Origin: Candidatus Woesebacteria bacterium
GTDB lineage: Bacteria; Patescibacteriota; Microgenomatia; UBA1400; PJMF01
NCBI GenBank assembly: GCA_017999345.1
Contig: JAGNLY010000001.1
Span: 156,535-220,534 of the forward strand
Direction: 5' to 3'
DNA: 64,000 bases
How positions within the stretch are numbered: the stretch's first letter is position 1; each line of letters starts with the position of its first letter. This document shows positions 1 through 64,000 of this stretch, in pieces. Under the pieces are notes generated by a model. It was not told the origin of the DNA, searched no databases, and saw nothing but the letters and a program-made list of their open reading frames with translations. Both the position numbers and the translations under genes were made by a program.

Positions 1-2
1 AC

Positions 3-185
3 AGGCATGTCTTTGATAAGTTTTTCACAGCAGACAATAATTTCAGATCAAGTCAAAAAGGATCAGGGCTAGGTTTGTTTATTGCAAAATCATATATTGA
101 AAGGATTGATGGTAGTATCTCTTTTTCAAGCAGCGAAGACAAAAAAACTATCTTCATTGTTAGAATTCCAGTCACACAAAATTAA
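3..185 (+). CDS. Sensor histidine kinase, C-terminal fragment (5' end outside window)
   Basis: The frame open from the window edge translates ...VFDKFFTADNNFRSSQKGSGLGLFIAKSYIERIDGSISFSS...IVRIPVTQN*. This is the G2-box/ATP-lid end of an HATPase_c domain. Stop TAA at 183-185. It is absent from the ORF track because no start lies in the window. Confidence 0.8.
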   Translation, partial: RHVFDKFFTADNNFRSSQKGSGLGLFIAKSYIERIDGSISFSSSEDKKTIFIVRIPVTQN

Positions 186-1398
186 TAAAAAATTCTACGT
201 TTTTCTATTCTTTTTTAGTTTGCTCTTGTATTCGGCCACAATATTTAGAGTTAAGAGTATTCTTTGGGGAGATAGTTTGTATTATTTTGCTCACACTCAC
301 TCAATTATTGTTGATAAAGATTTTGATTTTACAAATGAAGCATTTAGGGAGGTTGACGGTTTTCCTAATAAACCTGAGTTTTCAAAAATAACTGGCAAGG
401 TGATCAATAAGTTTTCTCCAGGAAGTTCTATTCTATGGATTCCAGGATTTTTAATTGGATATATATTTTCTGGCGGTGATGGGTACGCTTTTGTTACTCA
501 ATATTTTGTAGCAATTTCTGCCATTATATTTTCAGTTGTTGGATTGTATTTTACAAATAACATACTTTTATTTTTTGTTAATGAAAAAATTTCTGCTCTT
601 ACAGTTGTCTTTCTATATTTAACAACGCAAATGTTTTACTACACTTCACTGGATCCACTTAATTCTCATTCAGCATCTTTTATGGTGTCAGCAATTTTTT
701 TCTACTATTTGATTTCTTTTTCAAAAAATAAATATTTATTTTTGGGTCAGATTTTTAGCTGGCAAAAAATGCTAATTTTAGGTTTACTTGGTGGATTAAT
801 GGCATTAATTAGAAACCAAGACTTAATAATATTATTGCCAACTTCAGTTCTATTTTTAATAAAAAATAAAAGAGGAATCATCGAAGCATTTAACAGGCTT
901 ATTTTATTTTGGGGTTCTATCTTTTTAGTGTTGAGCATACAACTATTTATAACTTTAGAATTATATGGTCAGCTGGGCAGTCCATATTTAATTGGTGGTG
1001 AAAAACTAAGTTGGTTTAGGCCAGATTTTTTCAGAGTTTTATTTAGTTTTGAAAATGGCTTATTTACCTTTGCTCCAATTTTGTTGATTTCATTTTTAGG
1101 ATTAATTTATCAAATTTATACGCAAAAAAATATCAGCATGAAACAACTTTTCATAGTTTCAATTTGTGCATTTTTGCTTCAACTTTATGTTATCGCCTCT
1201 TGGTCTAAAGAAATTATTGGAGGACCATATGGTTCTAGAATGTTTATTAGCGTTTTGCCATATTTATCAATAGGTTTGGCAAGTATTTTGGACAAATATC
1301 AGGACAAAAATATTTTCAAAATAGTCGTTATTACCACAATCATTATTTTATTTTCAAATAATCTGATTCAAACCGCGATAATGTTGATTAGGTTTTAA
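82..1398 (+). CDS. Polytopic membrane protein, candidate GT-C (ArnT/PMT-like) glycosyltransferase
   Basis: Long ORF with many hydrophobic segments. The early loop GDSLYYFAHTHSIIVDKDFDFTNE resembles the acidic first-loop motif of GT-C enzymes. The track start at 82 is TTG and overlaps the kinase stop at 185, so the true start is probably downstream (in-frame TTG at 154 or 220). Confidence 0.5.
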   Translation: MQNHILKGLMVVSLFQAAKTKKLSSLLEFQSHKINKKFYVFLFFFSLLLYSATIFRVKSILWGDSLYYFAHTHSIIVDKDFDFTNEAFREVDGFPNKPEFSKITGKVINKFSPGSSILWIPGFLIGYIFSGGDGYAFVTQYFVAISAIIFSVVGLYFTNNILLFFVNEKISALTVVFLYLTTQMFYYTSLDPLNSHSASFMVSAIFFYYLISFSKNKYLFLGQIFSWQKMLILGLLGGLMALIRNQDLIILLPTSVLFLIKNKRGIIEAFNRLILFWGSIFLVLSIQLFITLELYGQLGSPYLIGGEKLSWFRPDFFRVLFSFENGLFTFAPILLISFLGLIYQIYTQKNISMKQLFIVSICAFLLQLYVIASWSKEIIGGPYGSRMFISVLPYLSIGLASILDKYQDKNIFKIVVITTIIILFSNNLIQTAIMLIRF

Positions 1399-1404
1399 CT
1401 TAAT

Positions 1405-2406
1405 TTAAAAAGACAACCTGTCGAGCAATCTTCCTAGAGCAGTTGTATTTTCAATTTCAGTTTCAGTAACTTCGCCAGTATTGTCATTTAAGACAATCTG
1501 AGTATTTATATTCCTATCTATAAGGCCAAATAACTTAGTCTTTTTGGTAGCTTTTACTTTGTATTCTGTAGTGCCATCATCGTTAACTTCAATTTCCACT
1601 TCATCTTCATTAATATCTTCAACTCTATTCTCCATAATTCTTTCTATGGCTTGATCTGGAAGATGATTAAGTTCGTGGACTTCGCCATTTTCAGTGGTTA
1701 CGCTTAATAAACCAGTTTCTTGATCATATTCGAAGTCAGCATTTTTTAAAGTTGCACTAATACCTCTTGTTTCAAGCTCTAATTCTTGTTCGCCATCTTC
1801 TCTTTGTTTATTTCTAAGTTCAATTTTTTCTTCAACTCTTTGTTTTCTTTCTTCACGTAATTTTTCTGCCATTTCATTTTGAGCTTGATTTAATTTTTCT
1901 AGTTTTGTTTTTCTTGCCTCAATTTTCTTTTGTTGTTTTTCAGATTGTTTGGCAGGTAATTCAATTTTAAGTCTTTCTAATTCAGCACTTTCTACTTCAT
2001 TGAAACCAGATTCTTTTATTTTTAAATTTTGCTTATTTTTTTTAAGGTCGACTCTTATTTTGGAATCATTTTTTCCAACACGAATATTTCCATCTTCAAT
2101 TACTGTTGTTCTAATTATTTTTCTTTCGTCTGCTTCTTTTACTTCATTTTCTTTGTGTTCTACTTCGTTCTCGACCTCATTTTCTTTTTCATCCTCAGTT
2201 TCTTTTTCTTCTTCTTTTTGCTCTACTTCATTTTCACTTTCTTTTTCTTGTTCCTCTTCTTTTTCATCTCCAAGAACACTATCATTATAAAAATAGACAG
2301 TGCCATTGTCGGAAACTTTTAATTCAAGCGCAAATGCTTGGGGTATCATTGATGCAAAAAATATTACTAGTAAGAAAGCGTTTAATAAGTTTTTTTTCAT
2401 AATCAT
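1405..2406 (-). CDS. Secreted E/K-rich coiled-coil protein, unknown function
   Basis: N-terminal signal-peptide-like MKKNLLNAFLLVIFFASMIPQAFA, followed by long EKE/ENEVE low-complexity and charged helical sequence. Confidence 0.6.
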   Translation of the reverse strand: MIMKKNLLNAFLLVIFFASMIPQAFALELKVSDNGTVYFYNDSVLGDEKEEEQEKESENEVEQKEEEKETEDEKENEVENEVEHKENEVKEADERKIIRTTVIEDGNIRVGKNDSKIRVDLKKNKQNLKIKESGFNEVESAELERLKIELPAKQSEKQQKKIEARKTKLEKLNQAQNEMAEKLREERKQRVEEKIELRNKQREDGEQELELETRGISATLKNADFEYDQETGLLSVTTENGEVHELNHLPDQAIERIMENRVEDINEDEVEIEVNDDGTTEYKVKATKKTKLFGLIDRNINTQIVLNDNTGEVTETEIENTTALGRLLDRLSF

Positions 2407-2514
2407 TGAGTATAAATATTAATGAATTAAAGTATTGCAAATTTATTGTTATATTGCAAATTTTTCCAAGTACCTTATTGACTAAAATATAAAAATCATC
2501 TTCAATGGAAGTAT

Positions 2515-3402
2515 ATGAAAAATATTAACGAAACTCAAAAAGAAAATTCGAAGAATTGCTGTGGCTCAGACGAAGGATGTGGGCAGTGCATGAAAGGTGG
2601 GTTTCCGTTAAAAAAAGAATTTTTATCATTTCTCACCCTATTTTTAGTTGGAGCAGCAACAGTTTTGAGTGTTTTGTTAATTGATGCAAAAAGAGACTTA
2701 TTAGCCAATCAGCCAGAGGCCAGTTCTTCCGATGCTGATAAAGTGATGGCAAAAACTTATGAAATGCCAGCTATAAAGTCAATAAAAGAAGTTACAGATC
2801 TTCCAGCACCAAAACTCACCGGCAAACTTTCAGTTGAGGAAGCAATCCAAACAAGAAGAAGCAAAAGAGCTTTTTCAGATAAACCAGTAACTATGTCAGA
2901 ATTAGGTCAGATTTTATGGTCAGCACAGGGAATTACAGATGAAGCAGGACACAGAACTGCTCCTTCAGCTCGTGGTGTCTATCCTTACTCACTTTATGTT
3001 GTTGTTAGAAATGTAACAGGTCTAGAGTCTGGATTATATTTATACAATCAAGTTGATCATAGTCTTGGAAGTTTGGGCCTGGCAAATGCCGGAGAAATTT
3101 TAGCTTCCTCTGGAGTACAAGATAATTCTCAAAAAGCACCAGTTGTTGTCGCTATGGCAGCAGCTATGGCAAAAGCAGCGGTGAGTTTTCCAGATAATCC
3201 TGAAGAAGTAGCTTTCTTGGAAGGTGGACATATTGGTCAAAATATTTATTTACAAGCTGAATCATTAAAGATGGCAACAGTAGTTACCGCAGGATTTGAT
3301 GCAGCTAAAGTAGGTGAAATGTTGGGATTAGATAAAAATGAGGTAATAGTTTATTTAGTTCCATTTGGTCATATTGGCGAAGAAGTACCAGAAGAAAAAT
3401 AA
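2515..3402 (+). CDS. SagB/ThcOx-type nitroreductase-family protein with Cys-rich N-terminus and one TM segment
   Basis: RRSKRAFSDKPVTMSELGQILWSAQG...RTAPSARGVYPYSLYVV...GLYLYN matches the SagB-type nitroreductase pattern. The N-terminus carries NCCGSDEGCGQC followed by a hydrophobic helix FLSFLTLFLVGAATVLSVLLI. Confidence 0.7.
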   Translation: MKNINETQKENSKNCCGSDEGCGQCMKGGFPLKKEFLSFLTLFLVGAATVLSVLLIDAKRDLLANQPEASSSDADKVMAKTYEMPAIKSIKEVTDLPAPKLTGKLSVEEAIQTRRSKRAFSDKPVTMSELGQILWSAQGITDEAGHRTAPSARGVYPYSLYVVVRNVTGLESGLYLYNQVDHSLGSLGLANAGEILASSGVQDNSQKAPVVVAMAAAMAKAAVSFPDNPEEVAFLEGGHIGQNIYLQAESLKMATVVTAGFDAAKVGEMLGLDKNEVIVYLVPFGHIGEEVPEEK

Positions 3403-3452
3403 AATTATTAGACACTGCCATAATTTTCTTATGGTCTAGAGGAATTATATAA

Positions 3453-4184
3453 ATGAAAAAATCAATAATATTTGTTGTTTTAATTTTAACTGTTTTTGTG
3501 TTCTCACTAAGTCTCAGTTCTAGCGTTGGCAGAGTATTCGCAGCTGAGTCAGTGCCAGTTTTAACTACAAAAGTTTTTAGTGTGGAAGAACTGGCTAAGT
3601 ACAACGGTAAAGATGGCAGCAAAGCTTACACTTCATACAAGGGCTCAGTTTATGACGTAACTGATAGTACCTTGTGGAAACTTGGTGAACATTTTGGCTT
3701 AATGGCCGGTATCGATCTAACTGACAAAATGAAAGAGGCTCCTCATGGAGAAGAGGTCTTTAAAGGATTTAAAATCATAGGGACTTTAGAGGGATATGAT
3801 GATGCGGCAAATGTAGTTGTGAAAGAAGAAGCGGTTGAGATTGCTAATGATTCAATTGCTGATAATGATGATGAGGTGCAAGAAGTTTCTAAAGGTGCTT
3901 GGTATGAGAAAAGAATTAAAATTGGTAGTTTTTCTATTTTAGGTTGGACTGGAATAATTTTAGCGGTATTTTTTGTGCTTACATTTGCCAGCTGCTTTGC
4001 TTTGCCATGGGCAAAATTACCACTTCCTTGGAAAGGTTCTAAGATTGGCCCAGATTTACTAGATGGAGCAGCAAAGCATCTAACATGGAGCTCAGTTCAT
4101 AAACATTTTGTTTGGGTGACCGTGGTCATTGGCATTATCCATGGAATAATTGGATTTTTACAAATGATGGGCATATATTTGTGA
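3453..4184 (+). CDS. Cytochrome b5-like heme/steroid-binding domain protein with signal peptide and His-containing C-terminal TM helices
   Basis: Signal-like N-terminus. FSVEELAKYNGKDGSKAYTSYKGSVYDVTDSTLWKLGEHFGLMAGIDLTDKMKEAPHG matches the bacterial b5-like (COG4892-type) domain. The C-terminus has two hydrophobic segments containing several His residues. Confidence 0.65.
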   Translation: MKKSIIFVVLILTVFVFSLSLSSSVGRVFAAESVPVLTTKVFSVEELAKYNGKDGSKAYTSYKGSVYDVTDSTLWKLGEHFGLMAGIDLTDKMKEAPHGEEVFKGFKIIGTLEGYDDAANVVVKEEAVEIANDSIADNDDEVQEVSKGAWYEKRIKIGSFSILGWTGIILAVFFVLTFASCFALPWAKLPLPWKGSKIGPDLLDGAAKHLTWSSVHKHFVWVTVVIGIIHGIIGFLQMMGIYL

Positions 4185-4222
4185 TAAAAAAATTACTTGG
4201 AAAATTTTTCTTAGGTTTATCA

Positions 4223-6409
4223 ATGACTAAGGTAATTGAGACAGATCTCGATTACTCAAATTTGGATACTATGTTTTATCCAAATTCAGTAGCTATTATT
4301 GGTGCTTCAAATGATGAGAAAAAGCTGGGTTCAATTGTTTTAAAAAACATCATTGATTCTGGGTTTAAAGGTGACATTTTTCCTCTTAACCTCAAAGAAA
4401 GTTCAATTTTGGGTTTAAAGGTTTATAAAGATTATCATAATTTGCCAATCACACCTGATTTAGCAATGATTGCGATTCCGTCTGAATTTATTTTAGAAGT
4501 TTTAGATAAAATTATTAAAAAAGGCACTAAGAATGTTGTAATTTTTAGTGCAGGCTTCAAGGAAGCCGGCGAACAAGGCGCAGCTTTGGAAGAACAACTA
4601 TTGAATATTGTTTCTAAAAATAAAATTAATTTACTTGGACCAAATTGTTTGGGATTTGTAAATAATTTAAAACCAATAAATGCTACCTTTGGTAAGGTAG
4701 CTAATATCAAAGGAAATTTAAGATTTCTTTCTCAATCAGGAGCGATCGCTTCTAGCGTTTTTGATTGGGCTCAGGATAGTGAAATTGGTTTTAGTGAGTT
4801 TGTGACTTTGGGTAACAAAACCAATCTAAATGAAAATCATATTTTGAGATATTTTTTAGAGCATGACAGTTTGTCAGAAAATCAAGAACAAGGAGTTTCA
4901 GGATTAGCACCAATTGGAATGTACTTGGAATCAATTATCGATGGCAATGAATTTATACATGTATCAAGAGAAATTTCAAAGAAAAATCCAATTTTTGTTT
5001 TAAAACCTGGAAAATCTAACGAGTCCAAAGAGGCCATGAAATCTCACACTGGATCAATCGCGGGCGAAGATTATATTTTTGAGGTGGCATTAAAAAAGGC
5101 TGGAATTATTCGTTGTGATGGTATTGAAGATTTTTTTGATTTGGCAAAAGTTTTTTCGTGGGAGAAAGTACCAACAGGCAAAAACATAGCAATAGTTTCT
5201 AATGCAGGTGGTCCAGCGGTGTTGAGCTCTGATTTTATAGCTCAAGAAGGTTTAAAACTTGTCCGTTTTGATCAGACAACACGTAATGAATTGGAGTCTC
5301 ATCTTCCAAGAGCCTCCAGTATTCTTAATCCCGTTGATGTATTGGGAGATGCTTTGGCTCAAAGATATGAATCAGCAATTAAAACACTTATAACAGATAA
5401 AGACGTTGATTCGTTACTAGTAATTCTTACACCACAGGTCATGACTCAAATTGAGGCAACAGCTGAAATCATCGGCCGTTTATCTTTCCAGTATGGAAAA
5501 CCAATTTTTTGTTCATTTATGGGTGGCAGTGATATTTCTAAAGGAGAAAAAATCTTAAATAAATTTAGAATTCCTTCATTTAGATTTCCTGAAAGAGCAG
5601 TTAGAGCTATTGCTAAGATGTCACTTTGGGATGAGTATAAAAAGTCACTAAATAGCATCTCTCTTGATAATCAAGGTAATGTTTTGTTTAACAAGAAAAT
5701 TAATAATTTTGAACCATCACCAGAATCAAAACAAATATTGGCTAATGTTATAAATTCAAATAGAAAAAATTTAGAAAGCTTTGAATCAAATCAAATGCTT
5801 AAACTATTTGATATCAAAACTCCTGTTACGGCAAAATGTAAAAGTTTGGATGATGCCAAAATTTTCGTGAAGGCTAATAATTTCCCAGTTGTTTTGAAAA
5901 TATCATCACCAACTATGTTGCACAAAAGTGATGATGGAGGTGTTGTCGTGGGAATTAGCAGTGATGAAGAATTAACAAAATCATTTGAAAAATTGCAAAA
6001 AATAATTAATGAGATGGGAAATACAGAATTTAATTCAATTCAAATCCAGCAACAAGTTTCAAAAGGTATTGAGTTAATTATTGGTTCTAAAAAAGATTCG
6101 GTTTTTGGAAATGTTTTAATGTTTGGGGCCGGTGGTGTATTAGCAAATTTAATCGAAGATAGAAACCTTGGTCTTATGCCACTCAGCAAAGCTGAAATAA
6201 TTAAGTTAATCAAACTTTCAAAAGCAAATAAACTAATCGATGGATACAGAGGTGATAAAAGTTATGATATTGATGGTTTGGTTGATTTAATTATTAAATT
6301 TCAAAATATGATTTTATCTAATCCAGAAATTTTGGAGTCAGACATAAATCCAGTTATATTAAATGATTCTGGAATTTGGGCAGTTGATGGTAAAATAATC
6401 TTAACATGA
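4223..6409 (+). CDS. Acetate--CoA ligase (ADP-forming), fused alpha/beta (ACD type)
   Basis: CoA-binding N-terminus (FYPNSVAIIGASNDEKKLGS), a succinyl-CoA-synthetase-like ligase domain with the phosphohistidine segment (MKSHTGSIAG), and a C-terminal ATP-grasp. The track start at 4112 overlaps the upstream gene; ATG 4223 (MTKVIETD) or GTG 4181 is more likely. Confidence 0.85.
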   Translation: MTKVIETDLDYSNLDTMFYPNSVAIIGASNDEKKLGSIVLKNIIDSGFKGDIFPLNLKESSILGLKVYKDYHNLPITPDLAMIAIPSEFILEVLDKIIKKGTKNVVIFSAGFKEAGEQGAALEEQLLNIVSKNKINLLGPNCLGFVNNLKPINATFGKVANIKGNLRFLSQSGAIASSVFDWAQDSEIGFSEFVTLGNKTNLNENHILRYFLEHDSLSENQEQGVSGLAPIGMYLESIIDGNEFIHVSREISKKNPIFVLKPGKSNESKEAMKSHTGSIAGEDYIFEVALKKAGIIRCDGIEDFFDLAKVFSWEKVPTGKNIAIVSNAGGPAVLSSDFIAQEGLKLVRFDQTTRNELESHLPRASSILNPVDVLGDALAQRYESAIKTLITDKDVDSLLVILTPQVMTQIEATAEIIGRLSFQYGKPIFCSFMGGSDISKGEKILNKFRIPSFRFPERAVRAIAKMSLWDEYKKSLNSISLDNQGNVLFNKKINNFEPSPESKQILANVINSNRKNLESFESNQMLKLFDIKTPVTAKCKSLDDAKIFVKANNFPVVLKISSPTMLHKSDDGGVVVGISSDEELTKSFEKLQKIINEMGNTEFNSIQIQQQVSKGIELIIGSKKDSVFGNVLMFGAGGVLANLIEDRNLGLMPLSKAEIIKLIKLSKANKLIDGYRGDKSYDIDGLVDLIIKFQNMILSNPEILESDINPVILNDSGIWAVDGKIILT

Positions 6410-6879
6410 CAAATACTTCAGAACTTCCAATCCACATAATTTATGCATCAACATCTGGCAATACCGAGTATGTTATGGACATGGTTGCTCAGTTATGGAG
6501 AGAAAAAGGAAAAAAAGTAATCCTCCATCGCTCAGAAAAAACTGATATCAGTGTGGTCAAAGATAATCATAATTTTTTATTAGCTACCTCTACCTGGGAT
6601 CATGGCACAATTAATCCTTTTTTTGATGTTTTACTTGCTAAAATTAATAAAACAAATCTAACGGGCAAGAAGTCTGCTTTTATTGGTTTGGGTGACCGCA
6701 GATATGAAAAACACTTTTTTTGTAGCGGTATGACTTTGCTTAAAGAGGTTTGGGAGAAAAATGGTGGTGAATCGACAGGAGTTGCTTTGACAATCGGTAG
6801 AGAACCTTATGACGATGCCATTGCCAAACTTGTTTCAGATTGGGCAGAAACAACACTTAGGTTATTTGATGAAAATTAA
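6406..6879 (+). CDS. Flavodoxin
   Basis: The N-terminal IIYASTSGNTEYV matches the flavodoxin FMN phosphate-binding loop. Length is 157 aa. The start overlaps the ACD stop (ATGA). Confidence 0.8.
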   Translation: MTNTSELPIHIIYASTSGNTEYVMDMVAQLWREKGKKVILHRSEKTDISVVKDNHNFLLATSTWDHGTINPFFDVLLAKINKTNLTGKKSAFIGLGDRRYEKHFFCSGMTLLKEVWEKNGGESTGVALTIGREPYDDAIAKLVSDWAETTLRLFDEN

Positions 6880-6896
6880 TATTTAGGTTTTTGATT

Positions 6897-8636
6897 ATGA
6901 CATTTAAAAATCGTTTTGTAATAAAAGCTGTTGGTGAATCTGGTCAAGGAGTTAATTCTGTTGGTGAGGCATTAGCCAAAGCGCTCAAAGACGGTGGTCA
7001 CTACATCTTTGGCTATAGAGAATATCCATCCTTAATTAAAGGTGGTTATGGTAGCTATCAAATTGATATTTCTAATCAAGAAATAAAATCATCATCAAAA
7101 GAGTGTGATGTCTTGATGTGCCTAGACAGGGTTGCTTTTGGCAAATATTTACCTTCTGTAAGAGAAAATGGTTCTGTGATTCATAACGTTGTTAAAATGG
7201 CTTTAAGTCCTGAGCAACAAAAGTTTGTGAACGATAAAAATATCAAAATTGAATTTATTCCAGCCAAGGATATCGCAGTTGAAATTGGTGGTAAAAAAAT
7301 AATGTCTAATACTGTTATGTTGGGAGCAATGTGGCAGATGTTAGATTTAGATCTTGATGAACTTAAAGAAAATATCAAAGTAATATTTGCAAGAAAACCA
7401 GAAGTTATTGAATCAAACATTAAATGTTTAGAAGCTGGTTATGAATTTGATTTATCAAATTTGAGTAAAGCAAAATTGAAGATCAGAGAGCATAAAAATT
7501 TTAAGGATGACCTACTTCTTAGCGGCAACCACGCAATTAGTTTGGGTGCAATCGCTGCTGGAGTAAGAGTGTTTTATGCATACCCAATGACGCCAAGTAG
7601 TTCGATTCTTAGTTATTTATCAAGTGTTTGCCACAAAACTGGCATGATCGTAAAGCAAATAGAAGACGAAATTTCAGTTGCAAATATGGCTGTTGGATCA
7701 ATGTTTATGGGAGCTAGAACGATGATTGCTACTTCAGGTGGTGGTTTTGATTTAATGACTGAGGCTGTCTCGCTTGTGGGAATAACTGAAACGCCATTTG
7801 TTTGTGTTTTAGCACAGCGCCCGGGTCCAGCAACAGGTTTGCCTACTTGGACCGCTGCTTCCGACCTGAATGTGGCAGTTTATGGAGGTCATGGTGAATA
7901 TGCTAGGTGCGTTATTGCAGCTCATGATATTGCTTCATGTTACTCAATTACTCAAGAAGCATTTAACATTGCCGAAAAATATCAAATTCCCGTCATTATT
8001 TTGACTGAAAAACAAATTGCTGAATCAATTTTTCAAGTTGATAAGATGCCAAAAGACCTCCCAATTGAAAGAGGAATTTTGTCAGGCGATGAACTAGAAG
8101 GAATTACATCTTCTGATAGATTTAAGATCACTGAAACAGGAGTTTCTCCAAGATGGTTGCCTGGAAGTTGTGATGTGGTGTATGACGCAAATAGCGATGA
8201 GCATTTGCCTGATGGATCAATCACTGAGGATGCAGAAGAATCAAAGCAAATGTATGACAAGAGAATTAGAAAAGAGCAATATCTTTTGGAAAATTTACCA
8301 GAGCCGGTGGTTTACGGAAGCGATCATCCTGATATCTCATTTGTTGGTTGGGGAAGTGTTAAAAATACAGTTTTAGATTTAATCAATTCAGAAATGACTG
8401 ATAAAAAAATAGCTTATTTGCATTATGAGTATGTTTACCCAATCAAGACAAAAGTGTTCAAAGAATTTGCAAAAAAAGCTAAAAAACTAGTCTTGATAGA
8501 AAATAATGCCACTGGTCAGCTAGGCAATCTAATCACTATCAATACTGGAGTTATGTTTGAACATAAACTGTTAAAAATGGATGGTAGACCATTTTTTATC
8601 GAAGATATTATTGATTATATAGAAGGTGAAAAATAA
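6897..8636 (+). CDS. 2-oxoacid:ferredoxin/flavodoxin oxidoreductase, fused gamma-alpha subunit
   Basis: The gamma-like N-terminus (VIKAVGESGQGVNSVGEALAKA) is followed by the alpha catalytic domain (YPMTPSS, GGGFDLM). The track start at 6891 is TTG; ATG 6897 is preferred. Confidence 0.85.
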   Translation: MTFKNRFVIKAVGESGQGVNSVGEALAKALKDGGHYIFGYREYPSLIKGGYGSYQIDISNQEIKSSSKECDVLMCLDRVAFGKYLPSVRENGSVIHNVVKMALSPEQQKFVNDKNIKIEFIPAKDIAVEIGGKKIMSNTVMLGAMWQMLDLDLDELKENIKVIFARKPEVIESNIKCLEAGYEFDLSNLSKAKLKIREHKNFKDDLLLSGNHAISLGAIAAGVRVFYAYPMTPSSSILSYLSSVCHKTGMIVKQIEDEISVANMAVGSMFMGARTMIATSGGGFDLMTEAVSLVGITETPFVCVLAQRPGPATGLPTWTAASDLNVAVYGGHGEYARCVIAAHDIASCYSITQEAFNIAEKYQIPVIILTEKQIAESIFQVDKMPKDLPIERGILSGDELEGITSSDRFKITETGVSPRWLPGSCDVVYDANSDEHLPDGSITEDAEESKQMYDKRIRKEQYLLENLPEPVVYGSDHPDISFVGWGSVKNTVLDLINSEMTDKKIAYLHYEYVYPIKTKVFKEFAKKAKKLVLIENNATGQLGNLITINTGVMFEHKLLKMDGRPFFIEDIIDYIEGEK

Positions 8637-8637
8637 T

Positions 8638-9537
8638 ATGAGTTGCTCAAGTTGTGATTCAAATCATCAGCCATCGACAATGAGGGATTTTGTTTCCAAA
8701 AACCTATTTACATGGTGTACTAATTGTGGCAATTACGGAATTCATATTGCGCTAAGAAGAGCTTTGGTTGCCAAGGAAATCCCAGCCTGTAGTACGCTCA
8801 CCTGTTTTGATATAGGTTGTAACGGCAATGGTTCAGACAAAATAGGTGGTTACAACATTCATGGATTGCACGGCAGAGTGATTCCTTTGGCAGTAGGCGC
8901 TGAAATGGCTAATAGAAAAATTACTGTAATTGCTTTTGGCGGTGATGGAGGAACTCTGGGAGAGGGTATTGGCCATTTAGTTCACGCGGTAAGAGGAAAT
9001 TATAATATTACATTTGTTTTACATAATAACTTGAATTATGGATTAACCAAAGGTCAGGCATCTGTAACCACAAAGAAGAATATGAAGATGGACTCTACTC
9101 CTGATGGAACTACTTCTGAGCTTTTGCATCCAGCAAACTTTGTTTTATCACTAGAATCAACATTTGTTGCTAGGAGTTTTTCTGGAGACGTAAAACACAT
9201 GACAAAAGTATTTGAAGCTGCAATAGAACACAAGGGTTTTAGTTTTGTTGAAATTATGCAAAGTTGCCCAACTTACAATAAAGAAACTCCTCATGAGTGG
9301 TATATGGATAGGGTTTACGACGTAGAAGGTTTGTCAGATTTTGATAATTCAAATAGAGAGCAAGCTCTGAAAATTGCACAGGATCAAGAAGAAAATATTG
9401 CAGTTGGAGTTCTTTATCAAGACAAGTCGAGCGTGCCACAAATTGATAGACAATTAAATCGTGTTGGTATTCAAACTGATGTTTATGAAGAAACAAAACA
9501 GTACGATATTTCAAACCTACTTGAAAAATTTAGGTAG
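8638..9537 (+). CDS. 2-oxoacid:ferredoxin/flavodoxin oxidoreductase, beta (TPP-binding) subunit
   Basis: WCTNCGNYGI and FGGDGGTLGEG...NNLNYGLTKGQ match the TPP-binding beta subunit. ATG 8638 lies just after the alpha stop; GTG 8626 is the alternative start. Confidence 0.85.
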   Translation: MSCSSCDSNHQPSTMRDFVSKNLFTWCTNCGNYGIHIALRRALVAKEIPACSTLTCFDIGCNGNGSDKIGGYNIHGLHGRVIPLAVGAEMANRKITVIAFGGDGGTLGEGIGHLVHAVRGNYNITFVLHNNLNYGLTKGQASVTTKKNMKMDSTPDGTTSELLHPANFVLSLESTFVARSFSGDVKHMTKVFEAAIEHKGFSFVEIMQSCPTYNKETPHEWYMDRVYDVEGLSDFDNSNREQALKIAQDQEENIAVGVLYQDKSSVPQIDRQLNRVGIQTDVYEETKQYDISNLLEKFR

Positions 9538-9538
9538 T

Positions 9539-12145
9539 CTATTTTTTAAGATTAATTTTGTTGTAAATGAATTTAAATAATTCAATTGTAGTCAAAACAC
9601 CCATACTGACCCCAAATACTATTAGCCAATCCATGAGAGTGAGGGAAGTGGTTCCAAGTAAAATTTGCAGTGGTCTGAGATGAACTGAGAGCACTGTAGC
9701 AATAATTCCAAATAATGAAGCTATTATAAGCCATTTATTTTTGAATATAGATTCTTGCCAAATGTTTTTAGTGAGTGATCTACAAGAAAAAACATAGACC
9801 AGCGAGTCGATGCTCAATGTGGCAAATACCATAGTTCTTGCTAGTTCTAGACCTCTATTTTGCCAGTCAATCCAAAATACCAGTAAACAACTGGCAGCAG
9901 TGACTACTGAAATTAGTATAATAAGACCCAACATCTCCCCGTTAATAAGTTTGGCATCAGATTTAAGAGGCTTTCTCTTGAGAAGACCTGAATCTTTTGG
10001 ATCAATTGTAAGCGCTAGGTTTGGTAGACCGTCATCTACTAGGTTAATCCACAGAATTTGAACTGCAGTTATGGCTATTGGCCAACCTAATAAAAGGCTG
10101 ACTAAAACGATAATTATTTCTGAAAAAGAATCGCTTAACAAATACATCGCAACTTTTTTTAGGTTTTCCAACATTGACCGACCTTCTTCAATAGACGCGG
10201 TGATAGTTTCCATATTTGAATCTAGCAAAATTAGATCCGAAGCCTCTTTGGCAATTTCACTTGCATCTTCAACCACTATTCCAATGTCCGCAATTGCTAG
10301 TGCTGGCGCATCATTTATTCCATCACCCATCATGCCAACTATTTCGCCGTTGCTTTGGAGAGCTTTAACTATTCTTAGTTTTTGAGATGGCTTTGTTCTT
10401 GAGAAAAGCAAGGTTGTTTTCACTCTTTTTTGAAGTTGTGCATCGCTCATTTTTTCAAGCTCATCACCCTCTATGATTTGATCGTTTTTAATTTTAAAGC
10501 CAATTTTTTCCATGACGGCAACTGCCGTAATTCTATAGTCACCGGTAATAACTTTAACTTTTATGCCTGCTTGAAGAGTCCTATCAATTGTATTTTTAAC
10601 TGATTTTCTAATTGGATCATCAAAAGCCATTAGCCCCAACCAATTTATTAGTTTTTTGTTAACTTTTTCTTCTTTAAGCAGAGCGAAAACTTCTTTGGCC
10701 TCTTCTTTAGACTTGCATTGAATGTAAGCAAAGCCGATTAACCTTCTGCCTTTACTAGCCCAATCCTCGATCAATTTTTGGTATTCATCAGCTTTACTAG
10801 AATTAATATTTGATCTTGCTATCATTTCTTCTGGCGCACCAGCAAGGTAAATATTTATTCCATGCCTTGAGGCTAGGAAGCGTTTTTCAACTGAAAAAGG
10901 AATGTTTTGGTCTCTTGGTTCTAGCTCTAATAATTCATCGGGATCTACAAGTTTTATCCGATTATCACCAATTAAATTATTTTTTGAAACTTCATGAGCC
11001 CATTGCCATCTTGCAATCTCGATAGGATCTTTTAGGTCATTTGCAAAGCAACTTGCTTTGTAGGCGAGAACATCATTTTCAAGTCTGGTCTCAACGACCT
11101 TCATTTTTCCTTCGGTCAGAGTGCCGGTTTTATCAACACAAACAGTGGTCACACTGCCCAAAGTTTCAGCCGCAACTAATGATTTAACTAAGCCTTTTCT
11201 TTTTAAAATTCGATGCATGCCAATTGCCAAGATTGCTGTTAGCCCAACTACCAATCCTTCTGGAATTGCGGCAACTGCTAATGCAACAGCAGTTTTGAAC
11301 ATTTCAGTTGGATCTTTTTTAAGAACTACTCCTGTAATAAAAATAAAAATAGATAAAAATACTATGCCGATGGTAATATTTTTGGCCAAATTATCTAATT
11401 TTTTTTCTAGAGGTGTTTTTGATTCTTGGTTCTCCTCTAGGTGAGTGGCAATCTTCCCAATTTCTGTATTCATTCCAGTTTTGGTGACAATAATCTTTCC
11501 TGAGCCACCTATCACTGTTGTCCCCATCAATAATGATTGACTGTTTTTTTCATTATCTTTTGCCAGTGATTTGATAAAATTTTCTAAATTTTCTTCTTTT
11601 ATATTATTGACGACAGTCTTTTTTGAGACTGAAATACTTTCCCCAGTCAGAATTGCCTCGTCAATTAAAAGATCGTTATTTTCGATAATGATGCCATCAG
11701 CTGGAACTTTGTCACCTTCATATAGCACGACAACATCTCCAGGAACAATTTGAGATATCGCAATTTGAATTTTCTTGCCAATTTTTTCGTTGTCATCTTT
11801 TCTAATGACCCATGCTTCATGAGAAACAACTTTTTTTAATGAGTCTAATGATTTGAAAGCTTTTCTTTCCTGAACAAATCCCAAAAGTGTATTTACAATG
11901 ATTGCCAGAAAAATAACAAAAGCATCAGTAAAATCACCAACAATGATTGTTACTATAGTTGCAGTTAATAAAACCAGAACAAGTGGATTTTTAAATTGTT
12001 TACTAATAAAATAAAAATCGTTGGGAGGTTTTTTACCAATTAGTTCATTTGGTCCAAAAATTTCAAGTTGTTTTCTGGATTGATCATTAGTAATTCCTGA
12101 AGATTTCATTTCTTCAACAGAAAACTTGGTTTTTACCATACTCAA
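9539..12145 (-). CDS. Cation-transporting P-type ATPase (type II, Ca2+/Mg2+-like)
   Basis: Contains the phosphorylation motif CVDKTGTLTEG, TGES, MGDGINDAPAL and about 10 TM helices. Confidence 0.9.
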   Translation of the reverse strand: MSMVKTKFSVEEMKSSGITNDQSRKQLEIFGPNELIGKKPPNDFYFISKQFKNPLVLVLLTATIVTIIVGDFTDAFVIFLAIIVNTLLGFVQERKAFKSLDSLKKVVSHEAWVIRKDDNEKIGKKIQIAISQIVPGDVVVLYEGDKVPADGIIIENNDLLIDEAILTGESISVSKKTVVNNIKEENLENFIKSLAKDNEKNSQSLLMGTTVIGGSGKIIVTKTGMNTEIGKIATHLEENQESKTPLEKKLDNLAKNITIGIVFLSIFIFITGVVLKKDPTEMFKTAVALAVAAIPEGLVVGLTAILAIGMHRILKRKGLVKSLVAAETLGSVTTVCVDKTGTLTEGKMKVVETRLENDVLAYKASCFANDLKDPIEIARWQWAHEVSKNNLIGDNRIKLVDPDELLELEPRDQNIPFSVEKRFLASRHGINIYLAGAPEEMIARSNINSSKADEYQKLIEDWASKGRRLIGFAYIQCKSKEEAKEVFALLKEEKVNKKLINWLGLMAFDDPIRKSVKNTIDRTLQAGIKVKVITGDYRITAVAVMEKIGFKIKNDQIIEGDELEKMSDAQLQKRVKTTLLFSRTKPSQKLRIVKALQSNGEIVGMMGDGINDAPALAIADIGIVVEDASEIAKEASDLILLDSNMETITASIEEGRSMLENLKKVAMYLLSDSFSEIIIVLVSLLLGWPIAITAVQILWINLVDDGLPNLALTIDPKDSGLLKRKPLKSDAKLINGEMLGLIILISVVTAASCLLVFWIDWQNRGLELARTMVFATLSIDSLVYVFSCRSLTKNIWQESIFKNKWLIIASLFGIIATVLSVHLRPLQILLGTTSLTLMDWLIVFGVSMGVLTTIELFKFIYNKINLKK

Positions 12146-12225
12146 TCTTAGTATCTATTGATTTATTCTGCAATATGCTTGGATTGTTTGTTATAGTACA
12201 TTATTAAGAATCAAGAAAGTTAATT

Positions 12226-13089
12226 ATGCCAGATAAATTTTCAGCAGTTTGGGTTTCTCACTCTTCAATCAGCGATTTTTTAAAATGTCCTAGATCATAT
12301 TATCTAAAAAATATTTATAAAGATCCCAATACAGGTAATAAAGTACAGGTTATTTCGCCACCACTGACTTTGGGAACAGCAGTTCATGAAGTAGTAGAAG
12401 CATTGTCAGCTATTTCAACCAGAGATCGTTTTAAAGAGTCGTTGCTTGAAAAATTTGAGAAAGTTTGGAAAAAATATTCTGGCAAAAAAGGTGGATTTCT
12501 TAGTGAGGCAGAAGAGGAAGATTACAAAAACCAAGGTCGAGAAATGATTAGAAAAATAATCAAAAATCCTGGTCCACTTAAGTCATTATCTGTAAAAATG
12601 AAAGAGGATTTACCATTTTACTGGTTATCTGAAGAAGACAACATTATTTTATGTGGCAAAATTGACTGGTTGGAATACTTGCCTGACTCTGATGGTGTGC
12701 ATGTAATTGATTTTAAGACTTCAAAAAAGGAAGAAGATGAGGATTCACTCCAGCTTCCAATTTATCATTTGTTAGTAGCTAATATTCAAAATAGAAAAGT
12801 TGAAAAAGCAAGTTATTGGTACTTGAGATTAAGTGATGAACTTCAAGAAAAGAAACTTCCTGATTTGGATGAAGCAAAAGAAAAAATACTTACAATTGCA
12901 AAAAAAATTAAGACTGCAAAAAAATTAAATGTTTTTAAGTGCCCTGAAGGTGATAAAGGTTGTTTTGCTTGCAAGCCAATGGAGGCTGTAATTAGAGGAG
13001 AGGCAGAATATCTTGGAGTAGGTGGTTATAAGAGAGATATTTATTTATTTTCAAAAGAAAACAATGATAATAGTAGCGAGATTTTGTAG
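12226..13089 (+). CDS. PD-(D/E)XK nuclease family protein with Cas4/AddB-like Cys cluster
   Basis: N-terminal Cys (FLKCPRSYYLK), a core GKIDWLEY...VIDFKTSK (D...D/ExK) and C-terminal CPEGDKGCFACKP. This 1+3 Cys arrangement is typical of Fe-S RecB-family nucleases. Confidence 0.65.
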   Translation: MPDKFSAVWVSHSSISDFLKCPRSYYLKNIYKDPNTGNKVQVISPPLTLGTAVHEVVEALSAISTRDRFKESLLEKFEKVWKKYSGKKGGFLSEAEEEDYKNQGREMIRKIIKNPGPLKSLSVKMKEDLPFYWLSEEDNIILCGKIDWLEYLPDSDGVHVIDFKTSKKEEDEDSLQLPIYHLLVANIQNRKVEKASYWYLRLSDELQEKKLPDLDEAKEKILTIAKKIKTAKKLNVFKCPEGDKGCFACKPMEAVIRGEAEYLGVGGYKRDIYLFSKENNDNSSEIL

Positions 13090-13094
13090 TTTCA

Positions 13095-13388
13095 ATGTAT
13101 ACTTATTTTATGGAAGAAAATAATTTAGATTTGGATAATAGTATAGCAAGTTTGGAAAGATCTGTTGAAAGATTAGAAAAAAAAGTTATACAAGTTACAT
13201 CTTATAAAAGAGTCTTTTTTATTTCTTTATTGCATGGCTTTGGAACAGCAGTTGGTGCAACATTCATTTTTGGAATAATTATTGCTTCTCTTGTTCAGGC
13301 TGCCAAAACGATTGACTATGTGCCAATAATCAATAACTTACTAAATTCGCAGGCAATTGAAGCAATTATAAATAATTTTACTCAATGA
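13095..13388 (+). CDS. Small membrane protein, unknown function
   Basis: 97-aa ORF with an N-terminal charged helix and one or two hydrophobic helices (FFISLLHGFGTAVGATFIFGIIIASLV). Confidence 0.45.
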   Translation: MYTYFMEENNLDLDNSIASLERSVERLEKKVIQVTSYKRVFFISLLHGFGTAVGATFIFGIIIASLVQAAKTIDYVPIINNLLNSQAIEAIINNFTQ

Positions 13389-13400
13389 CCAAATTAATTT

Positions 13401-14162
13401 ATGACTCAGGATTTAAAATTTGTTACATCGGTTAGCGGGCATACAAAAAATGGTCTAGTGCTTAGAGATGAAAATCTTTCAGATCTAATTCATGAGGCTG
13501 ATTTTGTTAGCACTATATTTTTATCAATAGTAGGAAGAAAGCCAGAAAATAAAGAAAAAATACTTTTGAATGCAATTTTAGTAGCTGGTATTGATCATGG
13601 AATTAATCCAGCAAGTGCTTTTGTACCAAGAGTAGTGGCTTCATCTGGAAATTCAGTTTTTGTTTCGATGGCAACGGCTTTGCTTTCTTTAGGAAAATAC
13701 CATGGTGGAGCCGTTACAGGGGCAATGAAACTTTTTAAAAAAATTAATGATGCTGGCGATGATATTGAAAAGAAATCAGATGAATTGGTTGAATTTTATT
13801 TGTCAAATAATAAAATCATTCCAGGATTTGGCCATCCAATTTATAAAGAGGTTGATCCAAGATCTAGAGATTTATTTGATTTGGCAAGAAAAAATAATTT
13901 TGATATTGAATACATGAATATTGCCAAACAGCTAGAGCATACAATTGAAGAGAAGTTTGGCAAAAGATTAGTTTTAAACATTGACGGTTCAATTGCTGCA
14001 TTATTAATGACCATGAAAATTGATCCACTGGCTGGTAATGCAATTTTTGGAATTTCTAGAGTGGCTGGGAGTATTGCTCATATCCTAGAAGAAGAAAAAT
14101 CAGGAAATTGGGTGAGAAGAATTAAAGATGAAGATATAGAATATAAATCGAGCAAAAATTAA
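13401..14162 (+). CDS. Short citrate-synthase-family protein (citryl-CoA lyase-like)
   Basis: GIDHGINPAS...LGKYHGGA...PGFGHPIYKEVDPR match the citrate synthase catalytic-domain motifs. At 253 aa it is only the small form. Confidence 0.6.
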   Translation: MTQDLKFVTSVSGHTKNGLVLRDENLSDLIHEADFVSTIFLSIVGRKPENKEKILLNAILVAGIDHGINPASAFVPRVVASSGNSVFVSMATALLSLGKYHGGAVTGAMKLFKKINDAGDDIEKKSDELVEFYLSNNKIIPGFGHPIYKEVDPRSRDLFDLARKNNFDIEYMNIAKQLEHTIEEKFGKRLVLNIDGSIAALLMTMKIDPLAGNAIFGISRVAGSIAHILEEEKSGNWVRRIKDEDIEYKSSKN

Positions 14163-14188
14163 TTATTTTTTATTTGGAGGAACCAGAC

Positions 14189-14866
14189 ATGGATGCTATT
14201 ACTTACTTCATTAATTTTATTTTACATTTAGACAAGCACTTAGCTGAGATAATTGCCGCTTATGGATCGCTCACTTACTTAATATTTTTTGGAATTGTTT
14301 TTGCTGAAACTGGATTAGTAATTTTCCCATTTTTACCAGGAGATTCACTTTTATTTGCAGCGGGTACTTTTACCGCACTAGGCTCTTTGCACTTTTTAGC
14401 AACTTTCTTAATTTTATTTGCAGCAGCAGTTCTTGGAGATTCTGTGAACTATTGGATTGGAAATATATTTGGAAAGAAAATTGTCGATAATCCAAAAATT
14501 ACTTTTGTTAATCAAGAGCATATCGATAAAACAGAAGCCTTTTATAAAAAATATGGTGCTAAAACCATTATTTTAGCCAGATTTGTGCCAATAGTTAGAA
14601 CTTTTGCTCCATTTGTTGCGGGTGTAGGTAAGATGAACTACCAACATTTTTTTGTCTATAATATTGTCGGTGCATTTGTTTGGGTTGGCATATTTATGAC
14701 TTTGGGTTATTTCTTTGGCAATGTTGAAATAGTTAAAGAACATTTTTCTTTGGCAATGTTGGCTATCATTGGCATTTCTGTCTTACCAATGGCTTATGAA
14801 TATATTAAACATAAAAACAGTCCATCTACACCACAAAGAATATTAGAAAAAGATGTCAACAAATAA
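14189..14866 (+). CDS. DedA/SNARE-associated family membrane protein
   Basis: Carries the DedA signature VFAETGLVIFPFLPGDSLLFAAG...ILARFVPIVRTFAPFVAG. GGAGG lies 8 nt upstream of ATG 14189; the track start at 14174 is TTG inside the RBS. Confidence 0.8.
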   Translation: MDAITYFINFILHLDKHLAEIIAAYGSLTYLIFFGIVFAETGLVIFPFLPGDSLLFAAGTFTALGSLHFLATFLILFAAAVLGDSVNYWIGNIFGKKIVDNPKITFVNQEHIDKTEAFYKKYGAKTIILARFVPIVRTFAPFVAGVGKMNYQHFFVYNIVGAFVWVGIFMTLGYFFGNVEIVKEHFSLAMLAIIGISVLPMAYEYIKHKNSPSTPQRILEKDVNK

Positions 14867-15449
14867 AGAAATTGAGTATCCGTCTTCGTTGCAGCCAATA
14901 CCAGAAAATGCAAAGTTAGTTTTTAAGGGTTTGATTTTCGAAGTCTGGCAATGGCAGCAAACAATGTTTGATGGAACCGTCAAGACTTTTGAAAAAGCAA
15001 AAAGAAGATCATCTGTGGGAATTTTACCAATTACTAAAGACGGTAAAATCATAATTTCATATCAGCAACAACCACAAATGAGGCCATTTATTAGTTTGCT
15101 TGGTGGAGTAGTTGATGAGGGCGAAGATCCATTTGATGCAGCTGAGCGAGAGCTTTTGGAAGAAGCTGGGATGAAAGCTGAAAAAATAGATTTATGGTTT
15201 GCAGTGCAACCTGTGACTAAAGTTGAGTGGCCAATCTATATTTACATTGCTAAGGGTTGTGAGGAAATTGCTAATCAGAATTTAGACTCTGGGGAGAAAA
15301 TTGAAATCAAAAAGATAGATTGGGAAGAGTTTAAAGATTTGGTTTTGGATGAAAATTTTAGAGATTCAGAAATAAAATACAGCTTTTTGAAAGCCATGCA
15401 AGAAGATGGCGGACTGGAAAAACTTAAGAATTTTATTTTTTCAAAATAA
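14853..15449 (+). CDS. NUDIX hydrolase (ADP-ribose pyrophosphatase-like), intact Nudix box
   Basis: GGVVDEGEDPFDAAERELLEEAGM fits the signature GX5EX7REUXEEXGU. Confidence 0.8.
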   Translation: MSTNKEIEYPSSLQPIPENAKLVFKGLIFEVWQWQQTMFDGTVKTFEKAKRRSSVGILPITKDGKIIISYQQQPQMRPFISLLGGVVDEGEDPFDAAERELLEEAGMKAEKIDLWFAVQPVTKVEWPIYIYIAKGCEEIANQNLDSGEKIEIKKIDWEEFKDLVLDENFRDSEIKYSFLKAMQEDGGLEKLKNFIFSK

Positions 15450-16407
15450 GTTCAATTTTACTTTTAATTTCTGACTTAATATCGTGAGCCATAAAACCAA
15501 TAAAAATCATTAAATTTTGATTTACATTTTCAATCTCTAATTCAGCAAAATCAGTTCTTTTTCCAACTGTATTAAACAAGTGGAACTTTTCGTCTTCCAT
15601 TTTTACAAAACCTTTAACTCTAAAAATATTTTTTGGCAGTTCGCTTAAAAGCATTTTCAGTTCTTCAGCGTTAAACTTTCCTAATGGGTTTAGATTAAAT
15701 GTTTGTATTTTATCTTTTTCCACATGATCTGATTCGCTACGCTCAGATTCATTATGATGATCTTCATCTTTATATTTTTCAAGTAAGTTTGACAAATCTT
15801 TTGAATCTAGTCCAAAAACTAAATCTGAAGAAATTTTGCCATTTTGAGCTTCAATAATTGGGGAGTTGGAATTTAGTTCTCTAACATAACCAACAACAGC
15901 CTTTTTTTGTTCAAGACTTGCCAGTTCAACTTTATTGAAAACTAGCAAATCTGTGAATTTTGTTTGATTTTGCGCGGTCACACTCAGGTCTTTGTAGCCC
16001 TCAAAATTTACGACATCAATTATTCCTATCACACCATCTCTTGTTAAGTGAGGATGAGAAGAAATCATTAAAGCGAGCGCTGATGGATCAGCTGCGCCCG
16101 AAGCTTCAATAATAATTCTATCTGGAGAAAATGATTCTACTATTTCATTAATTGAGTTTATAAAAGGTCCAACTAGAGTGCAACAAATACAGCCATTTAA
16201 GAGTTCTTTAGTTTTAATTCCTTTACCTTCAATAATTTTGCCATCTACATCGCTATCGCCAATTTCATTTTTGATGTATATGACCTGTTGGCCTTTTGAT
16301 TGGATTTCATCGATCAGGCTTGAAATTATGGTTGTTTTGCCTGAGCCTAAAAAACCTGAAAAAACTGTGGTAGGAATTTTTTTATTAGTATTAATCTGAT
16401 CGATCAT
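15433..16407 (-). CDS. CobW/COG0523-family GTPase (metal chaperone)
   Basis: Contains the P-loop GFLGSGKTT, the CxCC motif GCICCT and a C-terminal CobW_C-like region. Confidence 0.8.
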   Translation of the reverse strand: MIDQINTNKKIPTTVFSGFLGSGKTTIISSLIDEIQSKGQQVIYIKNEIGDSDVDGKIIEGKGIKTKELLNGCICCTLVGPFINSINEIVESFSPDRIIIEASGAADPSALALMISSHPHLTRDGVIGIIDVVNFEGYKDLSVTAQNQTKFTDLLVFNKVELASLEQKKAVVGYVRELNSNSPIIEAQNGKISSDLVFGLDSKDLSNLLEKYKDEDHHNESERSESDHVEKDKIQTFNLNPLGKFNAEELKMLLSELPKNIFRVKGFVKMEDEKFHLFNTVGKRTDFAELEIENVNQNLMIFIGFMAHDIKSEIKSKIELILKK

Positions 16408-16474
16408 GATAGGATGATTTTAGCTTTGATTAAAGCATAAAACAATAAGCCAAGATTTGAAGTTATAAAAGATT

Positions 16475-17401
16475 TTATTTCTTAATTTTTAAAATTCCAA
16501 AATTAACGCCGCCAAATCTTGACTCAACAATTTCCACATCCCAGTCATTAGAAAATTCTTTCATTTTTTCTTGAGTATGCGTGACATCTAATTCAAGCAA
16601 AATTATTCCTATTTCTGATAACAGATTTTTTGATTGGTCCAAGAGCTTTCTAACTATATATAGACCATCAATTCCGCCATCTAAAGCTAAATGAGGTTCA
16701 AAGTCTTTGACCGAGCTATCAAGTTTATTTATTCTCTCAGTGGGAATATATGGAAGATTGGCAATAATTAGGTCAAATTTAATTTTTGAATCGTCAATTT
16801 GATTTGAATTACTAATAGAATTTGTTCTGCTAACAGAATTTGCGCTGTCCCCAGAAATTGAGCTATTGTTAGAAGTTTGATTGTTCACTGAGCTAAGTAA
16901 ATCTGACTCAATAAAATTTACAGGAAGTTGTGGGTCAAGATTTTCTAAATTTATTTTTGCAGTGTTGAGGGCTTTTTGTGAGATATCAACTCCTGTTATT
17001 TGAAATAAAATCCCCATTTTCTTTAATGCTTTGGCAAGGCTTATGGCAATTGCACCACTACCAGTTCCTATATCCACTATTTGGAGAATTTTATTTTTAT
17101 GCCCCGGTGAAACTTCTGTTCCTTCGGAATTCATCTCGTCTTCGGAGCGATGTGCTATTTGCGAATTTTTAATCACAGTTTTAATTGCTAATTCAACTAA
17201 TTCTTCTGTTTCAATTCTTGGAATCAAAACATCTTGATTAACTTCAAATATTGAATTTAGAAATTCCACTTTGCCAGTTAAGTATTCCACCGGCATCTCA
17301 GTTTTTTCAAGTTCTTCAAAATCTATTTTATATTTGAGAAGCTGGTTTTTTTCGTAGGGAGTTAGTTTCCTATTGTTGATCATGTTATTTTTATTTTTCA
17401 A
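16475..17401 (-). CDS. prmC: Release-factor glutamine N5-methyltransferase (PrmC/HemK family)
   Basis: Contains the SAM motif VDIGTGSGAIAISLA and the catalytic tetrapeptide region IIANLPYIP (NLPY instead of canonical NPPY). Low-complexity S/N-rich insertions are present. Confidence 0.7.
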   Translation of the reverse strand: MKNKNNMINNRKLTPYEKNQLLKYKIDFEELEKTEMPVEYLTGKVEFLNSIFEVNQDVLIPRIETEELVELAIKTVIKNSQIAHRSEDEMNSEGTEVSPGHKNKILQIVDIGTGSGAIAISLAKALKKMGILFQITGVDISQKALNTAKINLENLDPQLPVNFIESDLLSSVNNQTSNNSSISGDSANSVSRTNSISNSNQIDDSKIKFDLIIANLPYIPTERINKLDSSVKDFEPHLALDGGIDGLYIVRKLLDQSKNLLSEIGIILLELDVTHTQEKMKEFSNDWDVEIVESRFGGVNFGILKIKK

Positions 17402-17533
17402 AAGCTTTAAATTTATTTAATAAAATCTACTACATTAAATAGTACTTGTTTTTTTTGCTCTTTTGTATGAAGATAAAAAAGCATCTAACGTTGCATATTT
17501 ATAAACATTATATCAATAAGAAGGATATCACCA

Positions 17534-18328
17534 ATGCCAAAGAATGAAGCAAGTCCAAAAAATATGTTTTCTTTTGCGAGTTTCGTAAATTTTCTTTCAG
17601 AAAATTTTGTTCTCATCGTAATCGCACTAGCATTTTTATTAGGAGGATTTTTATTAGGATCAATCTGGACTGAAAATAAAATGTTAAAGAGTGGCACCAA
17701 AGCTGGTGCACCAACGGCAGCAGTAGCAGCCCCAACAACCGGTGGCGCTGCTCCAGCAAGAGACCTTTCAATCGCAGGATTAGTCGCTAAAGGCAAAGAA
17801 GTTGGAGTCAAAGAGTCTGACCTTCAAAAATGTATAGACAGTGGTGAAATGGCCGACAAAGTTGCCGCTGATCAAACAGCCGGTTCTAATGGCGGTATTA
17901 CAGGTACCCCAGGAACAGTCATTTTTGTAAATGGCAAACCAGCTGAAGTAATTCCAGGTGCATTACCATACGCTCAGGTTAAAACCTTGATCGACAACTA
18001 TGTAAATGGTGGAGCTATTGACCCAACTAAATCTGCATCAGTTGCAAATATTCCTCCAGTTGCTGATTCAGATCATTACAGAGGTAGTAAATCTGCAAAT
18101 ATCGTTTTAGTTGAATACTCAGATTACGAATGCCCATTCTGCGAGAAGTTCCATCCAACCATGACTCAAGTAATGGATGAATATGGCGATAAAGTTGGCT
18201 GGGTACTCAGAAACTTCCCATTATCCTTTCACCCAAGTGCACAAAAAGCAGCTGAAGCAGCAGAATGTGTAGCAAGTTTGGCTGGAAATGACACTTTCTG
18301 GGAATACTCAGACGCACTTTTTAATTAA
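17534..18328 (+). CDS. Membrane-anchored DsbA-like thioredoxin-fold oxidoreductase (apparently permuted)
   Basis: Has an N-terminal TM helix and the CxxC segment VLVEYSDYECPFCEKFHP...FWEYSDALFN at the C-terminus. The usually C-terminal GITGTPGTVIFVNG...GALPY segment comes first. Confidence 0.7.
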   Translation: MPKNEASPKNMFSFASFVNFLSENFVLIVIALAFLLGGFLLGSIWTENKMLKSGTKAGAPTAAVAAPTTGGAAPARDLSIAGLVAKGKEVGVKESDLQKCIDSGEMADKVAADQTAGSNGGITGTPGTVIFVNGKPAEVIPGALPYAQVKTLIDNYVNGGAIDPTKSASVANIPPVADSDHYRGSKSANIVLVEYSDYECPFCEKFHPTMTQVMDEYGDKVGWVLRNFPLSFHPSAQKAAEAAECVASLAGNDTFWEYSDALFN

Positions 18329-18349
18329 ATTGCTTACAAGAAAGATTAT

Positions 18350-18781
18350 ATGAACATTAAAACTCAGTTGATTGAGGATATGAAGACCGCCATGAAGGCT
18401 AAGGATACAGTAAAACTAGGTGTCATTAGATTCTTAAGATCAGAAATTAAAAATTTCGAGATCGATAATGGTGATCAAGATGACAAGGGAGTTGAAAAAG
18501 TAATTTCATCTCAGGCCAAAAAAATCAAAGATGCATTGAATGACTTTAGAGCTGCAGGTAGAAATGACCTTGTCGTTGAGGAAGAAGCCAAGCTAGTTAT
18601 TCTCGAATCTTATTTACCAAAACAAATGAGTGATGATGAACTTAGAGCAATAGTTTCAAAAATTGTAGACGAAACAGAAGACAAAAACATGGGAAAGTTA
18701 ATTGGTGCTGTTGTTAAAGCCGTCGACGGTAAAGCAGACGGTGGCAGAGTTTCGGCAATGGTAAAAGAAAAACTACAATAA
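18350..18781 (+). CDS. GatB/YqeY domain protein
   Basis: The full length (LIEDMKTAMKAKD...LRSEIKN...ESYLP...) resembles the YqeY family. Confidence 0.8.
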   Translation: MNIKTQLIEDMKTAMKAKDTVKLGVIRFLRSEIKNFEIDNGDQDDKGVEKVISSQAKKIKDALNDFRAAGRNDLVVEEEAKLVILESYLPKQMSDDELRAIVSKIVDETEDKNMGKLIGAVVKAVDGKADGGRVSAMVKEKLQ

Positions 18782-18823
18782 TTTTTCTCTAGTCAAATAA
18801 TCTGCAAATTTAATGGGTGAGAT

Positions 18824-19468
18824 ATGAGAACTAAAACTATTGGCGAAGCTCTTAAAGAAGAGAGAGTTAGCCATCGCCTTCTAATTGAAGACTTATCAAA
18901 GAGAACAAGAATCAGAGTTAACTATCTTGAGGCGTTGGAAGAAAATAGATTTTCTGAATTACCCTCAACTACTTTTGTTAAAGGCTACATAAAGACCTAC
19001 GCAAAGATTTTTGGTTTTGATCATAAGCCATTGATTGCAATGCTTAGACGTGACTATAAGGAAAGTGCCAAGGGCAGACTTGTTCCTAGAGAATTTATCA
19101 AACCAATTTTTAAAAGACGGTCCTCGCGAACATCAATCACTCTCGTCATGGTGGCTCTTATCAGTATTTTTCTTAGTTTAGTGGGATATATTGGTATTCA
19201 ATGGCACAACTTGAACAAACCACCGGAATTAATTATCACCAGTCCGGGTGAGCAAGACGTTGTTTCATCAAAGGTTGTAATTGAAGGAAAGACAATTCCA
19301 GACGCAGTTTTGCTAGTCAATAATCAGCCTATTTCTTTACAGCCATCTGGAGAATTCAAATCTGAAATATTGATCCCCACTGAAGGAATCGCAATTATTA
19401 CAATAGAATCAAGAGACAGAAGAGGTAAAGTCAATACCGTTCAGCGTTCAGTTAATGTCCAATTTTAA
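18824..19468 (+). CDS. RodZ-like HTH membrane protein
   Basis: The N-terminal HTH IGEALKEERVSHRLLIEDLSKRTRIRVNYLEALEENRF...FVKGYIKTYAKIFG is followed by a single TM helix and an extracytoplasmic domain. Confidence 0.7.
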   Translation: MRTKTIGEALKEERVSHRLLIEDLSKRTRIRVNYLEALEENRFSELPSTTFVKGYIKTYAKIFGFDHKPLIAMLRRDYKESAKGRLVPREFIKPIFKRRSSRTSITLVMVALISIFLSLVGYIGIQWHNLNKPPELIITSPGEQDVVSSKVVIEGKTIPDAVLLVNNQPISLQPSGEFKSEILIPTEGIAIITIESRDRRGKVNTVQRSVNVQF

Positions 19469-19524
19469 GCAAAATGCTCATTTTTGTTGTATGATTAGAT
19501 AAGAAAAAAATATAAAAGGATCTC

Positions 19525-19812
19525 ATGGAAGTTTTACCAATAATATTTGCTGTAGTAGTTGTTGTATTAACCATTGTCTTGAGTGTGGTCGGCGTACAGG
19601 TGGTTATGGTTTTGGCAGAAATCAAGAAAACCTTAAGAAGGGTCAATGATACTTTAGAAGTTGTTGAAGAAAAAATTCATATAATTACAAATCCATTTCA
19701 AAATCTAGGTGGAGCGCTAGCAGGAATTAAAACAGGCATGCAATTTTTTGAGGCTTTCACATCTTGGCTAGGAAAGAGCAAAAAAGATGATGATGACGAA
19801 GAAGATAAATAA
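19525..19812 (+). CDS. Small membrane protein with acidic tail, unknown function
   Basis: 95 aa with an N-terminal TM helix, a helical middle and a KKDDDDEEDK tail. Confidence 0.45.
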   Translation: MEVLPIIFAVVVVVLTIVLSVVGVQVVMVLAEIKKTLRRVNDTLEVVEEKIHIITNPFQNLGGALAGIKTGMQFFEAFTSWLGKSKKDDDDEEDK

Positions 19813-19836
19813 TACTTTATTCAGAGGATCTTTTTG

Positions 19837-20202
19837 ATGGTAGAAAAAGAAGAAAATAATTTTTCATTGGGTTTTGTTGTTGGGGCACTTGTTGGTGTCA
19901 CAGCTTATTTTTTGACCAAAACTAAAGAAGGCCAGGATATCAAAAAACAGGCTTCAGTTAAATGGGATAACATTAAGAAAAAACTAGAGAATGAAGGGAT
20001 TATTTCTAAAAATACCAAAGATTTTCCCGATATTATTTTTAACTTTAGAAAAAAAATTTTCACTTATTTAAATGAAGAAATGTCAAAACATCACAAGAAT
20101 CCTTCTTCAGTGAAATCTAAAAGAGGTAGACCAAAAACAAAAGCTCCTGAAAAAAATGAAGACAAAACAAGTCTTAGAAAAAAAATGTTCAAGGGAATAT
20201 AG
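19837..20202 (+). CDS. YtxH-like small protein
   Basis: A hydrophobic N-terminus GFVVGALVGVTAYFLTKTKEG is followed by a basic tail (KRGRPKTK). AGGA lies 9 nt upstream of ATG 19837; the track start at 19834 is TTG. Confidence 0.55.
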   Translation: MVEKEENNFSLGFVVGALVGVTAYFLTKTKEGQDIKKQASVKWDNIKKKLENEGIISKNTKDFPDIIFNFRKKIFTYLNEEMSKHHKNPSSVKSKRGRPKTKAPEKNEDKTSLRKKMFKGI

Positions 20203-20205
20203 TTT

Positions 20206-20388
20206 TTACTTGCCAAGCGCCATTCGAATCATCATTTTCAAAGCATCCAAAATAGCTTTTAATGCTAAAGCTATCCAATTAGCAATGAATTTTATTGTGC
20301 CATCGGCAATATTTGTTGATCTTTTTTTGAATTCCGGAGAGTTTACAAAACTTTGGAATCCTGATGTTTGTTCATTTTGCATTTGCAT
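20206..20388 (-). CDS. Possible 60-aa peptide with amphipathic C-terminal helix (last ORF of the orphan locus)
   Basis: ORF MQMQNEQTSGF...IANWIALALKAILDALKMMIRMALGK lies 48 nt downstream of the 559-aa gene on the same strand. No clear SD. It competes with a junk-like plus-strand ORF (20156..20401). Confidence 0.3.
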   Translation of the reverse strand: MQMQNEQTSGFQSFVNSPEFKKRSTNIADGTIKFIANWIALALKAILDALKMMIRMALGK

Positions 20389-20436
20389 AAGTAATTGTTA
20401 ATTATAATGTGCGTTGGATGATATGGCAATGATTTA

Positions 20437-22116
20437 TTAATTTTGTTTAAGTTTTGCTAAATTAATATTTACCATCTCTTTTTGAAGTAACATTTTTATT
20501 AAGACTGCAATTGTGACATTATCCCATCTTAAAGATCTAATTCCTTCAACAGCATCAAATATCGAGATCGCTCGCCAAGGTTTAGTAGAATTATTAATTG
20601 TCTCCGCAGTTGTTTCATTGTTGGCAAAACCAATATTATGGTGGTCACGATGTATACCGCTATTTCTACTAAATGGACACTCTAGGTGTTGATCAAAGTT
20701 ATTTGGATCATCGCGCCAGATTGTTAGCTGTTCGCCTCCATCTCTCCAGTTTTGGACAACTTCCATGGCAATTGAAAGATCACTGATGTTTTCACCAGTT
20801 AGTGTGGTTTCTTTAAGTGTTAAAATTTCATTTTCAAATAGCCAAGTACCCAACATTGCAATTGAAAAAGAATCGGTAAAAGAATGACCATCTCTAATGG
20901 CATTAATTGTGTCTTCTATTTTCATCCAAGTTGGAACTAGTTGCTCAACATTTTTAAGCGGCTCAGTTGATTTGGAGCCGGTGGGATTAAATTCAAGCTC
21001 ATCAGGAATTTGAACTGTTATTTGTCTTGAATGAACGTCTTCAAGGACTGTGTCTGATTTCATCATTTTCTGGCTCTTTATTTTTACAGAGGTTTCACTT
21101 GTAATACCAACTTCATTTTCTAAAATATAGTTTGCCAAAATAGAGTTAATGATTTTTCTAATATTAAATCCTCTAGGTAGTTCGTAAGCAATTCCTTCAA
21201 ATCCTTCTGCTTGACCATTTAATCTATTCAATTGAATTACCATGATGTGTGCTTCGCCATTAATATTTGTAGTGATTGTGTAGGTTGATCCTTCATGAAT
21301 TTCTTGTGTTTCCGGGTTTACTTCACTGCGATTAATTAACCTTGTTCGAGTCGAACCATCTTTCATTTTAAATACAACTACAGAATAAAATTTATCACTA
21401 GCTTGAGAAAAAGTTATTCCTTCAGCACCTTCCATTACATTTGATTGTTCACTTTCTTTAACAATTAAATTTGGAGATAAAGGTATTCTTTTGCCATCAT
21501 ATTCAGCTTCAACTTTTTGGTAATGAGCATTAATAAAATCAAATTGCTCTTGTGTAAGTCGAATTGATTCAAATGAAGGGGAATTTTCAGCCATCCTTTG
21601 CATTTCTTGACTATTTCCTGTCAAACAAACTGGAAAAGAAGCAGGAAGCGATTTTTTCTCCATGATTATGGACATCAATAGTTGTTTTGGAGCTTCGCCA
21701 ATCAACGGAGGACCTGGGTCCATTGCAAAAGTTACCATAAATAAATTTTCTGCAATTTGTTGGACAGGTGGTACTTCTTCATATTCCATTCCTTTTAGTA
21801 TTTCTCTTTTGAATAATAAAGGAGTATGTCTAACTTCTTTTTTTCCATGTTCATTAACAACCTCAACGGCCAATAATTGGCTAGGAGTATGCATGACAAA
21901 TGAGCCATCAAGATTTGTTGGCAGTTCTGCAATCCGAAACTCATTAAACTCATGTTGTTTAAGAAATTGGTTTAACGCATCTCGATATCTTTCTAGATTT
22001 TCAATGGAATTTGCCAATGGTTCACGACTAAATCGATTGCCAGCGCTCACCACAAATTGTTCAAGAACAGTTCCTCTTTGTGTGATATTTTGGACAAACC
22101 TTTCCTGTCTATTCAT
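20437..22116 (-). CDS. Orphan 559-aa protein with internal degenerate Nudix-like core
   Basis: AAGGA lies 7 nt upstream of ATG 22116 (the track TTG at 22131 is less likely). The start overlaps the upstream stop by 8 nt (ATGAATAG). Residues around INGEAHIMVIQLNRLNG...YELPRGFNIRKIINSILANYILENEVGI align with the 235-aa protein and with Nudix-box spacing. No TM or signal sequence. Confidence 0.75.
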   Translation of the reverse strand: MNRQERFVQNITQRGTVLEQFVVSAGNRFSREPLANSIENLERYRDALNQFLKQHEFNEFRIAELPTNLDGSFVMHTPSQLLAVEVVNEHGKKEVRHTPLLFKREILKGMEYEEVPPVQQIAENLFMVTFAMDPGPPLIGEAPKQLLMSIIMEKKSLPASFPVCLTGNSQEMQRMAENSPSFESIRLTQEQFDFINAHYQKVEAEYDGKRIPLSPNLIVKESEQSNVMEGAEGITFSQASDKFYSVVVFKMKDGSTRTRLINRSEVNPETQEIHEGSTYTITTNINGEAHIMVIQLNRLNGQAEGFEGIAYELPRGFNIRKIINSILANYILENEVGITSETSVKIKSQKMMKSDTVLEDVHSRQITVQIPDELEFNPTGSKSTEPLKNVEQLVPTWMKIEDTINAIRDGHSFTDSFSIAMLGTWLFENEILTLKETTLTGENISDLSIAMEVVQNWRDGGEQLTIWRDDPNNFDQHLECPFSRNSGIHRDHHNIGFANNETTAETINNSTKPWRAISIFDAVEGIRSLRWDNVTIAVLIKMLLQKEMVNINLAKLKQN

Positions 22117-23599
22117 GTTTTTGTCCTTCAAAAATTTTTTTCATAGAGGTTCTAAACCAATCTGCTAAAAGATAATGGATGGGCACTTCAATTACTAACT
22201 CACCAATACTAATTTTTGCCACGCTATCTATTGCGGATGGATTTTCTACAGTTGGCCTAAGCCTAAGACCATATTTTTCTGGCGTTGATTTAATAGATTT
22301 ACTTTTTGGTGCGGCCAATCCTTCTTCAGATGGCATGGTTCTGTGAAATGCAAAATTGGTCCTCCAAGGACTTAATTTATTAAAATTTAGGTTTCCTAAA
22401 TGTCTGAGTTTTGCTACGTCAGTTTCTGGAGCATCTGTCAAGCCATCACCAAATTGATAATGCAAGGTTGCTGCTTGATTGTCATTTTCAATAATTGTTT
22501 TTATTTTAATTGCTAAAGTTTCTATTGCTAGTTTAACAAATTCTTTATCGTTCATTAAACTTTTATAAAGATCCTCTGATTTTTCAGCATCTTGCTCGCT
22601 GACTAAGCCTTTTAAAATCGCAACTTCTTTAAGCAATGCTTCTTTGAAGTTCGGAGTAAGTATTCCTAAAACTTTCATCACTTGTTCTGGAATATTTTTG
22701 TATGATTCTAAGTTAAATAAATTTTCTTGTGCGAAATCTTGTAAAAATTTATTGTAGAAAAATCTTGGATTCTTATCTACAGAATCAGATCCAGAGGAAA
22801 TCCAAGCTACAGTGGGAATTTTTTGCCACGACTCAACGTCTAGCTCAGTTGCTTTTTGTTTATATATTTCTTCACTTTCAATCCAAAAATCGGTAATTTG
22901 TCTAGTTAAATTTTCTAAATTTAAAGATTCATTAGTTTGGGTTGTTGATATTTCAATATTAATTGCAGTTTGATCAATTTCACTTTGCCCAGTTAAGATT
23001 CCTGCAAGTTGTAAAAGTTTTTGAATATATTTTTGCAGATCATCTTGAGAAACCTTATCAGAAAGGATTGGTTCAACAGCAATTTTAAGTTTTAAATTTG
23101 CTTTAATAAATGCATCTTTTTTTTGGTATTGAGAGACAATCTCCATGAGCCCAACAATATTTTTGACTACTGCTAGTTCATTAATTGTTAAGATATCAGG
23201 GTTAATTTCACCCACCCAAAGAATTCCAAGATCAAGTTCTAATGGTTGTTTATTATTTAATGTCTCTATCACTTTTTGTTGTCGATTGCTCTGTATTTCT
23301 GCAGATAAACCGCTGGTTCTCATTTCGGCAGATGGATATAACTTCCATGCAATTTCATCTTCCCAAGTCTGTACACTTTCTGGAATTCTTTCGTTTTCTT
23401 TGGAATTTACAAAACTACCTGGATCTAATATTGTTTCTGCAATTTTTTGAGCGATGAGCTCTGCTTCAGGAAGTGCTGGATCTGTTTCAACGACAAGCTT
23501 ATCTTTGACCACTTGAACTTTTTCTAGTTGTGGCGAACCGGCAGCTATTTTTTCTAGCTGATCCTGAATTGATTGCCATTGTTCTGTCTTACTAATCAT
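22109..23599 (-). CDS. Orphan 496-aa protein, unknown function
   Basis: Long uninterrupted ORF. The track start at 23794 runs back through an intrinsic terminator and into the upstream gene, so ATG 23599 (MISKTEQWQ...) is preferred and ATG 23674 is the alternative. I recognise no motif. Confidence 0.7.
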   Translation of the reverse strand: MISKTEQWQSIQDQLEKIAAGSPQLEKVQVVKDKLVVETDPALPEAELIAQKIAETILDPGSFVNSKENERIPESVQTWEDEIAWKLYPSAEMRTSGLSAEIQSNRQQKVIETLNNKQPLELDLGILWVGEINPDILTINELAVVKNIVGLMEIVSQYQKKDAFIKANLKLKIAVEPILSDKVSQDDLQKYIQKLLQLAGILTGQSEIDQTAINIEISTTQTNESLNLENLTRQITDFWIESEEIYKQKATELDVESWQKIPTVAWISSGSDSVDKNPRFFYNKFLQDFAQENLFNLESYKNIPEQVMKVLGILTPNFKEALLKEVAILKGLVSEQDAEKSEDLYKSLMNDKEFVKLAIETLAIKIKTIIENDNQAATLHYQFGDGLTDAPETDVAKLRHLGNLNFNKLSPWRTNFAFHRTMPSEEGLAAPKSKSIKSTPEKYGLRLRPTVENPSAIDSVAKISIGELVIEVPIHYLLADWFRTSMKKIFEGQKHE

Positions 23600-23634
23600 A
23601 ATAAAAATAGTTAAATCAATCTTTAAATTACCAA

Positions 23635-23665
23635 AAACTAATACTTTTTGATTAAGTATTAGTTT
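23635..23665. promoter_or_regulatory. Perfect 12-bp inverted repeat (AAACTAATACTT-7 nt-AAGTATTAGTTT), candidate operator or 5' hairpin
   Basis: Read directly from the sequence. On the minus strand it starts immediately after a TATACT -10-like hexamer (23671..23666), between the terminator and the 496-aa gene start. Confidence 0.45.
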
Positions 23666-23730
23666 AGTATACATTTTTTGAGTAATGTTGGGGAGGGGGT
23701 GGACAGTGTTGGTGGGTCTACATTTGGGAA

Positions 23731-23760
23731 CAGAAAAGGGCGACCTTGCGGTCGCCCTTT
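23731..23760 (-). terminator. Rho-independent terminator after the 235-aa gene
   Basis: The minus strand reads AAAGGGCGACC-GCAA-GGTCGCCCTTTTCTG: an 8-11 bp GC stem, a GNRA loop and a U-tract. It lies 19 nt after the stop at 23779. Confidence 0.8.
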
Positions 23761-23778
23761 GCGTTCTGTATTGCTGGA

Positions 23779-24486
23779 TTATTCGTCTGGCCAAAGGGCA
23801 TCTTTGAGAAGCCCAATGCCGGCTACGGTGAACATGTCATCCATGTCAGCGTTCTGCAGAATCTTACTGACGGGCATGAAGATGCTCGCCACAAGACGTT
23901 TACCTGCAACATCTTCTTTATCTGAGGGAATCACTTCATTTTTGAATTTGAAGTATCCCATTCCAGAAATCAGTTGCAGCGCTCGTTTGTTGACGAGCAA
24001 TGAAAAGAACCGACAGCCCTCGCCTTGATTGGTTAGCAACCAAGCAGAGTTGCTGTTGAGTGCATTGCCAAGAGGATTTGTTTTGAACGGAACGTCCAAA
24101 CCAAATTCCACTTTAGCTGTTTCTTCCGCCAAGGTCAGGTGTTGCTGGCCTGGCTTCAAAAATGCTCGCGGCAGATTCAAAACTTCGCGACCGTTTCTCA
24201 TCTCACGAATGACAGCGACGTGAAGGTTTTTGCGTGTGTGTTCTCCATTAAAGAAGTACGCCACGCTAATGCTTCCACCACCACCTTTTTCGGTGGTAAC
24301 GAATGCATCATAACCTTCAGGTCGTTTACCATAGGAGATGGCTGCGCCAAGCCGTTCCTGGAAGGTATCAATCTTTGCGACTGCGGCCATGTCAATGACA
24401 GCCCCGTCTTTCAAAGTGATGATGCCAGTCCATCCTTGACCATCATTGATGGTCACGGGTCGTACGAATTCTCTTGCAGTAGTCAT
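23779..24486 (-). CDS. 235-aa Nudix/ADP-ribose-pyrophosphatase-like fold protein with degenerate Nudix box; G+C-rich
   Basis: AAAGGAAAAG lies 5 nt upstream of ATG 24486 (MTTAREF). VAVIREMRNGREVLNLPRAFLKPGQQHLTLAEETAKVEFGL has ADPRase-like spacing, but only the final E-x-G-U of the Nudix signature is kept. The C-terminal DMFTVAGIGLL resembles the ADPRase C-terminal helix. Sampled lines give about 47% G+C. Confidence 0.7.
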   Translation of the reverse strand: MTTAREFVRPVTINDGQGWTGIITLKDGAVIDMAAVAKIDTFQERLGAAISYGKRPEGYDAFVTTEKGGGGSISVAYFFNGEHTRKNLHVAVIREMRNGREVLNLPRAFLKPGQQHLTLAEETAKVEFGLDVPFKTNPLGNALNSNSAWLLTNQGEGCRFFSLLVNKRALQLISGMGYFKFKNEVIPSDKEDVAGKRLVASIFMPVSKILQNADMDDMFTVAGIGLLKDALWPDE

Positions 24487-24574
24487 GTTACTTTTCCTTT
24501 CGCATTGGCCTACTGGCCTCCGCACTAAGATTATTTTGCTCTTGGTCTACTGACTTCGAGCGCTTTGATTGTCC

Positions 24575-24594
24575 ACCTTCCAAACATGGAAGGT
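24575..24594 (-). promoter_or_regulatory. Small hairpin in the 5' leader of the 235-aa gene
   Basis: ACCTTCCA-AACA-TGGAAGGT: an 8-bp perfect stem with a 4-nt loop, about 90 nt upstream of the start codon. Confidence 0.4.
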
Positions 24595-24613
24595 AAGAAT
24601 CTGGAATCTTTTG

Positions 24614-24729
24614 TTCACAGATCCAGTTTAGGGGCGCGAGTTTCATTTTTTTTGTCAAACTAGGGTTTTTGCAAAATTGAGCAAAAAATTAAAAAAAAAC
24701 TTGAAACACCACCAAACTGGATCTGTGAA
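24614..24729. repeat. 116-bp palindromic element with 16-bp perfect terminal inverted repeats
   Basis: TTCACAGATCCAGTTT (24614-24629) and AAACTGGATCTGTGAA (24714-24729) are exact reverse complements. Inner arms also pair: GTTTCA+T8 with A8-9+TGAAAC, and an apical TTTTTGC-8 nt-GCAAAAA. Confidence 0.7.
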
Positions 24730-24767
24730 AAAGGAAAATATTATCCAACAATTTATTAAAGAACGAT

Positions 24768-24869
24768 GGTTTTTAGTTTAGTGAGTCGACAAAGTGGGAA
24801 AAATCCTACAAGTCAACTCAATCAACGATGACTGGAAACCAAAACCAGTCAAAGTGTTCTAAACTAACC
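24768..24869 (-). ncRNA. Candidate structured RNA (unclassified three-stem element) at the 5' end of the minus-strand transcript
   Basis: Closing stem TTAGTTTAG (24773-81) / CTAAACTAA (24859-67), plus flanking GG/CC. Long hairpin GAGTCGAC..GTGGGA-AAAA-TCCTAC..GTCAACTC (24783-24819). Hairpin TGACTGG-9 nt-CCAGTCA (24829-24851). The predicted TSS of the adjacent promoter falls on the closing stem. Strand is assigned from the promoter only. Confidence 0.4.
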
Positions 24870-24872
24870 TAT

Positions 24873-24901
24873 AGTATATCAATATAATCAACAAATGTCA
24901 A
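24873..24901 (-). promoter_or_regulatory. Near-consensus sigma70-type promoter (TTGACA-17-TATACT) on the minus strand
   Basis: The reverse complement of 24873-24901 reads TTGACA TTTGTTGATTATATTGA TATACT. Confidence 0.6.
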
Positions 24902-24993
24902 GTATTTTACTCAAGTAGGCTCAAAAATTTCCTGATTTGCAGGTTGCTCCCTAAAGGATTTTAAAATATAAAATCTGATAAAAATTTTTAACC

Positions 24994-25023
24994 AAGACAA
25001 ATATTCTGCAAATGCATTATAAT
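24994..25023 (+). promoter_or_regulatory. alaS promoter (AAGACA-18-TATAAT), near-leaderless
   Basis: TATAAT at 25018-25023 ends 8 nt before the alaS ATG at 25032. No SD sequence is present. Confidence 0.5.
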
Positions 25024-25031
25024 TCTGCTAT

Positions 25032-26969
25032 ATGAAACCAGACGAACTAAGAAATTTATACCTAACTTCATTTAAAAATAACGGTCATGAAATTGTGCCG
25101 TCATCATCAATTGTGCCTGAAAATGATCCGACTACTCTATTTACAGGATCTGGCATGCAACCAATGATGGAGTATTTACTCGGGGCAAAGCATCCTAAAG
25201 GAACTAGAATTGTTGACAGTCAAAAATGTTTTAGATCTCAGGATATCGAGGAGGTTGGTGACAATCGTCACACTACATTTTTTGAAATGCTGGGCAACTG
25301 GTCTTTCGGGGATTATTTTAAAGAAGAGCAGTTAAAATGGTTTTTTGAGTTTCTGACTAAAGATGTAGGCCTTGATCCTAAAAAGCTTTTTATCACTGTT
25401 TTTAGAGGTAACGATAAGCTTGAGATAGGCAAAGATCTTGAATCTGTTGAAATTTGGAAGAAAATTTTCGCTACAGTAGGAATTGAAGCAAAAGACATTG
25501 ATAATTCTCAAGAAGTTGGTATGCAAGATGGCAGAATCTTTTATTATGATGAAACCAAAAACTGGTGGTCTAGAGCAGGTGTTCCTGACAATATGCCTGT
25601 TGGTGAGCCCGGTGGTCCAGACAGTGAGGTTTTCTTTGATTTTGGCTCCGACAGGAAAATTCATGAAAATTCTCAATATAAAGATCAAGTTTGTCATGTA
25701 AATTGTGATTGTGGTCGTTTTTTGGAGATTGGTAACAACGTGTTTATGCAGTTTCAAAAACAAGCAGATGGCAGTTTCAAGGAGTTAGCTCAGAAAAATG
25801 TTGATTTTGGTGGTGGTTTTGAAAGAATTTTGGCTGTTAAAAATAATATTGACGATGTTTTTCAAACTGCATTATTTGAGCCAATTATTGCATTTTTGGA
25901 GAAAATTTCAGGCAAAAAATATCTTGAAAGTGGCGCAGAAAAATCTGGCGCACCACAAGGCGGTACACGAGACGGCGGCGCACCAGAAAGCGGTGGAGAA
26001 GCAAAATCAGAATCGCAAAAAACCAAACAGTCTTTTAGAGTGATCGCCGATCACATGAGAGCAGCTGTAATGTTGGCAGTAGATGGAGTTTATCCTTCAA
26101 ACAAAGAGCAAGGCTATTTTGCTAGAAGATTAGTGCGAAGATCAATCAGATATGCAAAAATGATTGGTATCGATCAACTTTTTATAGCTGATTTGGTTCC
26201 GGTTATTGCCGAAATTTATAAAAATTCTTATCCAGATGTTTTCCAAAAATTGGAGCAGATAAAACAAGGCTTAGCACTTGAAGAAAAAAAGTTTGCTCAA
26301 ACGATTGAAAAAGGTTTGAAAGAATTAGAAAAGCATCAAAAACTTGATGGAGTTGTTGCCTTCAAATTATATGAAACTCATGGTTTTCCTTTTGAACTTA
26401 CTCAAGAAATAGCAAAAGAAAGAGGTCAAGTCTTAAGTTTCGAGGAATTTGAAATAGCCAAAAAATCACATGCTGATCAATCAAGAAGCGCTTCATCAGA
26501 TAAATTTAAAGGTGGTTTGCAAGATAGTAGCGAGCAAACAACCAAATACCACACAGCAACCCATCTGCTTCACGCCGCCTTGAGGAAAATATTAGGCACT
26601 CACGTCCAACAAAAAGGTTCAAATATTACAGTAGACCGATTGAGATTTGACTTTTCTCATCCAAATGCGCTCACTCAAGAGGAAAAAGTTCTGGTTGAAA
26701 ATCAGATAAATCAATGGATTGAAGCTGCTTTACCAGTGACTGTTGCTCACATGAAAAAAAGTGACGCTCTCAAATCTGGAGCAATTGCTTTTTTTGTGGA
26801 GAAATATCCAGATGAAGTTACGGTTTACACAGTCGGCTCTGATGACACTTGGATTTCTAAGGAATTTTGCGGAGGACCTCATGTCAAAAATACCTCAGAA
26901 ATTGGCAAAATTACAATTCAAAAGGAAAAAGCTGCTTCCGCCGGCGTAAGAAGAGTTTATTTAGTTTAA
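25032..26969 (+). CDS. alaS: Alanine--tRNA ligase (short form, no C-terminal DHHA1-like domain)
   Basis: Class II core (FTGSGMQP, FFEMLGNWSFGDYFK), the editing-domain motif HTATHLLHAALR and CGGPHV. The protein ends soon after at 645 aa. Confidence 0.92.
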   Translation: MKPDELRNLYLTSFKNNGHEIVPSSSIVPENDPTTLFTGSGMQPMMEYLLGAKHPKGTRIVDSQKCFRSQDIEEVGDNRHTTFFEMLGNWSFGDYFKEEQLKWFFEFLTKDVGLDPKKLFITVFRGNDKLEIGKDLESVEIWKKIFATVGIEAKDIDNSQEVGMQDGRIFYYDETKNWWSRAGVPDNMPVGEPGGPDSEVFFDFGSDRKIHENSQYKDQVCHVNCDCGRFLEIGNNVFMQFQKQADGSFKELAQKNVDFGGGFERILAVKNNIDDVFQTALFEPIIAFLEKISGKKYLESGAEKSGAPQGGTRDGGAPESGGEAKSESQKTKQSFRVIADHMRAAVMLAVDGVYPSNKEQGYFARRLVRRSIRYAKMIGIDQLFIADLVPVIAEIYKNSYPDVFQKLEQIKQGLALEEKKFAQTIEKGLKELEKHQKLDGVVAFKLYETHGFPFELTQEIAKERGQVLSFEEFEIAKKSHADQSRSASSDKFKGGLQDSSEQTTKYHTATHLLHAALRKILGTHVQQKGSNITVDRLRFDFSHPNALTQEEKVLVENQINQWIEAALPVTVAHMKKSDALKSGAIAFFVEKYPDEVTVYTVGSDDTWISKEFCGGPHVKNTSEIGKITIQKEKAASAGVRRVYLV

Positions 26970-27050
26970 TAATCTGCTCTTCTATTTTAGTCAATAATTT
27001 GCTTTAATTAAGTACAGTAAGCTCAATAAATTAATGAGCAAATTGTTTTA

Positions 27051-29429
27051 GTGGATAAATATATGGAATTGCCCAACCTATTTTCAACCAGTTCAGACAA
27101 AGAAAATAAAATAATGACTATTTTCATTGATCTAACAGACATTAAAATTCAGTCTTTTTTACTTTCTATTGCAAATGATGGTATTAAAACATTGTCAAAA
27201 TCAGAAGTAGCTTCCTATGAAGGTGCAGATAACTGTTTGGTTCGCGTAGATGAAAGTTTGCAACAACTTGGCAAAGAATCAGAAAATGTAAGCTCAGTTA
27301 TTTTTGGACTCAACAACTCTTGGGTTAGAAGTGGCGAAGTAATTGCAGAAAAAAAACCGTTGCTTAAAAGACTCACCGATGATCTTTCACTCAAGCCAAT
27401 GGGTTTCATTGTTATTTCAGAAGCAATTGTCCAACAAAAAATTTCTGCAGATTCAATTTTTTCAGGAATTATCTCGGTTTTTAGTAGTAAAGACCTTATT
27501 TTATCGCTTGTTCATCAAGGCAAAGTTAAATCAATTGAGATTGTTGGTAGGTCTAGTGACAGCAAAGGTGATTTCTTAGAGGGCTTGGCTCGTTTTGCTG
27601 ATAAATCCAAAAAAGACGATTTCTATTTACCATCAAAAATTATTTTAGCTTCTCTTGATTTAGATGCTCAAGAACTAAAAGAGCAACAACAATATATTTA
27701 CGATTATGATTGGAAAGCTCAAACACAATTTTTAAAACCACCGACTGTAACAGCTGTTACTCAAAAAGAATATGAAGAGATGATTACCAAAGAAGCAGCC
27801 AAAGCCGTAGCTCTTCAAAAAGGTATGACCGCAGCAGCCATGACAATTATGGCAAAAAATAATTCTTCAACTGATCTTAATAAGAAAGATCTTGGATTTA
27901 GTGAAGTTTCCACAGATGATGAGTCTACTACAGACTTTGACGATAATGATTTTAATAAAGAACCAGAAAATAATGACGATGATTTTGATGTTGACTCAAA
28001 AGATGAAGCCGAAAGCCCAACTTCGTTTGGCGTGCCAATCTCAAATAAAAATTTTGATAAAGAATTGATATCTTCAAGCGCAAATAACAATCTTAAAGAA
28101 CCTGATTTTGAAGATGACAGTGAGCTAGCAGTGGATTTTTCAAATAAAGATGCTGACAAAACAGATGATTTTGGTGAAGAAACCAAGCATATTTTTGACG
28201 ATAATAGGGGCCATCATTCTAGTGTTGTTAAACCACCTGAGAAAGTTAAGAAACACTATAAAAACTTTAGACTTTATTCAATAGTAGGCTTTGTGGCTGG
28301 ACTAGTTGCTTTGGCAATCATTGCTTTTTTTGGAATTTCTTATGCATCTACAATGGAAATTGTTTTAGAGCTTGATACAAAGCCAATTTCAAAAGATTTA
28401 GAAATTACTTTGGATAGTACTGTAACTGAAAGTGACAGTGAAAATTTGATATTAGCTGCCGACAAAACCACTAAAGAAATGCAATCTGAAAGCATGATGC
28501 AAACGACTGGCATAAAGATTGTTGGTGAAAAAGCTAAAGGCAAAGTTGTGATTTATAACAATATTGTATCTGGAGAAAAATTATTAGAAAAAGGTACGAT
28601 TTTAAGTGCTGGAGATATAAAGTTTGAGCTAGATGCCGATGTGACTGTTCCAGCTGCAAATGCTCCAAGTCCAGGAAAATTGAATCCAGGAGAAATTGAA
28701 GCAACTGTGACCGCAGCTCAAATTGGTGCAGATGCAAATATTGCAGAAAAAACTGAGCTAGCAGTTGTTCCTTATGACAAAAGTTCATACTACGCCTACT
28801 CACTTGATGAAGATTTTGTTGGTGGTGCAAGTAGAGAAGTAAAAGTAGTTTCTGAAGATGATCGATCAGAATTATTGGCAGATTTGAAAAAAGAACTAAC
28901 AGAGAAAATTAATCAAGAGTTTGCGAATGAGTCTGTTGGAGGAAAATATATTTTGCCTTCAAAAAATATCATTACAGAAGACGCAAGTTTTAATTTTGAA
29001 GTAGGTAATGAAGCTGAAGAGCTTACTTTAGATTTAGCAATCGAGATAGAAGCCCTTACTTACACTGCTGAAGACTTAAAACCATTAGCAACAAAAGTGC
29101 TTGCTTCTGAAATTCCTGAAAATTATAAGTTATCAGATGCAGATCCTCAAATTCTTTCTGCCCCAACTGATACAGATTTGAATAATTTGGAAGAAGTTAG
29201 TAAAACCGTGACTTTGTCAGCCAACATTAGTTCTTTAGCTATCCCAGTTTTGTCTGAGGAAGAAGTAAGAAATGAAATTGCGGGAAAATCTTTAGATGAG
29301 GCAAAACAAATTTTAATTGATAAATCAACAATTAAAGGTGTAGAAATAACTATCAATCCAAGCATTGCAAAATCATTTATCAAGAAATTACCTGGAAATG
29401 TAGAGAAGATAAAGGTAGAATTTAAATGA
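27051..29429 (+). CDS. Large membrane-anchored protein; C-terminal baseplate-J-like region (tentative)
   Basis: GTG start at 27051; ATG 27063 or 27114 are alternatives. The N-terminal ~270 aa are cytoplasmic, followed by a D/N/E-rich linker, one TM helix (LYSIVGFVAGLVALAIIAFFGI) and an extracytoplasmic region (GEKAKGKVVIYNN...GTILSAGDIKFELDADVTVPAA). From memory, that region is reminiscent of proteins annotated baseplate J/gp47-like in CPR genomes. Confidence 0.6.
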   Translation: MDKYMELPNLFSTSSDKENKIMTIFIDLTDIKIQSFLLSIANDGIKTLSKSEVASYEGADNCLVRVDESLQQLGKESENVSSVIFGLNNSWVRSGEVIAEKKPLLKRLTDDLSLKPMGFIVISEAIVQQKISADSIFSGIISVFSSKDLILSLVHQGKVKSIEIVGRSSDSKGDFLEGLARFADKSKKDDFYLPSKIILASLDLDAQELKEQQQYIYDYDWKAQTQFLKPPTVTAVTQKEYEEMITKEAAKAVALQKGMTAAAMTIMAKNNSSTDLNKKDLGFSEVSTDDESTTDFDDNDFNKEPENNDDDFDVDSKDEAESPTSFGVPISNKNFDKELISSSANNNLKEPDFEDDSELAVDFSNKDADKTDDFGEETKHIFDDNRGHHSSVVKPPEKVKKHYKNFRLYSIVGFVAGLVALAIIAFFGISYASTMEIVLELDTKPISKDLEITLDSTVTESDSENLILAADKTTKEMQSESMMQTTGIKIVGEKAKGKVVIYNNIVSGEKLLEKGTILSAGDIKFELDADVTVPAANAPSPGKLNPGEIEATVTAAQIGADANIAEKTELAVVPYDKSSYYAYSLDEDFVGGASREVKVVSEDDRSELLADLKKELTEKINQEFANESVGGKYILPSKNIITEDASFNFEVGNEAEELTLDLAIEIEALTYTAEDLKPLATKVLASEIPENYKLSDADPQILSAPTDTDLNNLEEVSKTVTLSANISSLAIPVLSEEEVRNEIAGKSLDEAKQILIDKSTIKGVEITINPSIAKSFIKKLPGNVEKIKVEFK

Positions 29430-30367
29430 AAAAACAACCAAGTGATGTTGTGATGCAGAGCGACATCATCGATTTATATAGAAAAGCACTCAAGCAAGGT
29501 GTAAAAATATCTCAAGTAGAAAAGAAAATTAATCACTACCTGAAGCGAATGAATGCTAGTGAAGAAATTGAAACTAAAGAAGATATTTTAAGATCTGATA
29601 ATCAAAAAAAAGTTATTCCTAAAATTGTTAGAGCTGGCGCATTTTTATTGCCAATTCTCTTTTTAATCATTGGTTTTTATTTAGTGGGCAGTGCTGTTTT
29701 GCCAATTATTGGCTCATACATCATTGTTGCTAAAGACGTTCAACTTACCAATTTAACCTCTCCAATTCCAAACGAACAAGTGATGGATGTTACTCCCTTA
29801 GTTATTACTCAAACTGAAGATTTTGAAAAATCTGAGCGTGAGCTTAGAATCATTAATGAAGAACTTGATTATACAAACCTTTCCAATTGGTTTACTTCTT
29901 CTGCATTACCTCAAATGGGATTACCGGAAGTTGATTACAATATTGAAAGCTACACCATAGATATTCCAGAAGTTGATATTAGCAATGCTGTTGTGGCTGT
30001 TGGTGGAACAGATTTAAATAGTAGCCTAATTGCATTTAAGGGAACTGCTTTGCCAGGAAATCCTGGGTCTCCAGTAATCTTTGGTCATTCAGTTTTGCGA
30101 CAATTTTATAATCCAAGTGAAAAGAATCCACGCAGATACAACTCGATTTTTAGCACAATTATGACTTTAGATATTGGTGACAAAATTTATGTTACGTCCG
30201 GAGGTGTTAAATATACTTATGCAGTTTCACTTAAAAAAGAGGTTAACCCAGAAGATGTTTATATCCTGACTCAAAAATATGATGCCAAACAATTGAAGTT
30301 AGTGACCTGCACACCTGAAGGTACTTATTTGCGTCGTGGAGTTGTAACTGCCCAACTGATAGAATAG
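29426..30367 (+). CDS. Sortase-family transpeptidase
   Basis: Contains a TM anchor, the catalytic His region VIFGHSV, the Cys motif LKLVTCTPEG (TLxTC-like) and a downstream Arg (LRRG). The start overlaps the upstream stop (ATGA). Confidence 0.8.
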   Translation: MKKQPSDVVMQSDIIDLYRKALKQGVKISQVEKKINHYLKRMNASEEIETKEDILRSDNQKKVIPKIVRAGAFLLPILFLIIGFYLVGSAVLPIIGSYIIVAKDVQLTNLTSPIPNEQVMDVTPLVITQTEDFEKSERELRIINEELDYTNLSNWFTSSALPQMGLPEVDYNIESYTIDIPEVDISNAVVAVGGTDLNSSLIAFKGTALPGNPGSPVIFGHSVLRQFYNPSEKNPRRYNSIFSTIMTLDIGDKIYVTSGGVKYTYAVSLKKEVNPEDVYILTQKYDAKQLKLVTCTPEGTYLRRGVVTAQLIE

Positions 30368-30450
30368 TATGATTTTTGAGACAAATAACTTAATAACTCT
30401 CGCAGGCATCAGCCGTGAATGTTCGTTATTTAAGTATTCATAAATAACTT

Positions 30451-30855
30451 ATGCATAACCCAGAAGAAAAAATATTAGCAATTGACTTCGGCACAGTCAG
30501 AATCGGTTTAGCAATATCTAGATATATTTTGGCTGAACCACTCGACATTATTCCTAATGACGATAAGATGTTCTCGAAAATTCAAACGATATGCTCTGAG
30601 AATGAAGTCAAAAAAATCATAATTGGAATGTCTGAGAATGAGATGGCTTTGAAAACAAAAGACTTTGCTTTCAAACTAGAAAATGAAATCAACAAGAGTT
30701 GGGATTACAAACCATCAATTGAGTTTATGGACGAAACCTTGAGTTCTTATTACGTGCATCAAAAGCTAAAAAATTCAAAAAAATCAAAACGAACAGCTGA
30801 CATCGATCATCTAGCCGCAGCTGAATTTTTACAAAATTGGCTTGATGAAAATTAG
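30451..30855 (+). CDS. ruvX: Holliday-junction resolvase-like YqgF/RuvX
   Basis: ILAIDFGTVRIGLAIS N-terminal motif; length 134 aa. Confidence 0.8.
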   Translation: MHNPEEKILAIDFGTVRIGLAISRYILAEPLDIIPNDDKMFSKIQTICSENEVKKIIIGMSENEMALKTKDFAFKLENEINKSWDYKPSIEFMDETLSSYYVHQKLKNSKKSKRTADIDHLAAAEFLQNWLDEN

Positions 30856-30881
30856 TAATTAATTTAAAGTGTTGGATATTT

Positions 30882-31871
30882 ATGAAAAAAATGAGCATAA
30901 AACTTAAAATATTTCTCGGATTGATTTTGATTATTTCAGTAACTTTTGGTTTATTGCTTTATTTTATTTCTAAGATGGCAAAGCCGGTGGATCCTAATAC
31001 AAAAGAAGTAATGAAGTTTGTGGTGCCAAAAGGACAAGCAGTTTCTGTTATTGCTGGCAGATTGCAAGAAGAAAATTTAATTCAAAATTCGTATATTTTT
31101 AGGTATGTGGCAAAAAAAGATGGTTTGGAGAGCAAAATCCAAGCAGGCTCGTTTGATCTGTCTAAAAATATGAGCACCAGTGAAATTGCCTTAAAATTGA
31201 CTTCAGGCACAGAAGACGTTTGGGTCACAATTTTAGAAGGTTGGCGAGCTGAAGAAATTGCAGAAAGTTTGAGTTCTCAAAACTTAGACAACTTTGATGC
31301 AACCGAATTTTTGGATTTGGCAAAATCCAGTGAAGGAATGTTATTTCCAGACACTTACCTAATTCCAAGAGAAATGTCTGCTGAGCAAATTTATAGCCTG
31401 CTGATTAATACTTTTGAATCAAAAGTGAATAAGGCTTTATCGGAAGAAATAGAATCATCGTCAAGAGAATTTGAGCAAATATTAATCATGGCTTCATTAG
31501 TTGAGAGAGAAGCAAAAACCTATGACCAGATGAGAAGAGTGGCAGGAATTTTATGGAATAGAATCGATAAGGGAATGGCTTTGCAGGTAGATGCGACTCT
31601 ACAATATGCAAATGGTTTTGATAAACAACAAAACAAGTGGTGGGCAGTCCCAAATGCAAGCGACAAGAAAATCCAGTCGCCTTTTAATACTTATTTGAAT
31701 TCTGGATTACCACCAAGGCCTATTTCAAACCCTGGACTAGATGCAATTAAATCTGCACTAGATCCTCTTGAGTCAGATGACCTTTACTATATTCATGCTA
31801 ATGATGGTAAGATGTATTATTCAGCTACACTAGATGGTCACAACGCCAATATAAACGCATACTTGCGCTAG
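30882..31871 (+). CDS. mltG: Endolytic murein transglycosylase MltG (YceG-like)
   Basis: N-terminal TM helix, the ASLVEREAK catalytic-Glu motif, and NTYLNSGLPPRPISNPG. Confidence 0.85.
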   Translation: MKKMSIKLKIFLGLILIISVTFGLLLYFISKMAKPVDPNTKEVMKFVVPKGQAVSVIAGRLQEENLIQNSYIFRYVAKKDGLESKIQAGSFDLSKNMSTSEIALKLTSGTEDVWVTILEGWRAEEIAESLSSQNLDNFDATEFLDLAKSSEGMLFPDTYLIPREMSAEQIYSLLINTFESKVNKALSEEIESSSREFEQILIMASLVEREAKTYDQMRRVAGILWNRIDKGMALQVDATLQYANGFDKQQNKWWAVPNASDKKIQSPFNTYLNSGLPPRPISNPGLDAIKSALDPLESDDLYYIHANDGKMYYSATLDGHNANINAYLR

Positions 31872-31891
31872 GCTTAAGTTGTTGTTATAAT
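31863..31891 (+). promoter_or_regulatory. rpoB promoter (TTGCGC-17-TG-n-TATAAT, extended -10)
   Basis: Read directly: TTGCGC at 31863-68, TG at 31883-84, TATAAT at 31886-91. Confidence 0.55.
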
Positions 31892-31980
31892 ACACAGTTC
31901 AGTGTACTAAATAATAGTGGGGCTAAATTTCTTGAGTACCGTAACGTACGTCACTTCAAGTGCAATACTCTAAAACATAA

Positions 31981-32013
31981 GGGGAGCAACTTTAACCAGT
32001 CTCTCCATTTTTT
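31981..32013 (+). terminator. Terminator/attenuator-like hairpin in the rpoB leader
   Basis: GGGGAG-14 nt-CTCTCC (one G.U pair) is followed by ATTTTTTAGTTT. It is enclosed by a long-range pairing of GGGGCTA (31919-25) with TAGCCCC (32031-37). Confidence 0.35.
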
Positions 32014-32075
32014 AGTTTATCGCCGATTTGTAGCCCCCAACTAGATGAAACAAACAATAATAGCAAGGGAGCTTC

Positions 32076-35000
32076 ATGTCACAAAACAAGCGTCAAAACT
32101 GGGGTCAGTCACACTCAATTTTACCAGAATTAGATTTGATCAAACTTCAAATCGACAGTTATAAAATATTTTTAGAAACTGGAATTAGAAAATCCCTTAA
32201 TGAGGTCAACTCAGACAAAGGTATTGACGATTACACTGGCAAAAATTGGTCCCTAAAATTTGGTGAATACAGATTTGGCAAAGCTAAATACAACGTTACC
32301 CAAGCAAAAAACAAAGGTGTTACTTATGACATGCCCCTTTATGTCGAAGCAACTCTTTTAAACAAGAGAACTGGTGAAGAAAAAACTCAAGAAGTCTTTT
32401 TAGGCGATATTCCAAAAATGACAAAAATTGGTACCTTTATTATTAATGGTATCGAGCGTGCTGTTGTTACTCAACTTGTTAGATCCCCAGGTGTTTTCTT
32501 TGGCGGAGCTCTTGAAAGAACTCAAGGAAGACAACTTTTTAATGCTGAACTAAGACCAAAAAGAGGTTCTTGGATTGAAATTTCAGTTGGAAAAAGAGAC
32601 GTTATTACCGTCAAAATTGACAGAAGAAGAAAAATGCCAGTCACCGTGCTGCTTAGAGCATTGGGATATGGTTCTGATGAAGAAATTTTAGATTTATTAA
32701 AATCAGAGAACTCAATGGATGAACTTAATTTGCTTCAAAATACCATTGATAAAGATGCAACTAAAACTCAAGAAGAAGCATTAATTGAAATTTACGAAAA
32801 AATGAGACCTGGAGAGCCAGCAGTTCTCGAAACATCAAGAGAATACTTCAAACAATTATTCTTTGATGCAAGAAGATATGATTTAGCAAGAGTTGGTAGA
32901 TACAAACTTAACAGAAGACTAAAGCTTAGTGTTGATACAGAAACAACAGTTTTAACTTCAGAAGATATCGTTGCCACTGTTAAATACTTGATTAGACTCC
33001 AAAATGGAGAAGGTAAAGTTGATGATATTGACCATCTTAGTAATAGAAGAGTTCGCCAAATTGGTGAATTAGTCAAGGAATCAGCTTTCAGAATTGGTTT
33101 AATCAGATTAGAAAAATCAATCAGAGAAAAAATGTCACTTACCAAGACTGAAGAAGTTTTAACTCCTGCAGCTTTAGTTAATGCTCGCCCACTGATTGCA
33201 ACAATCTCAGAATTTTTTAGAAGAAATAGATTGTCAACAATTTTGGATCAAACCAATCCATTATCAGAAATTGATAATTTAAGACGTTTGTCAGTTATGG
33301 GAACCGGTGGAGTTACCAGAGAGCGTGCTTCATTCTCCATGCGTGATATTAATGCGTCCCAATATTCTCGTATCGATCCGGTTAGATCACCAGAAGGTCC
33401 AAACATTGGTTTGGTGACTTACCTTTCACTTTATGCAAAAGTTAATGACTTTGGTTTCTTGGAAGCACCTTACAGAAAACTTAAAAATGTTAACGGCAAG
33501 ATGCAAGTTCAAAACGAAATTGTTTACTTGTCTGCAGACGAAGAAGAAGATTATAGAATTACTCACGCAAGTCTAGATATTGATGAAAAAGGTTTCATAA
33601 AAGACGAGTGGGTGGCTATGAGATATATGAATAGCTTCTCTGAAGGTTCTGTTGAAGAAGCAGAATATATTGACGTTATTCCAAATCAAGTTATTGGTAC
33701 CTCTGCATCATTAATTCCATTTATTGCTAATGACGAAGCAAACCGTGCCTTGATGGGTACTCATATGCAATGTCAAGCTGTTCCTTTGGTCAAACCACAG
33801 GCTCCAATCGTTGGAACTGGTATGGAAGCAGCTGTTGCCTCTGCAATGGGAAGAACCGTTAAAGCTATAAACAGTGGTGAAGTCACTTATGTTGATGCAA
33901 ACAGAATTGAAATTACCCTTTCAAAAGCAGATTCAAAAAAGGCTTCAGAATTGTCTGAAAACTTTGACGAGTTGTACAAGCATGAAGATGGAAAAGATAT
34001 TTACGTTATCACTAAATTTATTAGAACATCTCAAAGTACTTGTTACTCACAAAATCCAATCGTTAGTATTGGTGACAAAATCAATGTAGGAGACGTCATT
34101 ATTGACGGACCTGCTGCTGATGGTGGTGAGTTAGCACTTGGTAGTAACTTAGTTATTGCTTATGCTTCTTTTGAAGGATTGGGATATGAAGACGCTATCG
34201 TTATCTCTGACAGATTAGTTAGAGAAGATACCCTTACTTCTGTTCAAATCAATGAATACAAAGCAAAAATAATGGACACAAAGTTAGGTCCTGAAGAGCT
34301 AACCAACGATATTCCAAATGTTTCTGAAGTTTATTTGAGTAATCTAACTTTGGACGGAATTATTCGTGTTGGAAGTATCGTTAGTTCTGGCGACATCTTA
34401 GTTGGAAAAATTGCTCCAAAAGGTGAAACTGAGCTTTCTCCAGAAGAAAGATTACTTAGAGCTATTTTCGGTGAAAAATCTAGAGAAGTTAGAGATACCT
34501 CACTTAGATTGCCACATGGCCAATCAGGTACAGTTATCGAAGTTGCTGTTTTAGACAGTGACTTGGGTGATGAACTTGATCCAGGAACTCTAAAAGAAGT
34601 CGTTGTTAAAGTTGCACAAATCAGAAAAATAACTGTTGGAGACAAATTAGCTGGTAGACATGGAAACAAGGGTGTTATCTCAAAGATAGTTCCAGTTGCT
34701 GACATGCCACACACAGAAGATGGTACTCCAGTAGATATTATTATTTCTCCTTTGTCTGTTTTAGCTCGTATGAACTTAGGCCAATTGCTTGAAGCTCATG
34801 CAGGTTGGGCAGCACAGAAATTGGGTTACAAAATTGCTATTCCAGCTTTCGAAAGCTTCGACGAAAAGAAGATTTGGGAAGAACTTGGAAGAGCTGGTTT
34901 GCCAGTTTCAGGAAAAGCACAATTAATTGATGGTAGAACTGGTGAGCCATTCAGTGAAACCACAACTGTTGGTATTGGATACATCTTAAAACTATCACAC

Positions 35001-35543
35001 ATGGTTGAAGATAAGATGCACGCAAGATCAACTGGTCCATACTCATTAGTCACTCAACAACCTCTTGGTGGTAAAGCACAAATGGGAGGTCAGAGACTTG
35101 GAGAAATGGAAGTTTGGGCTCTTGAAGCACATAAAGCAGCACATACACTTCAAGAAATGTTAACCATTAAGTCTGACGATGTGATGGGAAGAGCAAAGGC
35201 ATTTGAGTCTATTGTTAAAGGACTCGATATTCCAGAGCCAGCAGTTCCAGAATCATTCAGAGTTTTGATGAGAGAACTAAATTCACTTGGTATTGATGTT
35301 GTTCCTCATGAAGTTATCGAAGAGGATGAAGTCATTTTAGAAGTAGCAGCACCAGGATTAAATATTGATGCTGACGAAGTAAATGCTCTTGATCAAAGTA
35401 AAGATGAAGATGAAGCAGATGATGATTCCGAAGACGACGACTTGGATGACGTAGAACTAGATGATATCGAACCAGAGTTCAATGAGGAAGTAGCGGCAAA
35501 AATCGAAGCCGGCGAAGACATTGAGGAAGAAATCGAGGAGTAA
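32076..35543 (+). CDS. rpoB: DNA-directed RNA polymerase beta subunit
   Basis: Conserved blocks include GDKLAGRHGNKGVISKI and PLGGKAQMGGQRLGEMEVWALEA. Has an acidic C-terminal tail. Confidence 0.98.
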   Translation: MSQNKRQNWGQSHSILPELDLIKLQIDSYKIFLETGIRKSLNEVNSDKGIDDYTGKNWSLKFGEYRFGKAKYNVTQAKNKGVTYDMPLYVEATLLNKRTGEEKTQEVFLGDIPKMTKIGTFIINGIERAVVTQLVRSPGVFFGGALERTQGRQLFNAELRPKRGSWIEISVGKRDVITVKIDRRRKMPVTVLLRALGYGSDEEILDLLKSENSMDELNLLQNTIDKDATKTQEEALIEIYEKMRPGEPAVLETSREYFKQLFFDARRYDLARVGRYKLNRRLKLSVDTETTVLTSEDIVATVKYLIRLQNGEGKVDDIDHLSNRRVRQIGELVKESAFRIGLIRLEKSIREKMSLTKTEEVLTPAALVNARPLIATISEFFRRNRLSTILDQTNPLSEIDNLRRLSVMGTGGVTRERASFSMRDINASQYSRIDPVRSPEGPNIGLVTYLSLYAKVNDFGFLEAPYRKLKNVNGKMQVQNEIVYLSADEEEDYRITHASLDIDEKGFIKDEWVAMRYMNSFSEGSVEEAEYIDVIPNQVIGTSASLIPFIANDEANRALMGTHMQCQAVPLVKPQAPIVGTGMEAAVASAMGRTVKAINSGEVTYVDANRIEITLSKADSKKASELSENFDELYKHEDGKDIYVITKFIRTSQSTCYSQNPIVSIGDKINVGDVIIDGPAADGGELALGSNLVIAYASFEGLGYEDAIVISDRLVREDTLTSVQINEYKAKIMDTKLGPEELTNDIPNVSEVYLSNLTLDGIIRVGSIVSSGDILVGKIAPKGETELSPEERLLRAIFGEKSREVRDTSLRLPHGQSGTVIEVAVLDSDLGDELDPGTLKEVVVKVAQIRKITVGDKLAGRHGNKGVISKIVPVADMPHTEDGTPVDIIISPLSVLARMNLGQLLEAHAGWAAQKLGYKIAIPAFESFDEKKIWEELGRAGLPVSGKAQLIDGRTGEPFSETTTVGIGYILKLSHMVEDKMHARSTGPYSLVTQQPLGGKAQMGGQRLGEMEVWALEAHKAAHTLQEMLTIKSDDVMGRAKAFESIVKGLDIPEPAVPESFRVLMRELNSLGIDVVPHEVIEEDEVILEVAAPGLNIDADEVNALDQSKDEDEADDDSEDDDLDDVELDDIEPEFNEEVAAKIEAGEDIEEEIEE

Positions 35544-35563
35544 CAATCAATCCAAAGGACTTT

Positions 35564-38500
35564 ATGAAAAATATAATCAACTTCTCTGCTTTAGAAATTC
35601 GCATCGCATCACCTGAGACTATAAAGTCTTGGTCTTTCGGCGAAGTCAAGAAACCAGAGACAATCAACTACAGATCACTTAAGGCAGAAAAAGATGGCCT
35701 TTTTGATGAAAAAATCTTTGGACCTATCAAAGATTACGAATGTTATTGTGGAAAATACAAGAGAATTCGTTATAAGGGTATCGTTTGTGACAAATGCGGT
35801 GTCGAGGTTACTCAGTCAAAAGTTAGACGTGAAAGAATGGCTCACATTACTTTGTCAGCTCCAGTAGCTCACATCTGGTTTTTCAAAGGTGCTCCATCAA
35901 AATTGTCACTCTTGTTAGACATTTCACCAAGAAATCTTAGTTCAATAATTTATTTCTCAAAATACTTAGTTTTGGATATAAATTCTGAAGAGAGAACCGA
36001 AATTGCAGATAGATTAGATATTGATTTAGTCGCTGCTCAAGACGAACTCAAAGAAGAAGCTAAGAAAGAAATGGAAGCTGTTAAGAATGCTTTGACTGAA
36101 GACAAATCTAGTTTGAAGGAAAAAGTTACCAGCAAAGAAACATTGCAACTTAAACTTACCGAAGTTGAGTTAAAAGCAAAAAACAAGTTAGTTTCACTCA
36201 AGAAACATCTAGAAGTCAAGTTAGATCAAACTGAAGAGATCTACAAAACCATTAAACAAATGGTTAAGAAGATTAACAAAGGTATGATCTTGACTGAAGA
36301 TGAGTACATGAAGCTAGATGATTACAATGCAGCTTCTCACCTAAGAGTCGGAATGGGTGCAGAAAGTATTTTAGAGTTAGCAGATGCAATTGATATCAAT
36401 AAATTAGTTTTAAAGCTTAGAGAAGAAATTGAAGATTCAAAAGGCGCAAAATTAATTAAAGCTCTCAAAAGATTAAGAGTTGCTGAAGGTTTAAGAAAAG
36501 CAAAGATCAAAGCATCATGGATGTTCATGACTGTTTTGCCAGTTATTCCTCCAGATTTAAGACCTATGGTTCAACTTTCAGGTGGTAGATTTGCAACTTC
36601 AGACCTAAATGATCTTTATAGAAGAGTTATCAATAGAAACAATCGTTTAAAACACCTTATAGAACTTGGAGCTCCTGAAATCATTTTAAGAAATGAAAAA
36701 AGAATGCTTCAAGAAGCTGTAGACTCATTAATTGATGGTTCTAGTGCAAGACAAACCAGAAGAAGACAGACAAGAAGACCTTTAAAATCTTTATCAGAAA
36801 TGTTAAAGGGTAAACAAGGACGCTTCCGTCAAAACTTACTTGGTAAACGTGTTGACTACTCAGGACGTTCAGTTATCGTTGTTGGTCCAGAGCTCAAACT
36901 TAATGAGTGCGGCTTACCAAAAGATATGGCTTTGGAAATGTTCAAACCATATGTTTTAAGAGAATTAATTGTTAACGGTACTGCTCCAAACGTTAAGAGT
37001 GCAAAGCACCTTATTGAACGTCACGAACCAGAAGTTTACGATATTCTTGAAGAAGTTACCAAGAATCATCCAGTTATTCTAAATCGTGCCCCAACCTTGC
37101 ATAAACTTGGTATGCAGGCATTTTTCCCAATTTTGATTGAGGGAAATGCAATCAGATTGCATCCTTGTGTATGTTCTGGCTACAATGCTGACTTCGATGG
37201 AGACCAAATGGCCGTTCACGTACCTTTGACCAAAAAAGCACAGCAAGAAGCTATTGATTTGTTAATGGCAACTAATAATTTGCTTAAACCAGCTAATGGT
37301 GAGCCTATTACTATTCCAAACAAAGAGATGGCAATGGGTATTTATTACCACACAGTTGTTGACAGAAAATTAAAAGTTTATCCAGGTGTTTTCTCATCTA
37401 AAGATGAAGCATATCACGTTTACCAAATCGGTAAACTTCAACTAAGACAGCCAGCAATGGTTAGAGTTGCTTCACTCGGTAAAATAATTGAGACAACAGT
37501 TGGAAGATTACAATTTAATGATTTGTTGCCAGCAGAATTCGGTTTCATGAATGATGCAATTGGTGCAAAAACTATCAAGAAATTGGTTACAAGTGCAATT
37601 AAAGAACTCGACAAACAAAGAGTTGCAAACTTAATTGACTCAATCAAGAACTTAGGTTTTGAAGCAGCAACAACATCAGGAATTTCAGTTTCAGTTAGTG
37701 ACTGTGAAATGATTGAAAACAAAGATGAAATTATCGCAACTGCCAACAAAAAAGTTGAAGAAATTCAGTCTCAATACAATGAAGGTATGATTGCTCTCGA
37801 AGAGAGAAAGAGACTTTCATTTGATGTTTGGATCGATACAACTGAAGATATTGCAGAAAAAACTTGGAATACATATTCCGAAGATAATGCTGTTAAAGTC
37901 ATGATTGAATCAGGTGGAACTCGTGCTTCTAAAGATCAGGTCAAACAGCTGGCTGCAATGCGTGGATTGGTTGTTGACCCAAATGGTAACATCGTCGAGA
38001 TGCCTACCAAGTCTAACTTTAGAGAAGGTTTGACAATTTTTGAGTACGTTACATCTGCAAGAGGTTCTCGTAAAGGTTTGACTGACTCTGCTATTAAAAC
38101 TGCAGACGCTGGTTACCTTACAAGACGTTTGTGTGACGTGTCTCATGATGCAATCATTAGACTTAATGACTGTGGAACCGAAAATTTCATCAACATTAAT
38201 GACACTGACAGAACTGAAGTATTTGCAACCAGAATTGCAGGCAGAATTTTGGCAAAAGATATCGTTCTTAACAAAAAAGTTGTTGCTGAAAAAGGTATTT
38301 TGGTTACTCCAGAGTTAGCAAATGATCTGGTAAAAGCAGGTGTGAAATCTGCTGATGTTAGATCACCACTTACTTGTGAGTCTCCAAAAGGACTTTGTGC
38401 TTCTTGTTACGGAATTGACTTCTCAACATCAAAGATGATTGAGATTGGAGTTCCAGTTGGAATCGTTGCAGCACAATCTATTGGAGAGCCAGGTACTCAG

Positions 38501-39253
38501 CTTACAATGAGAACCAAACATAGTGGAGGTATTTTGGGTGCCGACGTGACTCAAGGTTTGCCACGTGTTGAAGAACTCTTAGAAGCAAGAACTCCAAAGA
38601 ATCAAGCAATCATCAGTGAAATTGCTGGAAAAGTTTCTATTGAAGAAAGTGACAAAGATGTCATTGTTACAATTAGAACAACATCATCTCCAGTAGAAGA
38701 AGTTGAATACAAGATTTCAAATCACTCTGACCTTTTGGTTAAAGATGGCGATTTGGTTCATGTTGGACAACAACTAACTGTCGGTTCTGTAAGTTTGAAA
38801 GAACTAGCAGTCGTCAAAGGTTTGTTACAAGCTCAACAATACACTATTGATCAAGTTCAAGCTGTTTATGAATCTCAAGGAATTCCAATTCATGACAAAC
38901 ATTTTGAAACAATCATTAGAAAGATGTGTGACAAGCTTCAGGTTGAATCTGCAGGCGACACTGATTTCTTAACTGGTGAAATTGTTGAAAAAACCAAATT
39001 TATTGAAGCAAATGACGAAGCAATGGCTGCCGGTGGTGAACCAGCAACTGCAAAAGTTCTCTTCTTGGGAATTACTCGTTCTTCATTGTTTACAGCTTCT
39101 TGGTTGTCAGCAGCTTCTTTCCAACACACAAAGAATGTTCTTACTGATGCTTCAGCAGCAGGTAAGATCGATTACTTGGATGGTTTGAAAGAAAATGTCA
39201 TTATTGGTAGATTGATTCCAACCAGTAAAGAGAGAGCAAGTATCGAGATGTAG
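35564..39253 (+). CDS. rpoC: DNA-directed RNA polymerase beta' subunit
   Basis: Zn-binding CYCGKYKRIRYKGIVCDKCG, the catalytic NADFDGDQMAVH motif, and trigger-loop/bridge-helix regions. Confidence 0.98.
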   Translation: MKNIINFSALEIRIASPETIKSWSFGEVKKPETINYRSLKAEKDGLFDEKIFGPIKDYECYCGKYKRIRYKGIVCDKCGVEVTQSKVRRERMAHITLSAPVAHIWFFKGAPSKLSLLLDISPRNLSSIIYFSKYLVLDINSEERTEIADRLDIDLVAAQDELKEEAKKEMEAVKNALTEDKSSLKEKVTSKETLQLKLTEVELKAKNKLVSLKKHLEVKLDQTEEIYKTIKQMVKKINKGMILTEDEYMKLDDYNAASHLRVGMGAESILELADAIDINKLVLKLREEIEDSKGAKLIKALKRLRVAEGLRKAKIKASWMFMTVLPVIPPDLRPMVQLSGGRFATSDLNDLYRRVINRNNRLKHLIELGAPEIILRNEKRMLQEAVDSLIDGSSARQTRRRQTRRPLKSLSEMLKGKQGRFRQNLLGKRVDYSGRSVIVVGPELKLNECGLPKDMALEMFKPYVLRELIVNGTAPNVKSAKHLIERHEPEVYDILEEVTKNHPVILNRAPTLHKLGMQAFFPILIEGNAIRLHPCVCSGYNADFDGDQMAVHVPLTKKAQQEAIDLLMATNNLLKPANGEPITIPNKEMAMGIYYHTVVDRKLKVYPGVFSSKDEAYHVYQIGKLQLRQPAMVRVASLGKIIETTVGRLQFNDLLPAEFGFMNDAIGAKTIKKLVTSAIKELDKQRVANLIDSIKNLGFEAATTSGISVSVSDCEMIENKDEIIATANKKVEEIQSQYNEGMIALEERKRLSFDVWIDTTEDIAEKTWNTYSEDNAVKVMIESGGTRASKDQVKQLAAMRGLVVDPNGNIVEMPTKSNFREGLTIFEYVTSARGSRKGLTDSAIKTADAGYLTRRLCDVSHDAIIRLNDCGTENFININDTDRTEVFATRIAGRILAKDIVLNKKVVAEKGILVTPELANDLVKAGVKSADVRSPLTCESPKGLCASCYGIDFSTSKMIEIGVPVGIVAAQSIGEPGTQLTMRTKHSGGILGADVTQGLPRVEELLEARTPKNQAIISEIAGKVSIEESDKDVIVTIRTTSSPVEEVEYKISNHSDLLVKDGDLVHVGQQLTVGSVSLKELAVVKGLLQAQQYTIDQVQAVYESQGIPIHDKHFETIIRKMCDKLQVESAGDTDFLTGEIVEKTKFIEANDEAMAAGGEPATAKVLFLGITRSSLFTASWLSAASFQHTKNVLTDASAAGKIDYLDGLKENVIIGRLIPTSKERASIEM

Positions 39254-39310
39254 TTTGATATTTTATTCGCGATCTATGGTCGTTGGTAAGAATATTTAAG
39301 CATTGAAATA

Positions 39311-39340
39311 AAAAATCCCGCCAGAAATGGCGGGATTTTT
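39311..39340. terminator. Bidirectional intrinsic terminator between convergent rpoC and the 604-aa gene
   Basis: AAAAATCCCGCCA-GAAA-TGGCGGGATTTTT: a 9-bp stem and GNRA loop, flanked by an A-run and a T-run. Confidence 0.8.
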
Positions 39341-39359
39341 GGATAAAAATGTAATTATT

Positions 39360-41174
39360 TCATTTATTAGCCATAATTAAATCACTATATTGTTTCAATG
39401 TCATATATCTCTGATCCACAGATATTTTTCCTCCATCTCCTTGTTCAGATATTCCATGACTTGCAAGATGAGCTACGATAGTACTAATTCTTACAGGACC
39501 ATTTTCATCAACTAATGTTACATCTCTATTTTTTGTCAATCTATACCCACAGTTTAAACAAGGACAAGGTACATCAATATTTGATCTTAATCCTCTTGAG
39601 ATCAAAAATTCTTCTAAGGGCATTTTTCTCCCAAATAAATTATTTTTTCCTGCCACAAAGTCTTTCCATTCTTCATCTATAATAGTTTTTACTTTTTGTT
39701 TAGCTTCCAAGTCAAATTCTGCATCAGTTTGTCCATCTTTAGTTCTACTATTGTAAATTTCTTCTAAGATCTGCTCTTTTCTCTTTTGAACCAAATATTC
39801 CGTTGCATGCAATAATTCAAACATGTCGCTAGAAATCTCAGCAGGAGTAAGTCTAATTTTTCCAGATTCTTCTAGATCTATAGCAATTGCTCTATCTAAC
39901 TGTTCTTGGGTAAGGACTGCTAATTTCCCAAAATCAACACCATCAATAATTTTATTAATAATAAATTTTTCACCACCGCCAAATCCATTTAGAAATACGT
40001 ATCCTGCCTTTAGCAAATCATTTCTAGTTATGTGACTAAGATTAATACCTTTTAGGATAAAATCTAGTTGCATGTCTTCAGTTAAATTATCGTTAAGGTC
40101 CATCACCTCGAAAGGATTTGGTTCACCTTTTATTTCTTGCAAACTTGACAAGAAATCTTGTAGACTTTTTATTGGTTTTGATTGATTTTTCACTGTCTCA
40201 ACTTCAGCTTTATTTTGAGTTTCATTTGGAAACATGATGCTTGATTTAATAACAAATAAATTTTCAGCTGGTGGAAGATAATTATTTTGATAACTTTCAA
40301 AATACGATACCGTCTTCTCTTTAAAATATTTATCTTTTGTTCTATATATAGCCCAAATATGTAGTTGAGGAAAATAATAGCTCTTACCATCATCTTCTTC
40401 AGTCAGACTTGATGAACTCACCAAATGAGGGGACTTCTCTTTGTCATTTAAAATCATATTTAACACTTTTGCATACTTACTTTGATCCTGGTTTAACGTG
40501 GGTTCTAAATTTTCTTTTAATTTTTTTGCTAACTCCAACACGCCTCTGAGCTTGTTTGGGTAAAGTGTCCTATTAGTAGTTTCCTGTGATAGTTTTAACC
40601 AAAAACGACTTTCTTCAACATTCTCTTCATCACTTTTTGCAGGATTAGTTCTCTTGGAATATTCCATATATTGTGCAGCGCGATCGTCCCATTCTGGATC
40701 ATTAACATTTTTTATAAAATTAATAAATTTTTCAATCTCATCTGATATTCTAGTTTCACTGGCACCAGAGATAATCAGATTAAATATTGATTTTAGCTCA
40801 GAATTTAAATGATCAGAATGCTTTTTAATTGTCCGCCACTTATTTTCAACTTCTTTAAATTTTTCTTTTTTTCCATAACTTGAGTAAACTTTTCTAATAG
40901 TTGAGCTAATTCTTGGTTCCTGTTTAGTTTCTATTTCATGACCAATAATATTCAAAATATTATCAAGGGTAATTTCTAGCTGTTTTAGATTTTCCCAGTT
41001 GTCATCATGATCTGGCTTGCGAATATTAGAATATCCAAAATATGATTCGACAGAAGATAAAATATAAGCAATTTGCTTGATTATCATTTTTAATTCTGGA
41101 ACGTCTTTAAAATTGGTTATCTCTTTACCATAAAGTTTTTCTGGCTTCTGGGGGTCATCATTTTCTTTATACAT
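39360..41174 (-). CDS. Orphan 604-aa protein, unknown function
   Basis: Long uninterrupted ORF with neighbourhood-like AT-rich composition. No TM or signal sequence. The C-terminus has the Cys/His cluster DVPCPCLNCGY...AHLASHG. TATAAT (41189-41184, minus strand) lies 9 nt upstream of the ATG. Confidence 0.7.
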   Translation of the reverse strand: MYKENDDPQKPEKLYGKEITNFKDVPELKMIIKQIAYILSSVESYFGYSNIRKPDHDDNWENLKQLEITLDNILNIIGHEIETKQEPRISSTIRKVYSSYGKKEKFKEVENKWRTIKKHSDHLNSELKSIFNLIISGASETRISDEIEKFINFIKNVNDPEWDDRAAQYMEYSKRTNPAKSDEENVEESRFWLKLSQETTNRTLYPNKLRGVLELAKKLKENLEPTLNQDQSKYAKVLNMILNDKEKSPHLVSSSSLTEEDDGKSYYFPQLHIWAIYRTKDKYFKEKTVSYFESYQNNYLPPAENLFVIKSSIMFPNETQNKAEVETVKNQSKPIKSLQDFLSSLQEIKGEPNPFEVMDLNDNLTEDMQLDFILKGINLSHITRNDLLKAGYVFLNGFGGGEKFIINKIIDGVDFGKLAVLTQEQLDRAIAIDLEESGKIRLTPAEISSDMFELLHATEYLVQKRKEQILEEIYNSRTKDGQTDAEFDLEAKQKVKTIIDEEWKDFVAGKNNLFGRKMPLEEFLISRGLRSNIDVPCPCLNCGYRLTKNRDVTLVDENGPVRISTIVAHLASHGISEQGDGGKISVDQRYMTLKQYSDLIMANK

Positions 41175-41268
41175 AGTAAATATATTATAAAATCACAGTG
41201 CTAATTTATAGTGGAGCACAATAAAGTTTAAGTCAAGATTAATAAAACAATAAACTATCCTATAATTA

Positions 41269-41297
41269 TTGACAAAAGCACATTCTGGAGCTATAAT
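41269..41297 (+). promoter_or_regulatory. Perfect consensus sigma70 promoter TTGACA-17-TATAAT
   Basis: TTGACA at 41269-74, a 17-nt spacer, TATAAT at 41292-97. Confidence 0.65.
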
Positions 41298-41303
41298 TAG
41301 GGT

Positions 41304-41518
41304 GTGAGATAAATTAGTTTTTTGAATTAAAGCAATTCAATTTAACACTAATTTATCGATCAAAACGCACATTAATAACTTGCAAAATACTTTATCCAAA
41401 TGAGTAGCACTTTGGGAATCATTGATTATGGTTCTTGAGGCGCTACTCATTCACATGAGTTGACATTACTCCAACTGGAGCGATGACAAACATTCATTCA
41501 AAAAAAGGATTAGACACC
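41304..41518 (+). promoter_or_regulatory. Structured 5' leader with alternative hairpins (candidate riboregulator)
   Basis: Hairpin 1 pairs GATAAATTAGT (41308-18) with ACTAATTTATC (41347-57), with an inner TTGAATT/AATTCAA stem. ATGAGTAGC (41400-08) pairs with GCTACTCAT (41442-50), and part of the latter can instead pair with ATGAGT (41455-60). Confidence 0.4.
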
Positions 41519-42046
41519 ATGAAAAAGAATATCACTATCCTAGTTCTTGCACTTGTTTTACTGTTTTTAGCCGGGATTTACAGAAAAGACGAGGCCCGGA
41601 TCTTGGAATTGGAGACGCAAGTCTCTGAGCTCCAAGAAAAAAACAACGCGTTTGCCGATCATGCCGTTGCTCTTCAAGAGCAGTTGGCTACTCTTGATTA
41701 CAATAATACTGTGATCAAGATTGTGGACAAGCAGGGGCTTTTGAATGACAGTCTTGTGTTGGGCCCATCGTTTGTTGTCTTGGAAGATGAGCTCCACTCA
41801 AAAAATGGAGAAGTTCGTCTTGTCAACACTCTGCTGGAAGCAGGGAGTAACAACTCCCTGTGGCTGTATGATGGTAGCACGGGCGAAAAGACTTATCTCA
41901 ACGCGTTCGCCGGAGAAACCGTCATTTTAAATGCGGGACCAGCGAATGAAGTAGGAGAAGTTTACCTTCAATACACAACCTGTTACACGAATAACAATTT
42001 CGCGTGTATCGGGAAGGTTTATCCAACTTCCATCAAAATCAAATAA
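41519..42046 (+). CDS. G+C-rich 175-aa membrane-anchored/secreted protein, unknown function
   Basis: ATG 41519 gives MKKNITILVLALVLLFLAG (a signal/anchor) with AAAGGA 10 nt upstream. The track start at 41483 adds 12 aa. A coiled-coil segment is followed by a beta-rich domain. Sampled lines give about 47-52% G+C. Confidence 0.65.
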   Translation: MKKNITILVLALVLLFLAGIYRKDEARILELETQVSELQEKNNAFADHAVALQEQLATLDYNNTVIKIVDKQGLLNDSLVLGPSFVVLEDELHSKNGEVRLVNTLLEAGSNNSLWLYDGSTGEKTYLNAFAGETVILNAGPANEVGEVYLQYTTCYTNNNFACIGKVYPTSIKIK

Positions 42047-42072
42047 GAAAAAGTAGCGCAAGTTAACAATGT

Positions 42073-42101
42073 GAAGAGCCTCGGCGCAAGCCGAGGCTTT
42101 T
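42073..42101 (+). terminator. Rho-independent terminator after the 175-aa gene
   Basis: GCCTCGGC-GCAA-GCCGAGGC followed by TTTTT. Confidence 0.8.
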
Positions 42102-42149
42102 TCACGCATTAATCTTAATAATTCCACAAGACACAAAAATTAATTGTTA

Positions 42150-42158
42150 TGATATAAT
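42150..42158 (+). promoter_or_regulatory. Extended -10 promoter (TGaTATAAT) for the str operon
   Basis: TG-a-TATAAT lies 35 nt upstream of rpsL. GGAG SD at 42180-83. Confidence 0.5.
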
Positions 42159-42192
42159 CAGTGTTCGTGTTATTTTATTGGAGTAATTATTT

Positions 42193-42606
42193 ATGCCTAC
42201 AATTAATCAGTTAATCAGAAAGGGAGGCCGTAAGCCAAACCCTAAAAGAGTTAAAGCTCAAGCACTTCGCAGAAGTTATAACTCAAACACTGGAAAACAG
42301 ATTATGACTAATAACCCACAAAAACGTGGTGTATGTACCGTGGTTAAAACCATGACCCCAAAGAAACCTAACTCAGCTTTACGTAAAGTTGCTCGTGTCA
42401 GACTTTCCAACAAAATGGAAGTTACTGCTTACATCATGGGCGAAGGTCATAGTTTAGCAGAACACAGTATCGTTTTGGTCAGAGGTGGTAGAGTTAAAGA
42501 CTTACCTGGTGTGAAATATCACATTATCAGAGGAAAATATGATGCTACCGGAGTTGACAAGAGAAAAACTTCACGTAGTAAGTATGGTGTTAAAAAAAGT
42601 AGTTAA
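42193..42606 (+). CDS. rpsL: 30S ribosomal protein S12
   Basis: [11 protein letters not shown]...[14 protein letters not shown]...[17 protein letters not shown]. Confidence 0.97.
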
Positions 42607-42657
42607 TAATATATAAATGAAAGTATTTGCTAAATAATTAGCAGAGAAGAAATTATC

Positions 42658-43134
42658 ATGAGAACTAAAACAGCTCCAACTAGAGTAACTAGACCAGACG
42701 GAAAATATCAATCTGTCAGAATTGCAAAATTAATAAATTGCGTTATGCGTGATGGTAAAAAATCCGTTGCTCAAAAACAAGTTTATTTAGCTCTAGAAGA
42801 TTTAGCAAAAAAGACTGGTAAAAAACCACTCGAATCATTTGAAGATGTTATCAAAGCAGTTTCCCCACAGATGGAAGTAAGATCCAGACGTGTTGGAGGT
42901 GCTTCTTATCAAGTACCTATGCCTGTAAGACCAAATAGAGCATTCGCTTTATCTTTAAGAGCATTGGTAGAATCAGCTAATAAAAGACCAAGTAAGCAAT
43001 ATCACACTTTTGCTGAAAAGTTTGTTGCTGAAATGCTCGACGCCCTACAAGGTGTTGGTGGAGCAATTAACAAGAAAAATACTGCCCATCGTATGGCCGA
43101 TGCTAACAAAGCATTTGCTCACTTCAGATGGTAG
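42658..43134 (+). CDS. rpsG: 30S ribosomal protein S7
   Basis: Full-length S7 similarity, ending ANKAFAHFRW. Confidence 0.97.
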   Translation: MRTKTAPTRVTRPDGKYQSVRIAKLINCVMRDGKKSVAQKQVYLALEDLAKKTGKKPLESFEDVIKAVSPQMEVRSRRVGGASYQVPMPVRPNRAFALSLRALVESANKRPSKQYHTFAEKFVAEMLDALQGVGGAINKKNTAHRMADANKAFAHFRW

Positions 43135-43169
43135 AAATTTATTAATAGTAATAGCTACAGGTGGTGAAT

Positions 43170-45299
43170 ATGGCCGACAACAAAAATATAAAAGTTCCAT
43201 TAGAGAGAATTAGAAACATTGGTATTATCGCGCATATTGACGCAGGAAAAACCACAACTTCAGAAAGAATTTTGTATTTTACCGGAAGAACCTATAAAAT
43301 TGGTGAGGTTCATGAAGGTGCCGCAACTATGGACTGGATGGCACAAGAGCAAGAGCGTGGAATTACAATCGTTTCTGCTGCAACCACTTGTTTTTGGACT
43401 CCTCATTTTGAAGTTCACTTAGAGCACGCACCATATAGATTTAATATTATTGATACTCCAGGGCACGTCGATTTTACAGCAGAAGTTGAAAGATCACTTC
43501 GTGTTTTGGATGGAGGAATTACAGTTCTTGATGCAAGTGAAGGTGTTCAGTCACAATCTGAAACAGTTTGGCGCCAAGCTGATAAATACAATATTCCAAG
43601 AATTTGTTTTATTAACAAAATGGACAAATTGGGTGCAGATTTTTTTGCTACCGTTGATGACATTAGAGTTAAATTTGGTGTTACCCCAGCAGTTATGGTT
43701 TTGCCAATGGGATCCGAAAATGATTTCAAAGGCGTAATTCAAATCCTAGAAGAAAAAGCTTTATTTTGGAAAGATTCAGCTGCAGATATTGAGCCAGAAG
43801 TTAAAGAAGTCCCAGAAGAATATAAAGCAAGAGTCGCGGAATTAAGAGCTCAATTAGTTGAGCAAATCGCAGAAAATGACGATGCACTTTTACAAAGATA
43901 TTTTGACGGTAAAGAAATCGCTTTGAATGAGCTAAAAGCATCATTAAGAAAAGCAGTTATTGGTTATAAATTAGTTCCTGTTTATGCTGGTTCTTCACTT
44001 AAAAATACAGGTGTTCAACCAATGCTTGATGCAGTTGTAGACTATTTGCCATCACCAGTTGATATTGATCATATAACTGGCATTAATCCAAAAACTGAAG
44101 AAGAAGAAGTTAGACAATTAGTACCAAAAGAAAAATTTTGTGCTTTAGCATTTAAAATTCAGACAGATCCACACGTTGGTAGAATTACTTATACTAGAAT
44201 TTATTCTGGAGTTCTTACTGCTGGAAGTTATACATACAACTCAACCACCAAACAAAAGGAAAGAGTTGGACGTTTGTTACTTATGCATGCTAATCAGAGA
44301 GAAGAAATTCAGGAAGCAAAAGCAGGAGAAATCGTTGCAATTGTTGGCTTAAAAAATACCAGAACAGGAGACACTCTTTGCGATGAAGAAAATAAAATCG
44401 TCTTAGAGGGAATTACTTTTGCTGAGCCAGTTATTTCTTTATCTATTGAACCAAAAACCAAATCAGACCAAGAAAAAATGGGTATGGCTTTGGCAAAACT
44501 TAGTGAAGAAGATCCAACTTTTTCTATCAAATCTAATCCAGACACCGGACAAACAATTATTGGTGGTATGGGAGAATTACATCTTGAAATCATCGTTGAT
44601 CGTATGAAGAGAGAGTTTAGTGTTGATGCTAATGTCGGAACTCCTCAAGTTGCATATAGAGAAACAATTACCAAAATGGCTGAAGCCGAAGGTAAATATA
44701 TCAAACAATCTGGAGGTCGTGGTCAATATGGTCACGTTCTTTTGAGACTTGAACCAAAAGATAGAGGTACGGGTTACGAATTTGTAAATGATATCAAAGG
44801 TGGAACTGTTCCTAGAGAATTTATTAAGCCAACTGACAAAGGTGTACAAGAATCTTTGGAGCGTGGTTTCTTGGCTAACTTCCCAATGAGCGACATTAAA
44901 GTTACTCTTTATGATGGTTCATACCATGATGTTGACTCAAGTGAAATTGCATTTAAAATGGCTGGTTCTTTGGCAATGAGACATGGAACGGCTGAGGCAG
45001 GTATGGTCTTGCTCGAGCCTATCATGAAAGTTGAAGTTTCAACTCCAGAAGAATACATGGGAGATGTCATCGGAGATTTAGGTTCAAGAAGAGCTCAAAT
45101 ACAGGGGACAGCATCAAGAGGTAGTGTTACAATCATTACAGCACTTTCTCCTTTAGCAGAAATGCAAGGTTATGTTACAATTCTAAGAAGTATGACAAAA
45201 GGAAGAGCATCCTCAGTGATGTTGCCAAGTCATTACGATATTGTTCCAAACAGTATTACAGAAAAGTTAATCGCCGAGAGAAAAACTGGCGGAAGATAA
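43170..45299 (+). CDS. fusA: Elongation factor G
   Basis: [27 protein letters not shown]. The track start at 43161 is GTG; ATG 43170 is preferred. Confidence 0.97.
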
Positions 45300-45356
45300 A
45301 GTGTTCGATAAATAGTATTATATATAGTAATTAAGTAAATATAATTAGGAGGCCTT

Positions 45357-46553
45357 ATGGCAGACGCAAAAAAATTTATACGTGACAAAAAGCACGTCAA
45401 TATCGGTACAATTGGTCACGTTGACCATGGAAAAACAACTCTTACAGCAGCTATAGCAACTACTTTATCAGTTAAAGTTCCAAGTAGTATCAACAAAGCA
45501 ATGAACTACCTAGATATTGATAATGCTCCAGAAGAAGCAGCTCGTGGAGTCACAATCAATATTTCACATATTGAGTACGAAACAACAAAGAGACATTACG
45601 CTCACATTGATGCTCCAGGACATGCTGACTATATTAAAAATATGATCACAGGTGCAGCTCAAATGGACGGTGCAATTTTAGTTGTTGCCGCTACCGATGG
45701 TCCTATGCCACAAACACATGAGCATATTTTGTTGGCAAAACAAGTTAACGTTCCAAACCTAGTTGTTGCATTGAACAAATGTGACATGGTTGATGACGCA
45801 GAACTTTTAGACTTAGTTGAAATGGAAGTCAGAGAATTACTAACAAAGCATGGCTTTGATGGTGACAATGCTCCAGTTCACAGAGTTTCAGCACTTAAAG
45901 CACTTGAGGGTGATGATGCAGAACAAATGAAGATCATGGCACTCATGGATTCAGTAGACTCATTTATCCCAGATCCAGTAAGAGAATTGGACAAACCATT
46001 CTTGATGCCTGTTGAAGATGTTTTCTCTATCAAAGGTAGAGGAACTGTCGTTACTGGTCGTATCGAATCAGGAATAATCAAGGTTGGTGATGAAATTGAA
46101 ATTGCTGGTATCAAAGATACAGCAAAATCAACCGTCACTGGTGTTGAAATGTTTAGAAAAATGCTTGATCAAGGTGAAGCAGGAGACAATGTTGGAATAC
46201 TTTTGAGAGGTGTTGGCAAAGATGACGTCGAAAGAGGTCAAGTTTTGGCAAAACCAGGTACAGCAAGTGTTCATACAGAATTTGAAGCTGAAGTTTATAT
46301 CTTAACCAAAGAAGAAGGTGGAAGACATAAACCATTCTTCTCAGGTTATAGACCACAATTTTACGTTAGAACAACTGACGTAACTGGAGAAATTAAACTT
46401 CCAGACGGCGTTGAAATGGTTATGCCTGGCGACAATGCAAAGATGCACGTCAAATTAATCGTTCCAGTCGTAGCTTCAGAAGGATTGCGTTTTGCTATCC
46501 GTGAAGGTGGACACACAATTGGTGCTGGTGCAATTACCAAGATTACCAAGTAA
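45357..46553 (+). CDS. tuf: Elongation factor Tu
   Basis: [29 protein letters not shown] upstream. Confidence 0.98.
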
Positions 46554-46569
46554 TTTAAGATAGAATATA

Positions 46570-46601
46570 TTTTCGCCCCGCATAAAAGTGCGGGGCGAAA
46601 A
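46570..46601 (+). terminator. Terminator-like hairpin after tuf
   Basis: TTTTCGCCCCGCA-TAAAAG-TGCGGGGCGAAAA, a 13-bp stem. The downstream T-tract is weak. Confidence 0.55.
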
Positions 46602-46659
46602 GTTTAAAAAGTAAAAATAGAAGTAGAAGAAAGACGAGAAAATTAAAATAAAATTGGGG

Positions 46660-46688
46660 TTTACATCTTGAGGAATTTTATGTATAAT
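46660..46688 (+). promoter_or_regulatory. S10-operon promoter TTTACA-17-TATAAT
   Basis: TTTACA at 46660-65, TATAAT at 46683-88. The leader contains the small hairpin TATGGT-6 nt-ACCATA (46696-46713). Confidence 0.6.
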
Positions 46689-46750
46689 CTCGTCCTATGG
46701 TTTAAACACCATAAATAAGATAAAAATTAATAATTAATAAGTTGTTTAAA

Positions 46751-47083
46751 ATGGCTAAACTAGATCAAAAAACTAAAACTGGATATAAAATTCGCGTAAG
46801 ATTAAAATCTTACGATCATCGTGTTATAGACAGTGCAAGTCAAAAGATTTTAGAAACAGCACTCTCAACAGGAGCAAAGGTTGTTGGTCCAGTACCACTT
46901 CCTACTCATAAAAGAGAGTTCACTGTTTTAGCTTCTCCTCATTCTGATAAGAATGCTCAGGAGCACTACCATATTAAGACACATAAGAGACTGATTGACA
47001 TTGTCAATCCAACAAGTAAGACTATCGATTCATTAATGCATTTGGAATTACCAGCAGGTGTTTCAATTCAAATTAAGATGTAG
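46751..47083 (+). CDS. rpsJ: 30S ribosomal protein S10
   Basis: S10 similarity ([14 protein letters not shown]...). The track start at 46742 is TTG; ATG 46751 is preferred. Confidence 0.96.
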
Positions 47084-47168
47084 TAGTAAAAACAGGAGTT
47101 AATGTTGCGAATAAAATTTAGCAACCTTAAGTTAAATAGATTAATTAAATTATATAGATATTATTGGT

Positions 47169-47990
47169 ATGATACGAGATATATTTGCTACCAAAACAGG
47201 AATGACACAAGCTTGGACCAAAGCAGGCAAGCGCTTGGCTGTTACCCGTTGTAAAGTTTTACAGATGCCTGTAATCGGCAAGCAAGATATTGAAGTAGTT
47301 GATAAGAATTCACAAAATAGAGATAAACTTACTTGCTCAATTATTGAAGTTGGCTTTGGTAAGAAAAAACTTAAAAACATGAGCAAGCCACTCAAGACCA
47401 AAATGGAAAAGAGTGGTTTTTCTTTTGGCGTAAAAAAAATCAAAGGTTTAAGAACCTATGATGAAAAGATGAAGTTATCTATAGATGAAGATATTAAAGT
47501 CGGAGACAACATAAGTTTAGACAGTGTTTTAGAAGTCGGCGATGTTGTTAAAGTTCAAGGCACAACCAAAGGAAGAGGTTTTGCTGGAGGAATGAAGAGA
47601 CATGGTTTCCATGGAGGTCCAAAAACTCACGGTCAATCTGATAGATCACGCGCAGTTGGATCAATTGGTCCTGGAACAACTCCAGGTAGAGTTTGGGCCG
47701 GCAAAAAAATGCCAGGTAGATATGGAAATGATCTCCAATCAGTCAAAGGCTTAGTAATTTTACATATTGATAAAGAAACACAAGAAATTTGGCTAAGTGG
47801 TCCTGTTCCAGGTTCAATTATGTCAGATATTAAAATTTCAAAGATTGGTAAAAAGAAAAACATTGAAATTAATTACGAAGCTTCAAATATTAAAATTAAA
47901 GCAGCAAAAACTGAAGAAGTAGCTTCAACAGAAGTTGTTTCAGCAGAAGCAGAAGTAGAACCAGAAGTTAACCAAGAGGTTGCAGCATAA
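47169..47990 (+). CDS. rplC: 50S ribosomal protein L3 (with acidic C-terminal extension)
   Basis: TKTGMTQAW...GTTKGRGFAGGMKRHGFHGGPKTHGQS. Confidence 0.96.
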   Translation: MIRDIFATKTGMTQAWTKAGKRLAVTRCKVLQMPVIGKQDIEVVDKNSQNRDKLTCSIIEVGFGKKKLKNMSKPLKTKMEKSGFSFGVKKIKGLRTYDEKMKLSIDEDIKVGDNISLDSVLEVGDVVKVQGTTKGRGFAGGMKRHGFHGGPKTHGQSDRSRAVGSIGPGTTPGRVWAGKKMPGRYGNDLQSVKGLVILHIDKETQEIWLSGPVPGSIMSDIKISKIGKKKNIEINYEASNIKIKAAKTEEVASTEVVSAEAEVEPEVNQEVAA

Positions 47991-47992
47991 AC

Positions 47993-48655
47993 ATGAAAAT
48001 TAAGAGTATTACAGCTACCAATAAACTTTCATCAATCACAGTAAGTGATGAGGTTTTTGGTTCAAAAACAAACGATCAACTTTTGAGTCAAGCTATCAGA
48101 GTTTATTTGTCTAATAAGAGACAAGGCACTAGTAAAGTCAAAACAAGAGGTGAAGTTACTGGTTCAAGAAAGAAAATTTGGAAACAAAAAGGAACTGGAA
48201 ATGCTCGTCACGGTGCAAAATCAGCTCCAATTTTTGTTGGTGGAGGAGTTGCTCATGGTCCAAAAGGTATTGAGAACTGGGATCTAAAGCTTTCTAGACA
48301 CATGAAGAAAAAAGCATTAATCGTAGCTTTGAGTTTACAAGTTGAAAACATTTATGCTTCTGATAATCTCACAGGAATGGATGGCAAAACCAAAACAGCA
48401 GCAACACTTTTGAACGAACTCAAAATAACTGACAAAAAAGTTTTAATAGTTGTTGACGATGTTAATGAATTAGTTAGAAGATCATTTAGAAATATTAAAA
48501 GAGTAACTGTTATGCAAGTTTCACTTTTAAATGCTTTAAATATCGCATCAGCAGATGCAGTTATTTTCAGTAAAGATGCCATAAAGTCATTAGAAACAAG
48601 ATTAGTTAAAAAAGAAAAGAAAGTAGCTGAGATTACTACTAAGAAAGCTATCTAA
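47993..48655 (+). CDS. rplD: 50S ribosomal protein L4
   Basis: KQKGTGNARHG...GGGVAHGPK. Confidence 0.96.
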   Translation: MKIKSITATNKLSSITVSDEVFGSKTNDQLLSQAIRVYLSNKRQGTSKVKTRGEVTGSRKKIWKQKGTGNARHGAKSAPIFVGGGVAHGPKGIENWDLKLSRHMKKKALIVALSLQVENIYASDNLTGMDGKTKTAATLLNELKITDKKVLIVVDDVNELVRRSFRNIKRVTVMQVSLLNALNIASADAVIFSKDAIKSLETRLVKKEKKVAEITTKKAI

Positions 48656-48657
48656 TC

Positions 48658-48954
48658 ATGAACCCATACATAGTTATCAAACCAGTAATTACAGAAAAAT
48701 CACTAAGATTAGCAAATAGTGAAAATACTTATGTTTTTGAAGTTCAAATGACTTCAAATAAAAATCAAATTAAAGAAGCTATAGAAAAATTATTTGCAGT
48801 AAGTGTCGAAAAAATTCGTACAATTGTAAATCAAAAAGAAATCAAGAGAACTGGTAAAAAAAGAGTTTCAGTAAGTACTGGAAAAACCAAAAAAGCATTA
48901 GTAACTCTTAAATCAGGACAATCAATTGATTTATTTGATACATCGGAAGAATAA
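48658..48954 (+). CDS. rplW: 50S ribosomal protein L23
   Basis: Position in the S10 operon and L23-like sequence (VIKPVITEKS...). Confidence 0.95.
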   Translation: MNPYIVIKPVITEKSLRLANSENTYVFEVQMTSNKNQIKEAIEKLFAVSVEKIRTIVNQKEIKRTGKKRVSVSTGKTKKALVTLKSGQSIDLFDTSEE

Positions 48955-48960
48955 TATAAA

Positions 48961-49794
48961 ATGTTAATAATACAAAAACCAACCAGCGCAGGAAGAAGAC
49001 ATCAAGTTTCTATTGATAGATCTGATTTATATAAAGGTAAGCCAGAAAAATCATTGCTTGAATCAGGTCACAAAAAAAGACAAGGAAGAGGTTTTAAAGG
49101 CCATGTTACCGTAAGACACAGAGGTGGTGGTGTTAAGAAGAAAATGCGTATTATTGATTGGAAAAGAAGCAATCACGGAGTAGAGGGAACAGTTATCAGA
49201 TTAGAGTATGATCCAATGAGAAGTTCTCATTTGGCATTAATTTACTACAAAGATGGTAGCAAAGGCTATATTTTAGCCCCTCAAGGACTAGTAGCTGGAG
49301 ATATCATCGTATCTGGTGAAAAAGCAGAAGTTAAAGTCGGAAACTCCTTACCACTTAAAAACATTCCTATTGGTATGTTTATTCACAACGTTGAATTAAG
49401 AGCTGGAAAAGGCGCACAAATGGTTCGTGGCGCAGGAACAGCAGCTATTATTCAAGCAAAAGAAGGAAAATACGTCACAATTCAATTACCTTCAAAAGAG
49501 CTAAGATTGATCAACGCAGAATGTTGCGCTACAATTGGCCAGATTGGTAATCAAGAATGGAAGAATAGAAAAATTGGTAAAGCAGGTAGAAGTAGATTAA
49601 TGGGTATTAGACCGGCTGTTCGTGGAACAGCTCAACATCCAGGAAGCCATCCACACGGAGGTGGAGAAGGTAGATCAGGAGTTGGATTGAAACATCCAAA
49701 GACTCCATGGGGTAAGCATGCATTGGGTAAGAAAACTCGTGCAAAGAATCATAGAACAAATAAATGGATAATTAGAGACAGAAGAGCTAAATAG
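48961..49794 (+). CDS. rplB: 50S ribosomal protein L2
   Basis: RHRGGGVKK...HPHGGGEGR. Confidence 0.97.
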   Translation: MLIIQKPTSAGRRHQVSIDRSDLYKGKPEKSLLESGHKKRQGRGFKGHVTVRHRGGGVKKKMRIIDWKRSNHGVEGTVIRLEYDPMRSSHLALIYYKDGSKGYILAPQGLVAGDIIVSGEKAEVKVGNSLPLKNIPIGMFIHNVELRAGKGAQMVRGAGTAAIIQAKEGKYVTIQLPSKELRLINAECCATIGQIGNQEWKNRKIGKAGRSRLMGIRPAVRGTAQHPGSHPHGGGEGRSGVGLKHPKTPWGKHALGKKTRAKNHRTNKWIIRDRRAK

Positions 49795-49803
49795 GAAAAT
49801 ATT

Positions 49804-50088
49804 ATGTCAAGATCAAGCAAAAAAGGACCATTCGTTGACCCAACACTTTTGAAAAAAGTTTTGGTTCAAAAAGCATCTGGAGACAAGTCTGCTATCAAAA
49901 CTTGGAGTAGAGCTTGTGTAATTTCACCAGATTTCGTTGGCCACACTTTTTTGGTTCACCAAGGCAAAAATTTTGTTGAAGTTTTTGTTAATGAAAGTAT
50001 GGTTGGACACAAATTGGGAGAATTTTCTCCAACAAGAACATTTAGAGGTCACGGTAAAATCGTTAAACGTACATTAACCAAGACTTAA
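49804..50088 (+). CDS. rpsS: 30S ribosomal protein S19
   Basis: [12 protein letters not shown]...[10 protein letters not shown]...[16 protein letters not shown]. Confidence 0.97.
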
Positions 50089-50107
50089 GGTTTACAAAAA
50101 AATTAAA

Positions 50108-50629
50108 ATGATAATTAAAGCAACACAAAAAAATACCAGACAACCAGCAAGAAAAGTTAGAATAGTAGCTAATACAGTTAAAAAACTTTCTTTGCCTGAT
50201 GCAGTAAGTCAATTGGCTTCTATTGAAAGAAAGTCAACTTTGGTGATTTTGAAGGTACTAAGACAAGCAATCGCAAATGCAGTTCATAATCATGGATTTG
50301 CAATTGAAGATCTGACCATCAAATCAATTACTGTTGCTCCTGCTCCACAACTTAAGAGATTTAGAGCTGTAAGTAGAGGAAGAGCACATACAATTGTAAA
50401 GAGAACCTGTCACGTCACTGTTGAATTAGAAGCAGCTGAATCAAAATCAACTTCTTCAGTTAAACCTGCTGATAAAGTTGTAAAAGCAAAGACAGAAACA
50501 AAAAATACTGAAGAAAAGAAAGCAGTAAAGAAAGTTTCATCTGGACCAGTTGTTAACAGAAAAGTTGTTGCAACCAAGAATGTTGTTGCAAAAATGAGTA
50601 ATACTAAACAGAAAAAGGGACAAGCATAG
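50108..50629 (+). CDS. rplV: 50S ribosomal protein L22 (with ~60-aa K/A/V-rich C-terminal extension)
   Basis: L22 core (ARKVRIVANTVKK...RAHTIVKRTCHVTV) plus a tail. Confidence 0.95.
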   Translation: MIIKATQKNTRQPARKVRIVANTVKKLSLPDAVSQLASIERKSTLVILKVLRQAIANAVHNHGFAIEDLTIKSITVAPAPQLKRFRAVSRGRAHTIVKRTCHVTVELEAAESKSTSSVKPADKVVKAKTETKNTEEKKAVKKVSSGPVVNRKVVATKNVVAKMSNTKQKKGQA

Positions 50630-50679
50630 TAATAATTAGAAAATAAAATTTTAGTAGAGAATATCGGACTTAGAAGTAG

Positions 50680-50692
50680 TATAATACACAGT
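50680..50692 (+). promoter_or_regulatory. Possible internal promoter -10 (TATAATACACAGT) between rplV and rpsC
   Basis: This 13-nt string is identical to the rpoB promoter -10 and downstream region (31886-31898). No good -35. Confidence 0.35.
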
Positions 50693-50733
50693 CTGTAATT
50701 AAGAATTAGAAAATAAATTTAAGATCAAAAAAT

Positions 50734-51384
50734 ATGGGACAAAAAGTAAATCCAATCGGCTACAGAATAGGCTCCACCTTTAGTTGGAAGTCTCGTTGGT
50801 TTGCAGCACCAAAAGATTATTCTAATAGATTGATTGAAGATTATAGAGTTAGAAAATTTTTAAATGATAAATTAGCTAGTGCTGGTTTAACAACCATAGA
50901 AATTGAGAGATCTTTAAAAGCTATAAAAGTTGTTTTGTTCGTTTCAAGACCAGGTGTAGTTATTGGAAAAGGTGGAACAAATTTAGAAGTTGTTAAAAAA
51001 GAAATTGAGAGAATACTTAATGTTTCTAAAGTTCAAAAAGACAAAGTTAAAATTGACTTAAGAGTTGAAGAAGTTAAGAAGCCAGATTTAAGTGCAAAAT
51101 TAGTTGCAGAAAGAATTGTTGGCCAGCTTCTTAAAAGATTTCCACATAGAAGAGCTGTTATTCAAGCTCTTGAAAAAACTATGCAAGCTGGAGCAAAGGG
51201 AATTAAAATTCAACTTTCTGGAAGAATTAATGGTGCAGAAATTGGAAGAACAGAAAAATACTTTCAAGGAAGTGTCCCAACTCAAACAATTAGAGCCAAC
51301 ATTGATTATTACCAAGTTCCAGCTCCAACAAGATCTGGATATGTTGGAATTAAGGTATGGATTTATAAAGGTGAAATAGTCTAG
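50734..51384 (+). CDS. rpsC: 30S ribosomal protein S3
   Basis: MGQKVNPIGYRIG...; KH and S3-C domains. Confidence 0.97.
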   Translation: MGQKVNPIGYRIGSTFSWKSRWFAAPKDYSNRLIEDYRVRKFLNDKLASAGLTTIEIERSLKAIKVVLFVSRPGVVIGKGGTNLEVVKKEIERILNVSKVQKDKVKIDLRVEEVKKPDLSAKLVAERIVGQLLKRFPHRRAVIQALEKTMQAGAKGIKIQLSGRINGAEIGRTEKYFQGSVPTQTIRANIDYYQVPAPTRSGYVGIKVWIYKGEIV

Positions 51385-51386
51385 TT

Positions 51387-51791
51387 ATGCTACAACCAAG
51401 AAAAGAAACATACCGAAAACAATTTAGAGGCAAAATGAGAGGAACCGCTCAACGTGGCACAACTGTTGCTTTTGGTGAGTATGGACTTCAAGCAGTTTCT
51501 AGAGGATGGGTTTCAGCAAGACAAATTGAAGCAGCTAGAAAAAAAATCACTTTTATGACTAAAAGAGATGGTAAGTATTGGGTAAGAGTTTTCCCACACA
51601 AGCCAATTACTAGTAAGCCAGTTGGAGTTAAAATGGGATCTGGAAAAGGAGCTGTTCAAGAGCACGTAGCTGTTGTCAGACCAGGATCAATTTTATTTGA
51701 ATTAAGTGGAGTAACAGAAGAAACAGCAAAATTAGCATTTGTAAAAGCAGGACATAAGTTGTCTGTAAAAACAGCAATTGTAAAGAAATAA
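51387..51791 (+). CDS. rplP: 50S ribosomal protein L16
   Basis: MLQPRKETYRKQFRGKMRG... Confidence 0.97.
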   Translation: MLQPRKETYRKQFRGKMRGTAQRGTTVAFGEYGLQAVSRGWVSARQIEAARKKITFMTKRDGKYWVRVFPHKPITSKPVGVKMGSGKGAVQEHVAVVRPGSILFELSGVTEETAKLAFVKAGHKLSVKTAIVKK

Positions 51792-51794
51792 TAA

Positions 51795-51986
51795 ATGAGA
51801 ACAAACGATATAAAAGCACTACATGATAAATCAGTTGAGGAATTAAAAGTTCAGCTCGATGAATTATCTGTAGAATTAGCAAAAGCAAGATTGCAAAAAA
51901 GAGCTGGTAAATTAAAAAATACACACATCTCTTTATTAGCAGACGATGTTGCTAGAATTAAAACTGTAATAGGAAATAAATCATGA
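51795..51986 (+). CDS. rpmC: 50S ribosomal protein L29
   Basis: 63 aa, operon position, L29-like helical sequence. Confidence 0.93.
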   Translation: MRTNDIKALHDKSVEELKVQLDELSVELAKARLQKRAGKLKNTHISLLADDVARIKTVIGNKS

Positions 51987-52231
51987 AAACTATAAAAGGA
52001 ACTGTCGAATCACTAAAATCTGACAAGACTGCAAAAGTCAAAGTTGTTAGATTGTGGCAACACCCTTTATATCTAAAATCTGTAAAGCGTACAAAAGCAT
52101 TTGCTTGCCACTACGAAAATATAGATTTAGAAGTTGGAGATGAAGTTGTTATTACTGCTACCAGACCAATTAGTAAAACAAAGAGATTCACAATAGTTTC
52201 AAAAGTTTCAAAAATTGAAGGAAACAACTAA
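51983..52231 (+). CDS. rpsQ: 30S ribosomal protein S17
   Basis: KGTVESLKSDKTAKVKV...PLYLKSVKRTKAFACH. Confidence 0.95.
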   Translation: MKTIKGTVESLKSDKTAKVKVVRLWQHPLYLKSVKRTKAFACHYENIDLEVGDEVVITATRPISKTKRFTIVSKVSKIEGNN

Positions 52232-52605
52232 TGATTCAATTAAGATCTATACTACTAATTGCTGATAATTCAGGTGCAAAAAGAATAAGAGTTATTCAGG
52301 TTCATGGTGGATCAAAAAAGAGATTCGGCTATGTTGGAGATATAGTTGCTGCATCAGTGATTTCTTCAGATGCAACCGGAACAATCAAAAAAGGTGAAAA
52401 AGTTAAGGCTGTCATTGTAAGAACCAGAAAAGAAGTTAGAAGACCATCTGGAGAATATATTAGATTTGACGACAATGCAGCAGTTATCATTGAATCAAGA
52501 GCTAATCCAATTCCAATCGGCACTCGTGTCTTTGGACCAATTGCAAGAGAAGTTAAAAATAGAGGTTATAATAAGATTGCAAGTTTAGCTCAAGAGGTTT
52601 TATAG
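52231..52605 (+). CDS. rplN: 50S ribosomal protein L14
   Basis: MIQLRSILLIADNSGAK... Confidence 0.97.
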   Translation: MIQLRSILLIADNSGAKRIRVIQVHGGSKKRFGYVGDIVAASVISSDATGTIKKGEKVKAVIVRTRKEVRRPSGEYIRFDDNAAVIIESRANPIPIGTRVFGPIAREVKNRGYNKIASLAQEVL

Positions 52606-52614
52606 GCTATAAAT

Positions 52615-52950
52615 ATGAAATTTAAAGTAAACGATAAAGTACTAGTAACAGCAGGAAAAGATAAGGGTAAAACTGGATTGATCAAAATGATCTATCCAAA
52701 ACTCGATAAAGTTGTTGTAGAGGGTGTAAATAAATATACCAAACACATCAAGCCTATTAGTGGACGTGCTGGTGATAAAGTATCGGTTGAGAGAGCACTA
52801 CATACAGCAAGTATTGCTATCATTAATGAAAAAGGAAAAGCTGACAGAGTCGGATTTAAAGTAGCCAAGGATGGTACAAAATCAAGATTCTACAAGAAAA
52901 CAGGAAAAGTTATTACAGAAGATGCGCCAAAAGGCAAAGATAAAAAATAA
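52615..52950 (+). CDS. rplX: 50S ribosomal protein L24
   Basis: KVNDKVLVTAGKDKGKTG (KOW motif). Confidence 0.95.
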   Translation: MKFKVNDKVLVTAGKDKGKTGLIKMIYPKLDKVVVEGVNKYTKHIKPISGRAGDKVSVERALHTASIAIINEKGKADRVGFKVAKDGTKSRFYKKTGKVITEDAPKGKDKK

Positions 52951-52955
52951 GAATC

Positions 52956-53507
52956 ATGCAATTAAAACAACTATACGCCAGCAAAATTTTGTCACAACTT
53001 AAAAAAGAATTTAAGATAGAGAATGATTTTCAAGTTCCAAAATTAGAAAAGATTATTGTTAATATTGGTGTTGCAGATCCAGCAGATCCAAAAGCAAGAA
53101 AACAAGCAATCGCTAATATAGTTGACCAATTTGCAACCATGACAGGACAACAACCTGTTGTAACAGTTGCACATAAATCAATTGCAAACTTTAAATTGAG
53201 AAAAGGTGATCCACTAGGCGTTAAAGTTACACTTAGAGGCAAAAGAATGTGGGGATTTATTGAGAAATTAATTGCTGTCGCATTACCTCGTGTTAAAGAT
53301 TTCAGAGGCGTTCCAACAACAGCTTTTGATCACGCAGGAAACTATAGTTTGGGAATTGAAGAGCAAATTATTTTCCCAGAAATTAATTACGATAAAATTG
53401 AGAGAATAAGAAGTTTTCAAGTAGTAATAGTAACTTCTACAAAATCAGATGAAAAGGCTCGCAGATTGTTAGAACTGCTAGGAATGCCTTTCGAGAAAAA
53501 GGAATAA
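52956..53507 (+). CDS. rplE: 50S ribosomal protein L5
   Basis: Full-length L5 similarity (VPKLEKIIVNIGV...FRGVP...NYSLGIEEQIIFPEI). Confidence 0.97.
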   Translation: MQLKQLYASKILSQLKKEFKIENDFQVPKLEKIIVNIGVADPADPKARKQAIANIVDQFATMTGQQPVVTVAHKSIANFKLRKGDPLGVKVTLRGKRMWGFIEKLIAVALPRVKDFRGVPTTAFDHAGNYSLGIEEQIIFPEINYDKIERIRSFQVVIVTSTKSDEKARRLLELLGMPFEKKE

Positions 53508-53512
53508 TTTAA

Positions 53513-53743
53513 ATGGCTAAAAAATCAAAGATTGCAAAATCAAAAAAACTATTGGCACAAAGAGAGATTCTAAGAAAATTAGGAACTCACAAGCCTAACA
53601 AGGTATCGACCAGAGGAGAAAATCGTTGTAGAATAACTGGTCGTCCAAAAGGTTATATGAGATTTTTTGGTTTGAGTAGATTAACATTTAGAGAATTAGC
53701 TTTGAAAGGTGAACTCCCTGGAGTAGTTAAATCAAGTAAGTAA
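53513..53743 (+). CDS. rpsN: 30S ribosomal protein S14 (76 aa, no zinc-ribbon Cys pairs)
   Basis: [12 protein letters not shown]...[35 protein letters not shown]. Confidence 0.93.
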
Positions 53744-53797
53744 AAATAAATTTGATTGATTAACAAAAAAATCAATCATAAACAAGCGAAATAAAGT

Positions 53798-54190
53798 ATG
53801 ACAACCGACCCAATAGCAGATACAATCACAAGAATAAAGAATGCTCTCATGGCTCGCCATGAAAAGATAGAGATTCCTTATTCTAAAATGAAGAAGGCAG
53901 TTGTTGATATCCTCTTGAAAGAGGGATATGTCAATGATGTTGTAGTTAAAGAAGCTAAGCCATTTAACTACTTAGTAATTACATTAAAATACATTGGAAA
54001 ATCTCCAGCTGTAAATAATGTAAAAAGACTTTCTAAGCCAGGAAGAAGATTGTACGCACCTGTTAGTAAGTTGCCAAAAACACTCGGTGGTTATGGAATT
54101 ACCATTGTTTCTACAAGTAAGGGTGTCATGACTGATAAAGATGCACGTAAAGCAAATTTGGGAGGAGAACTTCTTTGCCAAATTTGGTAA
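53798..54190 (+). CDS. rpsH: 30S ribosomal protein S8
   Basis: DPIADTITRIKNA...; ends GGELLCQIW. Confidence 0.97.
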   Translation: MTTDPIADTITRIKNALMARHEKIEIPYSKMKKAVVDILLKEGYVNDVVVKEAKPFNYLVITLKYIGKSPAVNNVKRLSKPGRRLYAPVSKLPKTLGGYGITIVSTSKGVMTDKDARKANLGGELLCQIW

Positions 54191-54204
54191 AAAGTTAAAA
54201 ACAT

Positions 54205-54741
54205 ATGTCAAGAATTGGAAGAAAATCTATAGCATTACCTTCAGGTGTAACAGTAACAGTTAACGCTAATATTGTTGATATCAAAGGTCCTAAAGGTCAG
54301 CTTAAGGTTGAAGTTTTACCAAACATTACTGTTGAAGTAAAAGATAACGAAGTTTTGGTTGGCAGAAAAAATGAAGATAAACAAACCAAGGCATTTCATG
54401 GTTTGATCAGAAGTTTAATTCAAAACAGCGTAAGTGGTGTTACAACTGCTTATACAAAAACTTTAAAATTAATTGGTACTGGATACAGAGCAAAGGCTCA
54501 AGGAAACGGAGTTTCTTTAGCAGTTGGTTTTTCTCATCCAATTGAAGTCAAATCAGTTTCTGGAGTTGTTATAAAAGTAGAAGGCACAGACACAATCATT
54601 TTAGAAGGAATTGACAAACAAGCTGTTGGTCAATTGGCAGCAAATATTAGAAAAATCAGACCTCCAGAGCCTTACAAGGGTAAAGGAATTAGATACGAGA
54701 ATGAAGCTGTTATTAGAAAACAAGGAAAGGCAGCTGCGTAA
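54205..54741 (+). CDS. rplF: 50S ribosomal protein L6
   Basis: MSRIGRKSIALPSGV...GTGYRA. Confidence 0.97.
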   Translation: MSRIGRKSIALPSGVTVTVNANIVDIKGPKGQLKVEVLPNITVEVKDNEVLVGRKNEDKQTKAFHGLIRSLIQNSVSGVTTAYTKTLKLIGTGYRAKAQGNGVSLAVGFSHPIEVKSVSGVVIKVEGTDTIILEGIDKQAVGQLAANIRKIRPPEPYKGKGIRYENEAVIRKQGKAAA

Positions 54742-55112
54742 TGGCTAATATTAATCACTACACAACCAAAACAGAAAGCAGAAAGAAAAGAGTTAGTGGA
54801 AAAATTTCTGGAACTGCTGAAAGACCAAGATTAACTGTCTATCGTGCTAATAAATACGCTTATATTCAACTAGTAGATGATGTTAAGGAAGTAACTTTAT
54901 TATCTATGAGTGATGCAAAAATTAGAAAATCACTTAAAAAAACAGAGAAGATGACTAAGACAGAATCTATTACAAAAGCTACAGAAGAATTAGTAGCTAA
55001 GATGAAAAAAGCAAAAATCTCAGCTGTGGTTTTTGACAGAGGTCAATATAAATATCACGGCAGAGTCAAAGCAGTTGCTGAGACTTTAAGAAACGGTGGA
55101 ATAAGGGTATAA
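54741..55112 (+). CDS. rplR: 50S ribosomal protein L18
   Basis: ERPRLTVYRANKYAYIQLVDD...FDRGQYKYHGRVKA. Confidence 0.96.
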   Translation: MANINHYTTKTESRKKRVSGKISGTAERPRLTVYRANKYAYIQLVDDVKEVTLLSMSDAKIRKSLKKTEKMTKTESITKATEELVAKMKKAKISAVVFDRGQYKYHGRVKAVAETLRNGGIRV

Positions 55113-55114
55113 AC

Positions 55115-55699
55115 ATGAACAAACAGTCAGATACAAACAAACGACAAAATAACGCAGAACCAAAAGAGTTCGAAGAGAAAGTTATTAGAATTTCTCGCGT
55201 TTCAAAAAAGACCAAAGGTGGAAATAACGTAGGTTTTTCTGTCCTTATGGTTGTTGGCGATAAAAAAGGTAGAGTTGGTGTTGGACTTGGCAAAGCAAAA
55301 GATGTTTTAGGTGCTATCAAAAAAGGCATTAAAAAAGCTAAGAAAAAAATGATTACTGTTCCTCTAGATGGAACCACAATTCCTTTTGCAATCACAGTTA
55401 AAAAAGGTGCAGGAGTAGTTATGCTAAAGCCAGCCCCAAGAGGTTCTGGAGTTATCGCAGGTGGTCCAGTTCGTGCGGTTGTTGAAGCTGCAGGAGTTAG
55501 AGATATTTCAAGCAAGATTCTTGGATCAGAAAATCAATCTTCAAGTGTTTACGCAACATTTGAAGCTTTAACACAAATTCAAAAAATTGTTGAATTAAAA
55601 GGAATCAAGTTAAAATCAATAGCACAAGTTGAAGCAGAAGAAGCAGAAAAACTAAAAGAAATTCAAGAAAAAGCAAAGGCAAGTACTTCAAAGAAATAA
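55115..55699 (+). CDS. rpsE: 30S ribosomal protein S5 (with terminal extensions)
   Basis: VIRISRVSKKTKGGNNVGFSVLMVVGDKKGRVGVGLGKA... Confidence 0.96.
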   Translation: MNKQSDTNKRQNNAEPKEFEEKVIRISRVSKKTKGGNNVGFSVLMVVGDKKGRVGVGLGKAKDVLGAIKKGIKKAKKKMITVPLDGTTIPFAITVKKGAGVVMLKPAPRGSGVIAGGPVRAVVEAAGVRDISSKILGSENQSSSVYATFEALTQIQKIVELKGIKLKSIAQVEAEEAEKLKEIQEKAKASTSKK

Positions 55700-55705
55700 T
55701 ACAAC

Positions 55706-56146
55706 ATGTCAATCTTATCTACACTCAAAAAAATCACAGAAACATCAAAGAAGCGCGTAGGTCGTGGATATGGTTCTGGAAAAGGTGGTCATACTTCTAG
55801 TAGAGGTCAAAAAGGCCAAAAATCAAGAGGTGGATCAAAAATTCCATTGTGGTTTGAAGGTGGTCAATTACCATTAATTAAGAGATTACCAATGTTAAGA
55901 GGAAAAGGTAGACTTGAGGTTGTTAGACCAGCTGCAGAAATTAATTTAAGTGACATTCAAAGAATGAAAGCTGATGTTATAACTTTGGATGCCTTGAAGT
56001 TGGAAAAACTCATTGACGTTAAATTTAAAAAAGCAAAAATTATCGCTTCAGGTGAAATTTCAAGAAAAGTTACTATTAAAGGCTTGAAAGTTTCAGAATC
56101 AGCAAAAGCAGCTATCGAAAAAGTTGGTGGAACCATTGAAAATTAA
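55706..56146 (+). CDS. rplO: 50S ribosomal protein L15
   Basis: RVGRGYGSGKGGHTSSRGQKGQKSR. It follows rpsE directly, with no rpmD between them. Confidence 0.96.
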   Translation: MSILSTLKKITETSKKRVGRGYGSGKGGHTSSRGQKGQKSRGGSKIPLWFEGGQLPLIKRLPMLRGKGRLEVVRPAAEINLSDIQRMKADVITLDALKLEKLIDVKFKKAKIIASGEISRKVTIKGLKVSESAKAAIEKVGGTIEN

Positions 56147-56197
56147 ACATCGGGTATTGAAGAAGCGCGAAAAAAGTTATACCCTGATTGGGTGCTT

Positions 56198-57478
56198 ATG
56201 AAGAAAATAACTGAATTTTTGAAAAGAGTTAATTCCACCCCAGAGTTAAAAAAGAAACTCTTATTTACGGCAGGCATACTCTTCGTTTTTAGATTTTTTG
56301 CCCACATTCCATTACCATCAGTAAATTTACAACAATTAAGATTACTCTTTGATTCAAATCAATTTTTAAGCTTATTGAATGTTTTTTCTGGTGGCACCCT
56401 ATCAAATTTCTCAGTTTTAGCAGTTGGAATTAATCCATATATTACAGCCTCTATTATAATGCAGCTCAGTGGTATGGTGATTCCAAAGATAAAGGAAATG
56501 CAAAAAGATGGTGAGGCTGGCAGAGAGAAGCTAAATCAATATACTAGATATTTATCTGTTCCTTTAGCAGTTGGCCAGAGTATCTCGGTTTTGGCACTGC
56601 TTAGATCTCAGGGCTTACTAGAATCTACCACTCCAATGGTTTTTATTGCGATGATTTTATCTTTAGTTGCAGGCGCAATGATAGTCACCTGGCTTGGAGA
56701 ACTAGTTTCATTACACGGGATTGGTAATGGCATTTCATTAATACTTTTTGCAGGTATTATGAGTCAGTTGCCACAATCATTTGCACAAATACTTCTAACC
56801 GGAACGAATAGATTTTTCATTGCAACTTCATTTTTCGCAGTGTTTTTCATCATAATTGGTCTTATCGTTTTTATGAATGAGGCTGTTAGAAAAGTAACCA
56901 TTCAATATGCAAGAAGAACTAGAGGAAAAACTTCTTACGGCGGACAAACTTCACATTTGCCTATTAAAGTAAACGTCGCTGGTGTTATGCCAATTATTTT
57001 TGCTGTTTCTATCATGCTTGTCCCTTCTTTTATTGCTAGATTATTAATTGCATCAGGAAATCCGAAATTTATTGACTTTGGCAATACTTTAACTATTCAT
57101 TTTCAACAAACATCAGCTTTATACATGGTAATTTATTTCTTGATTGTTTTCTTTTTTACTTTCTTTTCTTCTATGATCTTTTTTAATGCTGGCGATATTT
57201 CCGATGAACTTAAAAAAAGTGGCGCTTTCGTTCCAGGAATCAGACCAGGAGCTAACACTAAAAAATATTTAGAGTATGTTGTTTCAAGAATCACAATTGC
57301 AGGAGCATTTTTTCTTGGATTTATTGCTTTGATGCCTTCTCTTGCTCAAATATTTACAGGAATTGGACAATTATCAGTAAGTGGTACAAGTATATTGATT
57401 GTTGTTTCTGTTGTTCTGGAAACATACAAGCAGGTGGATAGCATGCTCGTAGAACAAAATTACGATAGATTTATTTAA
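56198..57478 (+). CDS. secY: Preprotein translocase subunit SecY
   Basis: 10-TM SecY pattern (GINPYITASIIMQL...). The track start at 56192 is GTG; ATG 56198 is preferred. Confidence 0.96.
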   Translation: MKKITEFLKRVNSTPELKKKLLFTAGILFVFRFFAHIPLPSVNLQQLRLLFDSNQFLSLLNVFSGGTLSNFSVLAVGINPYITASIIMQLSGMVIPKIKEMQKDGEAGREKLNQYTRYLSVPLAVGQSISVLALLRSQGLLESTTPMVFIAMILSLVAGAMIVTWLGELVSLHGIGNGISLILFAGIMSQLPQSFAQILLTGTNRFFIATSFFAVFFIIIGLIVFMNEAVRKVTIQYARRTRGKTSYGGQTSHLPIKVNVAGVMPIIFAVSIMLVPSFIARLLIASGNPKFIDFGNTLTIHFQQTSALYMVIYFLIVFFFTFFSSMIFFNAGDISDELKKSGAFVPGIRPGANTKKYLEYVVSRITIAGAFFLGFIALMPSLAQIFTGIGQLSVSGTSILIVVSVVLETYKQVDSMLVEQNYDRFI

Positions 57479-57515
57479 TAAAATAATAAATTGAAACCTA
57501 AAAAAGGGGCAACAA

Positions 57516-58061
57516 ATGAAATTAGTCTTAATCGGTATTCAAGGTGCCGGAAAATCTACTCAAGGAAATTTTTTGGCAGACAAATATAAAATTCCTTATT
57601 TGTCTTCAGGTCATATTTTTAGAGAAATGGCTAAAGAAAAAACTCAAATGGGCAGATGGCTAAAAGAAACCATCAATTCTGGGGCTTTAGTACCAGACGA
57701 AAAGACGCTTGAAATTATTTTAACCTATCTAGAAAAACCAGAATATTCAGACGGCTATATATTAGATGGTTTTCCAAGAACAGTTGTTCAAGCAGAAGCA
57801 TTTAATGGCGATGTAGACAGAGTAGTTTTCCTTGAAGTTTCAGATAAAGAAGCACTTTGGAGAATTTCTGGAAGAGCAAGTGACAGAGAAGATGAAACAA
57901 TTCATGCTCTTAAGAAAAGAATTGAACTTTTTCATGAATACACTGAGCCAGTTATTCAATATTACAGAGATGAAAAAAAACTAATTACAGTTAACGGAGA
58001 AAATGACATAGACGAAGTGTTTAAAGATGTTTGTAAGGAACTAGACAAGATAGATGAGTAA
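57516..58061 (+). CDS. adk: Adenylate kinase (short, lid-less form)
   Basis: P-loop GIQGAGKSTQ, GFPRT; 181 aa. Confidence 0.93.
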   Translation: MKLVLIGIQGAGKSTQGNFLADKYKIPYLSSGHIFREMAKEKTQMGRWLKETINSGALVPDEKTLEIILTYLEKPEYSDGYILDGFPRTVVQAEAFNGDVDRVVFLEVSDKEALWRISGRASDREDETIHALKKRIELFHEYTEPVIQYYRDEKKLITVNGENDIDEVFKDVCKELDKIDE

Positions 58062-58797
58062 AAATATTGACTTCAAAATAGAATCAATGCGACAAGGCGG
58101 CAAAGTGCTTGGTCAGATTAAAAAAAGTTTGGCGAACTTTGCAGTTGTTGGAGTAACTTTTGAGCAGATTGAAGCAGAGGCTCAAAAGTTGATCAAAGAT
58201 GCCGGTATGAAGCCAAGTTTCTCAACTGTTCCTGGATATCATTGGGCAACCTGCATAATGAAAAACGATGAAGTTTGTCATGGAATTCCAAAAAATAAAG
58301 TTATAAATGATGGGGATCTTATTACAATTGATATTGGGTTGATAAATAATAACTATCACCTTGATACAACCATAACTTTCCCAGTTGGTGAGGTAAGTTC
58401 TCAATTAAGTGAATTTCTTAATGTAGGTAAGAAGTCTCTTGCTAAAGCTATTGATAAGGCCAGAATAGGAAATTCTGTCTATGATATTAGCCAAGCTATG
58501 GAAAAACCTCTTCAGAAAAAAGGGTACGGTGTTGTTTATCAACTCACTGGGCATGGAGTTGGCGAAGAACTACATATGGAGCCATCTATCCCTTGCGTTC
58601 CCTCACGATCTGACAAAAACATTAAGCTTCATGAAGGACAAACCCTTGCAATTGAAAATATGTATTGCATGGGAAATCCAACCTTAAAAGAAGATTCTGA
58701 TGGTTGGACATATAGAACTATTGATGGCTCGATTTCTGGCATGTTTGAAGAAACAGTGTTGATAACTAAAAAAGGTCCTGAGATACTGACAAATTAG
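58054..58797 (+). CDS. map: Methionine aminopeptidase, type I
   Basis: VCHGIP, DIGLI...D, GHGVGEELH, and E...E metal-ligand spacing. Confidence 0.93.
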   Translation: MSKNIDFKIESMRQGGKVLGQIKKSLANFAVVGVTFEQIEAEAQKLIKDAGMKPSFSTVPGYHWATCIMKNDEVCHGIPKNKVINDGDLITIDIGLINNNYHLDTTITFPVGEVSSQLSEFLNVGKKSLAKAIDKARIGNSVYDISQAMEKPLQKKGYGVVYQLTGHGVGEELHMEPSIPCVPSRSDKNIKLHEGQTLAIENMYCMGNPTLKEDSDGWTYRTIDGSISGMFEETVLITKKGPEILTN

Positions 58798-58964
58798 TCT
58801 CTTTTTTTAATTAGGTGCTTAAAGTAGGGTTTCTATGGAAACATAGGTGAAATTTGGTTATGGCGCTAGCCAGAGAAGACACCTTGAGGTATAATACTAA
58901 CTTCTGGTTGCATTCTACAGATAGTTTGTATGTAGTATGTTTCGAATACAATCAGGTAGTATTT

Positions 58965-59288
58965 ATGGGAAAAGTTCAAGATCATAAAAGATCTGCAAAA
59001 TCTAAAAGACAAGTTGACTCTACCTCCGACAAATCTGATCGAGATGATCGTTTTGAAGTTGAGGGAGTGGTTGAAACTTGTTTGCCAAATACAATGTTTA
59101 GAGTGCTGGTAACAGATTCTCTAGTCAAGCCAATGATTGGCAAAGTTTTGCTTGGAACTTTAGTTGGTAAGATGAGATTGTTCAGAATTAGAGTCATGCC
59201 AGGCGATTTGATCAGAGGATATGTCTCTAAATATGACCTCAATAAGTGTAAAATCACCTATAGATCAACCAAACAGGCTTCGCAGTAA
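58965..59288 (+). CDS. infA: Translation initiation factor IF-1 (extended, 107 aa)
   Basis: S1-like core FEVEGVVETCLPNTMFRV...GKMRLFRIRVMPGDLIRGYVSKYDLNKCKITYR. The track start at 58854 adds an implausible 37 aa. Confidence 0.85.
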   Translation: MGKVQDHKRSAKSKRQVDSTSDKSDRDDRFEVEGVVETCLPNTMFRVLVTDSLVKPMIGKVLLGTLVGKMRLFRIRVMPGDLIRGYVSKYDLNKCKITYRSTKQASQ

Positions 59289-59367
59289 AACTAATTCTTT
59301 TCAATTTGAACAAATTGATGTATAGTTCAAGCCTGTTGAAAATAAAGAAACAACAAAAAGGTAATAA

Positions 59368-59481
59368 ATGAAAGTAAAATCATCTTTGAAAACAATTTGC
59401 ATTCATTGCAAGTTAGTCAAACGTAAAGGAGTTCTGAGAAGAATTTGTACAGAACCAAAACATAAAGGAAAGCAAGGATAA
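59368..59481 (+). CDS. rpmJ: 50S ribosomal protein L36
   Basis: Not in the ORF track (37 aa). Translates as [37 protein letters not shown], between infA and rpsM as expected. Confidence 0.93.
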
Positions 59482-59487
59482 TAAAAT

Positions 59488-59898
59488 ATGCCTCGTATTA
59501 TTGGTGTTGATATACCAGAAAATAAAAAAATACTTTATTCACTACAGTCACTCTATGGTGTCGGTCTTAATACAGCTGAAACTGTTTTAAGAGAGGCTCA
59601 AGTAGATCCAGACAAAAGAGCAAGAGATCTCACAAACGATGAACTTAATAGAATTCAAAGAATTCTTGATAGATATGAAATCGAAGGAGATTTGAGAAGA
59701 CATGTTAGTGATAACATTGACAGATTAAAACGTATTAGAAGTTATAGAGGTCTAAGACATATTGCTAAACTTCCAACTAGAGGTCAAAGAACAAAAACCA
59801 ATTCCAGAAATGCAAGAGGTGGTTCTAAGAGAAGAACTGTTGGCGCAATGTCAAAAGAAATGGCAACTAAACTAGAAACAGCAAAAAAAGGTAAATAA
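59488..59898 (+). CDS. rpsM: 30S ribosomal protein S13
   Basis: MPRIIGVDIPENKK...SYRGLRH...GQRTKTN. Confidence 0.97.
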   Translation: MPRIIGVDIPENKKILYSLQSLYGVGLNTAETVLREAQVDPDKRARDLTNDELNRIQRILDRYEIEGDLRRHVSDNIDRLKRIRSYRGLRHIAKLPTRGQRTKTNSRNARGGSKRRTVGAMSKEMATKLETAKKGK

Positions 59899-59903
59899 TT
59901 ATC

Positions 59904-60299
59904 ATGGCTCAAGAAAGAAAGAACACAACTACAAAAAAAGTAACTAAAGCTGTCCCAAAAGGCAGAATGTATGTTACAGCAACTTTTAACACTACAATGG
60001 TCAGTGTTACTGATGACAATGGAAACGTTGTCTGCTGGTCATCAGCAGGTGAATCAGGTTTTTCTGGTTCAAGAAAATCAACACCATACGCAGCAACAAT
60101 TACTGTTGAAAATGTTGTTAATAAGGCTAAAGCTTTTGGAATGAATACAATCGATTTATTTATCAAGGGACCTGGTCCAGGAAGAGATGTCGCTCTTAGA
60201 GTATTAAGAGCTCAGGGCATAAGAGTTAGTATGATTGCTGATATGACTCCAGATCCTCATAATGGTACAAGACCAAGAAAAGCAAAGCATAACAAGTAA
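59904..60299 (+). CDS. rpsK: 30S ribosomal protein S11
   Basis: TFNTTMVSVTDDNGNVVCWSSAG...GSRKSTPYAA. Confidence 0.97.
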   Translation: MAQERKNTTTKKVTKAVPKGRMYVTATFNTTMVSVTDDNGNVVCWSSAGESGFSGSRKSTPYAATITVENVVNKAKAFGMNTIDLFIKGPGPGRDVALRVLRAQGIRVSMIADMTPDPHNGTRPRKAKHNK

Positions 60300-60311
60300 G
60301 AAAAAAATAAT

Positions 60312-60917
60312 ATGGCAAGATACACTGGACCAAAAAATAAACTAGCAAGAAAAATTGGAGAAGACTTAGGTCTTAAAACCAATGCTCTCAAAGTTGCAAG
60401 ACGTTTGACCTCTAAACCAGGCCAACATGGTGCAAAATCTAAGAGAAAAAATTCTGATTTCGGTACTCAATTGAATGAGAAACAAAAAGTAAAGTATATT
60501 TACGGTATTTTGGAAAAACAACTCAGAAAGCTTTACACACAAGCAAGTAAAAATCCAACAGCAACTGGAGCAGCTCTTTTAAGTTTATTAGAGAGAAGAT
60601 TAGACAACGTTATTTATAGATTAGGATGGGCTGGAACAAGAGCAGCAGCAAGACAACTCGCAAGTCATTCTCATGTAAGAATAAACGGTAAAAAAATGGA
60701 CATTCCTTCTTATGAAGTTAAAGTTAACGATGTTATAACGTTAACATCTAAAGCTACAAAAATACCTTTAGTTGCAGAAGGAATCAAAGAAAACGGTAAC
60801 AAAGTAACATGGCTAGAACAAAAAGGTGCTGTTGCTAAAGTTACTAGATATCCTGAAAGAACAGACATTTCAGAATCAATCGAAGAACAACTAATTGTCG
60901 AATATTACAGTAGATAA
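60312..60917 (+). CDS. rpsD: 30S ribosomal protein S4
   Basis: MARYTGPKNKLARKIGEDL...; S4 RNA-binding domain RLDNVIYRLGWA. Confidence 0.97.
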   Translation: MARYTGPKNKLARKIGEDLGLKTNALKVARRLTSKPGQHGAKSKRKNSDFGTQLNEKQKVKYIYGILEKQLRKLYTQASKNPTATGAALLSLLERRLDNVIYRLGWAGTRAAARQLASHSHVRINGKKMDIPSYEVKVNDVITLTSKATKIPLVAEGIKENGNKVTWLEQKGAVAKVTRYPERTDISESIEEQLIVEYYSR

Positions 60918-61009
60918 AGTTAAATATTATAAAGTAAAAAAGTATTAAATATCTAGAAACAGATTCCAAAAGGACAAAAGCCTAATGGGAGAAGAAACAA
61001 AGGAAAAAT

Positions 61010-61972
61010 ATGCAAAATTTAAAAAACGATAACCAAGAAACAAAGCTAATATCAGCTATGAATCCAACTTTTCAAGTCGAAGAGAAGGATGCTAGTGCTA
61101 CTTCATCAACAATAATCATTGAACCATTGGAAAATGGTTATGGTCATACTTTGGGAAATGCTTTGAGAAGAGTTCTCTTATCTTCATTGCCAGGAACAGC
61201 TATAACTCAATTTAGAGTTGCTGGTGCAGATCACCAATTTTCAACAATTGATGGCCTAAAAGAAGATGTTTTAGAAATGGCATTGAATATAAAACAAATT
61301 AAAGTTTTTGCTTCAACAAGAGAAGCTGGTGTTTTAAAGCTTTCAGTCAAAGGACCAAAAGAAGTTACAGCAGCAGATATTGAATGTGAAGCAGGATTTG
61401 AAATCATCAACAAAGAAATGCCAATTGCAACAATCGCAAAAGGAAAGACATTAGAAGTTGAAATGAGAGTCGAGTCTGGAACAGGTTACGTAATTGCAGA
61501 TGAGAAAAATGCTCTCGCAATTGGAGACATAGTTTTAGACGCTCTTTATTCACCAGTTGTAAAAGTATCTTACAAAGTTGAACAAACTCGTGTCGGAAGA
61601 ATTACTGATTTTGATAAATTGATTCTCTCTGTTCAAACAGATGGATCTATTTCACCTATGGACGCTGTCCAACTTTCAGCAAAGATTTTAACAAAACAAT
61701 TTAGTCAAGTTTTTAATCCAGTAGTTCCAGAGGTTGTTGAGCCAGAAATAAGCTTATCACCTGAGGAAGCTGAGACATTAAGATTAACAGTTGAAGAATT
61801 AGATTTACCAACAAGAATTGCAAATGCACTTAGAAAAGGTGGATTCAAAACTGTCGGTGACTTAACTGGAGCTCCAAAAGATGTAGTTTCAAAAGTTAAG
61901 AATTTGGGTGGAAAGAGTGTTGTACTAATTGACGCAGCTTTAGCTAAAAAAGGCGTAAGCTTGGGAGAGTAA
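61010..61972 (+). CDS. rpoA: DNA-directed RNA polymerase alpha subunit
   Basis: N-terminal domain GHTLGNALRRVLLSSLPG; C-terminal domain LDLPTRIANALRKGGFKTVGDL. AAGGA SD upstream of ATG 61010. Confidence 0.96.
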   Translation: MQNLKNDNQETKLISAMNPTFQVEEKDASATSSTIIIEPLENGYGHTLGNALRRVLLSSLPGTAITQFRVAGADHQFSTIDGLKEDVLEMALNIKQIKVFASTREAGVLKLSVKGPKEVTAADIECEAGFEIINKEMPIATIAKGKTLEVEMRVESGTGYVIADEKNALAIGDIVLDALYSPVVKVSYKVEQTRVGRITDFDKLILSVQTDGSISPMDAVQLSAKILTKQFSQVFNPVVPEVVEPEISLSPEEAETLRLTVEELDLPTRIANALRKGGFKTVGDLTGAPKDVVSKVKNLGGKSVVLIDAALAKKGVSLGE

Positions 61973-61978
61973 ATAACC

Positions 61979-62491
61979 ATGAGACATAGATCAAACGTTA
62001 AACATTTTAATAGAGACAGTAAGTCCAGAAAAGCACTTTTTAAGGGCTTGGTTCGTTCTTTAGTTGAACATGGTTCAATCGTTACAACTGAAAGTAAAGC
62101 AAAGGAAATTAAAAGAATTTCTGATAAGATTATTGCTACAGCTAAAGTTGATTCAGTTGCTACCAGAAGACTTCTTCACAGATTCTTTGGCAGAAAAGAT
62201 GTTGTTAATTCATTAGTTGATAGAATTGCTCCAGAATTTTCAGACAAGAATTCAGGTTTTACTTCCATAGCAGAAGTTGGCTTAAGAAGAGGAGATAATA
62301 CAAAATTAGTAAAACTTTCTTTAACAAAAATGCCATCAAGAATGGATACTTTGAGAAGTGAAGGCAAAAAAGTTGAAAAAAAAGTCGTTAAAGTTGAAAA
62401 AAGGGCTGAAGTAAAAAAGACTGAAGTAAAAAAGACCGCAACAAAGAAAGTAGCTTCTTCAAAGGAAAAATCCAAGAAAGAGGTAAAATAG
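61979..62491 (+). CDS. rplQ: 50S ribosomal protein L17 (with K-rich C-terminal extension)
   Basis: MRHRSNVKHFNRDSKSRKALFKGL... Confidence 0.96.
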   Translation: MRHRSNVKHFNRDSKSRKALFKGLVRSLVEHGSIVTTESKAKEIKRISDKIIATAKVDSVATRRLLHRFFGRKDVVNSLVDRIAPEFSDKNSGFTSIAEVGLRRGDNTKLVKLSLTKMPSRMDTLRSEGKKVEKKVVKVEKRAEVKKTEVKKTATKKVASSKEKSKKEVK

Positions 62492-62494
62492 ATA

Positions 62495-62914
62495 ATGCAA
62501 AAAACTTATTCACAAAAGACTAGCGAAATTAAAAGAAAATGGTATTTAGTTGATGCCACCGACAAAGTTTTAGGTCGTATTTCTACAGAAATTGCTACCA
62601 AACTAATTGGTAAGGGTAAAAAAGAATATACCCCAAATATAGATTCAGGTGACTACGTTGTAGTTATAAATGCAGAAAAAATTGTTGTTACCGGCAATAA
62701 AGAAGAAGAAAAAATGTATCAAAGACACTCTGGTTTTCCAGGTGGATTTAAGGAAAGAAATCTTGCTAAAACAAGAGCTCAATTTCCTGAAAGAATTATA
62801 GAAAACTCAGTTAGAAACATGTTACCTAAAAATAAACTTCAAGATTTGAGAATGGCTCGCTTGAAAGTTTACGCAGGTCCAGATCATAATCACGAAAGTC
62901 AATTAGGAGCATAA
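62495..62914 (+). CDS. rplM: 50S ribosomal protein L13
   Basis: KWYLVDATDKVLGRISTEIA...HSGFPGG. Confidence 0.97.
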   Translation: MQKTYSQKTSEIKRKWYLVDATDKVLGRISTEIATKLIGKGKKEYTPNIDSGDYVVVINAEKIVVTGNKEEEKMYQRHSGFPGGFKERNLAKTRAQFPERIIENSVRNMLPKNKLQDLRMARLKVYAGPDHNHESQLGA

Positions 62915-62920
62915 TCAGAT

Positions 62921-63436
62921 ATGGCATTAAAATTAAATAAAAAGAAAAAAGTAATTAAAAAAATAGTTAAAAAAACACAGCCAATCAAAAGTGTTATTAA
63001 AAAGACTGGCGTTCAAGCATCTTCTGAGTTAACTTACCCAACAGGTAAATATTACGAAGCTGTAGGTAGAAGAAAAGTTGCAACTGCAAGAGTTAGACTC
63101 TATGAATCCGAAGGTGATTTTATTGTAAATGACAAAGTTGTTGGACAATATTTTGACACAGTAAGTGATGCAGTTTTAAGATACAAGAATCCTTTTGAAC
63201 TAACTGGCACAGTTGGAAAATTCTCAGTTGTTGCTAAAGTTTCAGGATCAGGATCATCATCACAATTAGATGCTGTAGTTCATGGAATTGCTAGAGCACT
63301 TGTAAAATTTGACCCAACCTTAATAGGCTTGTTGAAACCAGCAGGTTTAATGACAAGAGACGACAGAATGAAAGAAACCAGAAAAATTGGAACCGGTGGT
63401 AAAGCTAGAAGTAAGAGACAGTCTCCAAAGCGTTAA
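62921..63436 (+). CDS. rpsI: 30S ribosomal protein S9 (with ~35-aa K-rich N-terminal extension)
   Basis: GRRKVATARVRL...GGKARSKRQSPKR C-terminus. Confidence 0.96.
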   Translation: MALKLNKKKKVIKKIVKKTQPIKSVIKKTGVQASSELTYPTGKYYEAVGRRKVATARVRLYESEGDFIVNDKVVGQYFDTVSDAVLRYKNPFELTGTVGKFSVVAKVSGSGSSSQLDAVVHGIARALVKFDPTLIGLLKPAGLMTRDDRMKETRKIGTGGKARSKRQSPKR

Positions 63437-63488
63437 GGTTTCATCGGAAAGTCAAAAGCTTTCTCTTAAAAATAAAAATAGAATTAGA

Positions 63489-63517
63489 AAAGCCCTCGAA
63501 TATTCGGGGGCTTTTTT
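63489..63517 (+). terminator. Rho-independent terminator after rpsI
   Basis: AAAGCCCTCGAATATTCGGGGGCTTTTTTG: a GC-rich stem with one G.U pair followed by T6. Confidence 0.75.
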
Positions 63518-63558
63518 GTTTCATCATTTATTTTTACTCTGATATAATTTAATTTGTT

Positions 63559-64000
63559 ATGCCATTAATACTTGGAACACAAAGATTTACTATAATCGGT
63601 CATGATAATCCTCATCATGATAGAGACAATGGAGGTCATGCAAAAATTACTCCAAAAACTACATACGTCGATAGAACAAAAATGCCGTTAGATTTGTATT
63701 TAGAAATGATGGAGCTTGTTTTGATAACCGGTGAAGCTATTACTAACGTGATGATTAAAAAGGGAATTGATGTCCAAAGAATTAATTATCAAGATAATGG
63801 TAATTGGGCTTATTTTCCCGGAGTCAAAATAAAACCGGCGGTTCATGTTCACTTATACGTGAGATCAAAAAATGAAAAGCATCCAGACAATGACTTAAGA
63901 TTTAAAGCTTTTCCTAATGCTCTGTTTTTCCCATTTGTTGAAGAATCACCAGAATATTACCAAAATTTTAAGCCTTACAGCTTGCAAGATTGTGCAGACA
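63559..64000 (+). CDS. HIT-like domain protein (3' end outside window), tentative
   Basis: Open frame from ATG 63559 to the window edge: MPLILGTQRFTIIGHDNPHH...KPAVHVHLYVRSKNEKHP. HVHLY resembles a histidine-triad-like HxHxH/Y motif. TATAAT (63543-48) lies 10 nt upstream of the ATG. Confidence 0.4.
   Translation, partial: MPLILGTQRFTIIGHDNPHHDRDNGGHAKITPKTTYVDRTKMPLDLYLEMMELVLITGEAITNVMIKKGIDVQRINYQDNGNWAYFPGVKIKPAVHVHLYVRSKNEKHPDNDLRFKAFPNALFFPFVEESPEYYQNFKPYSLQDCAD

Follow-up and report, generated by a model that had tools for sequence, protein, structure and literature searches.

Organization of the locus

The window, a 64-kb stretch of DNA from an uncultured bacterium of the Candidate Phyla Radiation (CPR), contains a small forward-strand gene preceded by a strong promoter and a long structured leader. 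Upstream are rpoB and then rpoC (35564–39253, + strand), downstream are rpsL, rpsG, fusA and tuf, and the cassette thus sits between rpoC and rpsL. The small open reading frame (+ strand, ending at 42046) is separated by a 344 nt intergenic region from a divergent gene, and the features of the locus are as follows.

39360–41174, − strand: gene for a 604-residue protein with no recognisable domain, divergent from the leader gene
41249–41268, + strand: AT-rich block AAACTATCCTATAATTA, immediately 5′ of the −35 hexamer; homology between strains restarts here
41269–41297, + strand: sigma-70-type promoter, with TTGACA (41269–41274), a 17-nt spacer and TATAAT (41292–41297), a match at 12 of 12 positions
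41519–42046, + strand: coding sequence of a 175-residue protein (open reading frame, start corrected)
42074–42102, + strand: intrinsic terminator AAGAGCCUCGGC-GCAA-GCCGAGGCUUUUU, recognised from sequence as inverted repeat I4, which closes the monocistronic unit
42150–42158, + strand: extended −10 promoter TGATATAAT of rpsL-rpsG-fusA-tuf, recognised from sequence; it is outside the leader unit and marks the downstream boundary

The cassette is monocistronic and consists of the promoter, the leader, the 175-residue reading frame and the terminator, because both the terminator at 42074–42102 and rpsL's own promoter lie beyond the gene. Hairpins equivalent to the terminator are present 3′ of the small gene in three other loci (L008, L094 and L096), and the TGATATAAT element stands directly 3′ of rpoC in L006, which is without the cassette. 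We considered whether the leader might be a ribosomal-protein operon leader acting on rpsL (str operon, S12/S7), but the terminator and the separate rpsL promoter intervene, and in most of 80 related genomes rpoC abuts rpsL without such a leader. The 604-residue protein has no match in Pfam, PHROGs or PADLOC, no regulator gene and no DNA-binding protein gene is linked to the leader, and no tRNA or tmRNA was found in the 64-kb window.

The annotated start codon of the small gene, at 41483, is rejected, as a 1-nt deletion in L003 puts a stop codon in the extension. Because this deletion breaks the 41483 extension we place the start of the coding sequence at 41519, a correction that is itself a gain for annotation.

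Distribution among related genomes

Four alleles of the leader are available, that of the window and L001, and those of L002, L003/L004 and L093. They were obtained from the contigs of the clusters of the small protein, for which just three further clusters exist among 5.8 billion proteins, and from exact look-ups with the S12 protein. All four represent one species, because rpoC, rpsL, rpsG and fusA are ~99% identical among them, and the genomes nearest to the window carry the labels Pacebacteria or Paceibacterota.

A scan of the GTDB species representatives with the RpoC C-terminus yielded 80 related loci; rpsL was found downstream in 62 of these, usually ~50–250 nt after rpoC. When ~0.86 Mb from the 80 related genomes was searched for a homologue of the leader with an nhmmer profile and a covariance model, the only matches were from the same species. 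The small gene occurs outside the species in just one other (L008, L005), where it is without the promoter, the leader and the membrane-anchor codons. No further copies of the leader were found in the 64-kb window by blastn-short and nhmmer, two pattern scans of viral contigs gave no leader match, and a distant blastn search of phage records gave only a 46-nt chance match. A scan of metagenomes with a wobble-tolerant pattern for the long hairpin H2 (see below) gave four chance matches, and the metagenome from which L003 derives is evidently outside the collection. L086, L087 and L089 have no similarity past the 22-nt H2 pattern (two open ATG-initiated reading frames), and L088 has the same short nhmmer match as L087. 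On this distribution the leader is young and limited to one species, and such a narrow, one-species distribution argues against its being a riboswitch class.

The promoter

The exact consensus promoter is present in a single copy in the 64 kb, both strands included, with 0.06 copies expected from shuffled sequence and at least one copy in 6 of 100 shuffles; the next best match in the window agrees at 11 of 12 positions. The first-pass annotation had called attention to TTGACA-17-TATAAT as exact and rare in this window, and it was right both in its coordinates and in its assessment of rarity. The promoter lies 221 nt upstream of the start codon and is oriented towards the small gene, and in the four alleles the hexamers and their 17-nt spacing are invariant, with two to five spacer positions differing. 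By sequence, it appears to be a functional and very strong promoter of the sigma-70 type, with transcription predicted, from the position of the −10 hexamer, to start near G41304. In L003, L004 and L093 unalignable DNA gives way at 41249 to sequence homologous to the window, and the AT-rich block that begins there may be an UP element.

The encoded protein

From its N- to its C-terminus the 175-residue protein comprises a membrane anchor, a coiled coil and a β-sandwich, the last of which is hypervariable between strains. Its AlphaFold2 model (pLDDT 73) has no significant fold match in the PDB, and the protein belongs to no Pfam or PADLOC family; its single PHROGs match is weak, to a family of Rz-like spanins, and covers the N-terminal anchor and coiled-coil region. 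Comparison of the C-terminal domain between alleles gives a dN of ~0.33 with dS saturated, in strains with housekeeping genes that are ~99% identical. The C-terminal variants are alleles that have diverged deeply and moved between strains by recombination, which is typical of surface-exposed proteins. Such variability suggests that strong diversifying or frequency-dependent pressure acts on a protein at the cell surface, for which a phage receptor or a host-contact protein are candidate roles. In this cassette it is the promoter and leader that are conserved, and the protein is among the most variable loci of these ~99%-identical strains. We regard this hypervariable envelope-protein cassette as more noteworthy biology than the leader itself, and it could merit follow-up in CPR bacteria.

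The arrangement recalls the Campylobacter fetus sap genes, in which a conserved 5′ expression region precedes variable surface-protein alleles, and the cassette likewise joins a conserved promoter, leader and N-terminal part to divergent C-terminal alleles. It differs from sap in that the variation is between strains and that neither silent cassettes of the variable protein, sought in the 64-kb window, nor a linked recombinase was found. A diversity-generating retroelement was also considered as the source of variability, but there is no second copy of the gene or of its variable part in the window, the flanking genes are without a Pfam domain, and the divergence extends over 340 nt and includes indels. 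In L003 a 10-bp direct repeat, GGATCTTGGA, lies on either side of the promoter-leader-anchor block, and the block is missing from L005 and L008. We note that the coding portion of the mRNA, too, has an unusual degree of structure (z = −5.8).

Predicted structure of the leader

From the predicted +1 (G41304) to the start of the coding sequence at 41519 the leader is ~215 nt long. The segment 41304–41525 has a minimum free energy (MFE) of −57.7 kcal/mol, versus −33.3 ± 3.9 kcal/mol for dinucleotide shuffles (z = −6.3), and none of 200 shuffles folds as well, in accord with the earlier description of a structured leader of ~215 nt after the promoter. For the opposite strand the folding is weaker (z = −4.1). 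Tiles covering the 64-kb window have a mean z of −0.6 (sd 1.5), and just a handful, mostly at terminators, are at −5 to −7; the tiles are out of phase with the leader and these are background values only.

The leader is predicted to fold into three independent hairpins, H1, H2 and H3, whose pairs have probabilities near 1. They are present in each of the four alleles (MFEs of −58 to −67 kcal/mol), and RNAalifold recovers them independently. The structural features are:

41305–41362, + strand: H1, a two-tier hairpin at the 5′ end; outer stem of 11 bp, GATAAATTAGT (41308–41318) with ACTAATTTATC (41347–41357)
41322–41328/41334–41340, + strand: inner stem of H1, TTGAATT with AATTCAA, 7 bp
41305–41307/41360–41362, + strand: optional 3-bp extension of H1 (RNAalifold)
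41363–41398, + strand: AU-rich linker, mostly single-stranded, which includes CUUUAUCC (41390–41397), able to pair with the Shine-Dalgarno (SD) region
41399–41451, + strand: H2, a long hairpin of 24 stacked positions with a 5-nt loop, −28.4 kcal/mol
41455–41497, + strand: H3, a core of nine positions (41464–41472/41477–41485) on a basal helix, −11.2 kcal/mol
41498–41518, + strand: A-rich unstructured stretch with the SD sequence AGGA (41506–41509), 9 nt before the start codon

H1 has an energy of −12.1 kcal/mol and outer-stem pair probabilities above 0.94, and it begins at nt +2 (RNAalifold) or +5 of the predicted transcript, the 5′ end being a predicted one. The 24 positions of H2 comprise 18 Watson-Crick pairs, five G·U pairs and one A·C, with probabilities of 0.94–1.0, and in H3 the basal helix is formed by AUGAGU (41455–41460) paired with AUUCAU (41492–41497). 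RNAalifold additionally predicts a long-range helix between CUUUAUCC and GGAUUAG (41507–41513), the latter conserved in all alleles, that encloses H2 and H3 and so completes a three-way junction at the SD. This helix has a probability of 0.5–0.76, but the cost of opening the SD is only 1.2–1.9 kcal/mol in all four alleles. With its A-rich context and an opening cost of at most 1.9 kcal/mol, the ribosome-binding site is accessible in these models.

The two-tier hairpin and the repeated segments to which the first-pass annotation had pointed (ATGAGTAGC at 41400–41408, GCTACTCAT at 41442–41450 and ATGAGT at 41455–41460) are all present at those positions. It had further suggested that ATGAGTAGC and ATGAGT compete for GCTACTCAT, a claim that does not survive folding: the pairing of ATGAGTAGC with GCTACTCAT is merely the lower third of H2, at its base, and the rival pairs have probabilities of 3e-6 to 1.6e-5. 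The competitor hairpin (ACUCAU/AUGAGU, 6 bp) is worth −4.4 kcal/mol versus −28.4 kcal/mol for H2, enforcing it costs +8.1 kcal/mol, and H2 is transcribed completely before the competitor segment exists. As modelled, therefore, the leader does not switch between structures. No U-tract terminator is present in 41304–41518, as had been noted, and the related expectation that any effect would more likely be on stability or translation than on transcription is supported by a leader without an intrinsic terminator.

Variation and constraint

In a sliding-window comparison the leader is 90–100% identical in all three pairwise strain comparisons, and forms an island between upstream DNA that is unalignable or 74–82% identical and a coding sequence that is 36–72% identical. 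The four alleles show no difference at all in the linker (41363–41398) or in the 5′ arm of H2. Five substitutions fall in stems, all of them transitions, and all keep or improve pairing. H1 has one change from A-U to G·U (L003 and L093), as well as an apical loop position that is A, C or T. The A·C position of H2 is A-U in L003, and apart from this the variation in H2 is confined to its loop; the apical U-A pair is lost in L003, leaving 23 continuous pairs. In the core of H3 the pair 41468/41481 is A·C in the window, G-C in L002, G·U in L003 and A-U in L093, and the pair 41467/41482 is either U·G or C-G. Loops and linkers account for the four indel events and for six of the eight transversions, and the other two transversions are at helix ends.

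These changes are of the kind that RNA stems on the + strand would be expected to produce. Moreover, G·U pairs (five in H2 alone) fit the + strand only, and this argues for constraint on the + strand RNA. The depletion of variable columns in stems is mild (7 of 118 paired versus 12 of 100 unpaired). In the comparative check proposed in the first-pass annotation, the stem changes preserve pairing in the four strains, covariation is not significant (410 of 500 shuffles do as well, among four sequences that are ~97% identical), and the leader is absent from relatives. In the alignment 97.5% of cells are paired, with one compensatory pair. Divergence of the leader, at 2–5%, exceeds that of housekeeping genes (~1%), and the conservation island could arise partly from the positions of recombination breakpoints rather than from selection on the RNA.

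Two short reading frames that overlap the leader were also considered. A 12-codon frame at 41400, which could have encoded the leader peptide of an attenuator, is frameshifted by a deletion in a loop in L003, and a 37-residue frame on the − strand (41337–41450) is likewise shifted by indels in L003.

Possible roles of the leader

The region is in itself an ordinary type of element, a strong promoter with a structured, probably stabilising 5′ UTR; it adds a lineage-specific instance to a known kind and is useful as annotation. The explanation that we favour, with moderate confidence, is that the leader is a non-switching 5′ UTR in which H1 and H2 promote mRNA stability and high expression. The consensus promoter would direct abundant transcription of an mRNA with a 5′ UTR of ~215 nt, starting at the predicted position, and H1, lying 1–4 nt from the predicted 5′ end, would block 5′-end-dependent decay of the RppH/RNase E or RNase J type and so lengthen the half-life. 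The 24-bp helix of H2 may be an additional barrier or a processing site cleaved by RNase III, the open SD would permit efficient translation, and the strong terminator hairpin would protect the 3′ end. The expected outcome is high and stable expression of a membrane-anchored, strain-variable envelope protein, and the leader likely marks a very highly expressed gene in this uncultured organism. We note that a leader of 215 nt with three hairpins is more elaborate than a simple stabiliser requires. A perfectly conserved linker and a moderately populated anti-SD helix also leave room for a bound factor.

Such a factor is the subject of an alternative that we regard as unlikely, in which the protein product itself, another RNA-binding protein, RNase III or an sRNA acts in trans on the linker or on H2, and would either tune translation through the CUUUAUCC/GGAUUAG helix or tune decay through cleavage of H2. 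The presence of the anti-SD helix in the RNAalifold prediction for all alleles, the complete invariance of the linker and of the 5′ arm of H2, and a helix of the two-turn length that RNase III needs are all consistent with this. However, the anti-SD helix opens at the small cost given above, all of its pairs are invariant so that variation provides no test of it, and no regulator is linked, the 604-residue gene being missing from L003 and L093, both of which still have the leader.

It is less probable still that the leader does little by itself. In that case the hairpins would be remnants of the DNA with which the promoter and membrane-anchor block arrived, and the conservation island would reflect recombination breakpoints, with the leader acting as a homology anchor for allele exchange. 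This would account for the absence of the block from L005 and L008 and for the GGATCTTGGA repeat around it in L003, and it sits well with a leader that has diverged more than the housekeeping genes and with covariation that is not significant. Set against it are the recurrence of the island in three of three pairwise comparisons with variable DNA on either side, stem changes that are structure-preserving transitions together with indels and most transversions that avoid stems, and the G·U bias indicating constraint on the + strand RNA. We give a similarly low likelihood to a species-restricted cis-regulatory RNA in which the invariant linker and three-way junction would bind a factor controlling the hypervariable surface protein, and in which the leader would also be the homology anchor for swaps of its divergent alleles between strains.

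The remaining possibilities fare worse. Since TTGAATT-N5-AATTCAA (41322–41340, +19 to +37) is a perfect 7-bp inverted repeat with a 5-bp spacer close downstream of +1, and has invariant arms with a centre that is A, C or T, it could be a DNA operator at which a dimeric repressor of the strong promoter binds. We think this improbable: an A to G change in the outer arm of H1 breaks the DNA symmetry and keeps a G·U pair in RNA, H2 with its five G·U pairs, which would be A·C mismatches if read from the other strand, is a poor DNA palindrome (75% complementarity), folding is stronger for the + strand than for the − strand, and no gene for a DNA-binding protein is linked. A small RNA, independent or with a dual function and generated by processing or by early termination, is very improbable. 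Abundant non-coding RNAs do typically have a consensus promoter and a compact, stable fold, but no terminator separates H3 from the start codon, there is no Rfam match and no copy elsewhere, and the leader is always directly before the same gene.

Least credible of all is the riboswitch or attenuator logic of the first-pass annotation, with ATGAGTAGC and ATGAGT contending for GCTACTCAT; the repeated hexamers are indeed present and the 6-bp ACUCAU/AUGAGU hairpin can be drawn, but there is no comparable alternative structure (pair probability ~1e-5), no terminator and no tight sequestration of the SD, H2 is finished before its competitor, the 12-codon upstream frame is frameshifted in L003, and there is neither an Rfam match nor a homologue outside one species. 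The leader resembles riboswitch and attenuator platforms in being long and structured with repeated complementary segments, and differs from them also in having no conserved aptamer and an alternative fold that is ~8 kcal/mol worse. The Rfam scan, which the first-pass annotation had recommended, matched no family, with nothing beyond chance either in the whole window at gathering thresholds or at the locus at E-values up to 10. Chance-level matches were to eukaryotic miRNA, snoRNA and lncRNA families.

Comparison with known leaders

RNase III needs a helix of about two turns, and H2, with 24 stacked positions and one A·C, is of that size (~20 bp or more). A near-perfect helix of ~two turns in the 5′ UTR, and with it the substrate geometry, is shared with the leaders of E. 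coli rnc and pnp and of phage lambda N. The gene here differs in being neither an RNase gene nor one for RNA metabolism, and H2 is a putative cleavage site. Autoregulation of rnc through its leader has been mentioned as a precedent (PMC7509114).

The stabilisation of mRNAs by 5′ stem-loops or 5′ UTRs has been reviewed for ompA, aprE, recA and vacA (PMC7509114), and the S-layer slpA mRNA combines a strong promoter with a stabilising 5′ UTR stem-loop and an exposed ribosome-binding site (PMC10221546). The leader described here is like those of E. coli ompA, B. subtilis aprE and Lactobacillus slpA in having a strong promoter, a long 5′ UTR, a first hairpin that here is predicted to lie a few nt from the 5′ end, and an exposed SD. 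The likeness extends to the gene, one for an envelope or secreted protein that is, or here would be, abundant, and to the fact that no alternative structures are required. It has no sequence homology to any of the three, it adds the 24-bp helix, and its 5′ end is predicted and its stabilising effect putative, in a host that is an uncultured CPR member. Leaders of this type are roughly 60–130 nt long, versus ~215 nt here. Should genetic tools for such organisms arise, the promoter and leader could become an expression module.

Allelic variation and gene content between rpoC and rpsL

Judged from sequence comparison, the 175-aa membrane-anchored protein encoded between rpoC and rpsL (the small gene) is hypervariable. 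Between strains its C-terminal beta-sandwich domain has ~64% DNA identity, compared with ~99% in housekeeping genes, with a dN of ~0.33 and dS saturated. The gene's deep alleles number four or five at a minimum, which suggests allele replacement at a surface-protein locus. The protein has no match in Pfam, and no match to a fold in the PDB. The alleles and the features surrounding them, in the window, in contigs of its own species (L002, L003, L093), in the sister species (L008) and in a relative without the small-gene cassette (L006), are as follows.

Features of the rpoC–rpsL interval
window ~39313-39340: rpoC terminator
window 39352-41248: block with a 604-aa gene (gene on - strand), carried by the window and L002
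window 41519-42046; L002 4878-5408; L003 3271-3801; L093 2544-3080; L008 5856-6299: small-gene alleles
L003 2893-2907 and 3345-3360; L008 5848-5870; window 41596-41612: direct-repeat junction sites
window 42150-42158; L006 4666-4674: extended -10 promoter of rpsL, TGATATAAT

There are several departures in gene content at this locus. First, both sister-species contigs (L005 and L008) lack a ~470 bp block that contains the promoter, the leader and the codons for the membrane anchor. In L003 the block has a 10-bp direct repeat, GGATCTTGGA, on both sides, and in L008 the small-gene open reading frame begins right after the rpoC terminator, at the sole copy of this repeat. The presence or absence of the block reflects one of two events: it was deleted between the short repeats, or it was inserted and the target site duplicated. 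A second departure is the block with the 604-aa gene, in place of which L003, L004 (also of the window's species) and L093 have ~60–107 bp of unrelated DNA. The 604-aa protein is without a match in Pfam, PHROGs or PADLOC and has a Cys/His cluster at its C-terminal end (CPCLNC...H..H); the gene looks like an accessory or mobile one. Third, rpsL is served by a separate extended -10 promoter and has a conserved 5′ UTR, and because in L006 the rpoC stop codon directly adjoins this -10 element with no terminator between them, the rpoC terminator and the small-gene cassette seem to have arrived together.

RNA structure in the coding region and across the window

The coding part of the small-gene mRNA (41600-42110) is unusually structured (z = -5.8 relative to shuffled sequence), and the tile at 41664-41883 has the lowest folding energy (-81 kcal/mol) of all 220-nt tiles of the window. 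The direct-repeat junction is spanned by a hairpin (41601-41637) whose pairing is preserved by wobble changes in L008.

Further tiles with folding z of -5 to -6.5
46064-46503 (+)
63444-63663 (+)
23624-24063 (both strands)

The 3′ part of tuf (+ strand) is among these tiles, none of which has an Rfam match. At the gathering threshold no Rfam family is found in window 1-64000, no tRNA gene is found across the whole 64 kb, and the curated models of ribosomal-protein leaders likewise give no match within 1-64000 of this CPR genome. The window lacks Rfam and tRNA matches although rpoBC and the str operon are present; judging by gene order, the S10, spc and alpha ribosomal operons appear to be there as well.

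Signals downstream of tuf

46570-46601: strong, symmetric terminator-like hairpin after tuf, called on the - strand
46660-46688: 11/12 promoter, TTTACA-17-TATAAT

Given its symmetry, this hairpin (TTTTCGCCCCGC...GCGGGGCGAAAA) could work on transcripts from either side. The promoter lies after it and before a 113-aa open reading frame at 46742, which by its position is probably rpsJ, the leading gene of the S10 operon.
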